Part shown: positions 1 through 59,809 of the stretch, piece after piece
Numbering within the stretch: the first letter of the stretch is position 1
How the letters are laid out: every line of letters starts with the position of its first letter
Virus record (IMG/VR): IMGVR_UViG_3300020261_000002
Span: 1-59,809 of that record
DNA: 59,809 bases
From: a virus
Taxonomy: Duplodnaviria; Caudoviricetes
Direction: 5' to 3' (one strand)
Translations under genes and position numbers: made by a program
The notes under the pieces: model-generated
Told to the model about the DNA's origin: nothing
What the model saw: only the letters and a program-made list of their open reading frames with translations
The model's database searches: none

Positions 1-876
1 TATATCACCTGCTCCAGTTCCTTGTTTACCTAAGAAACCCATAGTTGCTTTCATTGCCTGAGTTCCTGCATACAATCCACCAATTTCACTTGCAGTAGTT
101 TTAAATCCTCTGATACGAAGTTCAGGATCATTCAATCCTTTAGCAGAACCACGTACCATACCTCCTAGAGCAGTAAAGCTTCCTCTCTTAGGATCAACTG
201 TAATTAATGATCCAGCTTCTGGTTTAGCATACTGATATGCCATGTAGTCACGATATGTAGAAGGCATTACATCAGGTCTTTCTTTTTTAAATTCTCCATA
301 AGGTAACATCTGTCCTCTCTGGAAGAATACTGATCTACCTATACCTTCTGCCAGTGGATTACCAACTTCTCTACCAGTAGGATCTTCTTTCTTTGATTTA
401 GGATAAACAGCTTTCTCTCCTTTAGGTCTAAAGCCTTCACCAACACCACCTGCTCTACCTGCTAGATAAGCTCCCAAGAAAGGAGCACCTCTGGCAATTA
501 TTGCTCCAGCTAGTTTGTCATCTCTAGCATTGACCCCTACTCTTGCAGGAATATCATTTAATATTTCTTGTTGAACAATTGGAATATTTGTTGCTTTATA
601 AAGTGCTCTTTGAGCATCACCTGTAGTAAGTCCTGCTGTTGCTCTAGCAACTTGTTCACCTGTAGACTTCTTCATGAAATCTTTTATAGGTTCTGTTGAA
701 CGAAACTCTTGTCCACCAGACTCTACTACTTGTTTTTTAAGTTTATATCCCCAGGGAGTTTTATCTATCTGATTTTCAACAGACTCATATGCTTCCCCTA
801 TCTTATCTCTAAATTTATCTAAAAAATCTAAACTGTTACTTAGAGCGTTCTTTACTACTCCTTGATGAAGCTCCAT
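1..876 (-). CDS. Gly/Ala-rich putative internal virion protein, partial (runs off the left edge)
   Basis: Own translation, absent from the ORF track: ATG at 876, open to position 1 (MELHQGVVKNALSNSLDFLDKFRDKIGEAY...); follows the stop of 884..1558. Confidence 0.7.
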   Translation of the reverse strand, partial: MELHQGVVKNALSNSLDFLDKFRDKIGEAYESVENQIDKTPWGYKLKKQVVESGGQEFRSTEPIKDFMKKSTGEQVARATAGLTTGDAQRALYKATNIPIVQQEILNDIPARVGVNARDDKLAGAIIARGAPFLGAYLAGRAGGVGEGFRPKGEKAVYPKSKKEDPTGREVGNPLAEGIGRSVFFQRGQMLPYGEFKKERPDVMPSTYRDYMAYQYAKPEAGSLITVDPKRGSFTALGGMVRGSAKGLNDPELRIRGFKTTASEIGGLYAGTQAMKATMGFLGKQGTGAGDI

Positions 877-883
877 AGTCTAC

Positions 884-1558
884 CTAGCTAAGATTGCCTG
901 AATATGCACCTTTAAATGCATCAGAAACAAATTGTTGAGGATTCATTGGTGTAGCCTCTGTCTGATAATGCATGTAAGTATGTGTTGGTTGATTCTTTAT
1001 CTGTGCAATCTTTAATTGATATTCATACTTCTCTCTTTCACTTAATGCTTCCTGTGCCTGTACTCCAGATAGATCTCTTGTAGATGGTTTAATTATATCT
1101 ACGGATTCTGGTTCCTGTGCTGCAATAGTTGCACCAGTTGGAGTATCTTCTACCATTTCAACTCTTCTAGGTCCTGAGAATGCAGCATCTGTAATTCTTC
1201 TACCACCAACTTGTCCTGCTATAAATCCAGTTGTTCCAATTACCTTAGTTCCCATATTAGTGCCTGCTACTCCAGGGAATGTTTTTCCTAATCCTGTTTC
1301 TACTCCTCTACCTATAAGTCCAGCTGATGTTTGTCTTAAAACAGATTCACCAAGGGAACTTGTAGGTTCCTGTCCCATAGCTCTTGGTAGTCCCTGTTCT
1401 AAAGCTAAACCTACACCAGCATCAACAGCTGCTCTACCCATAACTTTCCCTGCTTCTTGCACGGCTCTACCACCAGCTTTGCCACCTACTTTTATTCCCT
1501 GTCTGACAAAGAATTTACCTAATTCTTTACCAGCCATTCTTGCTGCATTCATACTCAT
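884..1558 (-). CDS. Gly-rich hypothetical protein, putative virion/ejection protein
   Basis: 224 aa ORF, glycine-zipper-like segments, ATGA overlap with upstream gene. Confidence 0.6.
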   Translation of the reverse strand: MSMNAARMAGKELGKFFVRQGIKVGGKAGGRAVQEAGKVMGRAAVDAGVGLALEQGLPRAMGQEPTSSLGESVLRQTSAGLIGRGVETGLGKTFPGVAGTNMGTKVIGTTGFIAGQVGGRRITDAAFSGPRRVEMVEDTPTGATIAAQEPESVDIIKPSTRDLSGVQAQEALSEREKYEYQLKIAQIKNQPTHTYMHYQTEATPMNPQQFVSDAFKGAYSGNLS

Positions 1559-1971
1559 GAAACTTTCACTCCGTCTGTTGGGAACTGTCCATTAACTGGT
1601 GGATCTTTTGGATCTCCTTGCATATATTGTAAGATACCCTGTCTATTAGGTTTCTCCTCTTCATTGACTAACATTGACTTTCTAAACTTTGCCAAGAAAG
1701 CATCTGACTTTACCTGATCTGTAGGATCATTGAATTGTCCGAAATCATCTGCCTGTGCAGTTAAATTATTTCTAACAACTTCTGCTCTTTGATCATCAAA
1801 CTGACCAGGTGATTCTCGTTGATACATCTTGTTTGTATCTTTCATTTTTGCAATGAACTTATTTCTGAAGTCAGGACTAGTCTTGCCAGAAAAATCAACA
1901 CTATTATCTATAGGCTCACCCTTCCTAACTAACTGTTCTCTACGATTCAATCTGTAGTCGAATACTGACAT
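1555..1971 (-). CDS. hypothetical protein (FLxxF motif)
   Basis: 138 aa ORF in tight minus-strand operon. Confidence 0.7.
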   Translation of the reverse strand: MSVFDYRLNRREQLVRKGEPIDNSVDFSGKTSPDFRNKFIAKMKDTNKMYQRESPGQFDDQRAEVVRNNLTAQADDFGQFNDPTDQVKSDAFLAKFRKSMLVNEEEKPNRQGILQYMQGDPKDPPVNGQFPTDGVKVS

Positions 1972-1973
1972 AG

Positions 1974-2168
1974 TTATTTCTTTTTACGTTTACGTAATTT
2001 ACTTAGGGTTTTAGCTAAGTTAGCTTGGCGAACTGTACGAGTATCATACTTATCTGGATTAGATGTTACCTTTGATGCAAACTCTTTTACATCCATTCCC
2101 CTTTTCTCTGCTTTCTTTGTAAAAGCACCGGGTCTTTTGATAGCGTCTTTAATCCAGTTATCAGCCAT
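1974..2168 (-). CDS. small basic phage protein
   Basis: WIKDAIKRPGAF...RQANLAKTL pattern of a widespread small basic phage protein family. Confidence 0.7.
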   Translation of the reverse strand: MADNWIKDAIKRPGAFTKKAEKRGMDVKEFASKVTSNPDKYDTRTVRQANLAKTLSKLRKRKKK

Positions 2169-2194
2169 TGGATAAAACTATTTTAACAGTAGCC

Positions 2195-2380
2195 TTATTC
2201 AAATAAAGCTTTTTCTAATTGTGCAACAAGTAAGTCATCTACTTTGTTACCACTCTTGGCTGCTGCCTTTTTTAGTAGTGCTACTACGAATTTTTTTAGA
2301 AGATCATCTAAGTCTTCTGGGATTTTATCAACTGCTTTGTTTATGACGTTGATTGCAATAGGTAATAAAAATTTAATCAT
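2195..2380 (-). CDS. small amphipathic helical protein
   Basis: 61 aa ORF with GNKVDD-type motif seen in small cyanophage proteins. Confidence 0.6.
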   Translation of the reverse strand: MIKFLLPIAINVINKAVDKIPEDLDDLLKKFVVALLKKAAAKSGNKVDDLLVAQLEKALFE

Positions 2381-2404
2381 TGTTCTATGTTCTCAGTGTC
2401 AATT

Positions 2405-4501
2405 CTAATCCATAACATCTGAGATACCTTTTCTTAGATTTCTTTCAGATCTCAACTCATTGAGTAACTTCTGTCTGGCAGCTGGTTGTTCATCTACAGG
2501 TAATCTTGTTATGTCTTGTAAAGCTTGATTTGCTTTCTGTGTAAAGTCTGCACCAAGAGTTTTCTTATCTCCGGGATCAGAAGGTGCTCCTGTTCCTAAA
2601 ACTCCTCCACCTCTAGCAAGAGGTATTCCCTGTGGGTTTCTAGATATCATTTCTTCTCTAGCTGCTCTACCAGATTTAGTTAATTTTCCTGATCTATCTG
2701 TTCTTATATTTGCTATTACCTGTTCGTTTGTTAAACCTCCCATTCCTCTCTGTTCTCTTGGAGTCATTCCTACATTTTTGAAAGGAACGTCTGTTGGTTT
2801 CTTTGATGCTCCCTTAGAATATTCACCTTCTTTACTCATCGCACCACTAACAAACTTACCTAGTTCTCTACCATAAATTCCTGTGCCAGCTTCCCCTGCT
2901 CTTGAATCCTCTTGAGAAGGAGGGTTAACTACTTTTTTAGATGTTCTTCTTACTTGCTCCCTTGTAGGTCCTAGTTCACCAGCTGGTCTTTTTCCTGTAT
3001 ATTGTAAATTTTGTCCTGTAGCTCTTTGACTTAAATCTACAGTAGAAGGTCCGACTATTGCTCCTGGTACATCAGCAGTTTCTCCCTCAACAAGATCTTT
3101 TCGTGTAGGTGTTTCTGTGACATTGACATCCATTAATCTGGCACGACCTTTTATTTCCCTACCAATTGCAGTTTTAGTTCCTGTTTCTAAATTTTTAACA
3201 GACCTCATTTCTTTCATATCTCTTGAGAGAGGTGCTCCACCATCATCTTTACTAGTTGTTGCTGTTTGTATTCCTTTTCCTGTAGTTTGTGCTTGTGAAT
3301 AATCTTGAGTTCTTTCTTCATCAAAAATTTTATCAGCTGCAAAAGATGCATCCTCTGCACTCAATCTTGTTTTAATAGCTGCATCTTGTTTTACTGCTCC
3401 ATGAAATCTTCTAACTAGTCCAGGATTATTTTTATTTAAAACTTTATTAGCAAGTCTTTCTGCACGTCTTTTATCACGATCACTTGCTCCAGAAACATTC
3501 CCCTGTGTTATCTGATTTAGTACTTTTCCATATGTACTATCGAACTCACCTTTATACTCATTAATTGTATTTGCTACACGAGTTTCTTCGTGTACAGCCA
3601 TCTTGGTATCGTGCTTACTTTTTAGAGTAGGTTCACCAATAATTTTATTAACTTTTGGTGTTTTATTATCTGCACTTTGTAGTAATGCTGTATTCTTGAC
3701 ATCCGTTGCTACAGCTTTGGGTTGCTGTGGTCTAGCTCCTGTTTTAATTGATGCAACAAGATTGTCAATTTTACCCATTGTATTTAGTTCATCTCTTGTA
3801 TAAAATTCATCATTTTCTGCAGAAGGTTGAGATGCAACTACTGGTTGATTTGTCTGTGATTTTTGTTTTTCAATTTCATATCTTGCAGCTCTAACACCAC
3901 TCTTATCTACACCATATCTTTCTGCATTAAATTCTTGTAATTTTGCTCGTGCAAGTGCCTTTTCTTTTTCTGCAGGAGATAAATCTCTACCAAGAATTGT
4001 GCCAGGTGCAGGCTTTGTATTATCTGCTTGTTTATAAGCAGCAAAAGCAGGTGTTTCTTGTGCAATAGGTGTAACTTTTTCTTGTTGTAAAGCACTATAA
4101 GCTGCTTCAGATAGAGGTTGCATACCAGCTGAAGACTGTTGTTGTACTGGAGGTGGTGTTATATCACCCTGATTAGGTCTTGTATATGTTTTTGTACGTG
4201 GTTTATCACCTAAATTACGTAAAAATGTAGTTACAGCATCTCTAGTTCCTTGTCTTCTAGCTGCAGCTACTGCACCAGCTACTAAACCAACTCCTAAAGC
4301 TCCAGTTGCTATTTGTTTACCGGAAATATTAACTTTTTCTGCTTTTTCTTCTGATTTTCCCCCTTGTGCCCCTTGTTTATCCATATTTTGGACAAATTTT
4401 TTGACATCAGGACCGACTGCAGCCTTTTCTTTTGCAGTTCTAGGGTATCTATTACCTGTCATCCTCGACCATAAGGAGTAATCTTGCGGAGATATGGGCA
4501 T
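2405..4501 (-). CDS. large low-complexity protein, putative internal virion protein
   Basis: 698 aa, K/Q/A/G-rich, one hydrophobic Gly-rich segment (IATGALGVGLVAGAVAAA). Confidence 0.6.
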   Translation of the reverse strand: MPISPQDYSLWSRMTGNRYPRTAKEKAAVGPDVKKFVQNMDKQGAQGGKSEEKAEKVNISGKQIATGALGVGLVAGAVAAARRQGTRDAVTTFLRNLGDKPRTKTYTRPNQGDITPPPVQQQSSAGMQPLSEAAYSALQQEKVTPIAQETPAFAAYKQADNTKPAPGTILGRDLSPAEKEKALARAKLQEFNAERYGVDKSGVRAARYEIEKQKSQTNQPVVASQPSAENDEFYTRDELNTMGKIDNLVASIKTGARPQQPKAVATDVKNTALLQSADNKTPKVNKIIGEPTLKSKHDTKMAVHEETRVANTINEYKGEFDSTYGKVLNQITQGNVSGASDRDKRRAERLANKVLNKNNPGLVRRFHGAVKQDAAIKTRLSAEDASFAADKIFDEERTQDYSQAQTTGKGIQTATTSKDDGGAPLSRDMKEMRSVKNLETGTKTAIGREIKGRARLMDVNVTETPTRKDLVEGETADVPGAIVGPSTVDLSQRATGQNLQYTGKRPAGELGPTREQVRRTSKKVVNPPSQEDSRAGEAGTGIYGRELGKFVSGAMSKEGEYSKGASKKPTDVPFKNVGMTPREQRGMGGLTNEQVIANIRTDRSGKLTKSGRAAREEMISRNPQGIPLARGGGVLGTGAPSDPGDKKTLGADFTQKANQALQDITRLPVDEQPAARQKLLNELRSERNLRKGISDVMD

Positions 4502-5032
4502 TTACTAGCTAAAAATCTTAGATATAACGATTTTAAGTGGGCTCAACCTATAATCTACCCCCAAAAAGGTCCTTATAACCCTCAAATTGGGGTAAAAATT
4601 AGGAGAGACACTTGGTGTAATACCTACGCAACGACTAGTGCGAGGAAAAAAAAAGAATATATACATATATACTACCTGACTACGTTTGGTTGTTTATTAT
4701 GTGCATTTTCTACCAAATATTAGGGTATTTCCCCTTAATATCCCTCCAATTTCTAATAAGAAGAGGGTTCTCCGCCCGAATCTGCCAGGAGATGAGTCGG
4801 TTATAACTTATCGATTTGGCAAAGGCTGTGGAAACTGAATTTATTTTTAATTCTGTCTACGTTTAATTCTTATTTAACTTCTGTGTAAGTTATTAATCGG
4901 AAGAAACGATAGGTTTTGATGTATTTATTATACACCTCCTGAGCATTGAGGATAAACTGCTTTGTTGTTTACATTAACTACCATGTTAAAACTTCAATTA
5001 ACTATGTTCCTTATCCTAATTCTTATTTGATT
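4502..5032. other. divergent non-coding region between late (-) and early (+) blocks; possible genome end or packaging region
   Basis: No credible ORF, strand switch, short G/C runs and imperfect inverted repeats. Confidence 0.4.
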
Positions 5033-5392
5033 ATGGGCATACGTTTATACCCTTGCACAGATAACACTGCAAACCTTGCAATGCTTATCGATGTGCCACA
5101 GGAGACTTTTGATCGCCTTGACTACATCAAGGAACAATGCCAGGAAGAGAAAGCTGACTGGTATTACGAATACTATGAACGCATCAGTGATGATGAAGAA
5201 CTTCAGAAAGCTGATGACTTCTTAATTTATGGTTGGGGTATCTTTAACTACCCAACTGATTCAGAATATGGTGATACATTTAAGCCTGACTTCGCTTCGA
5301 GGTTGTTTAATTCGGCAACCAAGAAAGATATGTCTAAACACTTATCTGTTGATCAAGTCATTCAATTATCATCTGGACTACGTTGGTGCTAA
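5033..5392 (+). CDS. early hypothetical protein
   Basis: ATG at 5033 within track ORF 4946..5392; first gene of the + block. Confidence 0.7.
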   Translation: MGIRLYPCTDNTANLAMLIDVPQETFDRLDYIKEQCQEEKADWYYEYYERISDDEELQKADDFLIYGWGIFNYPTDSEYGDTFKPDFASRLFNSATKKDMSKHLSVDQVIQLSSGLRWC

Positions 5393-5394
5393 CT

Positions 5395-5718
5395 ATGATT
5401 ACTCCTAAAACTCCTCCAAAGAAATCTGCGACCATCCGTGGATTTCTTTTCAAAACTTTACTTTTTGATGCTGCCATGCGAATCACTCCTCCTCTATCTA
5501 TCTTTGCCTTTGCACTAGCTGGTGCTGCCATTTACAAGGTATCACCTGACAAAGCAAAGAAGACTATCAAATCTACCATGTTAGATCTTAGAAATCAGTT
5601 ATCTGATTGGGTAAAACCAAATGTAGATGATGGATTTACTGAGTCTGACTACGTTTATGAATGTAGTAACGATGATGTGGATGTAGATGATAAATCTTAT
5701 CCTCCAGAAACTGAGTAG
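5395..5718 (+). CDS. early membrane-associated hypothetical protein
   Basis: Hydrophobic segment (PPLSIFAFALAGAAIY) and acidic tail. Confidence 0.65.
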   Translation: MITPKTPPKKSATIRGFLFKTLLFDAAMRITPPLSIFAFALAGAAIYKVSPDKAKKTIKSTMLDLRNQLSDWVKPNVDDGFTESDYVYECSNDDVDVDDKSYPPETE

Positions 5719-5793
5719 GTATTACTCCTACTTGGTGGAAGGTGCAAATCCTTCCATCATCCTTGACCTAGACATGTCACAAAACTGTCCTTT
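5713..5793 (+). ncRNA. structured intergenic leader: hairpin, T-loop-like hairpin and H-type pseudoknot
   Basis: gagtagg/cctactt; tggtggaagg-TGCAAAT-ccttccatca; tgac/gtca stem whose loop gaca can pair with downstream tgtc. Confidence 0.55.
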
Positions 5794-5814
5794 GTACACT
5801 TTATGGAGATTTCC

Positions 5815-6183
5815 ATGCTTAACACAACATTCACTGGTAACATCACTTTCGCAGAAATTGTGGAACAAGATGCCAAGGTAGAAAACCCATTCCTCAAGAT
5901 CGTTGTTGCTGTCAACGACGTGAATGACAATGGACTACGTATTACTGTTCGTACCAAGAATGGTTTACTAGAAGCTGCCCGTAACGGTGAAGATCTAGTC
6001 GGTGCTCGTGTAGTTATCAACGGAACTATAGATATTGCATCTATCCGTTCACACTACGTCGATGACGAAGGTAAGTGTGTAGCACTCAAGCAACCTAACG
6101 CAAGAGTGTATGCAAATTCAATCGAAAGAATGAATCGCAAACCTGCACCTGCCACAGTTCAAACCGAACTAGCTGTCAGCTAA
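5815..6183 (+). CDS. OB-fold single-stranded DNA-binding-like protein
   Basis: SSB-like pattern (NTTFTGNI...LKIVVAVND...VGARVVINGTI); GGAG SD before ATG 5815. Confidence 0.55.
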   Translation: MLNTTFTGNITFAEIVEQDAKVENPFLKIVVAVNDVNDNGLRITVRTKNGLLEAARNGEDLVGARVVINGTIDIASIRSHYVDDEGKCVALKQPNARVYANSIERMNRKPAPATVQTELAVS

Positions 6184-6248
6184 CTGACGAAACTCTCCTT
6201 CGGGAGAGTCGACGGGAGATGACCTACCCGTCCTGAAGAGTCAGGTCA
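6184..6248 (+). ncRNA. type II hammerhead ribozyme with pseudoknot
   Basis: P2 ctgac/gtcag, GAAA, P3 ctctcc-ttcg-ggagag, GUC site, P1 gacggg/cccgtc, CUGAAGA core; L1 tgacc pairs with 3' tail ggtca. Confidence 0.93.
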
Positions 6249-6274
6249 CAACTGTCCTTTATGGAGATTTTTCC

Positions 6275-6430
6275 ATGCTTAACACAAGACTACTAACTAC
6301 CCAAGCCCAGTACAAATACACCAGGCTTGAAACTGCTGGTCCTAAACCAAACCAGTCAGTCGGTTCTTACATCAAAGAACAGACGCAGCCAAATGACTAT
6401 TGGCAAATGTTCTATGGATACAGAGGCTAA
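6275..6430 (+). CDS. 51 aa hypothetical protein downstream of the ribozyme
   Basis: Own translation MLNTRLLTTQAQYKY...; GGAG SD; TAATG coupling to the next gene. Confidence 0.6.
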   Translation: MLNTRLLTTQAQYKYTRLETAGPKPNQSVGSYIKEQTQPNDYWQMFYGYRG

Positions 6431-6672
6431 TGACTACCATTCAACCTTGGTTGTATCCAAACAACCCTTCTGTAGATCGGATTGTATACATTCCTCTACA
6501 ATCTGCTCATATCCTTGAGTATCAAGAAGAAATGATTGATGCTGAAGGTAATGTCTACTGGAAGACTGTGGACTCCACCACAATCGGAGGAGCTACATCT
6601 GTAAAAGAATTTCTTGAACAGATGAAAGACTTCTATGAATCTAAATCCTGTCGTAAAGATAGGATGATGTGA
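6430..6672 (+). CDS. early hypothetical protein
   Basis: ATG overlapping upstream stop, inside track ORF 6400..6672. Confidence 0.65.
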   Translation: MTTIQPWLYPNNPSVDRIVYIPLQSAHILEYQEEMIDAEGNVYWKTVDSTTIGGATSVKEFLEQMKDFYESKSCRKDRMM

Positions 6673-6677
6673 TTCTC

Positions 6678-6717
6678 TCCCTCTGTCTCTTCGGAGGCAG
6701 ACTGAGGGATTCCCTCA
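6678..6717 (+). ncRNA. intergenic UUCG hairpin with alternative pairing
   Basis: tctgtctc-TTCG-gaggcaga (one G-U), closed by tccc/ggga; overlapping palindrome tgaggga-t-tccctca. Confidence 0.5.
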
Positions 6718-6741
6718 TTGTTCTTTACCACCCTAACTACC

Positions 6742-6972
6742 ATGTGGTCTTCTAAACTTTATCAAAAGTCAGCAAGAGATGCTTGCTTACTAAATATTCG
6801 CAATGACTTTGCAGAATTAATTATGGTTGATCCTGTTTCAGGTAACAGTAAACACATCTATTTACATGCACCTTTGAAACTAATCAACAAGAAAGTTGAA
6901 GAACTAAAACAGAAAGGTTATAAAGAGCTAGACTCTATTAATTTATCTTTAAGAGGTCTTGCTGCTGTATGA
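6742..6972 (+). CDS. early hypothetical protein
   Basis: ATG 6742 within track ORF 6718..6972. Confidence 0.65.
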   Translation: MWSSKLYQKSARDACLLNIRNDFAELIMVDPVSGNSKHIYLHAPLKLINKKVEELKQKGYKELDSINLSLRGLAAV

Positions 6973-7169
6973 ATAACCTATCTCCTATCACCCGTGCCTT
7001 CCTAACAGTTGGCATCGGTGTATTTATAGGCATACTACCTGTGTTTATGATCATCAACATGCTATCTACTACAGCTATCAGATTCTGTGGTAGATATGGT
7101 TCTGACTACACCATCGTTAACCTTGATACTCCATTCGGAACTATCAAGAGATGTGTAGCTAAGAACTAA
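6969..7169 (+). CDS. small membrane protein
   Basis: One TM helix, ATGA overlap. Confidence 0.6.
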   Translation: MNNLSPITRAFLTVGIGVFIGILPVFMIINMLSTTAIRFCGRYGSDYTIVNLDTPFGTIKRCVAKN

Positions 7170-7172
7170 ATC

Positions 7173-7428
7173 TCTGGGCAAACTTCAAGAGGTAACAGTA
7201 AGAGCAAATGCTCAACCGTCTGACATAATCCCTCTTGTAAATGTAAGTCCCAGACTACTCCCATCTCTAGTGAAGATTGTTGTAGTGCTCATCTGCAGTC
7301 ATGGATAATGCCTCTGCAGTAACTGACACTAACCTCAACCAATAATCTTTGTAGGTGCAAATCCTCAATGGGAGACTTGGACTATGCAATGATATGAACT
7401 TTGGTAGTTGGTTCGTTGTGTAGTCCAA
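7173..7428 (+). ncRNA. three adjacent structured RNA domains
   Basis: Nested stems 7173-7254; tRNA-like domain 7258-7374; 16-bp G-U-containing hairpin 7377-7428. Confidence 0.6.
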
Positions 7429-7454
7429 CTCTGTCCTTTACTCTTACTATTACC

Positions 7455-7841
7455 ATGACCATGAAAACCTTTTGGGCTTGGAAACATTCCATCAACAGCA
7501 CTGAGGAAAACAAGAGTGGCTATACCAAGATCCTCGCCAGAGATATGAACTCTGCTTACAGAAAAGCCCACAAACATTACAAGCATCACATGTTTAACAG
7601 TGACTTCAACGTCAGTGTGATGAGTGGCGAAACAGATAAACATGGCTATGCAAAAGAAGCACAATACAGTACAGGTAAGTGGACTAGAAAAGCCTGGTCA
7701 ACTTACAAGTATTTCCATAGCTTGGAACCAGAGATACAGGAACGTGTTCACAATCACTACAAAGAATTTGGTGATGACTGGAAAGGTCAAGACAAAACAG
7801 ACCTACGTTTCCTTGTAGCTTTATTAAGACAGGAGAAATAA
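7455..7841 (+). CDS. early hypothetical protein
   Basis: ATG 7455/7461 within track ORF 7401..7841. Confidence 0.7.
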   Translation: MTMKTFWAWKHSINSTEENKSGYTKILARDMNSAYRKAHKHYKHHMFNSDFNVSVMSGETDKHGYAKEAQYSTGKWTRKAWSTYKYFHSLEPEIQERVHNHYKEFGDDWKGQDKTDLRFLVALLRQEK

Positions 7842-7843
7842 TC

Positions 7844-8989
7844 ATGAAGAATAGCAAACCACTTCTTTCAAAGAAGAAGAAAGCTTACCTTGCAGTAACA
7901 CAAAGAGTAAATGAACAACTAAAATCTGAATTTCATATCTCAGATAGTACAGCTCTTGCTATGTATGATAAAGACATTTCTCCTTATGGTTACCATAGTC
8001 ACCAGAACATGTTAATCACAGAAGGATTAGCAAAGTATTTTTTCAACAAACGTGTTACTGAGAAAAACATTACAGATGAAGATGGTAATTTATTAGTAGG
8101 AGAAGGCTTTGGACTACCAGAAACCAATGGTTTATGTCCAAACTTCTATATCACTGATGATCTAGCTAACTCTCTGATAGAAACAGATACACCTAAAGGT
8201 AAATTAGATATCAGTAATGAAGTATTACCTGTAATCAAAGTTATATTTTCTAAAAAGTTTTTTAAATTTTCAAAGATGACCATAACTCAAGTGGATGCTG
8301 GAATAAGAGTCAAAGCATCTGTAAGAGCACCATATGGACCTGATCGTTTTGGAAAAGAAACTCTAGGATCTGACCAGATCAAAGTTACTCATCATGCATA
8401 CATGCCTATGGAATTTTTTATTCCATTAGATGGCAGTGGTCACTGCATGTTATGTGACACAAGAGAATGGTTTAAAAAGCATTTATTACACAGAAATTAT
8501 TTCAAGATAAGATTCTCCACAATGGATGAGGAATATCATCTAAGTCACATTGATTCACATGGCAACATGGATATCAAAGAATTCTTTGGAAGTATGACTC
8601 ATGAGTTTGTAGAAGCAGTTATAGAACAATACATAGAAAATCTACATAAACCCTACCGTTTTGTAGTCAATCTACTTTGTTTAATGACTCAAGAACCAGA
8701 GATTCTTACAGTACAAAACTCTACATCTAAATACACAACAACTAACAGTAAAGGTTTTGATGCTGAAAAGATCAGCAATGTACCTAACGTGCATTGGCTT
8801 GGAGAAAACTTTACAACAAGAGTAGTTAACTCTACTGCTGCTTCAGAAGATACTGAACGCACCAGAGGTAAACCTAAGAAGTCTCACTGGAGACGAGGAC
8901 ACTGGCACACTGTGTTGCAGGGTCCAGGAAGAACACAGAAACAACTCAAATGGTTTAGACCTACATTTATCAGAGGACATGCATCATGA
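7844..8989 (+). CDS. phage protein with C-terminal HWRRGHW motif
   Basis: KSHWRRGHW...W.RP.FI tail typical of a widespread uncharacterised phage family. Confidence 0.75.
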   Translation: MKNSKPLLSKKKKAYLAVTQRVNEQLKSEFHISDSTALAMYDKDISPYGYHSHQNMLITEGLAKYFFNKRVTEKNITDEDGNLLVGEGFGLPETNGLCPNFYITDDLANSLIETDTPKGKLDISNEVLPVIKVIFSKKFFKFSKMTITQVDAGIRVKASVRAPYGPDRFGKETLGSDQIKVTHHAYMPMEFFIPLDGSGHCMLCDTREWFKKHLLHRNYFKIRFSTMDEEYHLSHIDSHGNMDIKEFFGSMTHEFVEAVIEQYIENLHKPYRFVVNLLCLMTQEPEILTVQNSTSKYTTTNSKGFDAEKISNVPNVHWLGENFTTRVVNSTAASEDTERTRGKPKKSHWRRGHWHTVLQGPGRTQKQLKWFRPTFIRGHAS

Positions 8990-9450
8990 CAACTATGTTG
9001 GGACCTACATCTATTGATCATTTTAAAAATCTTCATGATCATTACTTGAAGAAAGAACCTATCGTTCATGCGTATGCAACACCATACCACGATGACCCTG
9101 CTGATAATCCTGCAGCCATGTGGTCTTTTGTCATGCATGAAAAGAGAGACTTGGAGCGTATAGCTTTCAAGACTTACATTCATCCACAAGGTGACTTTTA
9201 TAATGGCTACTATGACATCTGTGACATAGAGAAAGGAACCTTTGACTGTGACAATATGAGGCTAGGAGAAGTGTATCCTGTCATATTATATGCACACCAT
9301 GAAACTATGCTTACTGTTGGCTGTGTAGTAAGGACATCAGATCATCCTGATATAGTCACAGGCGAAGAACAACTTGCTCTCTGGATCTACTATCCAAGTG
9401 CAGAAAACATTGAGTCATTTGACATGGCAAGTGGTCATGTCTATAAGTAG
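8986..9450 (+). CDS. hypothetical protein
   Basis: 154 aa ORF, ATGA overlap. Confidence 0.7.
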   Translation: MTTMLGPTSIDHFKNLHDHYLKKEPIVHAYATPYHDDPADNPAAMWSFVMHEKRDLERIAFKTYIHPQGDFYNGYYDICDIEKGTFDCDNMRLGEVYPVILYAHHETMLTVGCVVRTSDHPDIVTGEEQLALWIYYPSAENIESFDMASGHVYK

Positions 9451-9461
9451 TTAAGAAAAGG

Positions 9462-9540
9462 TAGCAATATTAATTAAAATTATCTATCATAGTTTGTAGA
9501 TGGCTGTACAGAGACTACTTCATGTGGTTTCTCTACAGCC
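9462..9540 (+). promoter_or_regulatory. sigma70-type promoter followed by a 5' hairpin
   Basis: TAGCAA-17-TATCAT (9462-9490); hairpin ggctgta...tacagcc 9502-9540. Confidence 0.5.
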
Positions 9541-11675
9541 TTTCTCAGCTGTGTCCTTTACATTATTATCATGTCAAACTACGACCCTATCACCGGCAAA
9601 GTCGGTAACATCGGACCAAGAACTGTCCAGTCTGTAAACATAGCAACTAACAATGGACCTATTGTTGGAAGAGTATTCAATGCTGCTAACAAACAATCAA
9701 TCAGATTAACCGGTAACAACCTCAGTGCATTGATACAACAATACAGACTAAACAATATAGATATAATTAATTTCTTTAAATAGTTATGTCTACAAAAAAC
9801 ATTACAGTCACTGTGTGTTTTGACGTTGATCTATTTGAATACAATAGATACTTCAAAGTCCGTAAAACAGATGGTGAAGTTATTGCAATTTACGATTTGA
9901 TCTGCACTCAAAGTGACAGATTAAATGAACAAGGTAAACCAGAAAACATTCGTATTTACTTTCCTGAAGAGGAGGAGTCTAAAAATGCTTGACAATCCAC
10001 TACCAGATCAGGTGATGGCTGAGATGGATAAAATAGCACACGCTAGAAACTTTGAAGAAAAGTGTAGAGATGATGCCAAAGAACTATGTGAAGACAACTA
10101 TGTCTTTGATAGTTTGATTGAACACTTTCAAGACTGGTATTTTCTCTATCGTGTAGACCACCCAGAAGATCAACTTGATGGTGACAAAGACCTCATTGAT
10201 TCCTGGTGGGATGAAGAAGGTGATCTTTATGATGACTACATCAGTCCTTATGAAGACTATGATCCTACTCCTAATGGAGATTCACCATACAGTGATGCTG
10301 AATATATTATCACACCAGAAGAACGTAATCGTATGGCTTTCGAAAGTAAAAGAGAGTCACATGGTAGAGGCAATCCTTTTAATTGGTAATTATTATGTCT
10401 GACAAAACTTACAAAACCTACAACGTAGAAGCCAAAGGTACAATCAAACTTTGGATGGATGTTGAAGCTTCATCTCAGGAAGAAGCAGAAGCAATGGCTG
10501 ATCAAGTCAAAGAAAGAATCTATGGAGAGCCAGGTCCCTGGCGACCTCTATATGATGGCTACACTTTAGAAATCACATCTGTTCGACCAGAACCAGATAA
10601 ATCTTGCATGAGACCTTTCATCCCTGGGTTCGATGATTGAACCTAACATGGATCTCCTCGAAGCTATGCGTGTAGAAGCTAATCTCTGCTACGAAAGAGG
10701 AGATGACGAAGATGGTGATGCCCTAGTTAAATCTATCTTCGATCAGATATTTCCTGGACTTGTAGAAGAAGCAAAACGAAATCCTACTTTCATCTATCAA
10801 CTAATCGTTCTCGCAAACACTGAGAAAGATGAGATAAAAGCTACCCATTACAAGTCTATTATCTTGTACTTAAAAGACAACGGAGTTAAATTCTAATGAG
10901 CGTTTCAAACCACTACAGACATGTCAAAGTTCATGAATATGAAACAACACACAGAGACATGCTACGAGCATCTACTGATGAGCTTATCGCCAGAGGTTAT
11001 GCACAAATTCTAGAAGAAGATGAGTTGAAAGTACTAGCTCAGTATCATTACGAAAAGTTCAGAAACTTTATGGCTCCACTATTCAGAGATAAGGATCAAG
11101 ACATAGAAGATGTTGTATCATCTGAGATCACCATACAAATGCCTCCAGTAAACTTACCTGTCAGTAAAAAGTAAGTTAGGATAGAGACAATACAAAAGAA
11201 TAAATGACAGACGCTGATCTATTCAATGATTACTATGACAAACTCTGTTTCATCTATCCTTCCTGGTCTAGTAATCTAATACTTGAAATAGCAGAGTACT
11301 GCTGCACACATTCACAACACACTACCGAATCTGACGAGCTAAAATGGAGAGCCTTGTGCTATCTGAATTCTAAGAAAGAAGAGGAGGCAAGTTATTAATT
11401 TATCTGTGAGGTTTTTATGGTCAAGAAACTTGGTAAGCGATACCGGCAAACCAAGCAAGCAATTTATACAGCATATGACATTATTTCTCTGATAGTTATC
11501 TTACTCAGCTTTGATAAACTACTTACTTCCAAGTCAAGATCTGTTGAACCCAGACAGGTTGCCAGACTAATCGAGAAGCTTCCAAAGATTAAGAAGATTC
11601 TGTATGATTCAGCACCCTGGTGGGCATTCGACGACATGGATGTGAAGTCTAAATAAAACTTTACAATCTAAACTA

Positions 11676-11743
11676 TTTACATTTTCCAATGAGTGGTTAG
11701 TATACCTGAGCACTCATAAATATTGTGCGTATTTATTACTACA
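11676..11743 (+). promoter_or_regulatory. sigma70-type promoter with downstream NtcA-like box
   Basis: TTTACA-16-TAGTAT (11676-11703); GTA-N8-TAC at 11729-11742. Confidence 0.4.
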
Positions 11744-12273
11744 TAGGTCATGTATCTATACAGATTTATGTATTCCATAATGAATTACCGCATGAGGAAA
11801 TAAAGTAAAATGATTGAAAGCTCAAACACATATCCAGATCTAGTTTGGACAGTAAATGCACTCCGTTCTGACGGAAAGACAGAAGTAATTCGTGTATGTA
11901 AAAATTGTTGTGATGCTGACGAAGCGATACAAAATGAACCAAACAAATACTATAAGTCAGGACCAATCCCTCTTTCTTAATGAATCATTCTGTAATCGAT
12001 TACATGATCTTCGTCTACTCGACTGTAGAAAAGAAAGAGGCAACATATGTGCCACGCTTTTCTACTATCGATGAAGCAAGCAATTTCGCAAACTTATTAA
12101 GAGCTACACTTCCCAGACATGGCTTTGTCATCAGTGAGCCTTATCCTATTGTCAGCGATTCCTTAGAAAAGGAATTCAAAGAACGATGTGATACTCCTGC
12201 CGATATATTAGGCAGACTAGACGAGCTATGATAAAACTATTGTGTTAACTTAAGAACAGAATACATTTTTTCT

Positions 12274-12537
12274 GTGGCAAAAGTTATCAGTGTAAGCGTA
12301 CCAGATGAGTTGTACGCTCGTTGGGAAGAATCAGATTTAGATATTAGTCCTTCTTCTCTATTCCAAACAGCTTTGGAAACTCAGCTAGGTGCAAAGAATC
12401 AACTAGTAATGTACTGGAGTGATCGTGCTCTTGACACTGAAAAGAAATTAAACACAATCAAAAAGATCCTTGAACAGGACAGTAAAACAATCAAACGATT
12501 CCAATTGTTTGAGAAAGCTATCACCCAAGATCCATGA
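12274..12537 (+). CDS. ribbon-helix-helix DNA-binding protein (CcdA/antitoxin-like)
   Basis: VISVSVPDELYARW...ISPSSLFQTALE strand-helix-helix pattern followed by a coiled coil. Confidence 0.5.
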   Translation: MAKVISVSVPDELYARWEESDLDISPSSLFQTALETQLGAKNQLVMYWSDRALDTEKKLNTIKKILEQDSKTIKRFQLFEKAITQDP

Positions 12538-13672
12538 GCTGCAACAGTGAACCTGTTAACTATGTGTTTAACAATGATTTCGTGTTTAATAATTACAGAG
12601 AACTCTGTGCCATGTTGAAAGAATTGAAGGAACAAAATCTTGTCAGATATGATATGTCTCTTACTGAATTTTCAGAAGAATGTTTTAGCTTGGGGTTGAA
12701 CGAATACCGAAAGAAGTTATATTACTACAGTACTGATTTTCGCTAACTAATTTAATTACCATGAGTCAAAACGACCAAGTACCTGCTGGTACAGAAAATT
12801 ATCCTGTCAACAATTACATCCCTAAATCAAATCCAAATAGTAGACCAAAGAAGTTTACTAAGTATGCCTACGTCATAAAGAACCAGGTGGTATGGGACAG
12901 GATGCGTAAAAAGTATGTGGTTCTGGAAGGCAAAGGTCAACCAGAAACACAACCAATACCATTGCTTCATAAGGATAATCGAAAAGCTTATGAAGATGCA
13001 TGTGATGTTTGTGGCTGGAATTTTAAAAATAAGGAAGCCAGAACATTGTATGTGACTGATGGTACTTACATTAGTCCAACTGCAATTAAACGAATGAGGG
13101 AACTACCATGACCGATTGGTTAGAACAAAGTCTTATCGACATAGGACTAGGCTATAAAGAATCCTATGACAGTTATGTATCATATGGTTTGACAGCTAGA
13201 TCTTATACCAAACAGAAATACAGAAAGAAGTATTACTCTTGGCTACAAGTTGGAAAAGAATTAAAGGGAGGAGTCTTTGAAGAAGGCTCCTTTTCTACAT
13301 GGCCAAAGCGTTTGTTAAAAAGTAAAACAAACCAAAAGAATCAAGCAGAAAAAGAAGCAATGAAACATTTTTCTGTTTATCACATCAATAAATACAGGAC
13401 TCTTTGCACAGAACAAGAAGAGATACCTGTTAAACACAGACAAAAAAAGAGCCAGGCTACCACCCCTGACTCTTAGTTGTGTACCACTGTACTGTCCTTT
13501 GCACATGGAAACTAACTCATTATCAACTTCTCCTCATCCAAAAGAAGCTATTAGTTCCTTATAAATAGTAGTATCAAAATACTCTTTTTGTAAAGTTTGT
13601 GTATTTCAACAAATAAGTTGAAACCTCCACCATACTTGGTAGTCTTTCCCTTAGATCTATCTTCCAAACACT

Positions 13673-13942
13673 ATGGGTAGTGCTTTAAAGCGTGAGTTTA
13701 AAGTTGGTGATGAAGTTTGCCACACAAATAAGTTCAGTACTGGAAACAATTTCCAAAGAAGAAGACAGGGTGTAGTTCTCGCACTTGAGAAACGCCCTGT
13801 CAAAGGTGGTAAATTAAGGAGCTACGTTAAGGTTCTATGGAACACTAGTAGCGTACCTTGTTATCATGCATCCCATGCTCTTTTATTATTAAAAGAAAGA
13901 GAAGATGCAATAGAAGAAGCGAGTAAGTTAATTGCTAACTAG
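13673..13942 (+). CDS. SH3/KOW-like small protein
   Basis: FKVGDEV...GVV...YVKVLW pattern. Confidence 0.5.
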   Translation: MGSALKREFKVGDEVCHTNKFSTGNNFQRRRQGVVLALEKRPVKGGKLRSYVKVLWNTSSVPCYHASHALLLLKEREDAIEEASKLIAN

Positions 13943-14085
13943 CTTGCGACTTTCTGTGGATGATACTCTTGTGATCTGTAACTTAGTTTTACATCACTAT
14001 CATCTATGTTTCTTGACCATGTAGCTACTGCTTCCTTATTCTTGGCAGGATCATAACTGCAGCCTCTGTAAGTTAATCTTGTCAT
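13939..14085 (-). CDS. DUF4278-like small cyanobacterial protein (48 aa)
   Basis: Own translation MTRLTYRGCSYDPAKNK...KLSYRSQEYHP; LTYRG motif plus degenerate second copy; AAGGAG SD. Confidence 0.75.
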   Translation of the reverse strand: MTRLTYRGCSYDPAKNKEAVATWSRNIDDSDVKLSYRSQEYHPQKVAS

Positions 14086-14136
14086 AATACTCCTTTCGTA
14101 TCTCTTACTACAAAATAGTAGGAGATTTTTTTATTT

Positions 14137-14177
14137 AATGTAGTTTACCGTGATACAAAAGTGTATTAATTACTACA
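14137..14177 (-). promoter_or_regulatory. NtcA-type box and -10 element upstream of the DUF4278-like gene
   Basis: TGTA-N8-TACA at 14162-14177; -10 TACATT at 14142-14137. Confidence 0.5.
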
Positions 14178-14202
14178 ATTTAATCTTTGCTTAATCATTC
14201 CT

Positions 14203-15768
14203 ATGAAGTATCCAACCTACAAAAAGATCTGTGATAAACACAAGATCAATCCTCATCAGGTTATTGCTGATGGGAACATCCGAGAAATCTTAGAGCGTGA
14301 TAAAGATCATGATCTTGAATTTCATGAGATTTTATTAGACAATTACTTCACAGTTTATTACTGGGAAGGTAAAGTTGCAGACATTTAATTATGAAACTAT
14401 CTGATAAACAAAAGGAACTATTAATTGATTTAATTGATGGTTATTTTTATCCAAGAGATTTAATTAATGACTATGAAAAATTCTTAGAAATAAGAAAAGT
14501 TCTAGAACCTCATGATCGTTGGATAGATAACTTTCAACATGAATACTATGAACATCCTGATTTAAATTATGGAACTAACTAAAGAAGAAATGGAATTAGT
14601 AATTAGTTGGCTTGAAGACCATTACTATTATCCAGATAAAGATCATGTCTACACAGATATGAAAAAACTACCAGGGGTAGTAGCCAAATTTCAAACCTAT
14701 CTCAAAGGAGGAGAAACTAATGACTGAATTAACTAAAGAACAACAACAAAAATCCCTAAAATGGGATGCTGATGTTGTCATGGAACAAATCCAAATGCAA
14801 GAGAGTAGCCACAGAAGAATGATAGCGTTAGTTGAGTATCAACTTGCATATCCTGACATGACTATTAGAGAGTTCTTTGCTATGGCAAGCGAAGAAATAG
14901 AAGAAGAAGATGATGATGAAGATGAAGATGAAGAGGAGGACTTCTAATGCGTAACGATCCAATGAGTAACTACATCAACATAACAGTTATGTGGGATGAA
15001 ATACTTGCTTTTAGTGATTTCATGTACAAGATGGAAGAACTAAATTTAGTTCCATCAAGTGTTGGACTAGCAAGAAAAGAAGGTGTACAGGAAGCTGAAG
15101 GTTACGAACCAAAGCATTTTAAAACTAAAGAAGAATACAATGAACACTTACAGGAGTTCATTTGTAAAATTAGACACTTTGACACTTATTTCGAGGAGGA
15201 AAACTAATGGAAGAAGAATACAAAGAGTTTAATTTAGTAGTCAACCATAGGGCTGTTGTACTTATTGATGCTGACACTGAAGAGGAAGCTATCCAGAAAT
15301 GGAATGATTCTCACGCACATCAATATGACCTTGAATACTCTGGTGAAAAACCAAAGTTTACAGGAGAAATCTGGGAGCATGATGGCTAATGGCTGATTAC
15401 CAATTTACTGTTACACAAACTGGAATCATTTGTGTTGATGCTAACTCTGAAGAGGAAGCTAGAGAAAAATTAAAGAATGACATAGATGGTTTCTATGTTA
15501 TTACTGAATACGACCAAGTACCAGCAGATGATAGCTGGGAAGTTGGTGAAATCTATGACATTATCCAGGAGAAAAACTAATGAACATTTCATTTAATCAA
15601 AAAGAATATCGAGAACTAATCGAATTAATTTATTGGGCGGTTCTTAGAGAGAATATTAATTACAATGATGATTTTAAAAGTATGTGCAATGCTGTGAGAA
15701 CAGCAGATGGTTCACCTTTAGAAGAATGGGATCCACTATTCTCTGAAGATTTTACGGAGGATGACTAA
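14203..15768 (+). other. array of translationally coupled small acidic CDSs (14203, 14391, 14569, 14720, 14947, 15207, 15389, 15580)
   Basis: Strong GGAGG SDs and TAATG overlaps. Confidence 0.75.
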
Positions 15769-16232
15769 TGGGAAAAGCAACAGGACAAATGCAAGAACAT
15801 ACACAGAAACTTCTTGATCATTACAATGAACTTTACAACTGGGATTACAACGAAATGTGTCGTTTCATTAGTAATCATTCAGAGGAGGAGTTTCAAGCCC
15901 ACTACACAAAGTATCAACAACTTTGCGATGACTATAGTACAGAGTTAGTTGATAACTTCGGATTACATTTTGACCTTGATGCATCTTGTTATGAGAAGTT
16001 TGAGGATATGTATGAAGGAGAATATGGACACTCAACGGATTTCGCAGAGCATTGGGTTACTCAAGAAAATGAATCAACAAAGAATCTACCAGGCTGGTTA
16101 GAGATTGACTATGCAGAAGTGTGGGAGAACAAACTTTCAAAAGATTACTTTGAAATTGATTGTGATGCGAGTGATTACACTTATGGTCACATATTTAAAA
16201 ACAAAACTTACCTTAATGGAGGAAAAAACTAA
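15768..16232 (+). CDS. ArdA-like anti-restriction (DNA mimic) protein
   Basis: Very acidic; YEGEY...DFAE...IDYAEVW...DYF resembles the ArdA C-terminal region. Confidence 0.55.
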   Translation: MGKATGQMQEHTQKLLDHYNELYNWDYNEMCRFISNHSEEEFQAHYTKYQQLCDDYSTELVDNFGLHFDLDASCYEKFEDMYEGEYGHSTDFAEHWVTQENESTKNLPGWLEIDYAEVWENKLSKDYFEIDCDASDYTYGHIFKNKTYLNGGKN

Positions 16233-16783
16233 TGGGCTTAGACATGTACTTAGAAGGTTCTTTCTCAAGAAGAGCCTATGTTCAACCAACTGATCAAGAT
16301 TATATTGACATGCGTGAAGGCAAAGAAGTTACAGTTGAAAGATCACAAGCATTAATAGATGCTCTTGAAGCTACTGGACTTCAAAATGCTCCAATAGAAC
16401 ATTATCGGAATCATTTAACTTATGTTTTTCCTATCATCACCTGGAGAAAAGCTAACCAGATACACAAATGGTTTGTTGATAACTGCCAGGAAGGTGATGA
16501 CAACTGCCAACGTCATTATGTTTCAAAAGAAAAATTAGTAGAATTGTCTGAAACTATCAATACAATTCTCAATTGTAGTGATCCATTAAATCGTGAGCAA
16601 GTTGCTAAAGAGTTGCTGCCTACAGATATTGAAGGTTGCTTCTTTGGTTCAGAAGAATATGACGACTATTACTTTGAAGATCTTGAAGAAACTAAAAAAG
16701 TTCTTGATAAGTTATTTGCTTATGAAGAAACTGCAGAAGATGGTCACCACTTCGATAACTTTTATTATCAATCATCCTGGTAA
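16232..16783 (+). CDS. conserved phage protein (MGLDMYL...WRKANQIHKWF...YYQSSW family)
   Basis: Recognisable widespread phage family of unknown function. Confidence 0.75.
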   Translation: MGLDMYLEGSFSRRAYVQPTDQDYIDMREGKEVTVERSQALIDALEATGLQNAPIEHYRNHLTYVFPIITWRKANQIHKWFVDNCQEGDDNCQRHYVSKEKLVELSETINTILNCSDPLNREQVAKELLPTDIEGCFFGSEEYDDYYFEDLEETKKVLDKLFAYEETAEDGHHFDNFYYQSSW

Positions 16784-16998
16784 AAATTATGAGTCACCCT
16801 GTTAACGATGAGATTCTTGAAAGACTTTATGAAGAAGCCTATGACGAATTATCTAAATCACACTCAGATTTTTCTGATGACACTTTAAAAGATATGGCTA
16901 CTCGTATGGCTCAAATTAAATTTGAAGAACTACCTGAACCTCTCGACCTAGAGTAAGTCATTAAACTATTCTTTTGCACATCTACCTGGAGAAATCTA

Positions 16999-17499
16999 AT
17001 GCCTAATCATTGCTTTAATAGAGTAGAATTCTACTCAAATGATAAAGAAGAAGAGATCAAAAAACTTCATGACATCTTTTCTATAGATGTAGAAGCTGAA
17101 GATGAAGAAAGAACAATCTTTGGTCAATTTATACCAGAACCAGACTGGTCTACTACACCTCTAGCTGAGGAAGATGTTAGCTACTGGCTCCATGATAAAC
17201 GAGGTGAAGTTAATGAACTACCTGTACCTGGAACACATAACCGAGGACCTCATTTTAAATCTACAGGTCATGGTGATGACAGGTGGTATGACTGGAGACT
17301 TAGACATTGGGATACCAAATGGGATTGCTATGATTTAGGAATGTCTGATCATGATCTTCCACATGGTTTCGAAGTACAATTCAATACTGCATGGGCTCCA
17401 CCTCAAGGAATCTGTGCAGCTATAAGAGAACAGTATCCTGACATAGATGTCCAATGGTTCTACGATGAACCAGGTGAAGAAATTGCTGGTTATCTATAG
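16999..17499 (+). CDS. DUF1281/YubB-like ferredoxin-fold protein
   Basis: MPNHCFN...WYDWRLRHWDTKWD...FNTAWAPP motifs. Confidence 0.7.
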   Translation: MPNHCFNRVEFYSNDKEEEIKKLHDIFSIDVEAEDEERTIFGQFIPEPDWSTTPLAEEDVSYWLHDKRGEVNELPVPGTHNRGPHFKSTGHGDDRWYDWRLRHWDTKWDCYDLGMSDHDLPHGFEVQFNTAWAPPQGICAAIREQYPDIDVQWFYDEPGEEIAGYL

Positions 17500-17699
17500 A
17501 CCAAGAGTAAAATGATTACATATCGAAGTATATGTAATGGGTAAGAAATTAGTAAGAGCGAAAAAGTTATATTATTTAATTCTTGATGATGAATCTAAAT
17601 ATTGTTTATTAAAGTTAGATATAGCTTCTAAAGACTATGTAGAACTTGATCATGACTTAGATCTCTTTGCACTTAGCAGACTTTTATTTCAACAGGACA

Positions 17700-18638
17700 A
17701 TGACAGCTACCACAAAATCCCAAACAAAAAAGAGTAAGCTCGACAGACTACCAGAAGATATGCAAAATCTTCTGTGTGATGGCATCTCAAAAGCCATGCA
17801 AAACTGGGGAGGATTTCTGAAGATGTCTCAGAAATTTACTACTTACAGTTTCAACAACACCATGTTGATCTGGATGCAACAACTACAACGTGAGTTAGAA
17901 CCCAGCTCACAGGTTGCAGGTTACAAATCTTGGCAAACTAAATTTAAACGTCAAGTCAAAAAGGGTGCCAAGTGTTACAGAATACTTGCACCTAGACCCA
18001 TAAATAAGATGGGTGAAGATGGTAAACCTATCCTCAATAAAGATGGTAAACCAATGATCAACTTCATGATGTTCGTCGGTGTAAAAGTATTTGACTATCG
18101 TGATACAGAAGGTGAACCATTACCAGAAAAACCAGATACATCACACGTTATGAAAAACTTAGAAGGAGATGCAATGCCTGGACTTCTACAGGGTCTGTGC
18201 AAGGTTGCAGAGGCTCGTAAAGTGAAGTTACTTCGCAATGTATCTGAAGCAGAAATGGATGGTGCTCATGGCCGTTGTTGGTTCACTGGAGAGAATGGTA
18301 AAGCAAGTAAGATCGAACTCAAAGAAGGTCTTAGTATTCTCTCTGAGATACATACCCTTGCACATGAACTTGGTCATGCAATACTCCACAATCGTGATGA
18401 GTATCTAGAGCATGACACATCATCCATCAAAGAGTTGGAAGCAGAGTCAGTTGCTATGCTAGTCTGCAACTCTTATGACATCGATACATGTAAATGTAGT
18501 TTCGATTACATCATTGGTCACAACACCAGGAACAAAGATGTTCAGGAAAGTATGCTGACTGCTGGTGATCGTATCTACAAAGCTCACAAAGAAATTACAG
18601 CTATCGTTGATGAACATCTCAAGGAGGTATCCAAATGA
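17700..18638 (+). CDS. ArdC-like ssDNA-binding domain fused to a zincin metallopeptidase-like domain
   Basis: YSFNNTMLIWMQ, VAGYKSW, RQVKKG, VFD..DTEG; C-terminal HELGH...ELEAESVA. Confidence 0.8.
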   Translation: MTATTKSQTKKSKLDRLPEDMQNLLCDGISKAMQNWGGFLKMSQKFTTYSFNNTMLIWMQQLQRELEPSSQVAGYKSWQTKFKRQVKKGAKCYRILAPRPINKMGEDGKPILNKDGKPMINFMMFVGVKVFDYRDTEGEPLPEKPDTSHVMKNLEGDAMPGLLQGLCKVAEARKVKLLRNVSEAEMDGAHGRCWFTGENGKASKIELKEGLSILSEIHTLAHELGHAILHNRDEYLEHDTSSIKELEAESVAMLVCNSYDIDTCKCSFDYIIGHNTRNKDVQESMLTAGDRIYKAHKEITAIVDEHLKEVSK

Positions 18639-19108
18639 AAATAGAAGATCTAACTTATCAGGATATTCGTAAAGCATCATCTAATTATCTAAGATCACTT
18701 TTAAAAGAAGACATTGATGTTGAATTGCACGATATGATAACAAAAGAATTATTTGAAGTCAGAGAGCAAAGGAGATCTATTACATAATGACTGAAGAAAA
18801 TGATTCCTTACATGATAATCAAAGATGGAATTATCTTTGGAACAATCCTGACTTAAATAAACGTGAAGCTTTTAGACTATGGAATACCAATCCAAGTTCT
18901 TTAACAGAACAACAACGATTATTAGTTAAAGAATTATTCAAATGAATATAAAAGATCAACTAACTCCTGAAGAATATAAACGTGTTATACATGTGCTCAC
19001 TCCTTTTACGTTAGGAAGAAGAGTTGATGATCAACATCATTTCAGGACAATAAGGGCTAAACTGAAGAGACAGTTAGCAGCTCTTGAAAACAATGGTTGG
19101 TATTCAAA

Positions 19109-19309
19109 ATGAGTGGTGATCCAGAACCGAAAGATGAACCAAAGATCTTTTATTCTGATAAGATCACACCTACAAAGTTAATTGTTTTAAAACAACAGAA
19201 AGATCCTGTGGATGATTACTTTGATTGTGTTTCCTCATGTGACACAGACAATAAAGAATGTCATGATGAATGTATAGAGGAACTTAAAGAAAATGATACT
19301 GGTAATTAA
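19109..19309 (+). CDS. small Cys-rich picocyanobacterial-type protein
   Basis: DDYFDCVSSC...ECHDECIEEL four-Cys motif. Confidence 0.55.
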   Translation: MSGDPEPKDEPKIFYSDKITPTKLIVLKQQKDPVDDYFDCVSSCDTDNKECHDECIEELKENDTGN

Positions 19310-19311
19310 AG

Positions 19312-19462
19312 GGGCTCCTACTCTCGAAGGAATAGGAGCAAGTTGCCAGCCATGAGAAACAGCAAAAATCATGACTCCCTTCCGGATGGAAAAAACTGAC
19401 GCTGTTCTTCTTCATTTTCTCCATACTATAATAAAGTTAAACACCCTCTCCTCCCATGTCAA
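19312..19462 (-). ncRNA. putative antisense sRNA gene (about 115 nt) with promoter
   Basis: TTGACA-17-TAACTT (19462-19434); stems with G-U pairs on the minus strand; terminal hairpin 19339-19314. Confidence 0.45.
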
Positions 19463-19687
19463 ATGAAAACATTATCACTTCTAAAATTACATACAGTCAG
19501 CTGTGATTCCGGTAACCTCGTTATTATTGATCCGTGTTATCTCAAAAATTCGGATAATGTTAATAGCCTTATTGACTGTGGGCTTGCCACTTCTATTAAT
19601 ACTGAAATAGGTGATGGAGAATTTACTGTTGAAAAGAAAAGAGATAGACGTGGTAATCTTCAACAGATAATAATAAATATTCAATGA
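19463..19687 (+). CDS. small protein with DSG...DPCY...GDG motif (DUF4241-like)
   Basis: Motif recognition. Confidence 0.5.
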   Translation: MKTLSLLKLHTVSCDSGNLVIIDPCYLKNSDNVNSLIDCGLATSINTEIGDGEFTVEKKRDRRGNLQQIIINIQ

Positions 19688-19816
19688 AAAAACATCAGAT
19701 TAAATCTGGTTGGTATTATATTTTTTGGGGAATTATGTCAGTGAGTGTATTTGCAGGACAACTTTATGTAGGAAATGGGTATCGTCAGTTAAGTAATTCA
19801 ATAGATCAAATCAAAA

Positions 19817-20356
19817 TTATTCTTTTGGAACAAAAGTAAAACAATCAAAGTATGCTCCAGGATGTATAGGTTCTAAAGGATTCTTAGGAGTTACACCAAT
19901 AATCTCAGCCTTATTCCAAATAGTATCATCTGGATAAGGTGGTCTTGTCCAGTAAAATTCTAATTTCTTTTCATCATATAACCAATCACAATGATATCTT
20001 CTCCAGTATTGGAAAGCTCTGAACTGTTGTTCAGGTTTACCACTGGTGCAATCAAATGTTATTGAATCACCTGGTTCGATGTTCCATCTTAGTTTCAACA
20101 CTGTTCTCCATCCTTCTGCTATTGCTCGCAGACCAATATCACCTGTAAATTTTTTATTTAAACTACGGGCACGTTTGTTCTTACGCTTGTGATACCAGTC
20201 ATTTATCTGTCTATTTGATTTACCTACAGCAAATCCTATATTCCATGCCCAGAATCCATTATCTAACTTAGACCAGGGATCAAGTATCACTTTGCATAGA
20301 TGCCCCTTGATTTTAAATGTATTGCTGATACTCTTACGTCGTATTCTTTTTGACAT
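19817..20356 (-). CDS. hypothetical protein (minus-strand island)
   Basis: 179 aa ORF, basic and Trp-rich. Confidence 0.7.
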   Translation of the reverse strand: MSKRIRRKSISNTFKIKGHLCKVILDPWSKLDNGFWAWNIGFAVGKSNRQINDWYHKRKNKRARSLNKKFTGDIGLRAIAEGWRTVLKLRWNIEPGDSITFDCTSGKPEQQFRAFQYWRRYHCDWLYDEKKLEFYWTRPPYPDDTIWNKAEIIGVTPKNPLEPIHPGAYFDCFTFVPKE

Positions 20357-20359
20357 TAA

Positions 20360-20626
20360 ATGGAAGAATTAATGATGATGATTCAAAAGGACCCAGAACT
20401 CTGGGATCTGATTGAAAAAATAAAAGATCAAGATGCAACTCTTGAATTCTTTTTAGATGATGTAGCTGAAATGTTTGCTATTGAATTTAGAACTCTGGAT
20501 ACCAGTGATCTAGATGACAAATTAGATCAGCTCTTTGGTGGCTTACCTCCTAAAGCAATGTTACTTGCAATGCCTCTGCTTCATGTTGCTTTAGAAAAGT
20601 ACATAAAGACAAAGACAGGGAGGTAG
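20360..20626 (+). CDS. acidic hypothetical protein
   Basis: 88 aa ORF. Confidence 0.65.
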   Translation: MEELMMMIQKDPELWDLIEKIKDQDATLEFFLDDVAEMFAIEFRTLDTSDLDDKLDQLFGGLPPKAMLLAMPLLHVALEKYIKTKTGR

Positions 20627-20633
20627 TAAACAA

Positions 20634-20894
20634 ATGCAAAGAGGTTATGCAATTTGTACCACCGATCTATCCCGAATACTAACAATTGCTCCATGTAAAA
20701 CAAAGTTTATCTTTGTACGAATTACTAGTGGTCAAGTTCTTACAGATGCTATATGCTTTACTGACATATCAAATGCTAAGACAATTGAATCAAGAGCAAG
20801 AAAAAAGTTTGAGGACATGCCAGAAACAAGAATTGTTAATGTTGCACTCCTATATAACAGAATCGATAAGCAAAATGAATTATCTAATCTTTGA
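20634..20894 (+). CDS. hypothetical protein
   Basis: 86 aa ORF with GGGAGG SD, overlaps polA start. Confidence 0.65.
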   Translation: MQRGYAICTTDLSRILTIAPCKTKFIFVRITSGQVLTDAICFTDISNAKTIESRARKKFEDMPETRIVNVALLYNRIDKQNELSNL

Positions 20895-22716
20895 CTTAGA
20901 AACAAATGGATTACTGGCTGATGTAAATACAATACATTCGCTGGTAATTAAGAATGTAAATACTCAACAGGTAATAAGTTGTGCCGATCAGGATGGTTAC
21001 ACATCTATCGATGAAGGTATAGAACTTTTAATGAATGCTGATGCATTAATCGGACACAATATTATAAAATATGACCTACCAGTGTTGAGAAAACTCTATT
21101 CTCATTTTGATACAAGTAAGAATTGCATAATTCTAGATACTTTAGTGATGTCAAGGCTATGGGCTCCAGAGTTAGACAGCCTAGATTACTCCAGGTGGTT
21201 ACATATTGAGCCTAAATATAAAGGAAGACACTCTCTTGCAGCCTGGGGAGAACGACTTGGAGTTAAAAAGATTAAGTTCAAAGAGGAACAACAAGCTGAA
21301 GTAAAAGATGTATGGGATAAGTGGTCAGAATCTATGCAGGTTTACTGCGAACAAGACGTAACAGTATCGGAAGCTCTCTACAAATATTTTCTTGCTCAAA
21401 AGATGGACAAAAGATCTCTAACTCTTGAGCATGAATTCGCTATCATTATGTCTTATCAGGAAGCATTTGGTTTTCCCTTCAACAAACCAGCTGCTTTTGC
21501 ATTATTAAATGAACTAAAAGCAAAACAAACTGATATAGGTGAACAGCTACAGGAAACTTTCCCACCCATCGAAGAAGAAAGGTGGTCCGAAAAAACTGGT
21601 AAACAATTAAAAACAAAAGTTATTACATTTAATCCAGCATCCAGACTACAGACTTCACAAAGATTGGTAGAAAAATATCCAGAGATTACATTTGAAAAGA
21701 CAGAGAAAGGATCTCCCAAAGTTGATGATGATGTCTTAGAAAAACTAGGTCTTAAATATCCTGAAGCTAAACTATTAGCAGAGTACCAGCTACTTAATAA
21801 ACGATTAGGTCAGCTATCAGATGGTAAAGAAGCCTGGCTTAAACATTGTGAAAAATTTGGAGATGGAAAAATTCATGGAGAGATTAATACAAATGCCTGT
21901 ATCTCAGGACGCTGCAGCCATTCTCGTCCGAACACTGGGCAAATTCCGTCGGTGGGACATGCTTACGGTGCTGAATGTCGTGCTTTATTTTACGCTCCTG
22001 AAGGGTGGCTACTAGGAGGAGCCGACGCTTCCGGTTTAGAATTACGAGCCCTTGGCCATTGGTTAGCCTACTACGATGGTGGTGAGTATGCCGAACTAGT
22101 TAGTGATCCTGATAGAGATATTCACTTTCATAATGCCTGCTTGTTCGGTATACACGAAAGAGGTAAAGAGATTCCAAAGCTCACCAGAGATTTAAGCAAG
22201 CGTTTAATCTATTGTGTACTTTATGGTGGTGGTGCAAAGAAGACAGGTTCTATCATTGCACCTAAAGAAAGTGAACATAAACAATATGAAAAAGGTAAAC
22301 AAACTATTGATACTTTCTATCAGAACTTACCAGCTATCAAGAAGTTAAAAGATCAGGTTGAATCAACTCTAAGTAATCGTGACTATTTAATAGGTATAGA
22401 TGGTAGACATCTACAAATCAGATCAAAGCATTCTGCATTGAATCAACTCCTGCAATCAACAGGAGCAATCACAGTTAAGAAAGCTACTACTATTCTTTAT
22501 GATGATATGACTGATAAAGGATTAAAGTTTTTCAAAGACTGGGGATTTGTAGCTCATGTACATGATGAATATCAATGTCTATTACGTCCGGAATATACAG
22601 ATTTGTTTCAGGAACTTGCGATAGATTCATTCCGCAAGTCAGGAGAATATTTTAAATTAAAGTGTCCTCTTACAGGTGAAGCAAAGATTGGTAAGAACTG
22701 GTGTGAAACACACTAG
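20875..22716 (+). CDS. polA: family A DNA polymerase with 3'-5' exonuclease (T7 gp5-like)
   Basis: ExoI FDLETNG, ExoII GHNIIKYD, ExoIII YCEQDV; motif A DASGLELR, B KRLIYCVLYG, C HVHDE; likely ATG at 20875. Confidence 0.97.
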   Translation: MNYLIFDLETNGLLADVNTIHSLVIKNVNTQQVISCADQDGYTSIDEGIELLMNADALIGHNIIKYDLPVLRKLYSHFDTSKNCIILDTLVMSRLWAPELDSLDYSRWLHIEPKYKGRHSLAAWGERLGVKKIKFKEEQQAEVKDVWDKWSESMQVYCEQDVTVSEALYKYFLAQKMDKRSLTLEHEFAIIMSYQEAFGFPFNKPAAFALLNELKAKQTDIGEQLQETFPPIEEERWSEKTGKQLKTKVITFNPASRLQTSQRLVEKYPEITFEKTEKGSPKVDDDVLEKLGLKYPEAKLLAEYQLLNKRLGQLSDGKEAWLKHCEKFGDGKIHGEINTNACISGRCSHSRPNTGQIPSVGHAYGAECRALFYAPEGWLLGGADASGLELRALGHWLAYYDGGEYAELVSDPDRDIHFHNACLFGIHERGKEIPKLTRDLSKRLIYCVLYGGGAKKTGSIIAPKESEHKQYEKGKQTIDTFYQNLPAIKKLKDQVESTLSNRDYLIGIDGRHLQIRSKHSALNQLLQSTGAITVKKATTILYDDMTDKGLKFFKDWGFVAHVHDEYQCLLRPEYTDLFQELAIDSFRKSGEYFKLKCPLTGEAKIGKNWCETH

Positions 22717-22836
22717 TTAAGGATAAAGACTCTTGATTTTATCTTGACGTTCTTGTTCCTTTCTTTTTTTCTCATCTTCTCTTTGTTTTACATAATCAAT
22801 CAATGGCCAGCGGTTTATTTTCAACGCATGACCCAT
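22717..22836 (-). CDS. 39 aa charged small protein
   Basis: Own translation MGHALKINRWPLIDYVKQREDEKKRKEQERQDKIKSLYP; upstream TATAAT on the minus strand. Confidence 0.5.
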   Translation of the reverse strand: MGHALKINRWPLIDYVKQREDEKKRKEQERQDKIKSLYP

Positions 22837-22902
22837 TGAAACACGATTCGGTAGTAACAATTTGTTAAAAAATGAGAGTTTCATTATATATGTCAGCCTT
22901 TA

Positions 22903-22930
22903 TTGACATTCTAGTCCTACTGAATAGAGT
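22903..22930 (+). promoter_or_regulatory. sigma70-type promoter
   Basis: TTGACA-16-TAGAGT upstream of 22951. Confidence 0.55.
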
Positions 22931-22950
22931 ATTGAAAACATTTAATCATT

Positions 22951-23184
22951 ATGGAACCAGTAAAAGCAGTCGAACCCATCACAGAAAAGGATGAGATTCA
23001 AAAGTTCCAGGAACTAAAAGAACAGGTTTTCAAAGAATATGCTGACTATTCTTTAAACAAGCTCTATAATTTCAATGAGCTGTTGATCACCACTATTCAT
23101 CAGCTTCAATTCAAACAGATGGCTATGCAAGAATTGATTACTCATCGTCTTGATAACATCTGCCCTAAAGAAACAACTAACTAA
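22951..23184 (+). CDS. hypothetical helical protein
   Basis: 77 aa ORF. Confidence 0.65.
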   Translation: MEPVKAVEPITEKDEIQKFQELKEQVFKEYADYSLNKLYNFNELLITTIHQLQFKQMAMQELITHRLDNICPKETTN

Positions 23185-23186
23185 TT

Positions 23187-23885
23187 ATGAACACTGCAAA
23201 AGTTTGTGCTAAATATGTAGGTGAAGGAACTACAGAACATGGCATACGTTTCACCGAAGTAACTGTATCTGCAGTTGGTAAAGGTGAAGATATAAAATTA
23301 AGAGTGCTCTCCACCAAAGCAGGAGGAGATACATTAGGTTCCTGTAGTAAGGGAGCTAACTTAATTATTGTTGGACGCTTGTATAGAAACAGAGCAGTCC
23401 AGAGTGATTATAATTACTATGTAGTACCTACTCAAAGAATAGAAGTAGTACCTTGTCCTGTACCTTTAAATACTGTGACCATAGCTGGAGCTTACTGGTT
23501 AAATGATAATGACAAGAAGCTCAATCAGGATGATCAGAGACATACCTTTACTATATTGACCAGTACTCCTGCCAATCAATTACTAAATCATGAGTATGAT
23601 GACACTCTAAGCTTCTCTATTACTTCATGGAGCTATGATGCTCAGAGAATATTACAGACAGCTCACATAGGTCGTCAAATGATTATTGAGGGTTATCTAC
23701 GTTCTTATACTCCAGCTGGAAAAGATACTGGATACATTTCTATAAATGTAAGATCTGGAATAGTTGAGATGTTTGGTAGTAAAGAAAAGAAAAAAGAAAA
23801 TAAGATTGATAATAAATCTGACTCCGCTTCGAAGGTTGTAATTCAAGGTGAAACTAAAGCAGAAGAAGAAAAGTTACCTATCTGA
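23187..23885 (+). CDS. tandem OB-fold SSB-like protein
   Basis: Two SSB-like halves (KGANLIIVGRL; NTVTIAG...GRQMIIEGYLRSY) and acidic tail ending EEEKLPI. Confidence 0.65.
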   Translation: MNTAKVCAKYVGEGTTEHGIRFTEVTVSAVGKGEDIKLRVLSTKAGGDTLGSCSKGANLIIVGRLYRNRAVQSDYNYYVVPTQRIEVVPCPVPLNTVTIAGAYWLNDNDKKLNQDDQRHTFTILTSTPANQLLNHEYDDTLSFSITSWSYDAQRILQTAHIGRQMIIEGYLRSYTPAGKDTGYISINVRSGIVEMFGSKEKKKENKIDNKSDSASKVVIQGETKAEEEKLPI

Positions 23886-23946
23886 TCTACAGGTCCTGAG
23901 ATGACCTTCATAAAAGCATCATGTTCACAACGTAATTAATTGTTTT

Positions 23947-24864
23947 ATGTCTGTACTTAACCGTTATTCAAACGCTGAAAAGTATCAAGGTGTCCTTCGG
24001 GACTTCTGCAATTGTCAGATTCTAAATGACAAAGGCAAACCAGGTCTCTTCTTAAAAGATGAGATCCTAACTCGTATTGGTTGGACAGGTAAAGTTTCTG
24101 ACTTTACTGGTGCCGAAGAATATGAGCACATGTATAACAATGGTGACCGCAACAAAGGAATCTATTTCAAGAGTCCTCGTATGATGGTTCTCCACTGTGG
24201 TTTTCCTAAAGACACAACCTTTATTGAGAATAGTAATAAAGGTCAGATAGAAGGTATGTATCCTCGTGATGCACATCTCTATGATGAATGGGAACAAGCT
24301 AACCCAGGAAAGCCTTCTCCATTCAAACGTCGTCGTCTCATCCTAATCTTTTTAGTTAATAAAGATGGGGTCGCCCAGCACAAGAAACCATTGCTACTAT
24401 CCGTACATGGTGGTGCTTCTAAATTATTTACAGAAGCTTACAGTAACTTCATTGAAGAACTAGAAGCAGCTTTTGCTGAGTATCAAGGCTCCAAAGGTGG
24501 TACAGGATTTGATCCTAAACAATCTGCTGCTGCAATCTTTACTCCTACATTTGATGTTCAGATGTATGGTGAAGAACGCAAGAGCCCTATTGCTTTTCCT
24601 AAGACATGGATAAAGCCAACGGTTTCTAAGATTGAAGACTTCTTCCCTAAATCAGATGATGATATCGATTTCTTAGAAGAAGTTTGGGAGACAGTTCCTC
24701 CAGCTGTATATGCAAAGAGTTTCTTTGATCAATGTGCAAAAGAGATTGGATTTCATTCAATCAAAGAAGGTGTTAGTTTAGATGCTATTCCTTCTTACAC
24801 AACAGAGAAAGCACCAGCTCTTCTATCAGCTAAAGATTCTGATACAGGTGAAGTTAAGTTCTAA
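23947..24864 (+). CDS. DUF5895-like protein (putative ssDNA-binding/annealing)
   Basis: CQILN...GLF...SPRM...HKKPLLL pattern recalled from a cyanobacterial family; replication context. Confidence 0.5.
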   Translation: MSVLNRYSNAEKYQGVLRDFCNCQILNDKGKPGLFLKDEILTRIGWTGKVSDFTGAEEYEHMYNNGDRNKGIYFKSPRMMVLHCGFPKDTTFIENSNKGQIEGMYPRDAHLYDEWEQANPGKPSPFKRRRLILIFLVNKDGVAQHKKPLLLSVHGGASKLFTEAYSNFIEELEAAFAEYQGSKGGTGFDPKQSAAAIFTPTFDVQMYGEERKSPIAFPKTWIKPTVSKIEDFFPKSDDDIDFLEEVWETVPPAVYAKSFFDQCAKEIGFHSIKEGVSLDAIPSYTTEKAPALLSAKDSDTGEVKF

Positions 24865-24883
24865 CTTCTATTCACATACATAC

Positions 24884-24908
24884 AGCCGGGCATTGCTCGG
24901 CTTTTTTT
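24884..24908 (+). terminator. intrinsic terminator
   Basis: agccgggc-att-gctcggct followed by a T run. Confidence 0.85.
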
Positions 24909-24924
24909 AATGGAGATTTTTATT

Positions 24925-27900
24925 ATGCCTAAGAAAAAAGAAAAGGAAGAATCTATGGAAGAATGGAGCCGTAGAGTCTTTGGTTACACAAAAGATGGAT
25001 GGCTCTATGTTGACAACAAAAGAGTCAGCTATGTAGGTCCTGATGAAGATGATGATGATTTCATCGATGAAGATGGAGGAATAGGATGAGTAACATGCTA
25101 GACGGAGTAGACACCAATCATCTATGGACATTATTTCATGATGCTCATTGGAGATCCTTAGATAACATTTGTTCACATCCATTGAATGCTGAACAGATTG
25201 AAGACTTAGCTGAAGATTTAGGTCTTCAAGCTATGGCCGACCAACTAAGAGATGATAGAAAAAGACAGGAGGATGAATCATGATTCATTATTTAGTTATT
25301 GGTCATGCTTGTGATGAAGAACAAGGATGGCAATTCACTGATTCTGATAAAGAATGGCCAGTCGTAGTAACTGATGAATATTTAGAACAAAAATTCACAA
25401 ACGATACTTTAAAAGAATTAGGTTATGAACCTGATGAGTATGAAAGCTGTGGTAAAGAAGTTTACATAGATTTCATTCTCAAATCTAATAGTCCTATACA
25501 AATTCAATATGGCTAAACCTAAAAACAATCAAACTCTTAATTGTCATTCTGTTTATGATTACATGACAGAAAAAGAACAAGATGTAGTCTATGAAATCTT
25601 AGAACGCATTTATGCAGATAAAGATTGGGATATGGATGACATCTGTTGGGATCTAATTATTCAAGAAGATGACTAACTTTCAATGTAAAAAACTCGACCC
25701 TCTTGTAACAGGAGACATAGGTTCATTCTGTGTTGACTGTCTACAGGATACCAACTTCAGAGATGCTGAAGGTAATCAGACATTCAAATTCGTTAATCGT
25801 ATGCCATGTGACAGAGATGTCTACGATGGTGATAAGTATATAGGAAATAGAAGTGGATGGTTATGTATGGATTGTAATTGGTTGGAATGTGATCGTTGTG
25901 ATGAAAAAATTTATGATGGCGATGACTGCACACCTTACGATGTGTATCAAGGTCATGAGCCAGCAGAGTTCTCTGATGGTGCATACCGAGTCCACTACGA
26001 ATGTCTAACTGACAAAGAAAAAGAACTTATGGAGGCTAACAACCAATGAACAAATCTTGGATAATCACAGAAAAATATGTTGGCTGGGGTACAGCCACTG
26101 TCATAGCTGAAACAAAAGAAGAAGCTTTGATCAAATATGAGGGTGGTGATTATTTAGATTATGAACATGATCTAGATAATGCTCAAGATTATGAGTTCTT
26201 TTCTATTGAAGAGGATCATGAAGCAATACTTTCACCAACACTGCAAAAGGAGGATGACCAATGAAACATTACAAAGTCAAAATGATTCAAGAATACATTG
26301 AGACTTATGTTGTTAAAGCAGACTCTGAACAAGAGGCTGTTCAATGTACATATGAAGACTGGCTTGATCCTAGTGATACAAAAGCTGGTGATTCCAGAGT
26401 AAAAACAGTTGAGGTAATCGAATGAACAACGCAATGATTGAACTAACTTCCCAACTTCTTAGAGATCACATAGAAGAATTGATGAAAGGTGATTGGGAAA
26501 AAGTTAGAGATGAAGTGGCTTTATGTCACGGAGCTCTATACGAATTACATGGACAAAGGATCAACTAATGATTACTGACATCATTGAAGCTTGGAATGAA
26601 GCTGAAGAATTAAATTGTAGTTTAAGAGAATTAAATGATAAGGATCTTATTGATTGTCGAGAGGCACTCATAAATAGATCACAGATCATTATGAATCTTT
26701 TAGACCAACATGTACCACAGGAGAACTCATGATCCCACTACTTAAATTTTCTAAAAGCAATGGTAAGTTAAGCAACAGACTTATCTTCTCCATTCCAGCA
26801 GGCTATACCTGTCCCCATGCTGGCAAGTGTCATACGTTTGCTGATCGAACTACTGGTGAAATTAGAGACAATCCTCATGGTTGTAGTAAGTCACCAGAGT
26901 ATCGTTGCTTTGCTGCTATGGCAGAAGCTAGATTCCCTACTGTACGTAAGTCCAGGTGGCATAACTTTGACCAACTCAAAGCAGCCAGGAATATCTATGT
27001 AGATCAACATCCAGAAAGTCCAGGTGATTATCATCTAGCTATGAAAGATCTAATCTTAGCTTCACTAGATGCTCAACCTCATAGAGATATGGTACGCATC
27101 CACGAGAGTGGTGACTTCTGGAGTGAAAGTTACATGAAAGCTTGGATGCTTGTAGCAAAAGAACATCCACAAGTTAAGTTTTATGCTTACACAAAGTCAT
27201 TGACAATGTGGTATCACTTACAAGATGACATCAACAGCAACTTCTATCTCACTGCATCCTACGGGGGTAGTGAAGATCATATGATCAAACAATTCCCAGA
27301 TGTTTACAAGCGTGTAGCTTATGTGGTTTACACAGAACAAGAAGCTGCAGATCGTGGACTAGAGATAGATCATGATGACTCACATTGCTTTGGTGAGAAG
27401 CCATTCGCATTGCTGGTTCATGGCAGTCAACCAGCAGGATCAGATGCCAGTGCTGCTATTCAACAACGTAAAAAAGATGGAGGCTTTGTAGGCTATGCAA
27501 AGAAGTAAACTGACAACTAAGGATGAAGCACTCAAAGCACTACACGAAGCAAGTCTATCAATAGCTTGTTTAGGTGCTGATTGGACTGAACATTTTGAAG
27601 ATGAAAGTGTTACAAAAAACCATCAAAAATGGGTTTTAAAAGATCAAGAAGGTCTACAACAAGATTTAGATCACATTCAAGATCAAATTACTATCTTAGA
27701 AAATTACTTAGACCCTTACATTCCGGAGGATTCCAATGCCAAAGAATGATTTAACACCAGAACAGATCGACGATCTCAAAGACTTATTAGTTGAAAGGAT
27801 GGTCGATAATATGTCAACTAAAGATTTAGTTGTCTATGTCACTGATGATCTTACAGAATATTATAAAGTTTTATCAGACAAAGAATTTCTGCGTCAAGCA

Positions 27901-27957
27901 GAAGATTATTGGGATGAATCTTATCCTGAAATCGTTGAAGAAATTAAAGAAATCTAG
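24925..27957 (+). other. second array of small acidic CDSs (about 24925, 25086, 25280, 25669, 26046, 26261, 26523, 26729, 27495, 27736)
   Basis: Same SD/overlap style and paralogues as the 14-19 kb array. Confidence 0.7.
26729..27508 (+). CDS. GP88-family protein (radical-SAM-like fold)
   Basis: N-terminal NGKL, PAGYTCP..C...C.A, RIHESGDF, FYAYTK motifs. Confidence 0.7.
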   Translation: MIPLLKFSKSNGKLSNRLIFSIPAGYTCPHAGKCHTFADRTTGEIRDNPHGCSKSPEYRCFAAMAEARFPTVRKSRWHNFDQLKAARNIYVDQHPESPGDYHLAMKDLILASLDAQPHRDMVRIHESGDFWSESYMKAWMLVAKEHPQVKFYAYTKSLTMWYHLQDDINSNFYLTASYGGSEDHMIKQFPDVYKRVAYVVYTEQEAADRGLEIDHDDSHCFGEKPFALLVHGSQPAGSDASAAIQQRKKDGGFVGYAKK

Positions 27958-27984
27958 TAAACTATTTACACCCTTTGTACACAA

Positions 27985-28851
27985 ATGACTACTACTATGA
28001 TCTTCTTAAATGAAGGTCAAAAGATGATCTATGGTCGTAAGAGAATCATGGATACCTTCTACAAAACTCATCCTCTTGGTAAAGATATCCTTGAGGATGA
28101 GATCGGAGAGATCACCTTCGATGATGACTACGTTCTATTGAATGTAGAGAACAGACTTCTACGTATCAAAAAATCAGAAGTAATTAAAAACTTCTGGGAA
28201 CATAGAACTCGCACTCCAAGTTATTTTGATTACAGAATCTGGAGATCAAGACCACAAGAAGGTGGTAAATATATAGGAGTTCCTGTAGCTGCTATTGATC
28301 ACAATGCTCAGGTAAATAAAATACTTGGTTCAGATATCAAAGTATCTACAGATAAGGATGGTACCAAACGTATTTACTTTGTTACTCCTGTAGACAAAGC
28401 TTGCACCTGTGGTTCATTCAATCAGATGAAAGAACACGAAAAAGAATTAGCTGCAGAGTTTAGTAAGCACTGTCCTGAGATTGATTTCAAGCCTGTGTGT
28501 AAACACATTAGATGGTATGAAAATCAATTATTATTACTAGCTGACATACAGTTAGTTAATAACAGATACCCTACCAATCATCCTCGTTGCTGTGTATATC
28601 AATATGATCACAGAAGGAGAAAAATTCTGTACAAGATCACTAATAATCGCTATGATTCTAATACGGAATGGGTTCCAAAAGACAGTTGGAAAGAGAAAGA
28701 TGTTTATGATCCTTCAGGTATGCCAACAGGTAATTGTTGGGATGTATTAGAAGGAGCTTTATCTCAATCTATTCCATACAAAATTCACCATTATTCTGCT
28801 TCTATGGAAGCAATAATGAACCGTTCATCTTATCCAAAATCAAGGTACTAA
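27985..28851 (+). CDS. SWIM zinc-finger protein
   Basis: CTCGSF...CKH motif. Confidence 0.65.
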   Translation: MTTTMIFLNEGQKMIYGRKRIMDTFYKTHPLGKDILEDEIGEITFDDDYVLLNVENRLLRIKKSEVIKNFWEHRTRTPSYFDYRIWRSRPQEGGKYIGVPVAAIDHNAQVNKILGSDIKVSTDKDGTKRIYFVTPVDKACTCGSFNQMKEHEKELAAEFSKHCPEIDFKPVCKHIRWYENQLLLLADIQLVNNRYPTNHPRCCVYQYDHRRRKILYKITNNRYDSNTEWVPKDSWKEKDVYDPSGMPTGNCWDVLEGALSQSIPYKIHHYSASMEAIMNRSSYPKSRY

Positions 28852-28853
28852 TC

Positions 28854-29447
28854 ATGTCCGACAAAACTTCATTCAGAGAACTATCACAATCAATCCAGCA
28901 CATTGATATCCTCAGAGATATGCCAGATGTAGCTGAAGATGAAAGAGAAGAGATGCGTCAGTACATCGAAGATCTTACACATCGTAGAGCTGACAAATTA
29001 GATAACATAATCTCAATACTAAAAGATTGTGACAGACGTATAGAGGTTCTCGACAAAGAGATGCAGGAAATAAAAGAAGCAAAAGAAAAATGGAAAAAGA
29101 ATCACAAGATGATTGCTGACATTATCAAGTTCTGCTTCCAGACAAATCTCATAGAATCAAAACTAAATGGTAACAAGTTCCAAGCTACTATTGCCAACAA
29201 CAGTCCTAAAGTTCAAGAGGAGATGCACCTCTGGGATGATCAGGACAAAGCCAGATATGGTATCACTAAAACAACCACAGTAGTTCGTAACTCAGATGGC
29301 ACTGTACTTAGTGAAAAGAAAGAAGTCACAGCAGATAAAGATAGATTAAAGATTGATCTACAACAGAAAGTACCTGGTACTCCTGTGTCTTCTCATCTGC
29401 TACCAGTTATCAGGTTGTCTTATAAACGTAGAACAAGGATAAGTTAG
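28854..29447 (+). CDS. Siphovirus Gp157-like protein
   Basis: Coiled coil with KLDNI, then IANNSPKV and DKDRLK motifs. Confidence 0.7.
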   Translation: MSDKTSFRELSQSIQHIDILRDMPDVAEDEREEMRQYIEDLTHRRADKLDNIISILKDCDRRIEVLDKEMQEIKEAKEKWKKNHKMIADIIKFCFQTNLIESKLNGNKFQATIANNSPKVQEEMHLWDDQDKARYGITKTTTVVRNSDGTVLSEKKEVTADKDRLKIDLQQKVPGTPVSSHLLPVIRLSYKRRTRIS

Positions 29448-29469
29448 TTACATTTAATCTTGATTTCAT

Positions 29470-29500
29470 GACTCCCTCTTGCACATTTGTAAGGGGGAGT
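29470..29500 (+). other. long intergenic hairpin (terminator or RNase III site)
   Basis: gactccctcttgca/tgtaagggggagtt with G-U pairs. Confidence 0.5.
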
Positions 29501-29744
29501 TACTCTTTGGAAAATTTTCACAATGAAACTTCGTCCTAAACCAAAGTACCTCCAACTTGAACTCAACTTTAACGAAAATGCTATCTCCATTCAAAAGAAA
29601 AATCTTACAGAGAATGGGACTGAATCACGTAGCTTATCACGGAAACAAAAACTGTAATGATGATTGGCTTAATGGATATTTCCAAGCCAAAAAAGATTTA
29701 GAGATGCAACTAAATCAAATCAAAATTACTCTCGATGATTTGGA

Positions 29745-29773
29745 TTGATTTTATTCTGGAGTCTTGTTAGTTT
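29745..29773 (+). promoter_or_regulatory. sigma70-type promoter with extended -10
   Basis: TTGATT-17-TAGTTT, with TGn before the -10. Confidence 0.5.
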
Positions 29774-29797
29774 AATGATGATAGACATTGAACTTTC

Positions 29798-30034
29798 ATG
29801 TCCAAAGATAAAAAGTTAAAGTATAAAGGTAAACCTTCCGAGATATTAGATCCTATCGAGTTCGAAGGAATCACCATTAAGATCCTCAAGCATGGTAACA
29901 CTGGTCAAATACTATTTCGTTATCCACGAAAGGAGGATGGTGAACCGTGCTGGACCACTGATATAGACAGAGCAAAATCTTCTATTCTTTATTTGAAACA
30001 AAATAGAAGAATCATTTTAGAATCGTACACGTAA
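29798..30034 (+). CDS. hypothetical protein
   Basis: 78 aa ORF after promoter. Confidence 0.65.
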   Translation: MSKDKKLKYKGKPSEILDPIEFEGITIKILKHGNTGQILFRYPRKEDGEPCWTTDIDRAKSSILYLKQNRRIILESYT

Positions 30035-30048
30035 CCAAATTATTATCA

Positions 30049-30309
30049 GTGAAAACAGAACTCAGTAACACATTAATGGATGATTTAGCTTGGAGTATAT
30101 ATGAATATCTCCTTGATGAATCTACTGACTTCCAGGGTGAACATATTGTGCTATTACCAATCACAGTTATCGCCAGAAAGTTTGATCGTAATCATCGGAC
30201 AATAAGCAGACGGTTATCTGCTTTACGAGATGAAGGACTTATAAAGACTATTATAAAAAAAGATTATGTTGCTCTGTATCACATCAACGACCAAGAGGAA
30301 AATGCCTGA
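30049..30309 (+). CDS. winged helix-turn-helix protein
   Basis: ITVIARKFDRNHRTISRRLSALRDEGLI. Confidence 0.75.
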   Translation: MKTELSNTLMDDLAWSIYEYLLDESTDFQGEHIVLLPITVIARKFDRNHRTISRRLSALRDEGLIKTIIKKDYVALYHINDQEENA

Positions 30310-30598
30310 ACCAACCGAAAGAAACTACGAACAAGACATAGCCTATATACTTTCATCATTCACTGATGGTGGTAAATCTTTAAGATCATTCTTTAATCAT
30401 CCACAAGAATTAGGAGTCTGCATATTAACTGCAGGACTATTATCAAATTCAAAACTCATGCTCTCTCCTGACGATGCAATCAATACCAGCTTTGAACTTT
30501 ATACAAAGATTCAACAGAAGATTGGTCAGTATCAGAACATGTCTTTTGCATCTAACGTAGAAGATTGCTTCAGGCATCCAGAAGTTGAAGGTGACTAA
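30302..30598 (+). CDS. hypothetical protein
   Basis: ATG 30302 with GAGG SD. Confidence 0.65.
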   Translation: MPEPTERNYEQDIAYILSSFTDGGKSLRSFFNHPQELGVCILTAGLLSNSKLMLSPDDAINTSFELYTKIQQKIGQYQNMSFASNVEDCFRHPEVEGD

Positions 30599-30651
30599 GA
30601 CCTTGCCATAATTCAGTTCCTAGTTACTATCTGGGCAATTGCAATATTAAT

Positions 30652-31584
30652 TTGACTGTAATTACTATTGATGCGGAAGTTTTAGAGAAAGAAATATTAG
30701 AATCAAAAGTTTGTACAGCTTACTCTACTAAGAACGACAGTTCTCAGTACGTGGATTACAAATCACAAGGTGATACTAGGTTAACAATAAATGGATCTCG
30801 ACATTACAAAACACCTTTTGGTTCTTTACCTTCTGTAACAACAATACTTGGAGCTACCCAGGGCAGTAAAGCAGCATTAGAAAGATGGAATAAAAAGAAT
30901 CCAGGTAAAAAAGAACAGGCAGCTAGAAGAGGTACTGCTGTTCATGCCAGGATGGAACATTATCTTTTAGGTGAAAAAGATTTTAATCATGAAGAAAATG
31001 AAGATCCAGAATTTATAAAAGATACAATCGAACCATTTTGGAATGGTCTTCCTGAAAAATTAGATAAGTTTGACAAAGTAATCTGGGCAGAAAATCCTGC
31101 TAACAATGACTTCCAATGGTGTATTGGTGGTGATGATATCAGTAGAGTATGGTCACCTGGTAATCATGAAACAGAAGTAAGAGGTTGGGCAGGTGCTCCA
31201 GATATCATTGCAACCTATCAAGGTAAGGTAGTACTTGGTGATTTAAAAACTTCCAATGGACTTTACTTTGGTAAATGGCCGGGTCCTGATACACCGAGAG
31301 AAGAATATGGAATGCGTCGTGCAGGCTTTATCAAATATCAAAAGTGTTGCATGCAGTTAGCTGCATACGATATAGCTGTTCAACATACCATAGGAATCAA
31401 ACCTGATATTCATATGATTATCGTTGCAACTGTAGAAAGACCACAGGTATTTGCTATTCAAGGTAGAACAATACAGAAGTATAAAGAGAAATGGATGAAG
31501 TGTGTTGATAAGTATTATGAGGAATTCCACAATATTCCCGAAATCGAAATGGAGGTAGTGGATCTCGATAAGCTCAAAGGATAA
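30652..31584 (+). CDS. PD-(D/E)XK (RecB-family) exonuclease
   Basis: PSVTTIL, RGTAVH, GAPD, DLKTS, QLAAY motifs; upstream TTGCCA-16-TACTAT promoter. Confidence 0.88.
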   Translation: MTVITIDAEVLEKEILESKVCTAYSTKNDSSQYVDYKSQGDTRLTINGSRHYKTPFGSLPSVTTILGATQGSKAALERWNKKNPGKKEQAARRGTAVHARMEHYLLGEKDFNHEENEDPEFIKDTIEPFWNGLPEKLDKFDKVIWAENPANNDFQWCIGGDDISRVWSPGNHETEVRGWAGAPDIIATYQGKVVLGDLKTSNGLYFGKWPGPDTPREEYGMRRAGFIKYQKCCMQLAAYDIAVQHTIGIKPDIHMIIVATVERPQVFAIQGRTIQKYKEKWMKCVDKYYEEFHNIPEIEMEVVDLDKLKG

Positions 31585-31688
31585 ATCTATATGCATTACA
31601 TTATTTTTATCACACATTGACTGGCAAATTTGTTAAAGGGCGATAGTCTTACGTGGTCAAACAAATAAATCACCTTGAGTATTAAATA

Positions 31689-34301
31689 GTGTCAACAGCA
31701 ACACCCGATCCTGATAAGAGTTTAAAACCCGGAGAAGTTAATCCGGATCACATTCCTCATGATTGGCCACTGACTCCTCTTCAAGGTAAAAAAGCATACA
31801 TTCCTGGCTGGACAAAGAATCCTTTCACACTTGCAGAAATAAAGAAAGAATTAAAGTCTGGTAAAGCTACAGGTGTAGGTTTACTTTGTGGTCAATTTTG
31901 TAATGAATATGGTCTCATCTTTGTAGACATTGATGGGCAGGAAGCAATACCAGCTATTGAAGAACTTGGTGGTGGTCCTTTAGATACAATTTTTCCTCCA
32001 ACATTAACAGTCAGTAGTGGTAAAGAAGGAAAGTTAAGAATGCTTTTCCGTGTACCAGTTGCTCGTATTAATGAGATTCCAAACAAAGCAACTATAAAAC
32101 TTGATAAGAATCCTTGGGAAATTCTATGGAGATCAAGACAAGGTGCTTTGATGGGTGCTCATCCTGACACTGACGGTTATAGAACTCTACCAAATAAAGG
32201 TTTTGAATATGCAAGTAAACTTCCTGATTTACCTGAGTGGTTATATAGTGCAATAAAAAATGCCTACCCCTCATCCAAGTATCGTCGTCGTTCAAATAAT
32301 CCAACTCCCTTCATCGGTCAACATATAGAACTAAATTATGACGAGGATAGTCAGTACACTCAGGAACAATTAATCACAGAAGCTACAGGATATCTACAAC
32401 ATTTAAGTAAGTCCAGGTGTGATGACTATGAAGAATGGCTTGCTGTTGGTATGTCTCTCCATCAGATAGCTGAAGAATTATTATCTGAATGGGTAAAATG
32501 GTCAGCTCAATCCAACTCTTTCCAACAGGGAACATGCGAAGAGAAGTGGTCAAGTTTTGAACGCATGCCCGGTGGTCCTAATCCTCCAGAAGGAAGAGGA
32601 ATGAAGACTCTCAGAGCTATGGCTAAGGAGGATGGATGGGTTGATTTAGGTGGCTATACAGCTTTTACCATAGATGAACTTAGACAGAAGGTACAGCAGC
32701 AACAGACACCCGATCAGGAGATGTTAGATGGTCTTATACAGTCTCTAACAAATGATCAAGTAACAGAAGATATGCCACAAGGTCCCTTGTTCAAAGCGAT
32801 CATGGATCTTCCTATGGGTCCTCCTAAAAAAGGTGGTAAAAGTAAGGATGGCAGAATAAAGAATCCACCTTCATCAGATATTGCTGATCTATTACATGAA
32901 TGGTGCTTAAATGTTGGTTGGTGTTATGACCCACGCTTCGATACATTCATGTTTTATATACCAAATAGAGGTTTCTGGAGACGTGAAGAATATAGAAAAG
33001 AATTTGCTCATATAATTCAAGATGAATTAACCTGCAATCGTTCCTATACACCAGCTGGTTTCAGTTCTAATTTAGTAAATGATGTAGTAGAACTATTAAA
33101 ACAAAAGATATGTCGTACACATTGGAATGACAGTACAGATAAAATTGTATTTACCAACGGTGTTTTAGAAGTATCTACAGGTGAATTTACTGAACATAAT
33201 AAAGAAGACTACATTACATGGGGTCTTGATTTTAATTATGATCCAACAATCAATCCCGGTCCTATAACCAAATGGATATTCCGTACACAATATGAAGATG
33301 AAGCCAGAGTTCAGGTACTGAGAGCATGGTTACGTGCATGTCTCGTAGGTCATGGTCATGAACTTCAAAGATTCTTAGAGATAATCGGACCAGGTGGTAG
33401 AGGTAAATCCACCTTTGCAAACTTATGTTGTGCTTTAGTTGGTGCAGGTAACTATGCCAGTACTACTCTTAATCAATTAGAGCAATCAAGATTCGAATTA
33501 TCTTCTATAAAAGGTAAGAGAATGACTCTCATCAATGACTCAGAAAGATATGGTGGATCTGCTCAGGTATTTAAAGCATTAACTGGTGGAGATAATCTTC
33601 GTTATGAAGAGAAGATGAAGAACATCGGAGAGCCTTTTGTCTATATGGGAATGGTTATGGTGGCAGCTAATGAACCCATACAAACAACAGACAACACCAG
33701 TGGCTTGATACGTCGTCGTTTGACCGTAGAGTTCAATAGAAAGCTATATGATAAGAGTTCTGAAGCCAAAGATATGATCAAGATAGAAAAAGGTCGTGTG
33801 GTTGGTGAATGGAAAAACTATTTACCTGGACTAATCAATTGGGTTCTTGAAATGGATGAGAAAGAAATGCGTCGTTATCTATTAGATACCTACGAAGCAG
33901 CTCCAAGTCTCAAGAAAGTAAGAAATACTATCATGCTTACCAGTAATAACCTCATTGAATGGTTACAATCAGAGATTGTTGCTGATAATGACAATGTAGT
34001 ACCAGTTGGTAAGAAGATTCCTAACACTGATAAGGATATGACTGAGAGATATTTCAACAGCAACTTCCATTTATATCCCAGTTACTGTGAATATTGTGAT
34101 TCAACAGGGTCAAAAGCTGTAGGACAGAAGAGATTCATCTCATTACTACTAGATTGCTGCAAAAGTCAGTTAGATATGCCAAGTATCATTACTTTTACTA
34201 AAAAAGGTATGCCTTTATTCAAAGGACTAGCTATAAGAAAATCTGATTCTAAGTATCTTCACCACGATACTATACTTCCAGAGTCAGATCCCAATGTCTA
34301 A
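31689..34301 (+). CDS. primase-helicase: Prim-Pol + PriCT-2 + D5-like SF3 helicase
   Basis: VDIDG catalytic motif; DYEEWLAVGMSLH; Walker A GPGGRGKS; KALTGGD; AANE; RR arginine finger. Confidence 0.93.
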   Translation: MSTATPDPDKSLKPGEVNPDHIPHDWPLTPLQGKKAYIPGWTKNPFTLAEIKKELKSGKATGVGLLCGQFCNEYGLIFVDIDGQEAIPAIEELGGGPLDTIFPPTLTVSSGKEGKLRMLFRVPVARINEIPNKATIKLDKNPWEILWRSRQGALMGAHPDTDGYRTLPNKGFEYASKLPDLPEWLYSAIKNAYPSSKYRRRSNNPTPFIGQHIELNYDEDSQYTQEQLITEATGYLQHLSKSRCDDYEEWLAVGMSLHQIAEELLSEWVKWSAQSNSFQQGTCEEKWSSFERMPGGPNPPEGRGMKTLRAMAKEDGWVDLGGYTAFTIDELRQKVQQQQTPDQEMLDGLIQSLTNDQVTEDMPQGPLFKAIMDLPMGPPKKGGKSKDGRIKNPPSSDIADLLHEWCLNVGWCYDPRFDTFMFYIPNRGFWRREEYRKEFAHIIQDELTCNRSYTPAGFSSNLVNDVVELLKQKICRTHWNDSTDKIVFTNGVLEVSTGEFTEHNKEDYITWGLDFNYDPTINPGPITKWIFRTQYEDEARVQVLRAWLRACLVGHGHELQRFLEIIGPGGRGKSTFANLCCALVGAGNYASTTLNQLEQSRFELSSIKGKRMTLINDSERYGGSAQVFKALTGGDNLRYEEKMKNIGEPFVYMGMVMVAANEPIQTTDNTSGLIRRRLTVEFNRKLYDKSSEAKDMIKIEKGRVVGEWKNYLPGLINWVLEMDEKEMRRYLLDTYEAAPSLKKVRNTIMLTSNNLIEWLQSEIVADNDNVVPVGKKIPNTDKDMTERYFNSNFHLYPSYCEYCDSTGSKAVGQKRFISLLLDCCKSQLDMPSIITFTKKGMPLFKGLAIRKSDSKYLHHDTILPESDPNV

Positions 34302-34521
34302 TCTAGTAAAAAATGATAATTTAGATGATGATGGTAACTGGGTAGTAAATTTCAGGATAAGTATTGAAGATGTGAGAATTTTATATAAATATGCTGATTT
34401 TTATGACAAACATGCTAAAAATCTTGGTGTAATTCTGCCTGAAGATGAGGTAAAAAATAATGAATGTATGAAGAGTCTCCTATATGCAATGATTTTAGAC
34501 TATAAATTTTCTCAGGAATAA
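34294..34521 (+). CDS. hypothetical protein
   Basis: 75 aa ORF overlapping primase end. Confidence 0.6.
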   Translation: MSNLVKNDNLDDDGNWVVNFRISIEDVRILYKYADFYDKHAKNLGVILPEDEVKNNECMKSLLYAMILDYKFSQE

Positions 34522-34561
34522 AAAAAGTAGCCAAGTGGAGAAATACACTCAGCTACTTTTT
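34522..34561. terminator. bidirectional intrinsic terminator (stronger on the minus strand)
   Basis: A-run, agtagccaagtg/cactcagctact, T-run; two C-A mismatches on + become G-U pairs on -. Confidence 0.75.
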
Positions 34562-34688
34562 AGACACCAGGTATAGAAGCTGTCAAAACTTATAAGGCAT
34601 GAGCTTTACGGGTGTAAGCCTAGCCAAGGATTAACAGCGTTGTTCAACCCTTACGTAATTAATGTAGCAGCTGATTCAATATATGCAA
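34522..34688 (-). ncRNA. putative sRNA gene (about 130 nt) with promoter and terminator
   Basis: TTGCAT-16-TACATT with TGn; 5' hairpin aagggttga/ttaatcctt; no ORF. Confidence 0.55.
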
Positions 34689-34793
34689 TAAAGTTTATTT
34701 ATGCTGACAATAAAGAATATTAATAAGTATTTATTACTAGTTGTAGGTATTAATGACTTTAAAATATTAAGGAAACCTAAACTCATCCTTTTA

Positions 34794-34985
34794 ATGACAC
34801 AAGTTACAGAAAGTGGGGGTCGTCAAAACATTTATAGTATTGAACCCAGACCACAAGTTGATCCTAATTATGTAGGCTATCCAGAGGATGCCGAGAAAGT
34901 TAATGGTAGATGGGCAATGCTTGGCATTGTTGCTCTATTTGGTGCTTATGCAACAACAGGTCAAATTATTCCAGGTATATTCTAA
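34794..34985 (+). CDS. hli: high-light-inducible protein
   Basis: AEKVNGRWAMLG...TGQIIPGIF. Confidence 0.95.
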   Translation: MTQVTESGGRQNIYSIEPRPQVDPNYVGYPEDAEKVNGRWAMLGIVALFGAYATTGQIIPGIF

Positions 34986-35119
34986 TGACAAAATCAAAAG
35001 CACTGGAAAAACAGAAGATCCTTGCAGAAAAATGGAACGGAAGACTAGCAATGGTAGGTCTTGTTGCAGCTGCAGTATCTGATTTACTTACAGGACATAT
35101 GTTTTTCGGCATATTCTAA
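34985..35119 (+). CDS. hli: high-light-inducible protein
   Basis: AEKWNGRLAMVG; TAATG coupled. Confidence 0.92.
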   Translation: MTKSKALEKQKILAEKWNGRLAMVGLVAAAVSDLLTGHMFFGIF

Positions 35120-35298
35120 TGCCTGAACTGTCATTAACGAATGACATTACACCTTTTCAAGCAATCCTATGGTGTTTTTACCCCATAGGTTTTGTTGTTC
35201 TTATAGAGTTAACATTACGTGCCATCAATGATGATGACAATGATGATGACCAAGATGGAGGTGGAGGTGTCATGTCCCCTGTCTATCAAGGAGTATGA
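35119..35298 (+). CDS. small membrane protein with DDD...GGGG motif
   Basis: Own translation MPELS...ILWCFYPIGFVVLIEL...DDDNDDDQDGGGGVMSPVYQGV; TAATG coupled to hli. Confidence 0.7.
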   Translation: MPELSLTNDITPFQAILWCFYPIGFVVLIELTLRAINDDDNDDDQDGGGGVMSPVYQGV

Positions 35299-35425
35299 TG
35301 AATTATCTATTTTTTACTATTTTTGTAGCAGCTTACATCACCACTGGAATAGGTACTCTAGTGCTTGTATAATTTCAAGCAGAGTCACTACCCCTGAGAG
35401 GATAGTAATAAATTTTATAATTTTT

Positions 35426-35656
35426 TTAATCGTCGTGCTCATCCCAAGGATCAGTTAGATTCTTATTTGGTGGTCCGAATGCGGTATACAGACCATAACC
35501 TGTAATAAATAAGAGTAATGCCAAGATGATAACAACTATCTGTCCTTCCGGTGGAAGTCCAGGATAATTTCCATGTTTAATTAATGGTTGTTTCTCCCAT
35601 GTACCAGGGAGAGTATACACAGAAGGTCTAGACAGAAAGAAATTTACTATCTGCAT
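35426..35656 (-). CDS. psbN: photosystem II assembly factor PsbN with N-terminal extension
   Basis: TM helix then TGYGLYTAFGPP..NLTDPWDEHDD. Confidence 0.88.
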   Translation of the reverse strand: MQIVNFFLSRPSVYTLPGTWEKQPLIKHGNYPGLPPEGQIVVIILALLLFITGYGLYTAFGPPNKNLTDPWDEHDD

Positions 35657-35701
35657 TTAATATTTATAATTACTTTTACTCTATCTCGTTCTAAAAATTC
35701 T

Positions 35702-36235
35702 TCAAGAATCAGGATCTACTGGATATTGTGTCATGTTAGGAGTTCCATCCTCTTTTGAACTATATAAAGTAACTAGAGCTGCTGTATCTGAACAGGCATC
35801 AATCTCTTTTTCCCTTGTATCACAAGCAGTTCTTACACTATCACGATAAGTTGTAATCGCTGTTGGTATTGCAGTAGATTTTTCAGCTTTTCTTACAACG
35901 TACCAATCGTATCTTGCTAACAAACTACCAGCAGTAGCTTTTTCCTGTGCTTTTAATATTGATTTAACACCTAATATAACCATTTGACTACCATCAGGAT
36001 TTTTTAATAAATTACCCTCTGAATCCTTTGCATTCTCATCATCAAGTGCTTTTGCTGATCCATCACCATTATAAAAACGTGAATCATATGTTGGTGCATC
36101 TGCAACTTCAGTAATTCCTATAGCAGTCTTTTCTTCTGCTGTTGAAAGTCTTAACCAGTTAGCAGGATACTGAATATCATTGTGACTGAATGCCACATCA
36201 ACTACTAATGGATTTCCATTTAATTTAAAAGCCAT
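35702..36235 (-). CDS. tail-fibre-associated protein or chaperone
   Basis: QYPANWLRLS...DWYVVRKAE...YRDSVR pattern, downstream of a fibre gene. Confidence 0.7.
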   Translation of the reverse strand: MAFKLNGNPLVVDVAFSHNDIQYPANWLRLSTAEEKTAIGITEVADAPTYDSRFYNGDGSAKALDDENAKDSEGNLLKNPDGSQMVILGVKSILKAQEKATAGSLLARYDWYVVRKAEKSTAIPTAITTYRDSVRTACDTREKEIDACSDTAALVTLYSSKEDGTPNMTQYPVDPDS

Positions 36236-36244
36236 AATAATATT

Positions 36245-39052
36245 TTACCTTGCCCTACTGTTTTTAAATGGCGATTCCGCAAATGCTAAATAAATATACG
36301 TTGAACCACTAGTATTTGTATTAGTACGATTTACTCTATGCTTTATTCCATTAGATAAAAAATCAAGCCAATCTATTGATGTTACATCACCCTCAGTGGT
36401 ATTAGCTTCTATTCTATTTTCAATTACATTGTCTGGATCTCTTTTGTTATCAAATATTTGCCAACCTTCCGTAGCAGATATTCTTTTTATCATTACCCAA
36501 GCAGGTTGAAAACCTAGGAAAATAAAAGTACCATCAGACGATCCGTTGCCTGTATATGACCCAAACTTGCTATACCCTGCTACTTCGCTAAATACGTAAG
36601 CAATGTATTTATTGTTATTTGCATTTACTTTACCATTTGTAGAATCTGTCGATCTGACTTGAATTGTATTAGCATCAACAGTTCTGAATTGATCTGAATT
36701 TGCACCTGGAACGCTAGTGTTATTTAAAGATAAATTTTTATAAACATAGGTACTATCTGTACCTACATCTTGATGCCATACTACCCATTCTCTTGCACCA
36801 TATGGACTTGTGTCTCTATTTTTCAAAATAACAGCATCAGGTGCTACTCCTAATCCATGCCCCATTGTTACATTAGTATTATTAGCACCATTACCTACAT
36901 AACCTACTATTGAAAAACCTGCCGTTTGAGAGACTTTGACAGTAGATTGATTATTACCATCAAAATTACTCGAACCAAGAGTTGTGTTTGTATTGATTGC
37001 ACCCCCCATTCCACTGTGAGCACTACACCAATAATAGAGCTGGGGTGCGGATGCTGGTACTGTTATATGTAATCTTCTTGTAGAAGCTGCTGCAAATCCA
37101 GATGTATATTGGCTATAAGTTTTTGATACTCCATCTAAGAAATAAGTTATTCCTGATGTATATACAGTTCCATTAGCTGCGGTTCCAATACTAAACGGAT
37201 GAGTAGCATTTGAAGAATCATCCATATTGAATATATAAGTACCACCTTCTGCAAGATCAAGAGTTACAGCAGATGTTCCAAAGCCATCAAATCTATATTT
37301 ATTTCCAGAATCAGAAACAACTGTTACTGTATAAGTTTTGCCATCTGTTTCCCCTGCATCCCAGTTCCAACCGACATAAGTATGCCCACTTTCATTTGTT
37401 TCACCAGCATCTACTACAGTAAAACCATTTGATAGGAATGCATTTATAGCACCAGAACTTGAAGTCTCAACACCAGTTGTATTAGGTCTTAAAGATAGTC
37501 CAGCACCCCTAACAGCATCAGCCGTATTATGATTTTCACTACTATTACGTTTTTTAATCCAAACCCAATCAGGCTGAAATTCAAGACCTGTTATGTTTTG
37601 TGAACTGCCTGTACCTGTATAAAGCAAAGTATCAAAATGTTTATTAGGTAGCAGTATTGTTGGGTCGGGTAGGTTTGCAGAACTAAGTACTTTATATCCT
37701 GTTGGTGGGGTATAAGTTAATGGTTGTTGTCCAAAATTAGCATACAAACCATAACTACTATTGGCATTATATCCATGTACAGCAATCACATGATCTCCAT
37801 TATTGTCAGTTAATAAGTCAGTTGCTATTGCACCTGTTTTTGAAGAACCCGAAGTTGGATCACCAGAATTTTGCCAAGTGTTTGCTCTTGCAAAATAAAC
37901 AGCACCATTATCCATATCAACTGCTACAGCAACTATAATATTTGCATCATTTGTCCACGCTGTAGCATCAGAGGTACTCCCCCTTGTTCTATTACCTAGC
38001 TCACCGTTAGAAACATATTCAACATTATCAGCTAATCCTAAATATCCAGCATAATTAGTCATTGCTGTATTAGCTCTTGTTACTGATATTGATTGAAGAG
38101 CACCATTATTATATTTAGAAAATTCAGCATACCATTTACCACTTTTAGGTAAAAGAAATGTAGATGCTGCGAAATTATCTCCACCTCTCATTAACAAATT
38201 CCCTTCACCAAACGTGGTGTTTACAGGGTTATATAAAGGATTTAAGGTAGGAAAATTATTTGTAGGAGTGTCAGGTACAGAGTCATTACCAACACCAGTA
38301 CCTACTTCAAAATTATTTGGTGTAAAGTTGTTGCCGTTACCACTTGAATCCTTGCCAAGTGTTGTTGCAGTCGTTCCAGAATTATCTGAAAAATTCAAAT
38401 AAAATCCATTTGTTCCGTATGTAATATTTACTTTTTTCGGAACCCATTGACCAGTTATTGCATCAGTTTCTGCAAAATCACTGGCTTGGTATTTATTACC
38501 ATCTGAAAAATGCACTTCTGCAAAATAGATATTTGAATGGTCACTACCCCAATCACCATCCCTTCCAAGAAACATTTTTATTCCAGATTGGTTCATTCCA
38601 TAGGCAAAATCAGGTGGATTTAAACCAGAATTTAAAGATTCCTCAACACCATTTATCCAAATTCTTTGACTTGTATTAGCTGCATCAACTTGCCAAACAA
38701 TGTGCATCCACGCACCAACATCCCTATACAGCCGACCATTTACATCACCATATGGGTTTGAACCACTTGTATCAAAATAAGTATTGATTTTGTCATTATT
38801 TATATAAATTGCAGCAATACCATCATTACCTGAAACATTATTACTACTGAAAAGGTAAGTTGTTCCTCCAGTATCATGCAATAAAGTTCTTTTAAACCAT
38901 GCACTCCATGTCCAAACTTTTTGATTTCCTGTACTAGATGGTGTCCTCTCTAAGTACGCTGAATCAGATTTATTAAACCTTAAACTACGTTCTACTTCAT
39001 ATCCTGTAGAAGCTCCTGAAGCTCCAACTCTTATTGCATCATAAAAAGACAT
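36245..39052 (-). CDS. tail fibre/receptor-binding protein (LamG + SPRY-like + C-terminal domain with cupredoxin-like insert)
   Basis: SLRFN, YGTNGFYL, GKWYAE, FQPDWVWIK, YSKFGSYTGNG; insert containing HPF...YYWCSAHSGMG. Confidence 0.85.
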   Translation of the reverse strand: MSFYDAIRVGASGASTGYEVERSLRFNKSDSAYLERTPSSTGNQKVWTWSAWFKRTLLHDTGGTTYLFSSNNVSGNDGIAAIYINNDKINTYFDTSGSNPYGDVNGRLYRDVGAWMHIVWQVDAANTSQRIWINGVEESLNSGLNPPDFAYGMNQSGIKMFLGRDGDWGSDHSNIYFAEVHFSDGNKYQASDFAETDAITGQWVPKKVNITYGTNGFYLNFSDNSGTTATTLGKDSSGNGNNFTPNNFEVGTGVGNDSVPDTPTNNFPTLNPLYNPVNTTFGEGNLLMRGGDNFAASTFLLPKSGKWYAEFSKYNNGALQSISVTRANTAMTNYAGYLGLADNVEYVSNGELGNRTRGSTSDATAWTNDANIIVAVAVDMDNGAVYFARANTWQNSGDPTSGSSKTGAIATDLLTDNNGDHVIAVHGYNANSSYGLYANFGQQPLTYTPPTGYKVLSSANLPDPTILLPNKHFDTLLYTGTGSSQNITGLEFQPDWVWIKKRNSSENHNTADAVRGAGLSLRPNTTGVETSSSGAINAFLSNGFTVVDAGETNESGHTYVGWNWDAGETDGKTYTVTVVSDSGNKYRFDGFGTSAVTLDLAEGGTYIFNMDDSSNATHPFSIGTAANGTVYTSGITYFLDGVSKTYSQYTSGFAAASTRRLHITVPASAPQLYYWCSAHSGMGGAINTNTTLGSSNFDGNNQSTVKVSQTAGFSIVGYVGNGANNTNVTMGHGLGVAPDAVILKNRDTSPYGAREWVVWHQDVGTDSTYVYKNLSLNNTSVPGANSDQFRTVDANTIQVRSTDSTNGKVNANNNKYIAYVFSEVAGYSKFGSYTGNGSSDGTFIFLGFQPAWVMIKRISATEGWQIFDNKRDPDNVIENRIEANTTEGDVTSIDWLDFLSNGIKHRVNRTNTNTSGSTYIYLAFAESPFKNSRAR

Positions 39053-39985
39053 TTACTTAACATCCAATGAAACTGCACAATGAATTACGTTAGAGGATTT
39101 AATAATGTAATCAATCCGATCTGTAGCGGATGCAGTTGTCGTTAATGTAGGTGCTGTTCCACCTACAAATTTAAAAGCTGAGTTGAATGCTGCTGTTCTA
39201 GATCCTGAACCATCCTGTGTAATAAATATTGAACCTGCCTGACCTACTACCTGATTACTTGGTGCTGCAAATGTTCTGTTACCACCAAGTGTTACTGAAT
39301 GGTGACAGGCTGTAGCCATGTCAATTGTTATTGTTGCTCCATCTGATAATGCTGTAATGTTTGCTGCAGCTCCTCCTGTGAGTGAGATGCCTCCAGCTGC
39401 TGTTTCTATTTTCTTTACATTATTGTGATATAGCTCTACTGTTCCATCTTGAGTAGCTGTAATCATTATTTCATTATTAGCTGCATTATTTACATTCAAT
39501 TTGCTAGTAGCTAAAACCAAACCCCCAGTGCCAGAGTCTTCTATAATTGAATTCGATGCGTCATGATAGATACTTAAATCATTTCCAGTTCCGAATCTAA
39601 TCTTTTCATTATCTGCTAGATCTATTGGCTTGGCTAACTTAGCTGCAGTCACTGCATCGTCGGCTAATTTAGCTGTTGTGACTGATCCGTCAGCTGGTGT
39701 AACAACAGATGAATCTATACTTTGTCCTAGAACAACTGCGAAGAAACTTAATCCACTGGCTGGGGCTGTAGTGAATGTAATAGTGCTTCCAGCTATCGTA
39801 AAGTCTTGATTTGGATTCTGTACTACACCTCCGAGACTGACTACTATATCATTAGCAGTTCCAGGAGATACATTTGATCCACTTACCTGAAGAGTGAATG
39901 CAGTTGTACTACCATTAAATCCACTAGAGATATCATCTACTTCCCTATTACGTCCAAGTTTAGGCTGCGGTCCTACATATGGCAT
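39053..39985 (-). CDS. tail fibre protein
   Basis: DDISSGFNGSTT N-terminal domain, VTxAKLA repeats, gp37-like segment. Confidence 0.8.
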   Translation of the reverse strand: MPYVGPQPKLGRNREVDDISSGFNGSTTAFTLQVSGSNVSPGTANDIVVSLGGVVQNPNQDFTIAGSTITFTTAPASGLSFFAVVLGQSIDSSVVTPADGSVTTAKLADDAVTAAKLAKPIDLADNEKIRFGTGNDLSIYHDASNSIIEDSGTGGLVLATSKLNVNNAANNEIMITATQDGTVELYHNNVKKIETAAGGISLTGGAAANITALSDGATITIDMATACHHSVTLGGNRTFAAPSNQVVGQAGSIFITQDGSGSRTAAFNSAFKFVGGTAPTLTTTASATDRIDYIIKSSNVIHCAVSLDVK

Positions 39986-40014
39986 TATTCTTTAAAGATA
40001 TCTTTTATATAAGT

Positions 40015-40785
40015 ATTTTAAATTGACTAATCTCTTCAATAACTAATAAGTCTATGGTTCAAATTCCAAAATTATAAGTGATGATGCACATCTACTTTGA
40101 TAATCAGCATTAGTATCACCTTGAGATCTATTTAAATAAACATTTTGTGTTGCATTATCTTTTGCTCCTAGCTTAACTCCATAAGTTGTTGCACTTGTTG
40201 CTGGATTACTATTTATAAAATTAAAACTCATATTGGACATTTGACCTGATGAATTTATAAATGCTTCAGTTGTAGATCTAGTTCTACTACTAGCAGTATC
40301 TCCCGTAACGGAATTAACAGTAGAACCACCTATATCAAATCTCATTCGTACTGACTGACCATGTTGATAACCAATTGTTAAATTTGTCATTATAAGTAAT
40401 TTATTACTCGTACTCGCTGCTGTATAACTAAGCTCTATACAATTAGCACTAAATGCACCTTGTCCTACAGATGCAGAAAATGTATCTGTTTTAACTACTG
40501 ATCCATATCCTACAAGTTTACCTCCGCCTGCTGCTGCAAACGCTCCATCTCCTCTTAAAAATGTAGAGCTTGAGGCTGTGCCACTAGTTGATAATTTGGC
40601 AATTGTAATAGCTGAGTCTGCTACAGAAGCCGTTACAACTGCATTACTTGCTAACTTAGCTGCAGTCACTGCATCGTCGGCAAGGTCAGCTGTTAAAATA
40701 CTTCCATCTACTGCATCTACTAATTGAGCTTTAGTTTGTGACATCTACTATTTCTCTTTTTATATAGTTATTTTAAATTGACTAA
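40015..40785 (-). promoter_or_regulatory. two identical 16-bp putative late promoters (40015-40030 and 40770-40785)
   Basis: TTAGTCAATTTAAAAT upstream of two adjacent fibre genes. Confidence 0.5.
40052..40744 (-). CDS. short tail fibre/tip protein
   Basis: VTAAKLA repeats, FLRGDG, C-terminal beta-sandwich shared with the 55-57 kb genes. Confidence 0.75.
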   Translation of the reverse strand: MSQTKAQLVDAVDGSILTADLADDAVTAAKLASNAVVTASVADSAITIAKLSTSGTASSSTFLRGDGAFAAAGGGKLVGYGSVVKTDTFSASVGQGAFSANCIELSYTAASTSNKLLIMTNLTIGYQHGQSVRMRFDIGGSTVNSVTGDTASSRTRSTTEAFINSSGQMSNMSFNFINSNPATSATTYGVKLGAKDNATQNVYLNRSQGDTNADYQSRCASSLIILEFEP

Positions 40786-40788
40786 ACT

Positions 40789-41139
40789 CTAAGCAATAAA
40801 TCCTTGTAGCATCTTCTTTGCTTTAGCTAATGGAATATCTTTATCCTCTGGTCTAAGTTCTTTTATCTCTTTACCACTTGGATCTACTGGTCCCTTATGT
40901 TCTTTAGGATCATGTGAACCTGGATCTGTATATCTTGGTATGCCATCAAACTCAAAACTAGGAGAATGACTGCCATGTGCTACTAATGGTCCTCCTAATT
41001 GCTGAGAATATCCCATTCTATTTGTAAATTCTGGTACATTGTCTCCTTTCTGGGAATACATCTTACTCCCTTTTACATATTGCTGTAAGAACCCTATTGG
41101 TTGATTACCCATTACTGCTGGAAAGTCGTTGTCTCCCAT
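40789..41139 (-). CDS. low-complexity hypothetical protein (FLxxY motif)
   Basis: 116 aa ORF. Confidence 0.65.
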   Translation of the reverse strand: MGDNDFPAVMGNQPIGFLQQYVKGSKMYSQKGDNVPEFTNRMGYSQQLGGPLVAHGSHSPSFEFDGIPRYTDPGSHDPKEHKGPVDPSGKEIKELRPEDKDIPLAKAKKMLQGFIA

Positions 41140-41151
41140 TTTAATTCACCC

Positions 41152-41313
41152 TCATTTGAAATAACTTCTATCTCTTGGTAGTTCGAATTGCTTTATACCC
41201 TCTAAAAAAGCATCTACTTTAAGTTTTACTGGCATTGGCTCATCTGGTTCATCTGGCTCCAATGGTCCACTGTAGGGAACAACTGGTGGCATAGATGGTC
41301 TATATCTGGACAT
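41152..41313 (-). CDS. 53 aa Pro-rich protein
   Basis: Own translation MSRYRPSMPP...KVDAFLEGIKQF; fills the operon gap. Confidence 0.55.
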   Translation of the reverse strand: MSRYRPSMPPVVPYSGPLEPDEPDEPMPVKLKVDAFLEGIKQFELPRDRSYFK

Positions 41314-41315
41314 CT

Positions 41316-41633
41316 TTATTTACCAATGTATTTCATTAAAAAAGATCTACCTGGCTCTTGTGAAGCTGCATTCATGGGATTTGTTTTCTCTGCTGCTTTC
41401 TCATTGGCTTCAAAGTATGGACTGCTTACCATGTTTGCCTGATTCATGGTCGCATCCTGTCTTAATTTAGGTGCAGCCATAAGATCACCTGGGTCAAAAC
41501 CTCCCATGTTAGGTATACCTTGAGCCATATTCTCTCTAAATTCCATAGCAGCTCTGGTTCTTTCAGCAACTCGCTGACGTTCCCTTTCTTTAGCTATTTC
41601 TTCTAACGGATTTATTCCAGGTTGGAGAGACAT
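41316..41633 (-). CDS. low-complexity hypothetical protein (FLxxY motif)
   Basis: 105 aa ORF. Confidence 0.65.
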   Translation of the reverse strand: MSLQPGINPLEEIAKERERQRVAERTRAAMEFRENMAQGIPNMGGFDPGDLMAAPKLRQDATMNQANMVSSPYFEANEKAAEKTNPMNAASQEPGRSFLMKYIGK

Positions 41634-41693
41634 TTCTGTACTATTTTTCTTCTAAATACTTGTCTATATCTTATCAGCAACAAATTTGTAGGT

Positions 41694-41886
41694 TCAGGGA
41701 GAAGACAACTTGTTTTTTATAGTACAACCCCTTATACTTTGTGTAGAGGCAACTGTGTGTTCTCCCTTAAACAGCACCCTGAAGTAGAAATTATGGGTTA
41801 AGGGAGCTGCGTCAGGGAGAAGCCGTAGTTAGTTCTAAGAGAATATATAGAGGTATATATTATTTAATACTAGTTGCGTTCTCCCT
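41694..41886. repeat. two tandem AGGGAGAA-N56/57-TTCTCCCT units
   Basis: tcagggagaag at 41694 and 41812; gttctccct at 41759 and 41878. Confidence 0.7.
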
Positions 41887-41927
41887 CATCCCACACATAA
41901 AATAGAGGTACTCTTCAAAAAATTTTT

Positions 41928-42443
41928 ATGGAGCAACATATAGACCAGGTTCGAAAGATATTCAAAAAGAGTGGCTTCAATGATAAAGACATATACAGAC
42001 TGGCTTCTGTATTGAGCAGACTGGAAGCGGAAGTAGGTTCTTCCAAGTGCTGGAATGTAGGAGATGTACAAGTTCTTGATAAAGCTTTTACAACTTCTCA
42101 TGCTTATCATCCCTGCTACAAAGGTAAAAATGTTAACCCCTTAGTGTTAGCAATCTATAACATCTTTCCTGATGAAGAAAATGGTGAGGTCATGCTGATA
42201 AGAAAATCTATCTGCAAAAATTATCATTGTATGAATCCAAGACATCTCTTTTATGGAGATCATATTGATCTAAAAATAGAGAAATGGAAGAGGAAAGGGG
42301 TTAATATTGATAAAAATAAGTACACACAAGTCTTATGGATGTACAAAAATAACTCTAAATCTATGTCATATAGGAAAATAGCAAACGAGTTTGACCTTAA
42401 TTACAACGTGGTACGTTCTATCTGTAACTATGAAAGAAATTGA
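41928..42443 (+). CDS. His-Me finger (HNH-like) protein with C-terminal HTH
   Basis: CW...CKNYHCMNPRHL; SYRKIANEFDLNYNVVRSI. Confidence 0.7.
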   Translation: MEQHIDQVRKIFKKSGFNDKDIYRLASVLSRLEAEVGSSKCWNVGDVQVLDKAFTTSHAYHPCYKGKNVNPLVLAIYNIFPDEENGEVMLIRKSICKNYHCMNPRHLFYGDHIDLKIEKWKRKGVNIDKNKYTQVLWMYKNNSKSMSYRKIANEFDLNYNVVRSICNYERN

Positions 42444-43035
42444 TTCCAATCTTCCTAACGAGATTCTTAAATCTGTTAGAGATATAGAAATAGAAAAGTT
42501 TATTGAGGAGGAGGGAGATGCCTTACGATCTCAACTCTGTCTCTGGCATATAGAAAACAAGAAAGGACATCATGGTAACTTCGGTTCTGCCTATCAATGT
42601 ATGGATTGTATGAAAGAGATAGAAAAAGGTAGATGTGAAGTAGATATAGAGAACTTTGACATTGATATGTTCTATTACTTTCGTAGCTTCTGGCAGAAAG
42701 TTGATATCAAAGGAGAAGATGAATGCTGGCCTTGGCTTGGAGCTATTCGTAAAGACAAATACCAGACTGTTGCCTATATAAATAGTCCTTTTCATAAGGC
42801 AAAAACTCACTCAGCAGCTCGTGTAGCCTTCTGGTTATCCCGTGGGTACACAGGAACATTAAGGATTACTCATAAAGAAGGATGTGACTACACTTGTTGC
42901 AACCCCTTGCATTTACGAATTATGGGGGTAAAGTTAGAAAACCCTAAGAAGATAGGGGAAATCAACTTACAACTTAGAAAAGGAAAAACTATTTATGACC
43001 ACGCAAGAAACAATCGAGAAAAAAATAGTCTCTAA
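42430..43035 (+). CDS. His-Me finger (HNH-like) endonuclease
   Basis: FWQKVD...ECWPWLG...H..GCDYTCCNPLHL. Confidence 0.75.
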   Translation: MKEIDSNLPNEILKSVRDIEIEKFIEEEGDALRSQLCLWHIENKKGHHGNFGSAYQCMDCMKEIEKGRCEVDIENFDIDMFYYFRSFWQKVDIKGEDECWPWLGAIRKDKYQTVAYINSPFHKAKTHSAARVAFWLSRGYTGTLRITHKEGCDYTCCNPLHLRIMGVKLENPKKIGEINLQLRKGKTIYDHARNNREKNSL

Positions 43036-43336
43036 ACATTCTGATGTAGTTCCATCTTCCTGGCATATAATTCCTTACCCCAGTTGGTATGGGTATGTGT
43101 CTGTAGATGGAGAGATGACATTTACAAAAACCTATAAGAGTAAAAAAAGAGCTATCACTGCTCTTCAAAAACTAAAAGAAAAACTTGATTATGACTCAAT
43201 AAAGACTATGCAGTGTGAAGGTTGTTATCCTGAACGTGCTAAAATTATGGAAGAATTATATATAAAAGATGGTAGAAAATCCAAAGATCATCCGATGTAT
43301 GGATTCTTTACTGGATTAAAAGAAGAGGATGTCTAG
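42995..43336 (+). CDS. hypothetical protein
   Basis: MEELY..DGR..KDHPM.G.FTGL motif seen in cyanophage proteins. Confidence 0.65.
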   Translation: MTTQETIEKKIVSKHSDVVPSSWHIIPYPSWYGYVSVDGEMTFTKTYKSKKRAITALQKLKEKLDYDSIKTMQCEGCYPERAKIMEELYIKDGRKSKDHPMYGFFTGLKEEDV

Positions 43337-44003
43337 ATTTTTATCAACAATTCCTACCAATCATGGATTTGTAAATCTTGGATTAGTTGAAACTTATCCA
43401 ACAGGAGGTAGTGGACCAGTTGCATTTGGTCCTACCTCTTATTTTGGATCTGATCCTAGACCACCTGAGCTAGGTGATAACCTTAATAATCCGATTGACA
43501 TAGGTAATTTTGATCCTTTATTCAGTTCTCAAACCATAGCAGGAACTCATGGAGGATTAACTCGTAGACAATCAACATTCTACAAATTCACTTTGAATGT
43601 ACCAAGATCAATTCAGGTTACACAGAATTTCAGCACCACTGCATATACAAGACAGACAAACAGAAATACATTAATAGCTTTTTACAAAATAGAAGAAGCA
43701 AATTTTAGAAAAGAATTACCTGTTAATGATGATGGTTACTTAATTAACGAAGCTAGTGTTGATGTAGAAGAATATGATTTACTGCAGAGAGATTATCCAA
43801 CACAACTACTACTGCCAGGTGATTATCTATTTGTAATAACAAACGATATCAGATATCAGGATACTGAATTCTCTATAACTTTATCTGGATTCTCAATTGA
43901 TTGGCGATTTATAAACGAACCAGCAGGAGAACAAGCTAATTTTGGAGCAGTAACAGCAGAAGTTTTATCAACAATTGATTTTGGATCAATAGTGACTACA
44001 TAG
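43329..44003 (+). CDS. PPC-like beta-sandwich protein
   Basis: FYKFTL...LPGDYLFVIT pattern. Confidence 0.45.
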   Translation: MSRFLSTIPTNHGFVNLGLVETYPTGGSGPVAFGPTSYFGSDPRPPELGDNLNNPIDIGNFDPLFSSQTIAGTHGGLTRRQSTFYKFTLNVPRSIQVTQNFSTTAYTRQTNRNTLIAFYKIEEANFRKELPVNDDGYLINEASVDVEEYDLLQRDYPTQLLLPGDYLFVITNDIRYQDTEFSITLSGFSIDWRFINEPAGEQANFGAVTAEVLSTIDFGSIVTT

Positions 44004-44041
44004 AATTGTACTGTTAGTCTTAAAATATATACAATTTTTCT

Positions 44042-44278
44042 ATGAAAGTCATTACTCTTGGTCAGCTTGAGAGAGATTTAGACAGAATTTTAGATGATGT
44101 TACCGATGAAAATGAACATTACTGTGTGAAAACACCAGTGATTAGTGACTTAAAAGAAAAAGGTGGACTGGTATGGGAAGACAAAGCTGTAATGATCTTA
44201 CCTATAGAAGATTATGATCTACTAAAAGAAACTTACGATATGTGGCTTGCTACTTGTAAAGAAGAAATTATGGCTTAA
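44042..44278 (+). CDS. Phd/YefM-family antitoxin-like protein (orphan)
   Basis: MKVITLGQLERDLDRILDDV...KAVMILPIEDYDLLKET. Confidence 0.7.
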   Translation: MKVITLGQLERDLDRILDDVTDENEHYCVKTPVISDLKEKGGLVWEDKAVMILPIEDYDLLKETYDMWLATCKEEIMA

Positions 44279-44531
44279 CTGAAGTCTTAGGTTGAGAAGC
44301 TTTATATGCATCTTGTTCAGCTTGTAAATATGACTTCTGACGTGCAGCCATATCTGCTGCTCCAAAACCTGCAGATGCTAAATCTTGTTTCTTCTTAACT
44401 CTTTCTGCTTTTAGATCATCTACATAATCACTAGCACGTTTAAAATCTTCTTCAGGCACAACTGACTGATAGATTACCGGAGCTGTAGGTGTAGGTCTAT
44501 AAGTTACTGGAGCAGAGGGACGTGAACCCAT
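44268..44531 (-). CDS. hypothetical protein
   Basis: 87 aa ORF. Confidence 0.6.
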   Translation of the reverse strand: MGSRPSAPVTYRPTPTAPVIYQSVVPEEDFKRASDYVDDLKAERVKKKQDLASAGFGAADMAARQKSYLQAEQDAYKASQPKTSVKP

Positions 44532-44745
44532 TTACTTTTCAAATATTATTTCTATAGTAATTTTATCAGCTAAATACTCATAACCTTTAGTAAATCCAAA
44601 AATTGTACTAGGCACAATAATAATTAGAAGTAAAAATTCAGCCCAGGTAATTCCTCTTTTCATGAAATTTATTCACCTATATAGCTGACTCTAACAAAAA
44701 TATAAAACTTTGCTACTGGTGAGATAAATATAATCACGCTAGTCT

Positions 44746-45363
44746 TTGGCCATAAGTAAGCACTGCATGGATTTTATTGATTGGATGCTGACGGAAGGTA
44801 AGGATAATCCTATAAAATTAGAGCCGGTTAGAAAATACAAAAGCTACAGGTTCAGGGATTTAGATATATCAAAAGTCACTATCAAGAATTATCAGAAGTT
44901 ATTAGTAGACTCATTAGCTGAACAAGTTGAGATGTTCATACCACCATCAGGTAGTTTTGATAATCCATCTCTCAGACGTTATCTAACTATGGTAGAAAAG
45001 CATGAGACTTCAACCAATGACATGGTTCTTGGTTTATCTTTAGCTGATCAGATAAGGATAGCTTTTAGTGATATGCAACCAGCTACCATATGTGACCGCT
45101 TTCCTGACATTGATCTCAACTCCAAACGACGTTATCGTTGTGTAGCAGAGTATCTGCTACGTCAAGAGGAACTGATTAAGGTCAGGGATAGAGAGGGTAA
45201 ATTAGTAAAGAAGATAGGAAATGCAGGTAAACCTGTTGTTCTCTATCGAGGTTTACCTAAACTACATCAGACTTTAAAAAATTCTGACTTACTCAAATAC
45301 ATTAGACATGACAGATCGAAGACAGCAACTGATAAAGAAACTACTGAAAGCAAATCCAAGTGA
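44746..45363 (+). CDS. hypothetical protein, possible winged helix
   Basis: 205 aa ORF, start uncertain. Confidence 0.65.
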   Translation: MAISKHCMDFIDWMLTEGKDNPIKLEPVRKYKSYRFRDLDISKVTIKNYQKLLVDSLAEQVEMFIPPSGSFDNPSLRRYLTMVEKHETSTNDMVLGLSLADQIRIAFSDMQPATICDRFPDIDLNSKRRYRCVAEYLLRQEELIKVRDREGKLVKKIGNAGKPVVLYRGLPKLHQTLKNSDLLKYIRHDRSKTATDKETTESKSK

Positions 45364-45706
45364 AAACGAGGAAAAGATGGCAACTCTCATAATTGAGAGA
45401 ATCCTTGCAGATATGGCAGACTTCTATGAAAAGTTCTTTGCTACAACAGGACCTGGAGTAATAGTTTATGCTCCTGATAATAAGGAAAATAGTATGTATT
45501 ATATGAACACAAAGGAGTTAATAACAGGCTTAGAAGACTTATCTAGCCGAGGTATAGATGGTGCTGCAGATGTAATGCGAAAAGCAATTGCCAAAGCTGA
45601 ATCGATAGATCCAGAAAGAGAAGCTTTATTTATTATCGAAGATAAAAAAGGATTAAAGCTATTTCATTTCAAGAGAGAAGAAATGATTAAGCTGGATAAA
45701 GATTAG
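45308..45706 (+). CDS. hypothetical protein, weak CcmS-like pattern
   Basis: 132 aa ORF; see findings. Confidence 0.6.
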   Translation: MTDRRQQLIKKLLKANPSENEEKMATLIIERILADMADFYEKFFATTGPGVIVYAPDNKENSMYYMNTKELITGLEDLSSRGIDGAADVMRKAIAKAESIDPEREALFIIEDKKGLKLFHFKREEMIKLDKD

Positions 45707-45969
45707 TTCTTTCTGTCAGTTCCGTATATAAATTGATTTAAAAATTTCTTTGTATCTTTCTGTCTTTGAGAGTCACCTCTTTTATCAAAGTCTGTAGCTC
45801 CCATAGTTACATTATCTATAAAACCACCAACTACACCAGCTGCACCTCTTTCCTTAGCTGTTTGCATATTCACAGGTGCTCCATACGAATAATCCATCAT
45901 ATTCTGAGCTACGTTCTTAGGTTTATATTGATCAGGTAAAAATTGATTAGCTAATCCAGGTACTAACAT
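45703..45969 (-). CDS. hypothetical protein (FLxxF motif)
   Basis: 88 aa ORF. Confidence 0.6.
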   Translation of the reverse strand: MLVPGLANQFLPDQYKPKNVAQNMMDYSYGAPVNMQTAKERGAAGVVGGFIDNVTMGATDFDKRGDSQRQKDTKKFLNQFIYGTDRKN

Positions 45970-46011
45970 TTCTCTCTTGTTTAAATATTGTTTATATTAT
46001 AACTTGACTGT

Positions 46012-46638
46012 ATGAAGAAGAGTTATGAAACCTTTCGTAGGAACTTCGAGAATGCAAAAAGAATATGGAACCTAGAAGAGGACTGGATAACTCCTGTCGA
46101 ATATTTACCTTACATTGATGCTTTACTTGGAGATATAGATCTAGATCCCTGTAGCACAGAGAAAGCAAATAAAGATTTTATACATGCTAAAAATTTTTAT
46201 ACCAAGAAAGAAGATGGTTTAAATACAGAGATAGCATGGACTGGTAAGGTATATTGTTTCCCTCCCACCTACGGACGCTGCTCATACAGCAAGAAACGAG
46301 GCTCATGGCGGTGGAGTCTGCGTGGGGGTGCAGGAGCCATGAGTCCTTCTATCGCCTGGTTCAGACGCTTAGAGAAGGAGTGGAAGCTACGTAACATCTA
46401 TGAAGCCTTATTCTTCTCCTGTAATCATGAAATGATGCGAGCATATCCTGACATGTGGGATTATCCAATTTGTATTCCTACCAATAGAGCAAATCTGATA
46501 AAAGGTAATGATTACTATAGATTTGATAATCCTTTTACATGGGGGTTCTTTATCTATCTGCCACCTCCCAGTCTGTCGGTAGAACCTGCAGAAAGATTCA
46601 GAGATATATTTTCAAATATTGGAAAGATAATTAACTGA
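46012..46638 (+). CDS. phage DNA N6-adenine methyltransferase-like protein with altered catalytic motif
   Basis: DWITP, DLDPCS, EDGL..W; NPPY position reads FPPTY. Confidence 0.75.
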   Translation: MKKSYETFRRNFENAKRIWNLEEDWITPVEYLPYIDALLGDIDLDPCSTEKANKDFIHAKNFYTKKEDGLNTEIAWTGKVYCFPPTYGRCSYSKKRGSWRWSLRGGAGAMSPSIAWFRRLEKEWKLRNIYEALFFSCNHEMMRAYPDMWDYPICIPTNRANLIKGNDYYRFDNPFTWGFFIYLPPPSLSVEPAERFRDIFSNIGKIIN

Positions 46639-46825
46639 GTTTCATCATCATCTTATCTTGCAACTCATGCACATGGTCTATAGCTTCTGCATAGCCAGTG
46701 CAAAATTTACAGTTACCTAAGAAGCAGGCAAGATAGCGATCAAAAGAATGCTTACCACCTGGAATTGAATACTTGTGGACTGTTCCACCATGTTCAGTTG
46801 AAGATATTAGTTCTGGTAAAGGCAT
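46631..46825 (-). CDS. hypothetical protein
   Basis: 64 aa ORF. Confidence 0.6.
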   Translation of the reverse strand: MPLPELISSTEHGGTVHKYSIPGGKHSFDRYLACFLGNCKFCTGYAEAIDHVHELQDKMMMKLS

Positions 46826-46827
46826 AA

Positions 46828-47112
46828 TTAAGATTGAGATGCTCTAAATGCGTTTTTAAATGTAGTCCTAGAATCGGTATTACTTAACTGAGATCCTAAG
46901 CCAAGTGCTCCTATTGAAACAGTTCCTCCCTGAGCAGGCAAGATAAATTTATCATCACTTCTTCTAGAGTCACCTACAAAATCAGTACCAAGTCTTTTGT
47001 CTCTTGCTATAAATTCTTGAAGAAATTGTTTACCAGATTCATTATCAGCAACACCTTTTGCTTCCCTATATCTATTATCTACGTCGTAGAGTTGTGAGAG
47101 TTTTTGAGCCAT
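46828..47112 (-). CDS. hypothetical protein (FLxxF motif)
   Basis: 94 aa ORF. Confidence 0.65.
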   Translation of the reverse strand: MAQKLSQLYDVDNRYREAKGVADNESGKQFLQEFIARDKRLGTDFVGDSRRSDDKFILPAQGGTVSIGALGLGSQLSNTDSRTTFKNAFRASQS

Positions 47113-47140
47113 GATAGTATTTTACTAAAACCAACTGCAA

Positions 47141-47464
47141 ATGAGTTCTGGTAATGTGAATCTTTTAGTTCCTGATGATGAGAGAGGTCGGACGGAATCT
47201 CTAATCGCTGCGATTTGTAACGATATTCGAGATCTTCTATTAGCAAAGAATCGTGCTTATGGGAATTCTGCATTAAAACCTATTAGAATATTTAGTAAAG
47301 CTGATGCCAGAGAACAACTTCTAGTCAGAATTGACGATAAGTTGAATAGGATTAAGCAAGGGAATGATAGTTTAGAAAGTGATGAGGATGTGATCACAGA
47401 CTTAATCGGATATTTAGTATTACTTAAAGTTTGGCAACATGAGAATGGAGGATCTGGACCTTGA
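47141..47464 (+). CDS. DUF1599/Nmad1-like all-alpha nucleotide pyrophosphohydrolase-fold protein
   Basis: KNRAYG, RIDDKLNRI, DLIGY motifs. Confidence 0.75.
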   Translation: MSSGNVNLLVPDDERGRTESLIAAICNDIRDLLLAKNRAYGNSALKPIRIFSKADAREQLLVRIDDKLNRIKQGNDSLESDEDVITDLIGYLVLLKVWQHENGGSGP

Positions 47465-47535
47465 TTATGATGAGTTTATGAAAGGTTACCCTGTTGAATT
47501 AGAATTAATGGATCTTTTAGATTGGATAAAAAACT

Positions 47536-48243
47536 CTAAATGTTTTTCGGAGATCCCAAACCTCCGGGTTCTTGATTCCAGTAACGGAAAAATCGACGTA
47601 AGACTTCCCCTGAAGGATCAAGTTCTTGAATCTTTTTTTCTAGATAATTAATACCTTTGATTTGGTTTACGTTACCATTATATGTTTCATGTATGTTTAG
47701 TAAACAATATTTTAATTTACATTTATGAGGTAGGAAGGTAGGTACTTCTTTGTCTGGTGCCATGAATAAATTAAGTTCAGATCTACGTTGATCAATTACT
47801 AAATCAGACTTATTTAACCAGGCTTTATTAATAAAAGGAGACCACTCTCTAATCAATTTTTTCTTGTGACAGCCTGAGTTAATAAGTTCTAACAGCTGAG
47901 AATTTTTAAACGGAACAAATCCATTACTAAATGCATAACTAATAACAGCTGCTTTCTTTTTTGGGTTCAATGGCCAGAATATTATCTTAGAAAGTTTATG
48001 AGATAACGTCTGTAAATCTATATTTAACTGTTCATCAACTTCTTTTTCAGTAGCACGAGTTCTATGTGTAACAACCTTCCCATGCATCTCCATACTTCCA
48101 TATCCTATTCTCCATATTGATTCTCCGTAGTCCTTATAAGAAGCAAAACGACCAGAACCCATGAGAGTTCTGGCCCGATTGTAGTGTTTTATTAATCTTA
48201 AAGAGTCTTTATTTAGATAAGAGGTATCTAATTTAAGGGACAT
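47536..48243 (-). CDS. GH24 lysozyme-like protein with degenerate catalytic residues
   Basis: LIK...W.IGYG...AVISYAFSNG...S.LL..IN...RR.E.LF. Confidence 0.75.
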   Translation of the reverse strand: MSLKLDTSYLNKDSLRLIKHYNRARTLMGSGRFASYKDYGESIWRIGYGSMEMHGKVVTHRTRATEKEVDEQLNIDLQTLSHKLSKIIFWPLNPKKKAAVISYAFSNGFVPFKNSQLLELINSGCHKKKLIREWSPFINKAWLNKSDLVIDQRRSELNLFMAPDKEVPTFLPHKCKLKYCLLNIHETYNGNVNQIKGINYLEKKIQELDPSGEVLRRFFRYWNQEPGGLGSPKNI

Positions 48244-48613
48244 CTACAGTGCCACCAAAGGACACTTCAGAATAACCATCTGTCTTCAGAATGACAAGGT
48301 AATTTTTAGCAGCATTAGTAACTGTCATGGCAACAGCACCTTTTCCTTTACCACTCTGTTCTATATCACTGAATCCTGTGTAGCCAGTTGGAGCAGATGA
48401 TGCTGCATATTCATCTTCTTGAAAGATCTCTACTGATTTAATACCAATACTTCTATCAAGCTTTACAATTATGTCTCCTGTTGACCCAGGATTAACTTGA
48501 AATCCACGGATGTTTTCACTGCGATCACAGGCATCTGTTGATCCTTTGTAGGTTATCTCAGAACCCTCATGTTCAAGAGTGTCTAGAGTACCTGAAAATG
48601 TACGAGTAGCCAT
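48233..48613 (-). CDS. beta-sandwich protein, possible virion decoration
   Basis: 126 aa, all-beta pattern. Confidence 0.5.
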   Translation of the reverse strand: MATRTFSGTLDTLEHEGSEITYKGSTDACDRSENIRGFQVNPGSTGDIIVKLDRSIGIKSVEIFQEDEYAASSAPTGYTGFSDIEQSGKGKGAVAMTVTNAAKNYLVILKTDGYSEVSFGGTVDVP

Positions 48614-48615
48614 AT

Positions 48616-48828
48616 TTATTCTGGGACTTGATTAGCGTTTAAGAAAGTAAGAGTAATCTCAGCATCGATGCCATGTTCTTTCATAATATTTATAAAAGTC
48701 TGGCGTTCTACTGCTTTATTATATAGCATTTCAACAAAAGCCTCCTCCAACTCCTCTCGATCAAATTCTTTAATCGCTATGGCAGTTGCATGGATAGCAA
48801 ACTGTTGATCTATATCTAGATCTAACAT
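48616..48828 (-). CDS. nblA: NblA-like phycobiliprotein degradation adaptor
   Basis: LDIDQQF (cf. LSLEQQF) followed by a two-helix pattern in NblA register; 70 aa. Confidence 0.6.
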   Translation of the reverse strand: MLDLDIDQQFAIHATAIAIKEFDREELEEAFVEMLYNKAVERQTFINIMKEHGIDAEITLTFLNANQVPE

Positions 48829-49051
48829 GATGTTTAATCATTATTCACTATCCTAACAGCAGAAACTATGGATGCCATACCTGTCAGTCTTCATAAACTT
48901 TATTTTTTCTGGAAGAAACTATATCACTCTTCTTCAATCCCTGATTTAGCATGTAAGAACTACTGGCATTTATTGAATAAAAGATGATAATAAAGGTAAA
49001 GACAAAAGGTTCCACTCGAACATCCTTGAAGTTATTAACATTCTAGACTCT

Positions 49052-49846
49052 ATGATCACTGAAGCAGCAAGCCAGGACTTCTTAATCTCCTGTATTAGTG
49101 GGGCAAGTAAGCCTCAGATTAAAAGACATATGAAAGTATATTATGACTGTGAAGAAGAAGAGATTGAAGAATTAATGAAGATACATAAGTTTAAAAAGAA
49201 ACCTAGATTTATAAATTATAAAAAATTTTATGACCTGAAGATACCTGAAACAGCAGAAAAACTTAAATATCCTTTTACCCAGATATATTTACAAAAAAAT
49301 TTTTTAAGTAAAGAAGAATGTAGAGAAGCCATTGAATATATGGATACTGAATTACATCCATCAGCAGTATCAAATGAAGATGATTATGTAATGTTATCTG
49401 AATATAGAACATCCATGACCTGTAATTTCAGTCCTCACCTGACAAAACTGGGAGCTGATCTGACTATAAAGATAGGTAACTATATGAATTTAGATCCTTT
49501 CTTAGGAGAATCTATACAGGGTCAGAAGTATGAAGAAGGTGAATTCTATAAAAGTCATTGGGATTATTATCATCCTCTATCTGCTGAATATAAAACTTAC
49601 TGTGAATGGATGGGTCAAAGGACATGGACATTCATGATTTATCTTAATGATGTAGAGGAAGGAGGGGAAACATATTTTAAATTTTTAGATTTAAAAATTA
49701 AACCTGAACCTGGACTGGCTATCTTCTGGAACAATCTATATAGCTTTGGTTGGCCAAATTTCAAGACTATGCATGAAGCCTTACCTCCTACTAAAGGTAA
49801 AAAGTATATTCTCACTAAATGGTATAGAGCTTGGTCTCTTATTTAA
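49052..49846 (+). CDS. 2OG-Fe(II) oxygenase, prolyl-4-hydroxylase-like
   Basis: RTS, HWD, YLNDVEEGGETYF, HEALP, KY.LTKW. Confidence 0.92.
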   Translation: MITEAASQDFLISCISGASKPQIKRHMKVYYDCEEEEIEELMKIHKFKKKPRFINYKKFYDLKIPETAEKLKYPFTQIYLQKNFLSKEECREAIEYMDTELHPSAVSNEDDYVMLSEYRTSMTCNFSPHLTKLGADLTIKIGNYMNLDPFLGESIQGQKYEEGEFYKSHWDYYHPLSAEYKTYCEWMGQRTWTFMIYLNDVEEGGETYFKFLDLKIKPEPGLAIFWNNLYSFGWPNFKTMHEALPPTKGKKYILTKWYRAWSLI

Positions 49847-50103
49847 ATATCACAGACAGCTGTATCATCTTCAACAGAACATGGAGCAGTATCTATGGGT
49901 TCTTCTTTATTAGACTTTATCATTTCTTCAGCAAAATCAGGTCTGTACTCATCTTTTGGTAAATAAACCTCTACATATGATCCACATTTAGGACAAGAAA
50001 GATTACTAACTATAGAAATTTCATCATTACAATAGTCTTCTCCACTAAAATCTGCTCCCCAAATTAGTTGAACATCTGGTCCACAGTGCCAACAGTTCAT
50101 CAT
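49843..50103 (-). CDS. Zn-ribbon protein
   Basis: CWHC...CPKC. Confidence 0.7.
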   Translation of the reverse strand: MMNCWHCGPDVQLIWGADFSGEDYCNDEISIVSNLSCPKCGSYVEVYLPKDEYRPDFAEEMIKSNKEEPIDTAPCSVEDDTAVCDI

Positions 50104-50104
50104 T

Positions 50105-50350
50105 TCATGCGACCTCCTGTAATTCCTCTAAAACTGTAGATTTATTTATAGCTGCTATATCTTTAAGTCCATAAGCATCAAACCAAGGAGCATCAGCCCA
50201 GTCAAATCCTTCACCAAATGTATTATCTGGAGCAGCAACATACCAATGACAAGCAGCATCAGGCACATCTACAGCACACTTAGACCAATCATCACTCCAC
50301 TGTGGGACTTGTACCCAAAGCACAACTGCTAACAAAAGGTTAACTAGCAT
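50105..50350 (-). CDS. small exported Trp-rich protein
   Basis: N-terminal hydrophobic segment, two Cys. Confidence 0.65.
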   Translation of the reverse strand: MLVNLLLAVVLWVQVPQWSDDWSKCAVDVPDAACHWYVAAPDNTFGEGFDWADAPWFDAYGLKDIAAINKSTVLEELQEVA

Positions 50351-50537
50351 CTTTTTCTCTCACTGTATGTAACTTAGATATAACATGTATAGGTCTTCTA
50401 TATGTCTCTACTGTGGCTCCACATCTAGGACATTTTAAATATGTAACCATGTCATAAATATCTCTATACTCGTCATCATTATCAAGACGATTATCACCTT
50501 TGTGTATTAATTCTGTACCGCAGTAATAACAATTCAT
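50340..50537 (-). CDS. Zn-ribbon protein, paralogue of 49843..50103
   Basis: CYYC...CPRC. Confidence 0.7.
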   Translation of the reverse strand: MNCYYCGTELIHKGDNRLDNDDEYRDIYDMVTYLKCPRCGATVETYRRPIHVISKLHTVREKDAS

Positions 50538-50571
50538 GACACTAAACTATCGTGAAATTTGTTTTTGGCAA

Positions 50572-50853
50572 CTACCAGTTGTAATTACATGCCCACCAAC
50601 CAGGTGTTAATTTATCTTTCTTCTCTGAGCATTTGTGACGAGCTTTAAAACTTGCTCTACGTTTTGGATCTTTATGTTGTAAGAAGTCCTGCATACCTCT
50701 GTAACCAAACCTTACTATCTTCTGTTCACCATCATCACAGGCTTTAACTATATATTTCTGTTTAGCACCTTTAGGAGCCCTCTGGGGCTTATTACACTTC
50801 ATCTTATCTTTTCTCATCTGGGCTTTACTTTTAGCCTCTTTACGACTTGCCAT
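50572..50853 (-). CDS. basic conserved viral protein (VRFG...RRASFKARH family)
   Basis: Motif recognition. Confidence 0.7.
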   Translation of the reverse strand: MASRKEAKSKAQMRKDKMKCNKPQRAPKGAKQKYIVKACDDGEQKIVRFGYRGMQDFLQHKDPKRRASFKARHKCSEKKDKLTPGWWACNYNW

Positions 50854-51005
50854 TACATATAATTAGCTACTCTTTCTGCAGAATTAATTTCTCTTCCTAC
50901 AGAACCTTTAAGAGCCCTATCCCCAGCTTTAAGACCTCTTTCATCTTGAAGTTTTCTAATATTGATAGCATATCCATCTAAAAATTCTTTAGGATCTTTA
51001 TTCAT
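50853..51005 (-). CDS. 50 aa protein (FLxxY motif)
   Basis: Own translation MNKDPKEFLDGYAIN...; TAATG coupled on both sides. Confidence 0.65.
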   Translation of the reverse strand: MNKDPKEFLDGYAINIRKLQDERGLKAGDRALKGSVGREINSAERVANYM

Positions 51006-51175
51006 TACACCTCTCCTATTTCTTTATTTTGAAGTTTTTTCGCAAAATTACTTAAGAAAGAACCAGCCTCTACAGGTACTCCCATTCTTCTAATCGCAAT
51101 ATCATCATCTGGATCATACTTAGCTTCTAACGCTGCTCCTCTATCATTAGCTGTTCTTGTTCTAAAATCTTCCAT
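51005..51175 (-). CDS. 56 aa protein (FLxxF motif)
   Basis: Own translation MEDFRTR...EAGSFLSNFAKK... Confidence 0.65.
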   Translation of the reverse strand: MEDFRTRTANDRGAALEAKYDPDDDIAIRRMGVPVEAGSFLSNFAKKLQNKEIGEV

Positions 51176-51178
51176 TAA

Positions 51179-51541
51179 TTATTCAGGTGTTAAACTCAAC
51201 AATACAAAGTGTTGATCTGTCCATTCTTTTATTTTACTTGCCTTTGCTTCTGAATAACACGGATGAGACTCATTAAAGTAATCAAATACCAACTGTGAGC
51301 CTTTTTTAGAATTACATTTACTACAGCAAGCACCCATGTTACTTCTAGTTGAATGACCACCTTTAAACTTTGGTTTTATATGATCAATGGTTGCAGTCTG
51401 TTCGGTAAGCTCGGTATCGCAGTACATACATTTCCATCCCCACGATTCAAAAATACTCTCTCTAAATTTTTTTCTCGCACTCTTTGGACTGGTAACAATA
51501 AGATTTTGTAATAGTTCATTTTCCGTATGGAACATGGGCAC
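51179..51541 (-). CDS. HNH endonuclease (McrA/HNH_5-like)
   Basis: CMYC, DHIKP, CCSKCNSKKG. Confidence 0.88.
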   Translation of the reverse strand: MPMFHTENELLQNLIVTSPKSARKKFRESIFESWGWKCMYCDTELTEQTATIDHIKPKFKGGHSTRSNMGACCSKCNSKKGSQLVFDYFNESHPCYSEAKASKIKEWTDQHFVLLSLTPE

Positions 51542-51586
51542 TCATGCTTCATTAGGTCAACCGTAATGTGCATACATTTTCCTTAT

Positions 51587-52014
51587 CTAGTTATTACTGG
51601 ATTCTCTAGGATGCTTAATTTTTTCTTCAACATCCTCTAACAATCGAAGAGTGTAATAATGAAATCTATCTGTCACCCAACGGAGATCTTCTTCCTTTAT
51701 ATCTTTGTAGATTGACTCAAGAAGTAATTCACGAGAAGGGCATTTAAGAAACTGAGACACTAATGCCAGAGCTTTAAAACGTCCTTTTGTGAATTCATCA
51801 GTCATCAGCTACTCCCTATAATCTCCTCAACAGTTTCTTTCTCTTGCTCTGCAAGTTTAGTCTTAATGATGTTAATAAGCTCAAGAGCACCTTCTACTTT
51901 CAAGAAACCTTCCTTTGTACGTATCAAAGCTTCCTCACTATTTTTGATATTTGTACCAAGTTCCATCCTCTGATCAACTAATTGTTTTTCTAATTCTGTA
52001 ATTAAAGTTTCCAT
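51587..52014 (-). other. two small hypothetical CDSs (51587..51805 and coiled-coil 51805..52014)
   Basis: Coupled ORFs. Confidence 0.6.
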
Positions 52015-52043
52015 AATTAAAAGTCATTAACTAATTACTAACA

Positions 52044-52421
52044 CTATTTGTCACTAGTAACAATCTTTATAGGTGCCTGTTCGATTCTTATAGTCTGAGT
52101 AGGTACAGCAGATGGTAGTTTTTCTTTATCTTTTCCATCTTTCTTTTTCTTACCTACATCCACCGAAAAAGTTGCCAAACATCCCGTAAAAACGCTGGCT
52201 ATGAAAGTGATGTCCTTGGGTCCACCATCTTTTGCTAATCCTGGAAAAGTAATATAATTTAAAGAAATTATAAATCCGGCCCAGACCATCACACCCAAGC
52301 GTATAAAGGTCCCCAGAATTTCTAGTTGCTCTTCTTTATCATCAATACTTTCTTTAAGTCTACTGAATGGACCTTTCTTTTTAGGATCTTCTCCTTCTTT
52401 GTGATCTTTTGTACAAGACAT
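52044..52421 (-). CDS. two-TM membrane protein, holin candidate
   Basis: Two hydrophobic helices, TFIASVFTG motif, basic tail. Confidence 0.55.
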   Translation of the reverse strand: MSCTKDHKEGEDPKKKGPFSRLKESIDDKEEQLEILGTFIRLGVMVWAGFIISLNYITFPGLAKDGGPKDITFIASVFTGCLATFSVDVGKKKKDGKDKEKLPSAVPTQTIRIEQAPIKIVTSDK

Positions 52422-52522
52422 ATCTAAATTTGTATATAAAAATAGTCTACAAGCATCAATTTTTGATATGTAATTCTTGTTTATATAGATGATAGACTTA
52501 TGAATATTTATACTTAGACATC

Positions 52523-53017
52523 ATGTGGAAGATAATACCTTTTCTTCTATTGTTTGCAGCCCCAGTAAAGGCAGATATCACTCATAAATTAACTAGTAGT
52601 GTTCAGCTTCAGGTCAATGCTGCTGCAACAAATGTAGAAAGAATAGGAAGCTCTTATAGTGTTTCCGGTAATAATGTAACAACTCAATATACACCTGACG
52701 GTGGATCAGCTACTAACTCTGTTGGTGCTATGACTATTACATCAGGAGTAGGTTCAATACCAACCTTATCTGCTGTTCAGGCAACTGCAGGAGAATCCTT
52801 CAGCTTCACTCAAAGTTTTACTCAAGGAGACGCAATAGTAAGTAGTGCTCCAACAGTAGGTGCTGTAAGTCCATTATCCAGTCAAACCTCAACTTCAGCA
52901 GGCACTGCAGGTTCACTAGCAGGTACAATCGATTCAAGTTCAACAATTACACTAACAGGTGGAGGGGCAGGCACAGTAGCCACAGGACAGTTTGTAAGTG
53001 AGATCAGTATCAAATGA
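52523..53017 (+). CDS. secreted Ser/Thr/Gly-rich protein of a conserved cyanophage cassette
   Basis: Signal peptide with VKA-D cleavage site; beta-rich. Confidence 0.75.
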   Translation: MWKIIPFLLLFAAPVKADITHKLTSSVQLQVNAAATNVERIGSSYSVSGNNVTTQYTPDGGSATNSVGAMTITSGVGSIPTLSAVQATAGESFSFTQSFTQGDAIVSSAPTVGAVSPLSSQTSTSAGTAGSLAGTIDSSSTITLTGGGAGTVATGQFVSEISIK

Positions 53018-53029
53018 AGTTAAAGGATC

Positions 53030-53500
53030 ATGCTTTTGCAATTAAAGAAAGTGAAGAAAATAAAGATCCTGAAAAGTGTGATACCTGTGGTCGTATTAAG
53101 CTCATTGAATGCATCTGTAGAAGCCGTACCAGTAGTTCCCAACTTTCAGAGTGGTAGTCTTACCAGTCACACTGAGACATCTAGTACAGTAACAGAGACC
53201 ATAAATGTGATTGAATACCAAACAGGCTGGCAATATACAGTTACAGGTAATAATATAAGCACAGATAGTAACAGCTTGGTACCTCCAACTACGAGTACAA
53301 CCCAAGCAGTAAATGGAATTAATTCTACGTGGACAAGCCTAGATGCTACAAATATGCCGAACTTCTCTGTAACAGATTCAAGCAAACCCTGGCAACTGAC
53401 AACAACACTCAGTCAACCAGGATTAAAATCTCAGACCATAATCCAGAGGACTACCGAGGTAACCTCAGTCACAGACACGGTTTCCACGTTCAGTCAGTAA
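53030..53500 (+). CDS. secreted Thr-rich protein (VPVVPNF...FSQ)
   Basis: Signal-like segment ending VEA-VP; start uncertain. Confidence 0.7.
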   Translation: MLLQLKKVKKIKILKSVIPVVVLSSLNASVEAVPVVPNFQSGSLTSHTETSSTVTETINVIEYQTGWQYTVTGNNISTDSNSLVPPTTSTTQAVNGINSTWTSLDATNMPNFSVTDSSKPWQLTTTLSQPGLKSQTIIQRTTEVTSVTDTVSTFSQ

Positions 53501-54141
53501 AGTATTTACTAGTTGCATTAAATATATTCAATGCTCCTATCTATGCCAATGAGGTAGGTGGTGTCAGTGCTACTGCCAACCCAGTGGCAAACTCCAGTGG
53601 GTCGGTGACCAATCAGGCAATACAGGTTTTACAAGGTCCATATATAACTAACACTTATGGCAATGGAGTTCAGTGTCAGGGATCTACCTTGAACATTACA
53701 CCCTTTGTAACTCTGAGTGATTCATGGAAAGAACCATATCAAAGTGAATGGCTCGATCCAGTGTATGACAACAGTGATACCAACAATGATGGTGTGTTAG
53801 ACAATCCAGGATCTATACTCTATTACAAACCTACCAGGACAGGTCAGAAGTCCAATCATAATGTTGGATGGGGTATCTCAGCTACACTATCCATACCACT
53901 TGATAAACGTCATAATGAAGGCTGCCTGAAGGCTGCTGACATACAGAATCAATATCATGCCCAGCTGGTTGCTAATAAAAGATTAGACTTTGAAATTTCA
54001 AGATTGAAGCATTGTGCGGAGCAAAAAAGATTGGGAGTGACCTTCCATCCTAAGAGTCCTGCCTATCAAATCTGTGCAGATATCGTAGTCACAAATCCTC
54101 ATGGTGTTATTCCTAATCATCAACATGAGATTCCAAAATAA
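53497..54141 (+). CDS. secreted protein (SATANPVANSSGSVTNQA family), start codon unclear
   Basis: Signal-like KYLLVALNIFNAPIYA-NE begins at in-frame GTA 53497. Confidence 0.65.
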   Translation, partial: VKYLLVALNIFNAPIYANEVGGVSATANPVANSSGSVTNQAIQVLQGPYITNTYGNGVQCQGSTLNITPFVTLSDSWKEPYQSEWLDPVYDNSDTNNDGVLDNPGSILYYKPTRTGQKSNHNVGWGISATLSIPLDKRHNEGCLKAADIQNQYHAQLVANKRLDFEISRLKHCAEQKRLGVTFHPKSPAYQICADIVVTNPHGVIPNHQHEIPK

Positions 54142-54144
54142 ATT

Positions 54145-54882
54145 TTATTTTTTCTTTAAAGGTGGTAGTCCTTTTTTCTCACGATATTGATTAGTTTTTA
54201 TTTCTGCACGAGAAGGTTTACCTATCTTTTTACCTAGTAAACCTTTAATTTTCTTAGTAGCTTGCTTTAATAAAGGCTTTATTAACCTTAATAATAGGGG
54301 TGTAGAAGCTGCAGCAGCTGTTGCTACCACTGCGATTGCAGCTGTTGTACTTACTTGAGGTATAGTTGGTAATAATTTTTCGACAGGTGAGGTCAATTCA
54401 TAGTTTGTTATGCAGGTTTGACCATCTTCTGAGAGCGTATGAGATACAACCTTTTCCCTGGATTCAGCATTCCGCATATCCCCTACCCTCTGGTCTGTAG
54501 GTCCAGGGCAGGGTACATCTTCTTTCGATGGAGTATCTGGTATATCTAAATTAGGTTGAGGTGTTTCTAATTCTGGAGGTGGAGCTACAGGAGGGACTGA
54601 CTGTTCCTGTACATAAACCAGATTCTCTGGTTCATAATCTATAGGTTCAAACCAAGGTACAGAACCATCACACATAACACGAGATCCTCGTTCATCTTGA
54701 TTGACAAGTTCTATAGAATTTTTATTTGCAGGATTATATTTAACACAACCTGGAACATCTATTATTGGAGATCCAATAGATAAGGTTACTGGTGGAGTCT
54801 GAGGTATTGAAAAATTTATATTAGGCAGAGGAATTGCATTAACTCCTATGTAATTTATTCCGATACTCTGTATCTCAGACAC
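54145..54882 (-). CDS. Pro-rich membrane-anchored protein of the same cassette
   Basis: Paired Cys, TAAIAVVATAAA TM segment, basic tail. Confidence 0.7.
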   Translation of the reverse strand: MSEIQSIGINYIGVNAIPLPNINFSIPQTPPVTLSIGSPIIDVPGCVKYNPANKNSIELVNQDERGSRVMCDGSVPWFEPIDYEPENLVYVQEQSVPPVAPPPELETPQPNLDIPDTPSKEDVPCPGPTDQRVGDMRNAESREKVVSHTLSEDGQTCITNYELTSPVEKLLPTIPQVSTTAAIAVVATAAAASTPLLLRLIKPLLKQATKKIKGLLGKKIGKPSRAEIKTNQYREKKGLPPLKKK

Positions 54883-55433
54883 TAACAGTCTTGGAAGTCT
54901 CTAGCCATCTGACCACCTATTTCTGCACCTTGTTTCTGCCCAAACATATTAAAGAATCCAGCTACCAACCATCCAACATAAGGTATCTCTGTAAGAGCTG
55001 GAGTTATAGGAGCAGTGATACTGGCTGCTGCAAGCTTCCCTGTAGCCTCTCCAGAGCCTTCTGCTTTGATACATGCAATCTGCTTGGCAGTTAGTTCAGA
55101 GCTCTCTGAGACGCTTCCAGAGCTTACTCCTGCTACTGACTGTTCATATGTCTTTATTTCTGACTTACCTAAACCAAGAAAACCTGCTGGTCTATCAACA
55201 TGTTTTTCAGTTTCAATTATTTTTGGTGAATGAGATTTATATCTGATGGTATATCCTTTCTCTGTAACACTTGCTATGTAACTTGTATAAGGTCCTACAG
55301 GTAAATTTATTAAAGGTAAACTACTTTTTCTATTGACTGTTGACTGTATCAAAGCAAGGTGAGACAGACCAAATAATATTCCTAAAGAACCTACAAGTAT
55401 TTTTCTCGATCTAGATGGTCTCTGGCTGTACAT
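54882..55433 (-). CDS. membrane protein with glycine-zipper-like C-terminus
   Basis: ACIKAEGSGE...IPYVGWL...G..G pattern. Confidence 0.7.
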   Translation of the reverse strand: MYSQRPSRSRKILVGSLGILFGLSHLALIQSTVNRKSSLPLINLPVGPYTSYIASVTEKGYTIRYKSHSPKIIETEKHVDRPAGFLGLGKSEIKTYEQSVAGVSSGSVSESSELTAKQIACIKAEGSGEATGKLAAASITAPITPALTEIPYVGWLVAGFFNMFGQKQGAEIGGQMARDFQDC

Positions 55434-55484
55434 TTCTCATGTTATATATACTTATTCTACTCTTATTTTTATAAACTAACCAGC

Positions 55485-56087
55485 CTAAGCTGAAAACTCA
55501 ATTACTTGTACCATAGATGGACTTCTAAATCCATATACATAATCATAAGAGTTTACTGTTCTATTTATACCAATAGTTGTGGTGTTATTATCTTGGCAAA
55601 ATACCTTAAATCCATAAGTGATCTGACTCGTCCCACCAGCAGTATCAAGATATGTTGCATTGACAGTATGTAATTGATTATCTGATTGAATCAATGTAGA
55701 AGCTGTGGTTCTTTCTCTACTACCAGCAGCATCACCTGTGGCACCATTAAGTGCTGACCCATCTTTTTGAATAATTATGGCACAAGTACCATTATCTGAA
55801 AGATTTGCAGTTACCATTATCAATATTTTACTTGATGCTGAGGCAGGTGTAATATTTACAGGACAGTAAATTGTACTTGAAGGAACACCAGATGAAAGAC
55901 TCTCAGTAGCTGTATCAGTTTTTACTGTCTGTTGTATTTGAAGAACTTTACCTCCTCCAAAACCTGTAGCTGTTCCTGAGCATGTAGCATTTGCAGGAAA
56001 GGTAACATTCCCTGAAGCATCTAAAGTTATTGCATCAGCTGATGCTCCAGTATGTCTGACACTGTTAACAACTAACCTACTAGACAT
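55485..56087 (-). CDS. short tail fibre/tip protein
   Basis: GKVLQ..TVKTD...YLD...TY domain. Confidence 0.75.
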   Translation of the reverse strand: MSSRLVVNSVRHTGASADAITLDASGNVTFPANATCSGTATGFGGGKVLQIQQTVKTDTATESLSSGVPSSTIYCPVNITPASASSKILIMVTANLSDNGTCAIIIQKDGSALNGATGDAAGSRERTTASTLIQSDNQLHTVNATYLDTAGGTSQITYGFKVFCQDNNTTTIGINRTVNSYDYVYGFRSPSMVQVIEFSA

Positions 56088-56097
56088 TGCTTATCTC

Positions 56098-56421
56098 CTA
56101 TGGTTTTGGATTTGCGTCTTTAACAGCCTTAACGTGTGTTGCCCAAGTACCAGTTGTATCAAACTTACCTGCTACTAAGTCTTTATAGATCATGTCGAGC
56201 TGGTTACCATAAGAGTCATACGTTGTGGAACCATTAGTTGTTCTGTCTGTTTGATACTTAATAGCAGCAGCCTCAGCGTTTAATGTAGTTCTAGCAGCAT
56301 CTATTTTTGTTTGATCAAGCGTGACAGAATTACCATCTTTGTCAAAAGCTCCTGTTCCATCATCAACGGAAACTACCGTTCCTGGGTATGCCTTATAAAT
56401 TGCTTCGTGGTCTAATGCCAT
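56098..56421 (-). CDS. tail-fibre chaperone-like protein
   Basis: QLDM.Y.D...W...VKAVKDANPKP. Confidence 0.7.
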   Translation of the reverse strand: MALDHEAIYKAYPGTVVSVDDGTGAFDKDGNSVTLDQTKIDAARTTLNAEAAAIKYQTDRTTNGSTTYDSYGNQLDMIYKDLVAGKFDTTGTWATHVKAVKDANPKP

Positions 56422-56477
56422 ATCAAAAAATACCTTATTTATTTATTTATTTTAGAGGAACTAAACATATCAATTAT

Positions 56478-57071
56478 TTATGCTGCTACCTCCATAGCTG
56501 TTATTGTCGAAACACAGTTTGACATGTAAGTGTAATTATCTTGCGTTGGAGAAGTATTGATACCAATGATGTAACTAGAAGCATACGGAGTATGTGCTTG
56601 TAATTTATAAGTTGTTGCAGACGTTGTGTTTGGAGAATCTAAAAGCTCTTGAGCTACACACCTTGCATCTACATAAGATGACATGTAACCACCAAAAGAA
56701 CCTCTAGACTGACTTGTGGCACTTGGGTTTTGATCTCCAATAAAAATTGTGCTATCACTACCTCTTAATAAACGCATGTTCCAATATTGATTATTTGTAA
56801 AAGCAATAACAGAATATTTAATTAGAACTTTATTAGAAGCTGAACTAGGTGTAATAGTCACACTCATGCCTGCAATATCAACTAAACTTGTCGATTGTAT
56901 GGTTGTTTTATCTTTCTTAACTGTTTGTACAACTTGCAGAATTTTACCACCATTTAAAGTAAGATTTCCTGTATCAGGTAAAGTTAATACTCTTGTATTT
57001 CCACTAGAAGAAGGAGCCTTAATTTCAAAAGTACCTCCTCCAGAATCAGCTGTTAATTTTATAGAACTCAT
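56478..57071 (-). CDS. short tail fibre/tip protein
   Basis: GKILQVVQT...LDSPNTTSATTYK. Confidence 0.78.
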   Translation of the reverse strand: MSSIKLTADSGGGTFEIKAPSSSGNTRVLTLPDTGNLTLNGGKILQVVQTVKKDKTTIQSTSLVDIAGMSVTITPSSASNKVLIKYSVIAFTNNQYWNMRLLRGSDSTIFIGDQNPSATSQSRGSFGGYMSSYVDARCVAQELLDSPNTTSATTYKLQAHTPYASSYIIGINTSPTQDNYTYMSNCVSTITAMEVAA

Positions 57072-57619
57072 GCTGCTATCTCCATTACTGTTATTGTGCT
57101 TATAAATCTTGAAGTAATAGCAGCGTCACCATCAGCTTCATTACCTCTGTTTACATAAAGAGTTTTTGGATTCTCTGCTCTTGCTCGAACTTTATATGTT
57201 ACTTGAGAGGTTGTTGATGGAGAATCTAAAAAATTAAGACTGTGTCCCATAGTAGCGTCACCATTGTTAAAACCTTGAGTTCCCAAAGTTGCACGAGTAC
57301 GATTGCTTGCAGCATCAGCAATACATATGTCTGTCTCACTACCACCAATAACACGGGCTAAGTTAAAAGTATAACCATAAGCTTCACCATCACTACCACC
57401 AAAAGTAACTAATCCAGTTACTAAAACTTTATTTGAACTAGAACTAGGTGTAATATTTACAGAAAAACCTGTAACGTCAGTAAAACTAGTTGAAGTAGTG
57501 GAAAAAGTATCTGTTTTTGTTGTAGAAACAACTTGAAGAGTAGACCCTGCTGCCATAGCAGAATCAGGTAATTGAGATAGTCCTGTAACTGCTCCTGATC
57601 CGTTTAATGTAATAGGCAT
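57068..57619 (-). CDS. short tail fibre/tip protein
   Basis: LQVVSTTKTD...LDSPSTTSQVTYK. Confidence 0.78.
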   Translation of the reverse strand: MPITLNGSGAVTGLSQLPDSAMAAGSTLQVVSTTKTDTFSTTSTSFTDVTGFSVNITPSSSSNKVLVTGLVTFGGSDGEAYGYTFNLARVIGGSETDICIADAASNRTRATLGTQGFNNGDATMGHSLNFLDSPSTTSQVTYKVRARAENPKTLYVNRGNEADGDAAITSRFISTITVMEIAA

Positions 57620-57622
57620 AAA

Positions 57623-58318
57623 TTAAACCACCGTATATACTGAACCGCTAGGTATAGTCAGCGTGACACCTGCGTTAATTGTAATTGGTCCTGCACTTAG
57701 AGCATTGCAAGTAGCTCCAAATTCAGTACCTAATGTGTAGTTAGTTGTCATGGTTGTTCCATTCTCCATAAACAGCTTGTCAGAGCCTCCTCCGACAGCT
57801 CCACCTCCTGACTGATCAACGAATGAGAGTACACCTCCACCATCTGTGGAAAGCACCTGTCCATTCGACCCCTGACTTGTTGGGAAGGTAGCAACTTTGG
57901 TTCCGTTAGAAGCAATAGAAACTAGTCCATTACCACTTTTAAATATTCCTGTATCAGTATCTGAACTAAATGTTATAGAAGGAACTGCAACAGTTCCATC
58001 TGGAAATGTTCCACCAGCATTTAAATAATCTGCACCTGCAAGAATCACTCCAAAGAATGATTCTCCAGAAGCTGGAGCAGAACTAAAAACTATATTTGTA
58101 CCTGTAAATTTAAATCCAGTTGTACCTGTAGTATCAGGTTCCTGGACTACACCACCGACAGATATTATGCATTGTGATTCAAACTTTGGAAAAGGAACTG
58201 GGGCAGAACCTCCGACCTGTAAAGCAAAAGAAGTGGTACTACCATTAAAACTACTTGATATATCATCTATAGTTTTGTAATCTTCATTTGCCCTTATGTC
58301 ATTTCCAATATATGGCAT
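57623..58318 (-). CDS. tail fibre base/adaptor protein
   Basis: DDISSSFNGSTT domain as in 39053; PSITF..D.DTG; GQVLSTDG; SAGPITI. Confidence 0.78.
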   Translation of the reverse strand: MPYIGNDIRANEDYKTIDDISSSFNGSTTSFALQVGGSAPVPFPKFESQCIISVGGVVQEPDTTGTTGFKFTGTNIVFSSAPASGESFFGVILAGADYLNAGGTFPDGTVAVPSITFSSDTDTGIFKSGNGLVSIASNGTKVATFPTSQGSNGQVLSTDGGGVLSFVDQSGGGAVGGGSDKLFMENGTTMTTNYTLGTEFGATCNALSAGPITINAGVTLTIPSGSVYTVV

Positions 58319-58377
58319 GACTGTTTAACTACTATATTCTTTTTCTGTTCTTATTTTACAGGGAGTAATCTTCTGGA

Positions 58378-58764
58378 TTATGTATTAGGACCAGCAGTAG
58401 AGGGTTGTGTTGGCCAGACAACATCATCAGGAGTTTTGTCTTTATAAGTTTGAGGAATATCTCTTATTACTTGTCTATATGCAGCCCACTGAGCTTGATC
58501 TACAGTTGCACCAGTTGTCATTGTCCAATCTGTATCTTTTAATATTTGATCTCTTGTAGCTCTGATACTATCCCAAGTTAATGTTTCTGTATCAGCAGCT
58601 TCGGCTGTATTTCCCTCTGCTACCCAAGCAAGGTATTCTTGGTAGTGTCTGTTAGCTTCATCAAATGGAACACTCCATACTCTTGGGTGATCATCATAAG
58701 TAATTAAAATACATTCGGTTTCAGTACCATCTATACTTTTTTTAAGTTTTGCTTTTGTAATCAT
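58378..58764 (-). CDS. tail fibre assembly chaperone
   Basis: VP.D.ANRHYQEYLAW; R..RD..L..TDW...WAAYRQ..RDIPQ. Confidence 0.8.
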   Translation of the reverse strand: MITKAKLKKSIDGTETECILITYDDHPRVWSVPFDEANRHYQEYLAWVAEGNTAEAADTETLTWDSIRATRDQILKDTDWTMTTGATVDQAQWAAYRQVIRDIPQTYKDKTPDDVVWPTQPSTAGPNT

Positions 58765-58766
58765 AA

Positions 58767-59809
58767 TTAAAGCTCCGCATCAAAGTGAATTATTCCATCA
58801 CTTGTTAATCTTATTTCCGTAGCCTGACCTGCGGTAAGGGGAGAAGTACTAATGGAAGTGCAATCTAGTCTAGTACAATATACATTTGAATTACCACCAA
58901 AACCACCAGAAGAGTACCAGGCAGCACCAGTTTTTAAAACTTGTACTTCTAATACATCATCAGTAGAAGTACTTGGCCTTGCTCTTTTTTCTACTTTAAA
59001 TTGGAAATTACCTATAACTCTAGAGGTTTCATAATTAAATCCATTTGCAACCAAAACTTCATTTCCATCATTGTAAGACGCACCTTTTACGTTTTCATAA
59101 TACCTTTGACATCTTAATAATTCATCACCGAATGACCTATGCTCAAAATCTGTTGCCACACTACCTACTTCTAATTGAAATCCCGTCATTTCTAAAGTTG
59201 CATCATTAGTTGTGTACCAAGTTGAGGTATGATCTGGTGTTTGTGTACCACCAGCATAAGCACCCCAAGCATTAAGGGATACGCCTGAATCTGTATAATC
59301 AGTCCCCATAAAAGCCATAATGGTAACTTGTAAACCTTCACCAGTATCATTATTCATAGTGATACTAGAATTACCAGGAATTGTTTTAGTTATTTTTGTC
59401 CAAGTGTCTGCACTCAATGACCCTGTTTGAAATGGATATCTTTGCTCAGTACCATCTCTTGTTCTTAAAAAGCCGAAAAAGTTTTGTGCAACACTTGATT
59501 TAATCCAAAAAGACAAAGTTATATTACTTGAACTTGATAAATAGTTCCAACCAGAATTAACAATATTTTGTGCTTCTTGTTTTAAAAATACTTGAAGTCT
59601 ATCAGCAGCACCAGCACCACTTGTTTGGTTACCGTTTGTAATCTTATAAGCAGTAGGAAATCCTAGTCCGTATGGAGTATCTCCAGTCCCTAAATTTGCT
59701 CGTCTTTGTTCAGGAGCTTCATCAGTTCCTCCAAAAGCTAAATACCATCTATCACAAGTCTGATAACCAACAGAAGTAGATGATACCCCATATTGTGCCA
59801 CTTGAAATG
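58767..59809 (-). CDS. tail fibre protein with carbohydrate-binding-like domain, partial (start beyond window)
   Basis: FQVAQ...DRW, TLSFW, QLEVG..AT.FEHR...EL.RCQRYY; frame open to the window edge. Confidence 0.82.
   Translation of the reverse strand, partial: FQVAQYGVSSTSVGYQTCDRWYLAFGGTDEAPEQRRANLGTGDTPYGLGFPTAYKITNGNQTSGAGAADRLQVFLKQEAQNIVNSGWNYLSSSSNITLSFWIKSSVAQNFFGFLRTRDGTEQRYPFQTGSLSADTWTKITKTIPGNSSITMNNDTGEGLQVTIMAFMGTDYTDSGVSLNAWGAYAGGTQTPDHTSTWYTTNDATLEMTGFQLEVGSVATDFEHRSFGDELLRCQRYYENVKGASYNDGNEVLVANGFNYETSRVIGNFQFKVEKRARPSTSTDDVLEVQVLKTGAAWYSSGGFGGNSNVYCTRLDCTSISTSPLTAGQATEIRLTSDGIIHFDAEL

Follow-up and report, generated by a model that had tools for sequence, protein, structure and literature searches.

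A modular array of folded RNAs in the early gene gaps of an uncultured marine phage

Results

The window analyzed here is a 59,809-nt stretch of viral DNA (IMGVR_UViG_3300020261_000002:1-59809). The early gene gaps of this uncultured marine phage form a real modular array of folded RNAs, in the region 5713..9559 of the + strand (Table 1). The five structures of the preliminary description are present where it had placed them, with one refined from 6678-6717 to 6671-6716, and TGTYCTTT and a start codon do follow each of the five. On the + strand, the folding z-scores (against 200 shuffles, both strands) are -2.53 for element 1, -2.91 for element 3 (a UUCG-capped hairpin containing G-U pairs), -4.21 for element 4, and -4.46 for element 5; on the - strand they are -1.24, -0.39, -2.18, and -1.83, respectively, so that all four fold better in the orientation proposed earlier. 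The hammerhead stretch is unremarkable by energy (-1.52 on +, -1.65 on -).

Among cultured phages, neither a DNA search with 5300-9700 nor a protein search with the 381-aa gene returned anything; the primase has its best cultured relative in Synechococcus phage S-EIVl (34%). Single-protein locus searches gave 0 and 1 loci, none useful (L004 ends at window position 5134). No RNA-processing enzyme was recognized in 100 ORFs compared with Pfam or in 32 compared with PHROGs.

Table 1. Features of the array and its leaders (window coordinates)
Feature	Position	Strand	Evidence or remark
Element 1, two adjacent hairpins with 7-nt loops	5713..5758	+	fold
Element 1, hairpin A	5713-5733	+	7 pairs, 7-nt loop
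Element 1, hairpin B	5734-5758	+	9 pairs, loop TGCAAAT
Leader TGTCCTTT	5786..5793	+	start codon 5815, GGAG Shine-Dalgarno
Type II hammerhead	6184..6250	+	Rfam score and covariation, 6 sequences
Hammerhead stem II	6184-6188 with 6240-6244	+	
Hammerhead GAAA	6189-6192	+	read from sequence and model match
Hammerhead stem III, UUCG loop	6192-6209	+	
Hammerhead predicted cut	C6210 / G6211	+	cleavage triplet GTC 6208-6210
Hammerhead stem I	6211-6216 with 6227-6232	+	
Hammerhead core CTGAAGA	6233-6239	+	
Hammerhead pseudoknot	loop I 6220-6223 with 3' tail 6245-6248	+	
Leader TGTCCTTT	6253..6260	+	start codon 6275, with GGAG
Element 3, three-strand motif	6671..6716	+	fold, covariation, model matches
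Element 3, P1 5' strand	6671-6679	+	
Element 3, internal loop	6680-6681 with 6702-6703	+	
Element 3, P2, UUCG loop	6682-6689 with 6694-6701	+	
Element 3, purine strand GAGGGA	6704-6709	+	
Element 3, P3 3' strand CCCTC	6712-6716	+	
Leader TGTTCTTT	6719..6726	+	start codon 6742, no Shine-Dalgarno
Element 4, three domains	7173..7428	+	fold, comparison
Element 4, domain 1	7173-7254	+	conserved closing stem, hypervariable interior
Element 4, domain 2	7258-7375	+	49-nt insert 7283-7331; TGCAAAT-loop hairpin 7349-7368
Element 4, domain 3	7377-7428	+	hairpin, about 22 pairs
Leader TGTCCTTT	7432..7439	+	start codon 7455, no Shine-Dalgarno
Candidate sigma-70-type promoter (TAGCAA, 17 nt, TATCAT)	9462..9490	+	by eye; putative
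Element 5, 16-pair hairpin with central C-C mismatch	9502..9540	+	fold, alignment
Leader TGTCCTTT	9552..9559	+	start codon 9571, no Shine-Dalgarno
Leader TGTCCTTT, sixth gap copy, outside the array	13493..13500	+	behind hairpin 13447-13474

The hammerhead

By its sequence and covariation, 6184-6250 is a bona fide type II hammerhead with predicted cleavage. It matches Hammerhead_II (RF02276) with 37.5 bits, 0.5 bits above the curated gathering score of 37, which bears out the hammerhead announced earlier at 6184-6248. The conserved core is complete (CUGANGA and GAAA, with a base other than G closing the cleavage triplet), stems I and III are capped, and stem II is open. In an alignment of six sequences including distant relatives, 126/126 cells pair (31-51% in slid controls) and four of the 21 pairs differ in both bases; each of the three stems contains at least one of these, so that covariation supports all of them. 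The four pairs of the pseudoknot are invariant in 6/6 sequences and thus neither raise nor lower this support; contacts between loop I and the 3' tail are a described feature of type II hammerheads (in the part of PMC3088659 drawn on here). Homologs occupy the same kind of gap in L091 (37.5 bits) and in L181, L186, and L187 (35.7), with further ones in L167 (31.8) and in L106, L110, and L119 (29.3-30.9). All relatives but L091 thus score 29.3-35.7 bits, and the sister-clade copies lie under the gathering threshold. By eye, the sister-clade hammerheads have one additional base 3' of the core.

Cleavage is predicted for the hammerhead only. In elements 1, 3, 4, and 5, we found no twister, twister-sister, pistol, hatchet, HDV-like, or other self-cleaving family (Rfam 15, E <= 10; 4400-10000, 5695-5800, 7160-7445). 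The earlier suggestion that these unassigned elements include further self-cleaving classes thus found no sign of catalysis in its favor.

Metatranscriptome contigs from four runs (three studies) cover much of 5.4-7.1 kb; as assembled contigs, they carry no information on ends, strand, or level. Two of them bridge the hammerhead (X16, 6085-6494; X17, 5662-6384), which means uncut RNA or DNA in the library.

Element 3

The three-strand motif begins within a stop codon, TGA 6670-6672, which shares its first two bases; 14/33 copies show such an overlap. The motif has no match in Rfam 15 and occurs as 23 stretches in 21 viral contigs, with 40 model matches in 26 sources. The core pattern was also matched 40 times in species genomes, and 0/40 of these fit the model. 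In P1 and P2, 97.4% of 607 cells pair (34-58% in slid controls) and 11 of the 16 pairs are altered on both sides, with the apparent conservation inflated because retrieval used a pattern with a fixed core and the model itself shaped the alignment. Scores are 24-73 bits on the sense strand and at most 20 on the reverse strand. Where copies diverge, changes in the purine strand are matched by changes in both the 5' and the 3' pyrimidine strands. The 3' complement of the purine strand is present in 39/39 copies (within 8 nt in 34), against 4.1% of random windows. The comparison therefore supports two mutually exclusive helices, each backed by covariation. The computed energies are -22.0 kcal/mol for P1+P2 and -18.6 kcal/mol for P2+P3 with the 5' strand blocked. 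In copies with 56-67 nt inserted, the insert is a closed hairpin. Element 3 copies stand alongside hammerheads on the L181/L186 and L167 contigs, and in five loci a tRNA-Asp gene precedes one (L178), two (L173, L183), or three (L169, L170) of them.

A triple helix was rejected, since the purine strand is antiparallel to both pyrimidine strands and the substitutions seen are those expected of a Watson-Crick register. Use of TTG 6718 as a start served by GAGGGA was also rejected (the frame is lost in L181), as were small ORFs within element 3, the frames of which are not maintained.

Exclusive helices are what a transcription attenuator would use. In element 3, and perhaps in others, P3 with the U-rich tract after it would then act as a small intrinsic terminator and P1 as the anti-terminator, the choice falling to a ribosome on the stop codon or to a phage factor. 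The overlapping stop codons fit this scheme; a scan flags 6703-6717 plus TTGTTCTTTA as terminator-like, and, by eye, many copies are U-rich over the 10 nt after the 3' strand. However, the P3 stem has just 5-6 pairs, and the U tract is missing in several copies (the clade of L105, L106, and L125, and L167, for example). The region contains six terminator-like sites against 5.3 +/- 2.7 in shuffles, 6703-6717 being the only one within the gaps; P1+P2 is more stable and would form first; and the same leader motif lies also behind the hammerhead and behind hairpins without a P3-like stem. We consider attenuation unlikely.

That element 3 is a new self-cleaving class doing the hammerhead's job is likewise unlikely, slightly more so than attenuation. 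It does replace other modules in arrays with hammerheads and tRNA genes, a strongly conserved core with an unpaired 2x2 loop lies beside a freely varying hairpin, and no true copy is among the species-genome matches. Yet a purine strand that must fit two partners accounts well enough for the conserved core, no tertiary contact or pseudoknot is compatible with P1, and no ribozyme model matches. Nor is an RNA end seen in the assembled contigs, which cannot display ends.

Elements 1, 4, and 5

For element 1, the single covering relative (L091) is identical in sequence, so there is no covariation and no comparative support. Searched as 5695-5800, it matches neither Rfam in general nor the tRNA clan, and ARAGORN predicts 0 tRNA genes in the whole window, which leaves a tRNA-like reading unsupported. 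A pattern joining its loop and leader matched only an unrelated phage (L003), and TGCAAAT-loop hairpins otherwise occur at chance (10/271 sites).

Comparative support for 7173-7428 and 9502-9540 is modest. A pattern search for element 4 recovered just two contigs, both already known. Small ORFs within this element were rejected: at 49 nt, the indel is not divisible by three, and reading frames are not maintained. For element 5, there are four distinct sequences, and the covariation score is reached by 88/500 shuffles. The AT-rich block that holds the candidate promoter is nearly invariant in the alignment while the upstream genes differ; a promoter scan chose another hexamer pair of the same block (9451-9480).

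Of what the preliminary description had expected, covariation among homologs and a role as + strand RNA thus stand for the hammerhead and for the 6671 element (covariation and G-U pairs), more weakly for those at 7173 and 9502, and not for 5713; an Rfam ribozyme model is matched above threshold by the hammerhead and by none of the other four.

The leader motif

The two strands together have 19 copies of TGTYCTTT, where 8.88 +/- 2.62 would be expected (0/100 shuffles reach 19). On the + strand, six of the eight copies lie in gaps just before an ATG, and all five exact copies of TGTCCTTT lie in gaps. The ATG after the copy at 13493 opens 19 codons only. In L091 and L124, TGTCCTTT takes the place of the window's TGTTCTTT. 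The sister clade has a different, unrelated motif at this position, and in other relatives the motif varies. It is a lineage-specific, G-poor leader motif and no general signal.

A hairpin followed by such a motif is also the order of rrn leaders, where NusB/NusE load on boxA, and the array could by this analogy be a series of nut-like antitermination sites. The motif and boxA have in common what we take to be a pyrimidine-CTTT core, and aligned leaders of Cyanobiaceae (a host assignment that is a lead only) have a conserved hairpin and then a block with this core. However, TGT[CT]CTTT is found in 0/10 rrn leaders and 0/10 spacers of that family, so that, at the level of sequence, it differs from their boxA. 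The unrelated motif of the sister clade and the variation in other relatives also count against this reading, and we know of no precedent for six boxA-like sites in 8 kb. It is very improbable.

Exchange of modules

Comparison of sequences indicates that relatives swap RNA modules at the same site, in line with the modular reading. In the syntenic contig L181, a copy of the 6671-type motif occupies the site of element 1, beside an unrelated gene, and the 49-nt insert of element 4 domain 2 is placed in another domain in L091. Modules and adjoining genes are both exchanged between relatives, and the modules are associated with genes being gained, lost, or replaced among close relatives. L091 is 99-100% identical over 5719-6741, in genes and gaps alike, and is thus uninformative on selection. 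A repeat of about 30 nt, which takes in first codons, is found at 5799-5827 and 6257-6287.

This exchange, the repeat, and the conserved block with promoter-like hexamers upstream of element 5 recall the PeSLs of T4-like phages (known from the part of PMC4122927 consulted). The modules could be mainly mobile cassettes of a stem-loop and a promoter, with their own transcript starts, in which sequence likeness drives recombination and gene shuffling. We regard this as improbable: gaps 1-4 have no sigma-70-like site, the 24 promoter-like sites fall short of the 32.5 +/- 6.0 of shuffles, and the hammerhead and element 3 begin at a stop codon, which leaves no space for a promoter. Covariation and G-U pairs indicate selection on RNA rather than on DNA.

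Discussion

Cutting of phage transcripts by hammerheads or by RNase III hairpins is known. The earlier interpretation of the array as a modular system segmenting and stabilizing early mRNA is partly supported; we read the array as a variant of phage intercistronic RNA processing signals. We give about even chances to a rightward early operon punctuated by exchangeable cis-acting RNA modules, including a hammerhead cut and the refolding of element 3. Long RNAs would be transcribed from the early genes that run rightward (about 4.9 to 14 kb), each gap carrying one "punctuation" module: a structure at or adjoining the stop codon, then a leader poor in G and rich in U/C (in this lineage, TGTCCTTTAC), and then the start codon. 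As its family membership suggests, the hammerhead would cut itself between 6210 and 6211, leaving the stem III hairpin at the 3' end of the upstream RNA and the stem I hairpin at the 5' end of the downstream RNA; several gene-flanking prophage hammerheads have been interpreted as transcript processing (PMC3088659, in part).

In element 3, the long hairpin P1+P2 would form first. On removal of the 5' strand, the purine strand would re-pair with the downstream CCCTC as P3, a small hairpin heading the next message. The 5' strand could be taken out of play in two ways: an endonuclease may cut within the internal loop (all pyrimidines), as happens at RNase III sites of T7, or a ribosome positioned on the stop codon that overlaps the strand may mask it. 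Covariation speaks for both helices; the trigger and the cut are postulated. Elements 1, 4, and 5 may be hairpins that protect RNA ends or mark nuclease sites, and element 5 probably opens a transcript that starts at a promoter of its own. The leader motif would be a translation initiation region without Shine-Dalgarno, kept alike by copying between modules.

Because several unrelated RNA structures replace each other at the same sites, they are natural candidates for functional equivalents. The strongest candidate is the 6671-type motif, which is common in marine viral contigs, has two competing folds, and is short enough for the bench. It is a long shot that this motif represents a so far unrecognized class of functional RNA in marine phages, acting as a self-cleaving ribozyme or as a ribosome-flipped switch. 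In the latter case, the terminating ribosome on its first bases would flip the switch, giving a protective 5' hairpin for the next message or the end of transcription, in step with translation of the preceding gene. Whether ribozyme, nuclease site, or translation-coupled switch, each would provide a tool and a principle for dividing compact phage operons.

Comparison with known systems

In T7, RNase III processing sites lie between the early genes, with about two turns of dsRNA and often an internal loop at the cut. The array shares the series of hairpins between early genes, and in element 3 two stems flank an unpaired internal loop, where cutting would end the upstream message in a hairpin, as in T7. 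Unlike those sites, element 3 has just 16 pairs (with its 2x2 loop), a strongly conserved sequence, and a second, exclusive helix downstream; cutting by RNase III is putative. By length, element 4 domain 3 has about 22 pairs, and element 5 has 16 pairs and the C-C mismatch.

The type II hammerheads of prophages and phages (Perreault et al. 2011; PMC3088659, as far as drawn on here) have the same core, three stems, and pseudoknot, the same intergenic position, and the same proposed cutting of long phage transcripts. Here, on the other hand, there is one hammerhead per array, and the other gaps contain unrelated, interchangeable structures. Our search of the literature on hammerheads or RNase III in cyanophages, which covered papers outside the supplementary hammerhead lists of PMC3088659, found none on such an array.

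PeSLs are promoter/stem-loop cassettes of T4-like phages (PMC2839356; PMC4122927; both in the parts consulted). Like them, the modules are short conserved intergenic cassettes amid small variable genes, tied to gene swaps between relatives. Unlike the PeSLs described there, four of the five gaps have no near-consensus promoter, the sole candidate preceding element 5, and the structures are complex RNAs with covariation, one of them a ribozyme.

Theta ribozymes adjoin phage tRNAs (PMC10879173, in the part consulted). Element 3, in contrast to those described there, is not HDV-like and sits between protein genes rather than beside a tRNA. As in phage tRNA punctuation, arrays of element 3 do lie downstream from a tRNA-Asp gene in the five loci given above, and, as with tRNAs and theta ribozymes, structured RNAs would serve as cut marks in phage transcripts.

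Structures in the early gaps and the leader behind them

All five folded elements that the preliminary description had placed in the early intergenic gaps are present there, and its preference for the + strand RNA holds for four of them, which fold better than shuffled sequences as + strand RNA, with weaker values for the - strand (see table). The hammerhead stretch is unremarkable by fold energy. Each element is indeed followed, as had been claimed, by TGTYCTTT and a start codon, ATG in all five cases.

Coordinates and observations for the elements and neighboring features (positions in the window unless a contig, L-number, is given; z, fold energy against shuffles, + strand/- strand)
Feature	Position (strand)	z	Observation
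Leader variant TTGTTGTTTAC and conserved 15-codon ORF	4960-4985		Ahead of first early gene
Element 1	5713-5758	-2.5/-1.2	No informative relative found among compared contigs
Repeat of ~30 nt	5799-5827, 6257-6287		Leader and first codons (MLNT) of two neighboring genes
Hammerhead	6184-6250	-1.5/-1.65	
Element 3	6671-6716	-2.9/-0.4	P1 5′ strand 6671-6679; P2 hairpin (UUCG loop) 6682-6701; purine strand GAGGGA 6704-6709; P3 3′ strand CCCTC 6712-6716
Element 4	7173-7428	-4.2/-2.2	49-nt insert 7283-7331
381-aa protein gene	7844-8989 (+)		146 relatives, many labelled PF26125 in the database; no match in the Pfam copy scanned here; C-terminal 110 residues (including HWRRGHW) common across marine viral contigs
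Element 5	9502-9540	-4.5/-1.8	
116-aa ORF	12761-13111 (+)		Metallo-beta-lactamase fold, sub-threshold (20.7 bits vs. 27); this fold includes RNA nucleases
Hairpin	13447-13474 (-)		Terminator-like on - strand; no clear - strand gene adjoining
Hairpin plus T run	14100-14126 (+)		Strong, terminator-like; may end the early unit
ORF	17667-18638 (+)		ArdC N-terminal domain, and M78 peptidase domain just below cut-off (21.2 vs. 22 bits); cf. anti-restriction proteins
94-aa ORF	34701-34985 (+)		Chlorophyll a/b-binding family, weak and sub-threshold (19.2 bits vs. cut-off 22.3)
tRNA-Asp (GTC) gene, then element 3 copies, same strand	Five loci		L178, one copy; L173 and L183, two each; L169 and L170, three each
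Sister-clade gap, 86 nt	L106 456-541, L110 715-800, L119 677-762		Conserved, geneless
Same place in L167	840-887 (-)		Weak match to tRNA-like mascRNA family (26 bits, E 0.39)
TGCAAAT-loop hairpin, then terminator containing TGTCCTTT	L003 2030-2060 (-)		Unrelated phage contig, upstream of terminase genes; taken as chance

The leader motif has 19 occurrences where 8.9 ± 2.6 are expected, a number reached in 0 of 100 shuffles, and on the + strand all five copies of the exact TGTCCTTT lie in gaps. In close relatives TGTCCTTTAC is conserved, with variants elsewhere (for example, TTGTTGTTTAC and TTGTTCTTTAT). In the sister clade (that of L106), an unrelated motif of A, T, and C stands in its place behind the hammerhead, element 3, and a hairpin. 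G is scarce in the leaders, and three of the five are without a Shine–Dalgarno sequence, unlike other genes of the window, which have one. A rival reading takes the motif for a boxA-like site. In Cyanobiaceae, however, TGTYCTTT is absent from all 10 rrn leaders and all 10 spacers compared; these carry a boxA-like block of their own that has only a pyrimidine-CTTT core in common with it.

The hammerhead

The core, the GTC triplet, and all three stems are recognizable in the sequence itself, with a Hammerhead_II match at 6185-6250 (37.5 bits vs. a gathering score of 37; Rfam), and stem II starts one base past the stop codon that closes the gene before it. The sequence is the same in a relative that is 92% identical (L091). 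More distant contigs have a homolog in the same kind of gap, all sub-threshold (35.7, 31.8, and 29.3-30.9 bits). The covariation check that had been proposed favors the structure: Every one of the 126 cells compared over six sequences pairs, and four of 21 pairs are altered on both sides, these changes being distributed across stems I, II, and III, while slid controls give 31%-51% pairing. The pseudoknot of loop I with the 3′ tail, described for type II hammerheads by Perreault et al. (PMC3088659), has all four pairs invariant in the six sequences.

From membership in the family, we infer that this RNA is cut. If it is severed between 6210 and 6211, stem III would close off the upstream RNA at its 3′ end, and the downstream RNA would have stem I at its 5′ end. 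RNA libraries from three studies provide assembled contigs of the region, which carry no end information; two span the hammerhead. In one metatranscriptome contig, one base is missing at 6196 and one at 6205, the two sides of a single stem III pair.

Element 3: two partners for one purine strand

Element 3 is widespread in marine viral contigs. Its 43 bases from the stop codon on are 86%-91% identical in contigs that share just ~48% identity in the 381-aa protein. The pattern of its two core strands occurs in 23 stretches of 21 viral contigs and, with other loci, 33 non-identical copies are known. In the species genome collection, the same pattern has 40 matches, about the chance expectation by our estimate, and none of these exceeds 18.5 bits with the covariance model of element 3 (viral copies, 24-73 bits; reverse strands, at most 20). 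The model recovers additional copies that are divergent, with as many as three on one contig; those 3′ of tRNA-Asp genes each lie between small genes. Another divergent copy, absent from the window, precedes the first early gene in L181 and L091.

In the hairpin formed by P1 and P2, 97.4% of 607 cells pair and 11 of 16 pairs are altered on both sides, in an alignment fitted to the model and with most copies retrieved through a fixed core. The decisive cases are the divergent copies: Where the GAGGGA purine strand is altered, there is a matching change both in the 5′ strand and in the short downstream pyrimidine strand. L183-1876 shows this triple change, as do L169-1902 and L170-1890, whose contigs are near-identical. 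A downstream complement to the purine strand is present in 39 of 39 copies (random windows, 4.1%), at most 8 nt away in 34. In the other five, the best-scoring complement is 56-71 nt away; the intervening sequence closes on itself in four, and the fifth (L173-1546) has no insert and a nearer complement containing G-U (read by eye). Because of the co-changes and of the complement found in every copy, one purine strand is, as judged from sequence comparison, shared by two partners in mutually exclusive helices, with predicted energies of -22.0 kcal/mol for P1+P2 and, with the 5′ strand blocked, -18.6 kcal/mol for P2+P3.

In 14 of 33 copies, the first two bases of element 3 are overlapped by the preceding gene's stop codon, which in 12 others is found 5-45 nt upstream; in L169, three consecutive genes each end at a copy in this manner. 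While the comparison shows the two folds, the trigger of the flip is a proposal only. Preferred triggers would be cleavage within the internal loop or a ribosome sitting at the stop codon that overlaps the element; the refolded element would then give the next message a 5′ hairpin, and its product ends would mirror those from hammerhead cutting. Rival readings of element 3 take it for an attenuator or for a new ribozyme.

Elements 4 and 5

In element 4, the closing stem of domain 1 is conserved, with one compensatory change, around an interior very different in each relative; domain 2 includes a hairpin with a TGCAAAT loop and one compensatory change; and domain 3, a hairpin of ~22 pairs, is almost invariant. 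The insert lies within domain 1 in L091, and L092 has an additional hairpin ahead of the leader motif at this site. In element 5, 64 of 64 cells pair; one change is compensatory and three are wobble-keeping. The set comprises no more than four distinct sequences, and an equal result comes from 88 of 500 shuffles. The AT-rich 40 nt before the element, with promoter-like hexamers inside, are nearly invariant although the upstream genes differ.

Exchange of modules

In L181, syntenic with the window, a copy of element 3 stands in place of element 1, and the gene before the hammerhead is unrelated up to its last six codons. Part of gap 1 is similar to the hammerhead's 3′ half, and both this likeness and the ~30-nt repeat are, in our reading of the sequences, a trace of copying between modules. 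The 86-nt gap of the sister clade may be another module.

The phage and a possible host

The 59.8-kb record (completeness estimate 70%; IMG/VR) encodes a family A DNA polymerase, a primase-polymerase/D5 helicase, SSB, lysozyme, a 2OG-Fe(II) oxygenase, tail fiber proteins, and a tail assembly chaperone. Scans of Pfam and PHROGs gave no family match for the small rightward genes around the five elements. Among cultured phages, the closest relative of the primase is in Synechococcus phage S-EIVl (34% identity across 98% of its length), and the 94-aa ORF recalls the hli genes of cyanophages, which hints at a cyanobacterial host; on these two grounds such a host is a lead, not a result.

A proposed array of RNA punctuation

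The best reading is that long early transcripts would carry RNA punctuation modules in an array whose members can be exchanged; a further rival reads them as PeSL-like cassettes. For such a mixed, swappable array and for the three-strand motif, no description was found, as far as searches of Rfam 15 and the literature show (the motif has no match in Rfam 15). Hammerheads between phage genes are already known.

Follow-up and report, generated by a model that had tools for sequence, protein, structure and literature searches.

Pseudoknotted type II hammerhead ribozymes were described in 2011 and occur widely among bacteria and prophages (Perreault et al. 2011, PMC3088659). Ribozymes of the hammerhead class cut 3' of C17, leaving a 2',3'-cyclic phosphate and a 5'-OH, and the type II pseudoknot is required for fast cleavage at physiological Mg2+ (PMC3088659). 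Hammerheads flank single prophage genes, for which a role in the processing of polycistronic transcripts has been proposed (PMC3088659). Cleavage both in vivo and in vitro is documented for three type II hammerheads of Desulfovibrio vulgaris that lie close to phage-like genes (PMC8782182). Catalogues list thousands of hammerheads from bacteria and phages, and their function was still called largely elusive in a 2019 review (PMC6765202).

The stretch of DNA analysed here (the window, 59,809 nucleotides) is a linear 59.8-kb IMG/VR virus record (IMGVR_UViG_3300020261_000002), about 70% complete and with about 37% G+C, whose genes include phage replication, tail-fibre and lysis functions. Its positions 6184-6248, about 1.3 kb into the plus-strand gene block, probably encode a functional type II hammerhead with a loop I/3'-tail pseudoknot, which, judging from the sequence and its conservation, would be a 3' appendage of a small SSB-like, OB-fold gene (the OB gene) and would cut the mRNA. 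A sequence-only reading of the window had proposed a complete pseudoknotted type II hammerhead at this site, and this is borne out by a match to Rfam, by covariation among relatives and by a pseudoknot present in 46 of 46 copies.

The locus shares with the Rfam type II family (Hammerhead_II, RF02276) the permuted topology, in which loops cap stems I and III while stem II stays open, the full core, and a short stem II that leads straight into a loop I pseudoknot of at least 4 bp. It also shares the setting described by Perreault et al., an intergenic site in phage DNA on the gene strand (PMC3088659). The D. vulgaris hammerheads, studied by cyPhyRNA-seq, belong to the same class and lie in a phage-like neighbourhood too; cleavage is shown there, whereas here it is predicted (PMC8782182). 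Hammerhead arrays of prophages and phages (Figure 3 of Perreault et al. 2011, and contig L004 below) likewise start at or beside the stop codon of a small gene, and a role in polycistronic mRNA processing is proposed for them as well (PMC3088659), but each locus of the present lineage has a single ribozyme. The flanked genes are called 'not constant' by Perreault et al., in contrast to the one particular upstream gene found here (PMC3088659). The element is otherwise of a well-described kind, if with uncommonly clear evolutionary support, and what the compared loci add to the class is an SSB-like gene as fixed partner, the joint presence or absence of gene and ribozyme as a polymorphism, and three downstream partners. 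A text search of the literature, judged by titles and abstracts, returned no paper linking hammerheads to phage SSB-like genes.

In an Infernal-type search, RF02276 matches the site above its gathering score. The match (Rfam cmscan) covers 6185-6250 on the plus strand and the full model (1-66) at 37.5 bits against a gathering score of 37, a marginal excess of just 0.5 bit, with an E-value of 4.7e-4 when all 4227 families are searched over the whole window and of 1.1e-7 for that family alone. Both parts of the core, the G10.1-C11.1 pair, the helices and the pseudoknot of the family are all present besides the score, and the permutation is that of type II, with loops closing stems I and III and with stem II open. 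No other ribozyme of any Rfam ribozyme family is found in the window at E<=5. A descriptor of our own, made of the core and the three stems, matches this site alone within the window; its chance rate is 0.005 per window (one match in 200 simulated windows, first-order Markov, both strands), and no match in the 200 simulated windows has stems as long as those observed. The features of the locus are listed in Table 1.

Table 1. Features of the ribozyme and of the gene block around it (window coordinates).
Feature	Position	Strand	Remarks
Intergenic region, about 450 nt	4502-4945		Between divergent minus- and plus-strand gene blocks
Small OB-fold (SSB-like) gene, type A	5815-6183	+	ORF listed from 5803
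Stop codon TAA of the upstream gene	6181-6183	+	Direct reading; motif begins at the next base
Stem II, 5' strand	6184-6188	+	Core 3 bp are 6186-6188; C6188 is C11.1
Core GAAA (G12, A13, A14, A15.1)	6189-6192	+	Direct reading; invariant in 46/46 copies
Stem III hairpin, 7 bp including A15.1-U16.1	6192-6198 with 6203-6209	+	UUCG loop
Predicted cleavage site C17/G1.1	6210/6211	+	Position from hammerhead numbering of the sequence
Stem I hairpin, 6 bp	6211-6216 with 6227-6232	+	10-nt loop 6217-6226
Core CUGANGA, here CUGAAGA (N7 = A)	6233-6239	+	Direct reading
Stem II, 3' strand	6240-6242	+	G6240 is G10.1, paired with C6188
Pseudoknot, 3' tail with loop I	6243-6248 with 6220-6225	+	5-bp core 6221-6225 with 6243-6247
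Downstream leader	6252-6274	+	Pyrimidine-rich CTGTCCTTT motif, then GGAG 6263-6266
Downstream 51-aa gene (MLNT...)	6275-6430	+	Neighbour of the ribozyme in the window
Gene of about 80 aa	6430-6672	+	Listed as a 90-aa ORF from TTG 6400; probe for relatives
Conserved long imperfect hairpin, terminator-like hairpin (6703-6717) and T-rich tail	6671-6726	+	

Direct reading of 6000-6420 finds every core nucleotide where the sequence-only reading had placed it, and the motif does begin at the base right after the upstream stop codon. A6192 pairs with U6209 (positions 15.1 and 16.1), C6210 is C17, and U6209-C6210 is the cleavage dinucleotide. The proposed architecture needs one amendment. The pseudoknot and the 5-bp stem II that had been drawn alongside it both use G6244, and the 6-bp pseudoknot of relatives also takes A6243, so that these pairings are not all possible together. 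One additional pair in stem II made a construct of Perreault et al. less active (PMC3088659). This result, the shared use of 6243-6244 and the layout of the Rfam consensus suggest that the active fold is likely one with a 3-bp stem II (6186-6188 with 6240-6242) and a pseudoknot of 5-6 bp directly after it. The thermodynamic fold is modestly better than that of shuffled sequences (z = -2.4).

Relatives were gathered by the protein of the gene two places downstream (ORF 6400-6672) and not by the ribozyme itself, which avoids circularity. A metagenome scan with this protein gave 50 loci (protein identity 58-98%), and the ribozyme lies on the gene strand in 43 of them as well as in two viral contigs (L008 and L009). 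Among the seven ribozyme-free loci, three have no usable upstream DNA (L012, L045 and L056), and the four with enough of it (L014, L017, L044 and L059) are true absences. The 46 copies of the ribozyme, aligned by MAFFT, comprise 22 distinct rows.

Standard pairs occupy 99.7% of the 352 pair cells of this alignment; sliding the partners by 1-3 columns lowers the share to 34-51%. In stem I, three of the six pairs change on both sides while all cells (100%) remain paired, and the five different stem I sequences found among relatives are every one complementary. The covariation score (0.290, against 0.171 in shuffles) is matched by none of 500 shuffles; this control ignores the relatedness of close relatives, so the 0/500 is no probability and the slid control is the safer one. 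Stem II pairs 6186-6188/6240-6242 are formed in all 22 distinct rows, with one change from A-U to G-U, and the G10.1-C11.1 pair is C-G in 22 of 22. N7 is the sole core position left free in hammerheads, and variation in the core of the 46 copies is confined to it (A in 19, U in 11, C in 16). Stem III has 7 bp in 24 copies and 6 bp in 22, one U-A pair being gone from both strands: U6196 and A6205 are jointly missing in an RNA-library contig and in several loci, and with them one complete pair. In the MAFFT alignment the loss shows up as a substitution on both sides, and it is to be counted as a pair deletion, not as a compensatory change. The UUCG loop of stem III is present in 46/46 copies, as is the 5-bp core of the pseudoknot, whose sixth pair (U-A) occurs in 31 of 46, with a 1-nt linker in 15. 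The pseudoknot sequence is invariant within the lineage, and its support is conservation, not covariation.

Rfam searches over 20 of the loci reported 13 of 16 ribozyme-bearing ones at E<=0.1, with scores of 30.4-39.7 bits that place this lineage at or around the RF02276 cut-off; four of the 16 reach the gathering score and three are unreported at that E-value, while no ribozyme is reported in the four ribozyme-free loci scanned. A chance or decayed, inactive hammerhead-like sequence would agree with a window score barely over the cut-off and with most scanned relatives falling below it, but such an origin is extremely improbable given the simulated expectation above and the 46 copies, which keep an invariant core and covarying stems while the upstream gene diverges beyond recognition. 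The lineage also shows that real type II hammerheads can lie just below the Rfam threshold, as 12 of the 16 scanned copies would be missed at the gathering score.

In IMG/VR, one of two single flanking proteins gave one weak locus (L002) and the other none; a profile of the type A OB gene (see below) gave no loci, and that of type B again solely the L008 and L009 contigs. L006 and L007 are close relatives found via the polymerase, and their contigs end short of the ribozyme. In a prophage and host search with the stem III pattern, covering one genome for each of 185,579 species, none of the 50 matches has the type II arrangement; all are read as chance, 48 having no core nearby and two having the core upstream.

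A first DNA pattern searched in viral contigs gave three loci (L003, L004 and L005). L003 was rejected, having no Rfam hammerhead match, and L005 has a weak type III-like one. L004, an IMG/VR contig of an unrelated phage, carries four hammerheads in 1.2 kb (361-1563), one of them type III-like and below the cut-off and three of type II at 38.2-44 bits, and each of the three type II copies begins at the stop codon of a small ORF. In the L004 hammerhead at 1498-1563, the sequences of loop I and of the tail differ from those of the window and are again complementary.

The upstream neighbour of the ribozyme is constant. Wherever upstream DNA is present (44 of 44 loci), the sequence CGAAAC is preceded at a distance of 4-6 nt by the end of an OB gene some 120-130 codons long, so that stem II begins at or beside the stop codon. 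This gene is of two types, type A, that of the window, at 28 loci and type B at 16, and the ribozymes of the two are nearly identical; at the DNA level, loci of the two types become alike only some 20 nt ahead of the stop codon and stay so through the ribozyme and into the downstream genes. The downstream neighbour varies: among the 46 ribozyme-bearing loci it is a member of the 51-aa family in 19, of a 91-aa family in 15 and the 80-aa gene in 12 (ten read in the loci and two inferred from protein match positions). The AUG lies 26-37 nt past the ribozyme in all three arrangements. The four relatives with true absence of the ribozyme lack the OB gene as well; there a homologue of 5383-5718 is followed by a gap of about 55 nt and then by the 51-aa gene, which begins with different codons (MHVS). 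As the OB gene is constant in 44/44 loci, the downstream gene is variable and four relatives lack both elements, comparison of the loci indicates that the ribozyme belongs to the upstream gene.

This distribution bears on the idea, raised in the sequence-only reading, that the ribozyme mainly serves the downstream gene, whose 5'-OH mRNA would escape decay that depends on a 5'-monophosphate. The product would begin with a 5'-OH in a 6-bp hairpin plus pseudoknot, and the distance from ribozyme to AUG is held within the narrow range just given whichever gene follows. Against this, the gene that follows is inconstant, belonging to three families, the 51-aa gene stands without a preceding ribozyme in four relatives, and it is the OB gene that is the constant partner. 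A 5'-OH may, moreover, mark RNA for decay in hosts with RNase J. The direction of any effect of the 5'-OH on stability depends on the nucleases of the host; the 5'-OH product of the glmS ribozyme in Bacillus subtilis, for example, is not protected but degraded by cellular RNases (PMC6765202). Service to the downstream gene is thus unlikely to be the main role. Because the linkage points to selection keeping the ribozyme with the upstream gene, 3'-end formation for the accessory gene and its insulation are ranked, on the comparison of loci, above protection of the downstream mRNA.

Gene and ribozyme behave as one accessory cassette, of which the ribozyme is the 3' end, because they are present or absent jointly and are flanked by a repeat. 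The repeat consists of a leader and the first four codons (MLNT), found at 5785-5829 before the OB gene and again at 6252-6289 after the ribozyme, 467 nt apart, and it looks like the scar of a cassette insertion or exchange. Joint presence and absence, the flanking repeat and the fact that similarity between types A and B starts merely about 20 nt before the stop codon would also fit a role of the ribozyme at the level of DNA or recombination, or in ligation or circularisation of the RNA of a mobile OB cassette, instead of mRNA processing. With a single ribozyme per locus, however, no unit-length RNA can be excised; contigs of four sequencing runs show neither a circle nor a deletion joint at the ribozyme, and an unchanging core between stems that covary is the conservation pattern of a catalytic RNA. 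A search by Perreault et al. for circular or spliced RNAs from prophage hammerheads found none (PMC3088659). A role of this kind is very improbable.

On the mRNA-processing reading, transcription of the plus strand would run through the OB gene into the next gene, and the folded RNA would cut itself between C6210 and G6211, 27 nt past the OB stop codon, without a host nuclease. The upstream product would be an OB mRNA ending in the 7-bp, UUCG-capped stem III and one C with a 2',3'-cyclic phosphate. The downstream product would open at once into stem I and the pseudoknot, which would enclose its 5'-OH; a leader of about 25 nt and the next start codon would follow. The mRNA of the accessory gene would in this way be uncoupled from the following gene physically, and probably also in stability and translation. 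The UUCG loop is kept in every copy although catalysis does not need UUCG, which may point to a value of the hairpin in its own right, perhaps as a guard against 3' exonucleases.

Such a cut would be a host-independent counterpart of the nuclease processing sites between phage cistrons. In the early genes of phage T7, RNase III cuts between cistrons, and a stable hairpin then ends the upstream mRNA. The predicted cut resembles these sites in lying between cistrons and in the stable hairpin that would end the upstream mRNA, but host RNase III is needed in T7, whereas the hammerhead needs only Mg2+, and the ends would be a 2',3'-cyclic phosphate and a 5'-OH instead of the 3'-OH and 5'-phosphate of T7. 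A second parallel is RiboJ, an engineered self-cleaving insulator that is placed before the leader of a gene and makes expression independent of the upstream context. Insulation by a ribozyme would likewise fit a cassette that precedes three different genes; RiboJ is an engineered part, however, while the element described here is natural and travels with the upstream gene.

Cleavage might in addition be gated by translation, with the terminating ribosome or a hairpin at 6175-6188 blocking the folding of the ribozyme, so that cleavage would report translation of the OB gene. The fixed spacing of the stop codon and CGAAAC, similarly tight in L004, is in keeping with such a switch, as is a predicted 5-bp hairpin (6175-6179 with 6184-6188) that holds the stop codon in its loop and sequesters the 5' strand of stem II; loci of the L011 type keep this alternative hairpin via a two-sided change. 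The hairpin is, however, weak or different in many variants, and tight spacing may reflect the compactness of phage genomes alone, which makes a translation-gated switch quite improbable.

Tentatively, the leader, the SSB-like gene and the ribozyme may form a portable module in which the ribozyme makes the 3' end and insulates, with cleavage perhaps gated by ribosomes. If so, the cassette could precede unrelated genes, three such partners being seen, since it would bring its own nuclease-independent cut; a protected UUCG hairpin would close the OB mRNA, the next gene would be freed with a structured 5' end, and hammerheads of phages would have a concrete role. The lineage offers a compact natural experiment within one phage population, with a constant upstream gene, three downstream genes and cassette-free relatives, and through this small cassette the idea of polycistronic processing or insulation becomes directly testable.

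The label of the upstream gene as SSB-like, given in the sequence-only reading, holds at the level of the predicted fold but not as membership of a sequence family. The AF2 model of type A has a pLDDT of 78.5, and Foldseek matches it almost solely to bacterial and mitochondrial SSBs and to PriB in the PDB (best E 3e-5, TM 0.5-0.57), so the label is supported for the modelled fold. The type A sequence has no match in Pfam, PHROG or PDB sequences, and Pfam SSB (PF00436) matches none of 22 members at E<=1. All 13 type B members match PF00436, though below its threshold; the best E is 0.026, and member 1 scores 14.3 bits where the family cut-off is 26. The type B profile also matches SSBs of the PDB weakly (E 0.011-0.97), and the type B AF2 model, with a pLDDT of 41, is too poor for use. 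Homology between types A and B is undetectable (BLASTP E 0.4, hhalign probability 0.85%). For the gene of the window, the ATG at 5815 (MLNT...) is a likelier start than 5803, given a GGAG 6 nt ahead of it. The replication genes include another, larger gene (23187-23885) that matches SSB weakly, and the small OB gene therefore looks accessory.

The stretch 3000-10000 is present in 20 of 24 listed marine or seawater runs, from 10 studies and including six RNA (metatranscriptome) libraries. The lineage that bears the ribozyme is one of uncultured marine phages. A blastn search of 5000-9000 against 50,697 phage records gave no match to a cultured phage, and the DNA polymerase reaches no more than 44.9% identity with its counterparts in Roseobacter and Pelagibacter podophages, too little to name a host. 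Four runs were compared with the window through their assembled contigs, which show neither RNA ends nor strand. One such contig (X17, record 27) spans 5662-6384 uncut across the ribozyme and could represent uncleaved RNA or carried-over DNA. Because RNA-library contigs also cover the minus-strand genes at 3381-4498, expression is inseparable from DNA carry-over, and the coverage is compatible with expression and is no proof of cleavage. In run X16, RNA contigs stop at 6205 and resume at 6219, near the cut site and at strain-variable positions; the gap is read as an assembly break and was rejected as a trace of cleavage, being off the cut site and at strain differences. A further difference between strains concerns exactly 63 nt at 4065-4129 that are missing from the contigs of two RNA libraries and of one DNA run; this is an in-frame length variant of 21 codons within a 698-aa minus-strand gene (2405-4501).

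The intergenic region between the divergent gene blocks contains an A-run and an AT-repeat (4645-4672) and is likely a control region. Sigma-70-type promoters matched 14 times in 4300-12000, fewer than the 24.4 expected from shuffles, and a sequence search from the OB gene to the next gene found no promoter-like or terminator-like site, the first terminator-like hairpin beyond being that at 6703-6717. The CTGTCCTTT motif has exact plus-strand copies at 5785, 6252, 7431 and 13492, all four in leaders, and near-matches at 6718 and 9551. It stands 4-21 nt before the starts of small plus-strand genes, several of which have no Shine-Dalgarno sequence; with one mismatch allowed, its 26 occurrences in the window against 18.3 expected are not clearly above chance.

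The hairpin element that follows the 80-aa gene (Table 1) is probably the 3' boundary of a transcription or processing unit. It occurs in 53 copies, all on the gene strand (for example L008 at about 1512-1575 and 2462-2525), and at many loci it also lies ahead of the OB gene. Its outer stems are invariant in sequence, two apical pairs covary, and its GAGGGA segment is contested by the terminator-like hairpin that follows. The hairpin at 6671-6714 has no Rfam match at E<=5, and it was rejected as a second ribozyme on that ground and because a hammerhead core does not fit it by eye. The element may be a processing site of the RNase III type, a terminator/antiterminator pair or a phage-specific signal. 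Small hairpins with loops of the GCAAAT type are also repeated between genes of the same block, at 5741-5759, 7199-7215 and 7352-7368. Elsewhere in the window, a single gene at 17667-18638 fuses an ArdC N-terminal domain with a weakly matching M78 peptidase domain and is anti-restriction-like.
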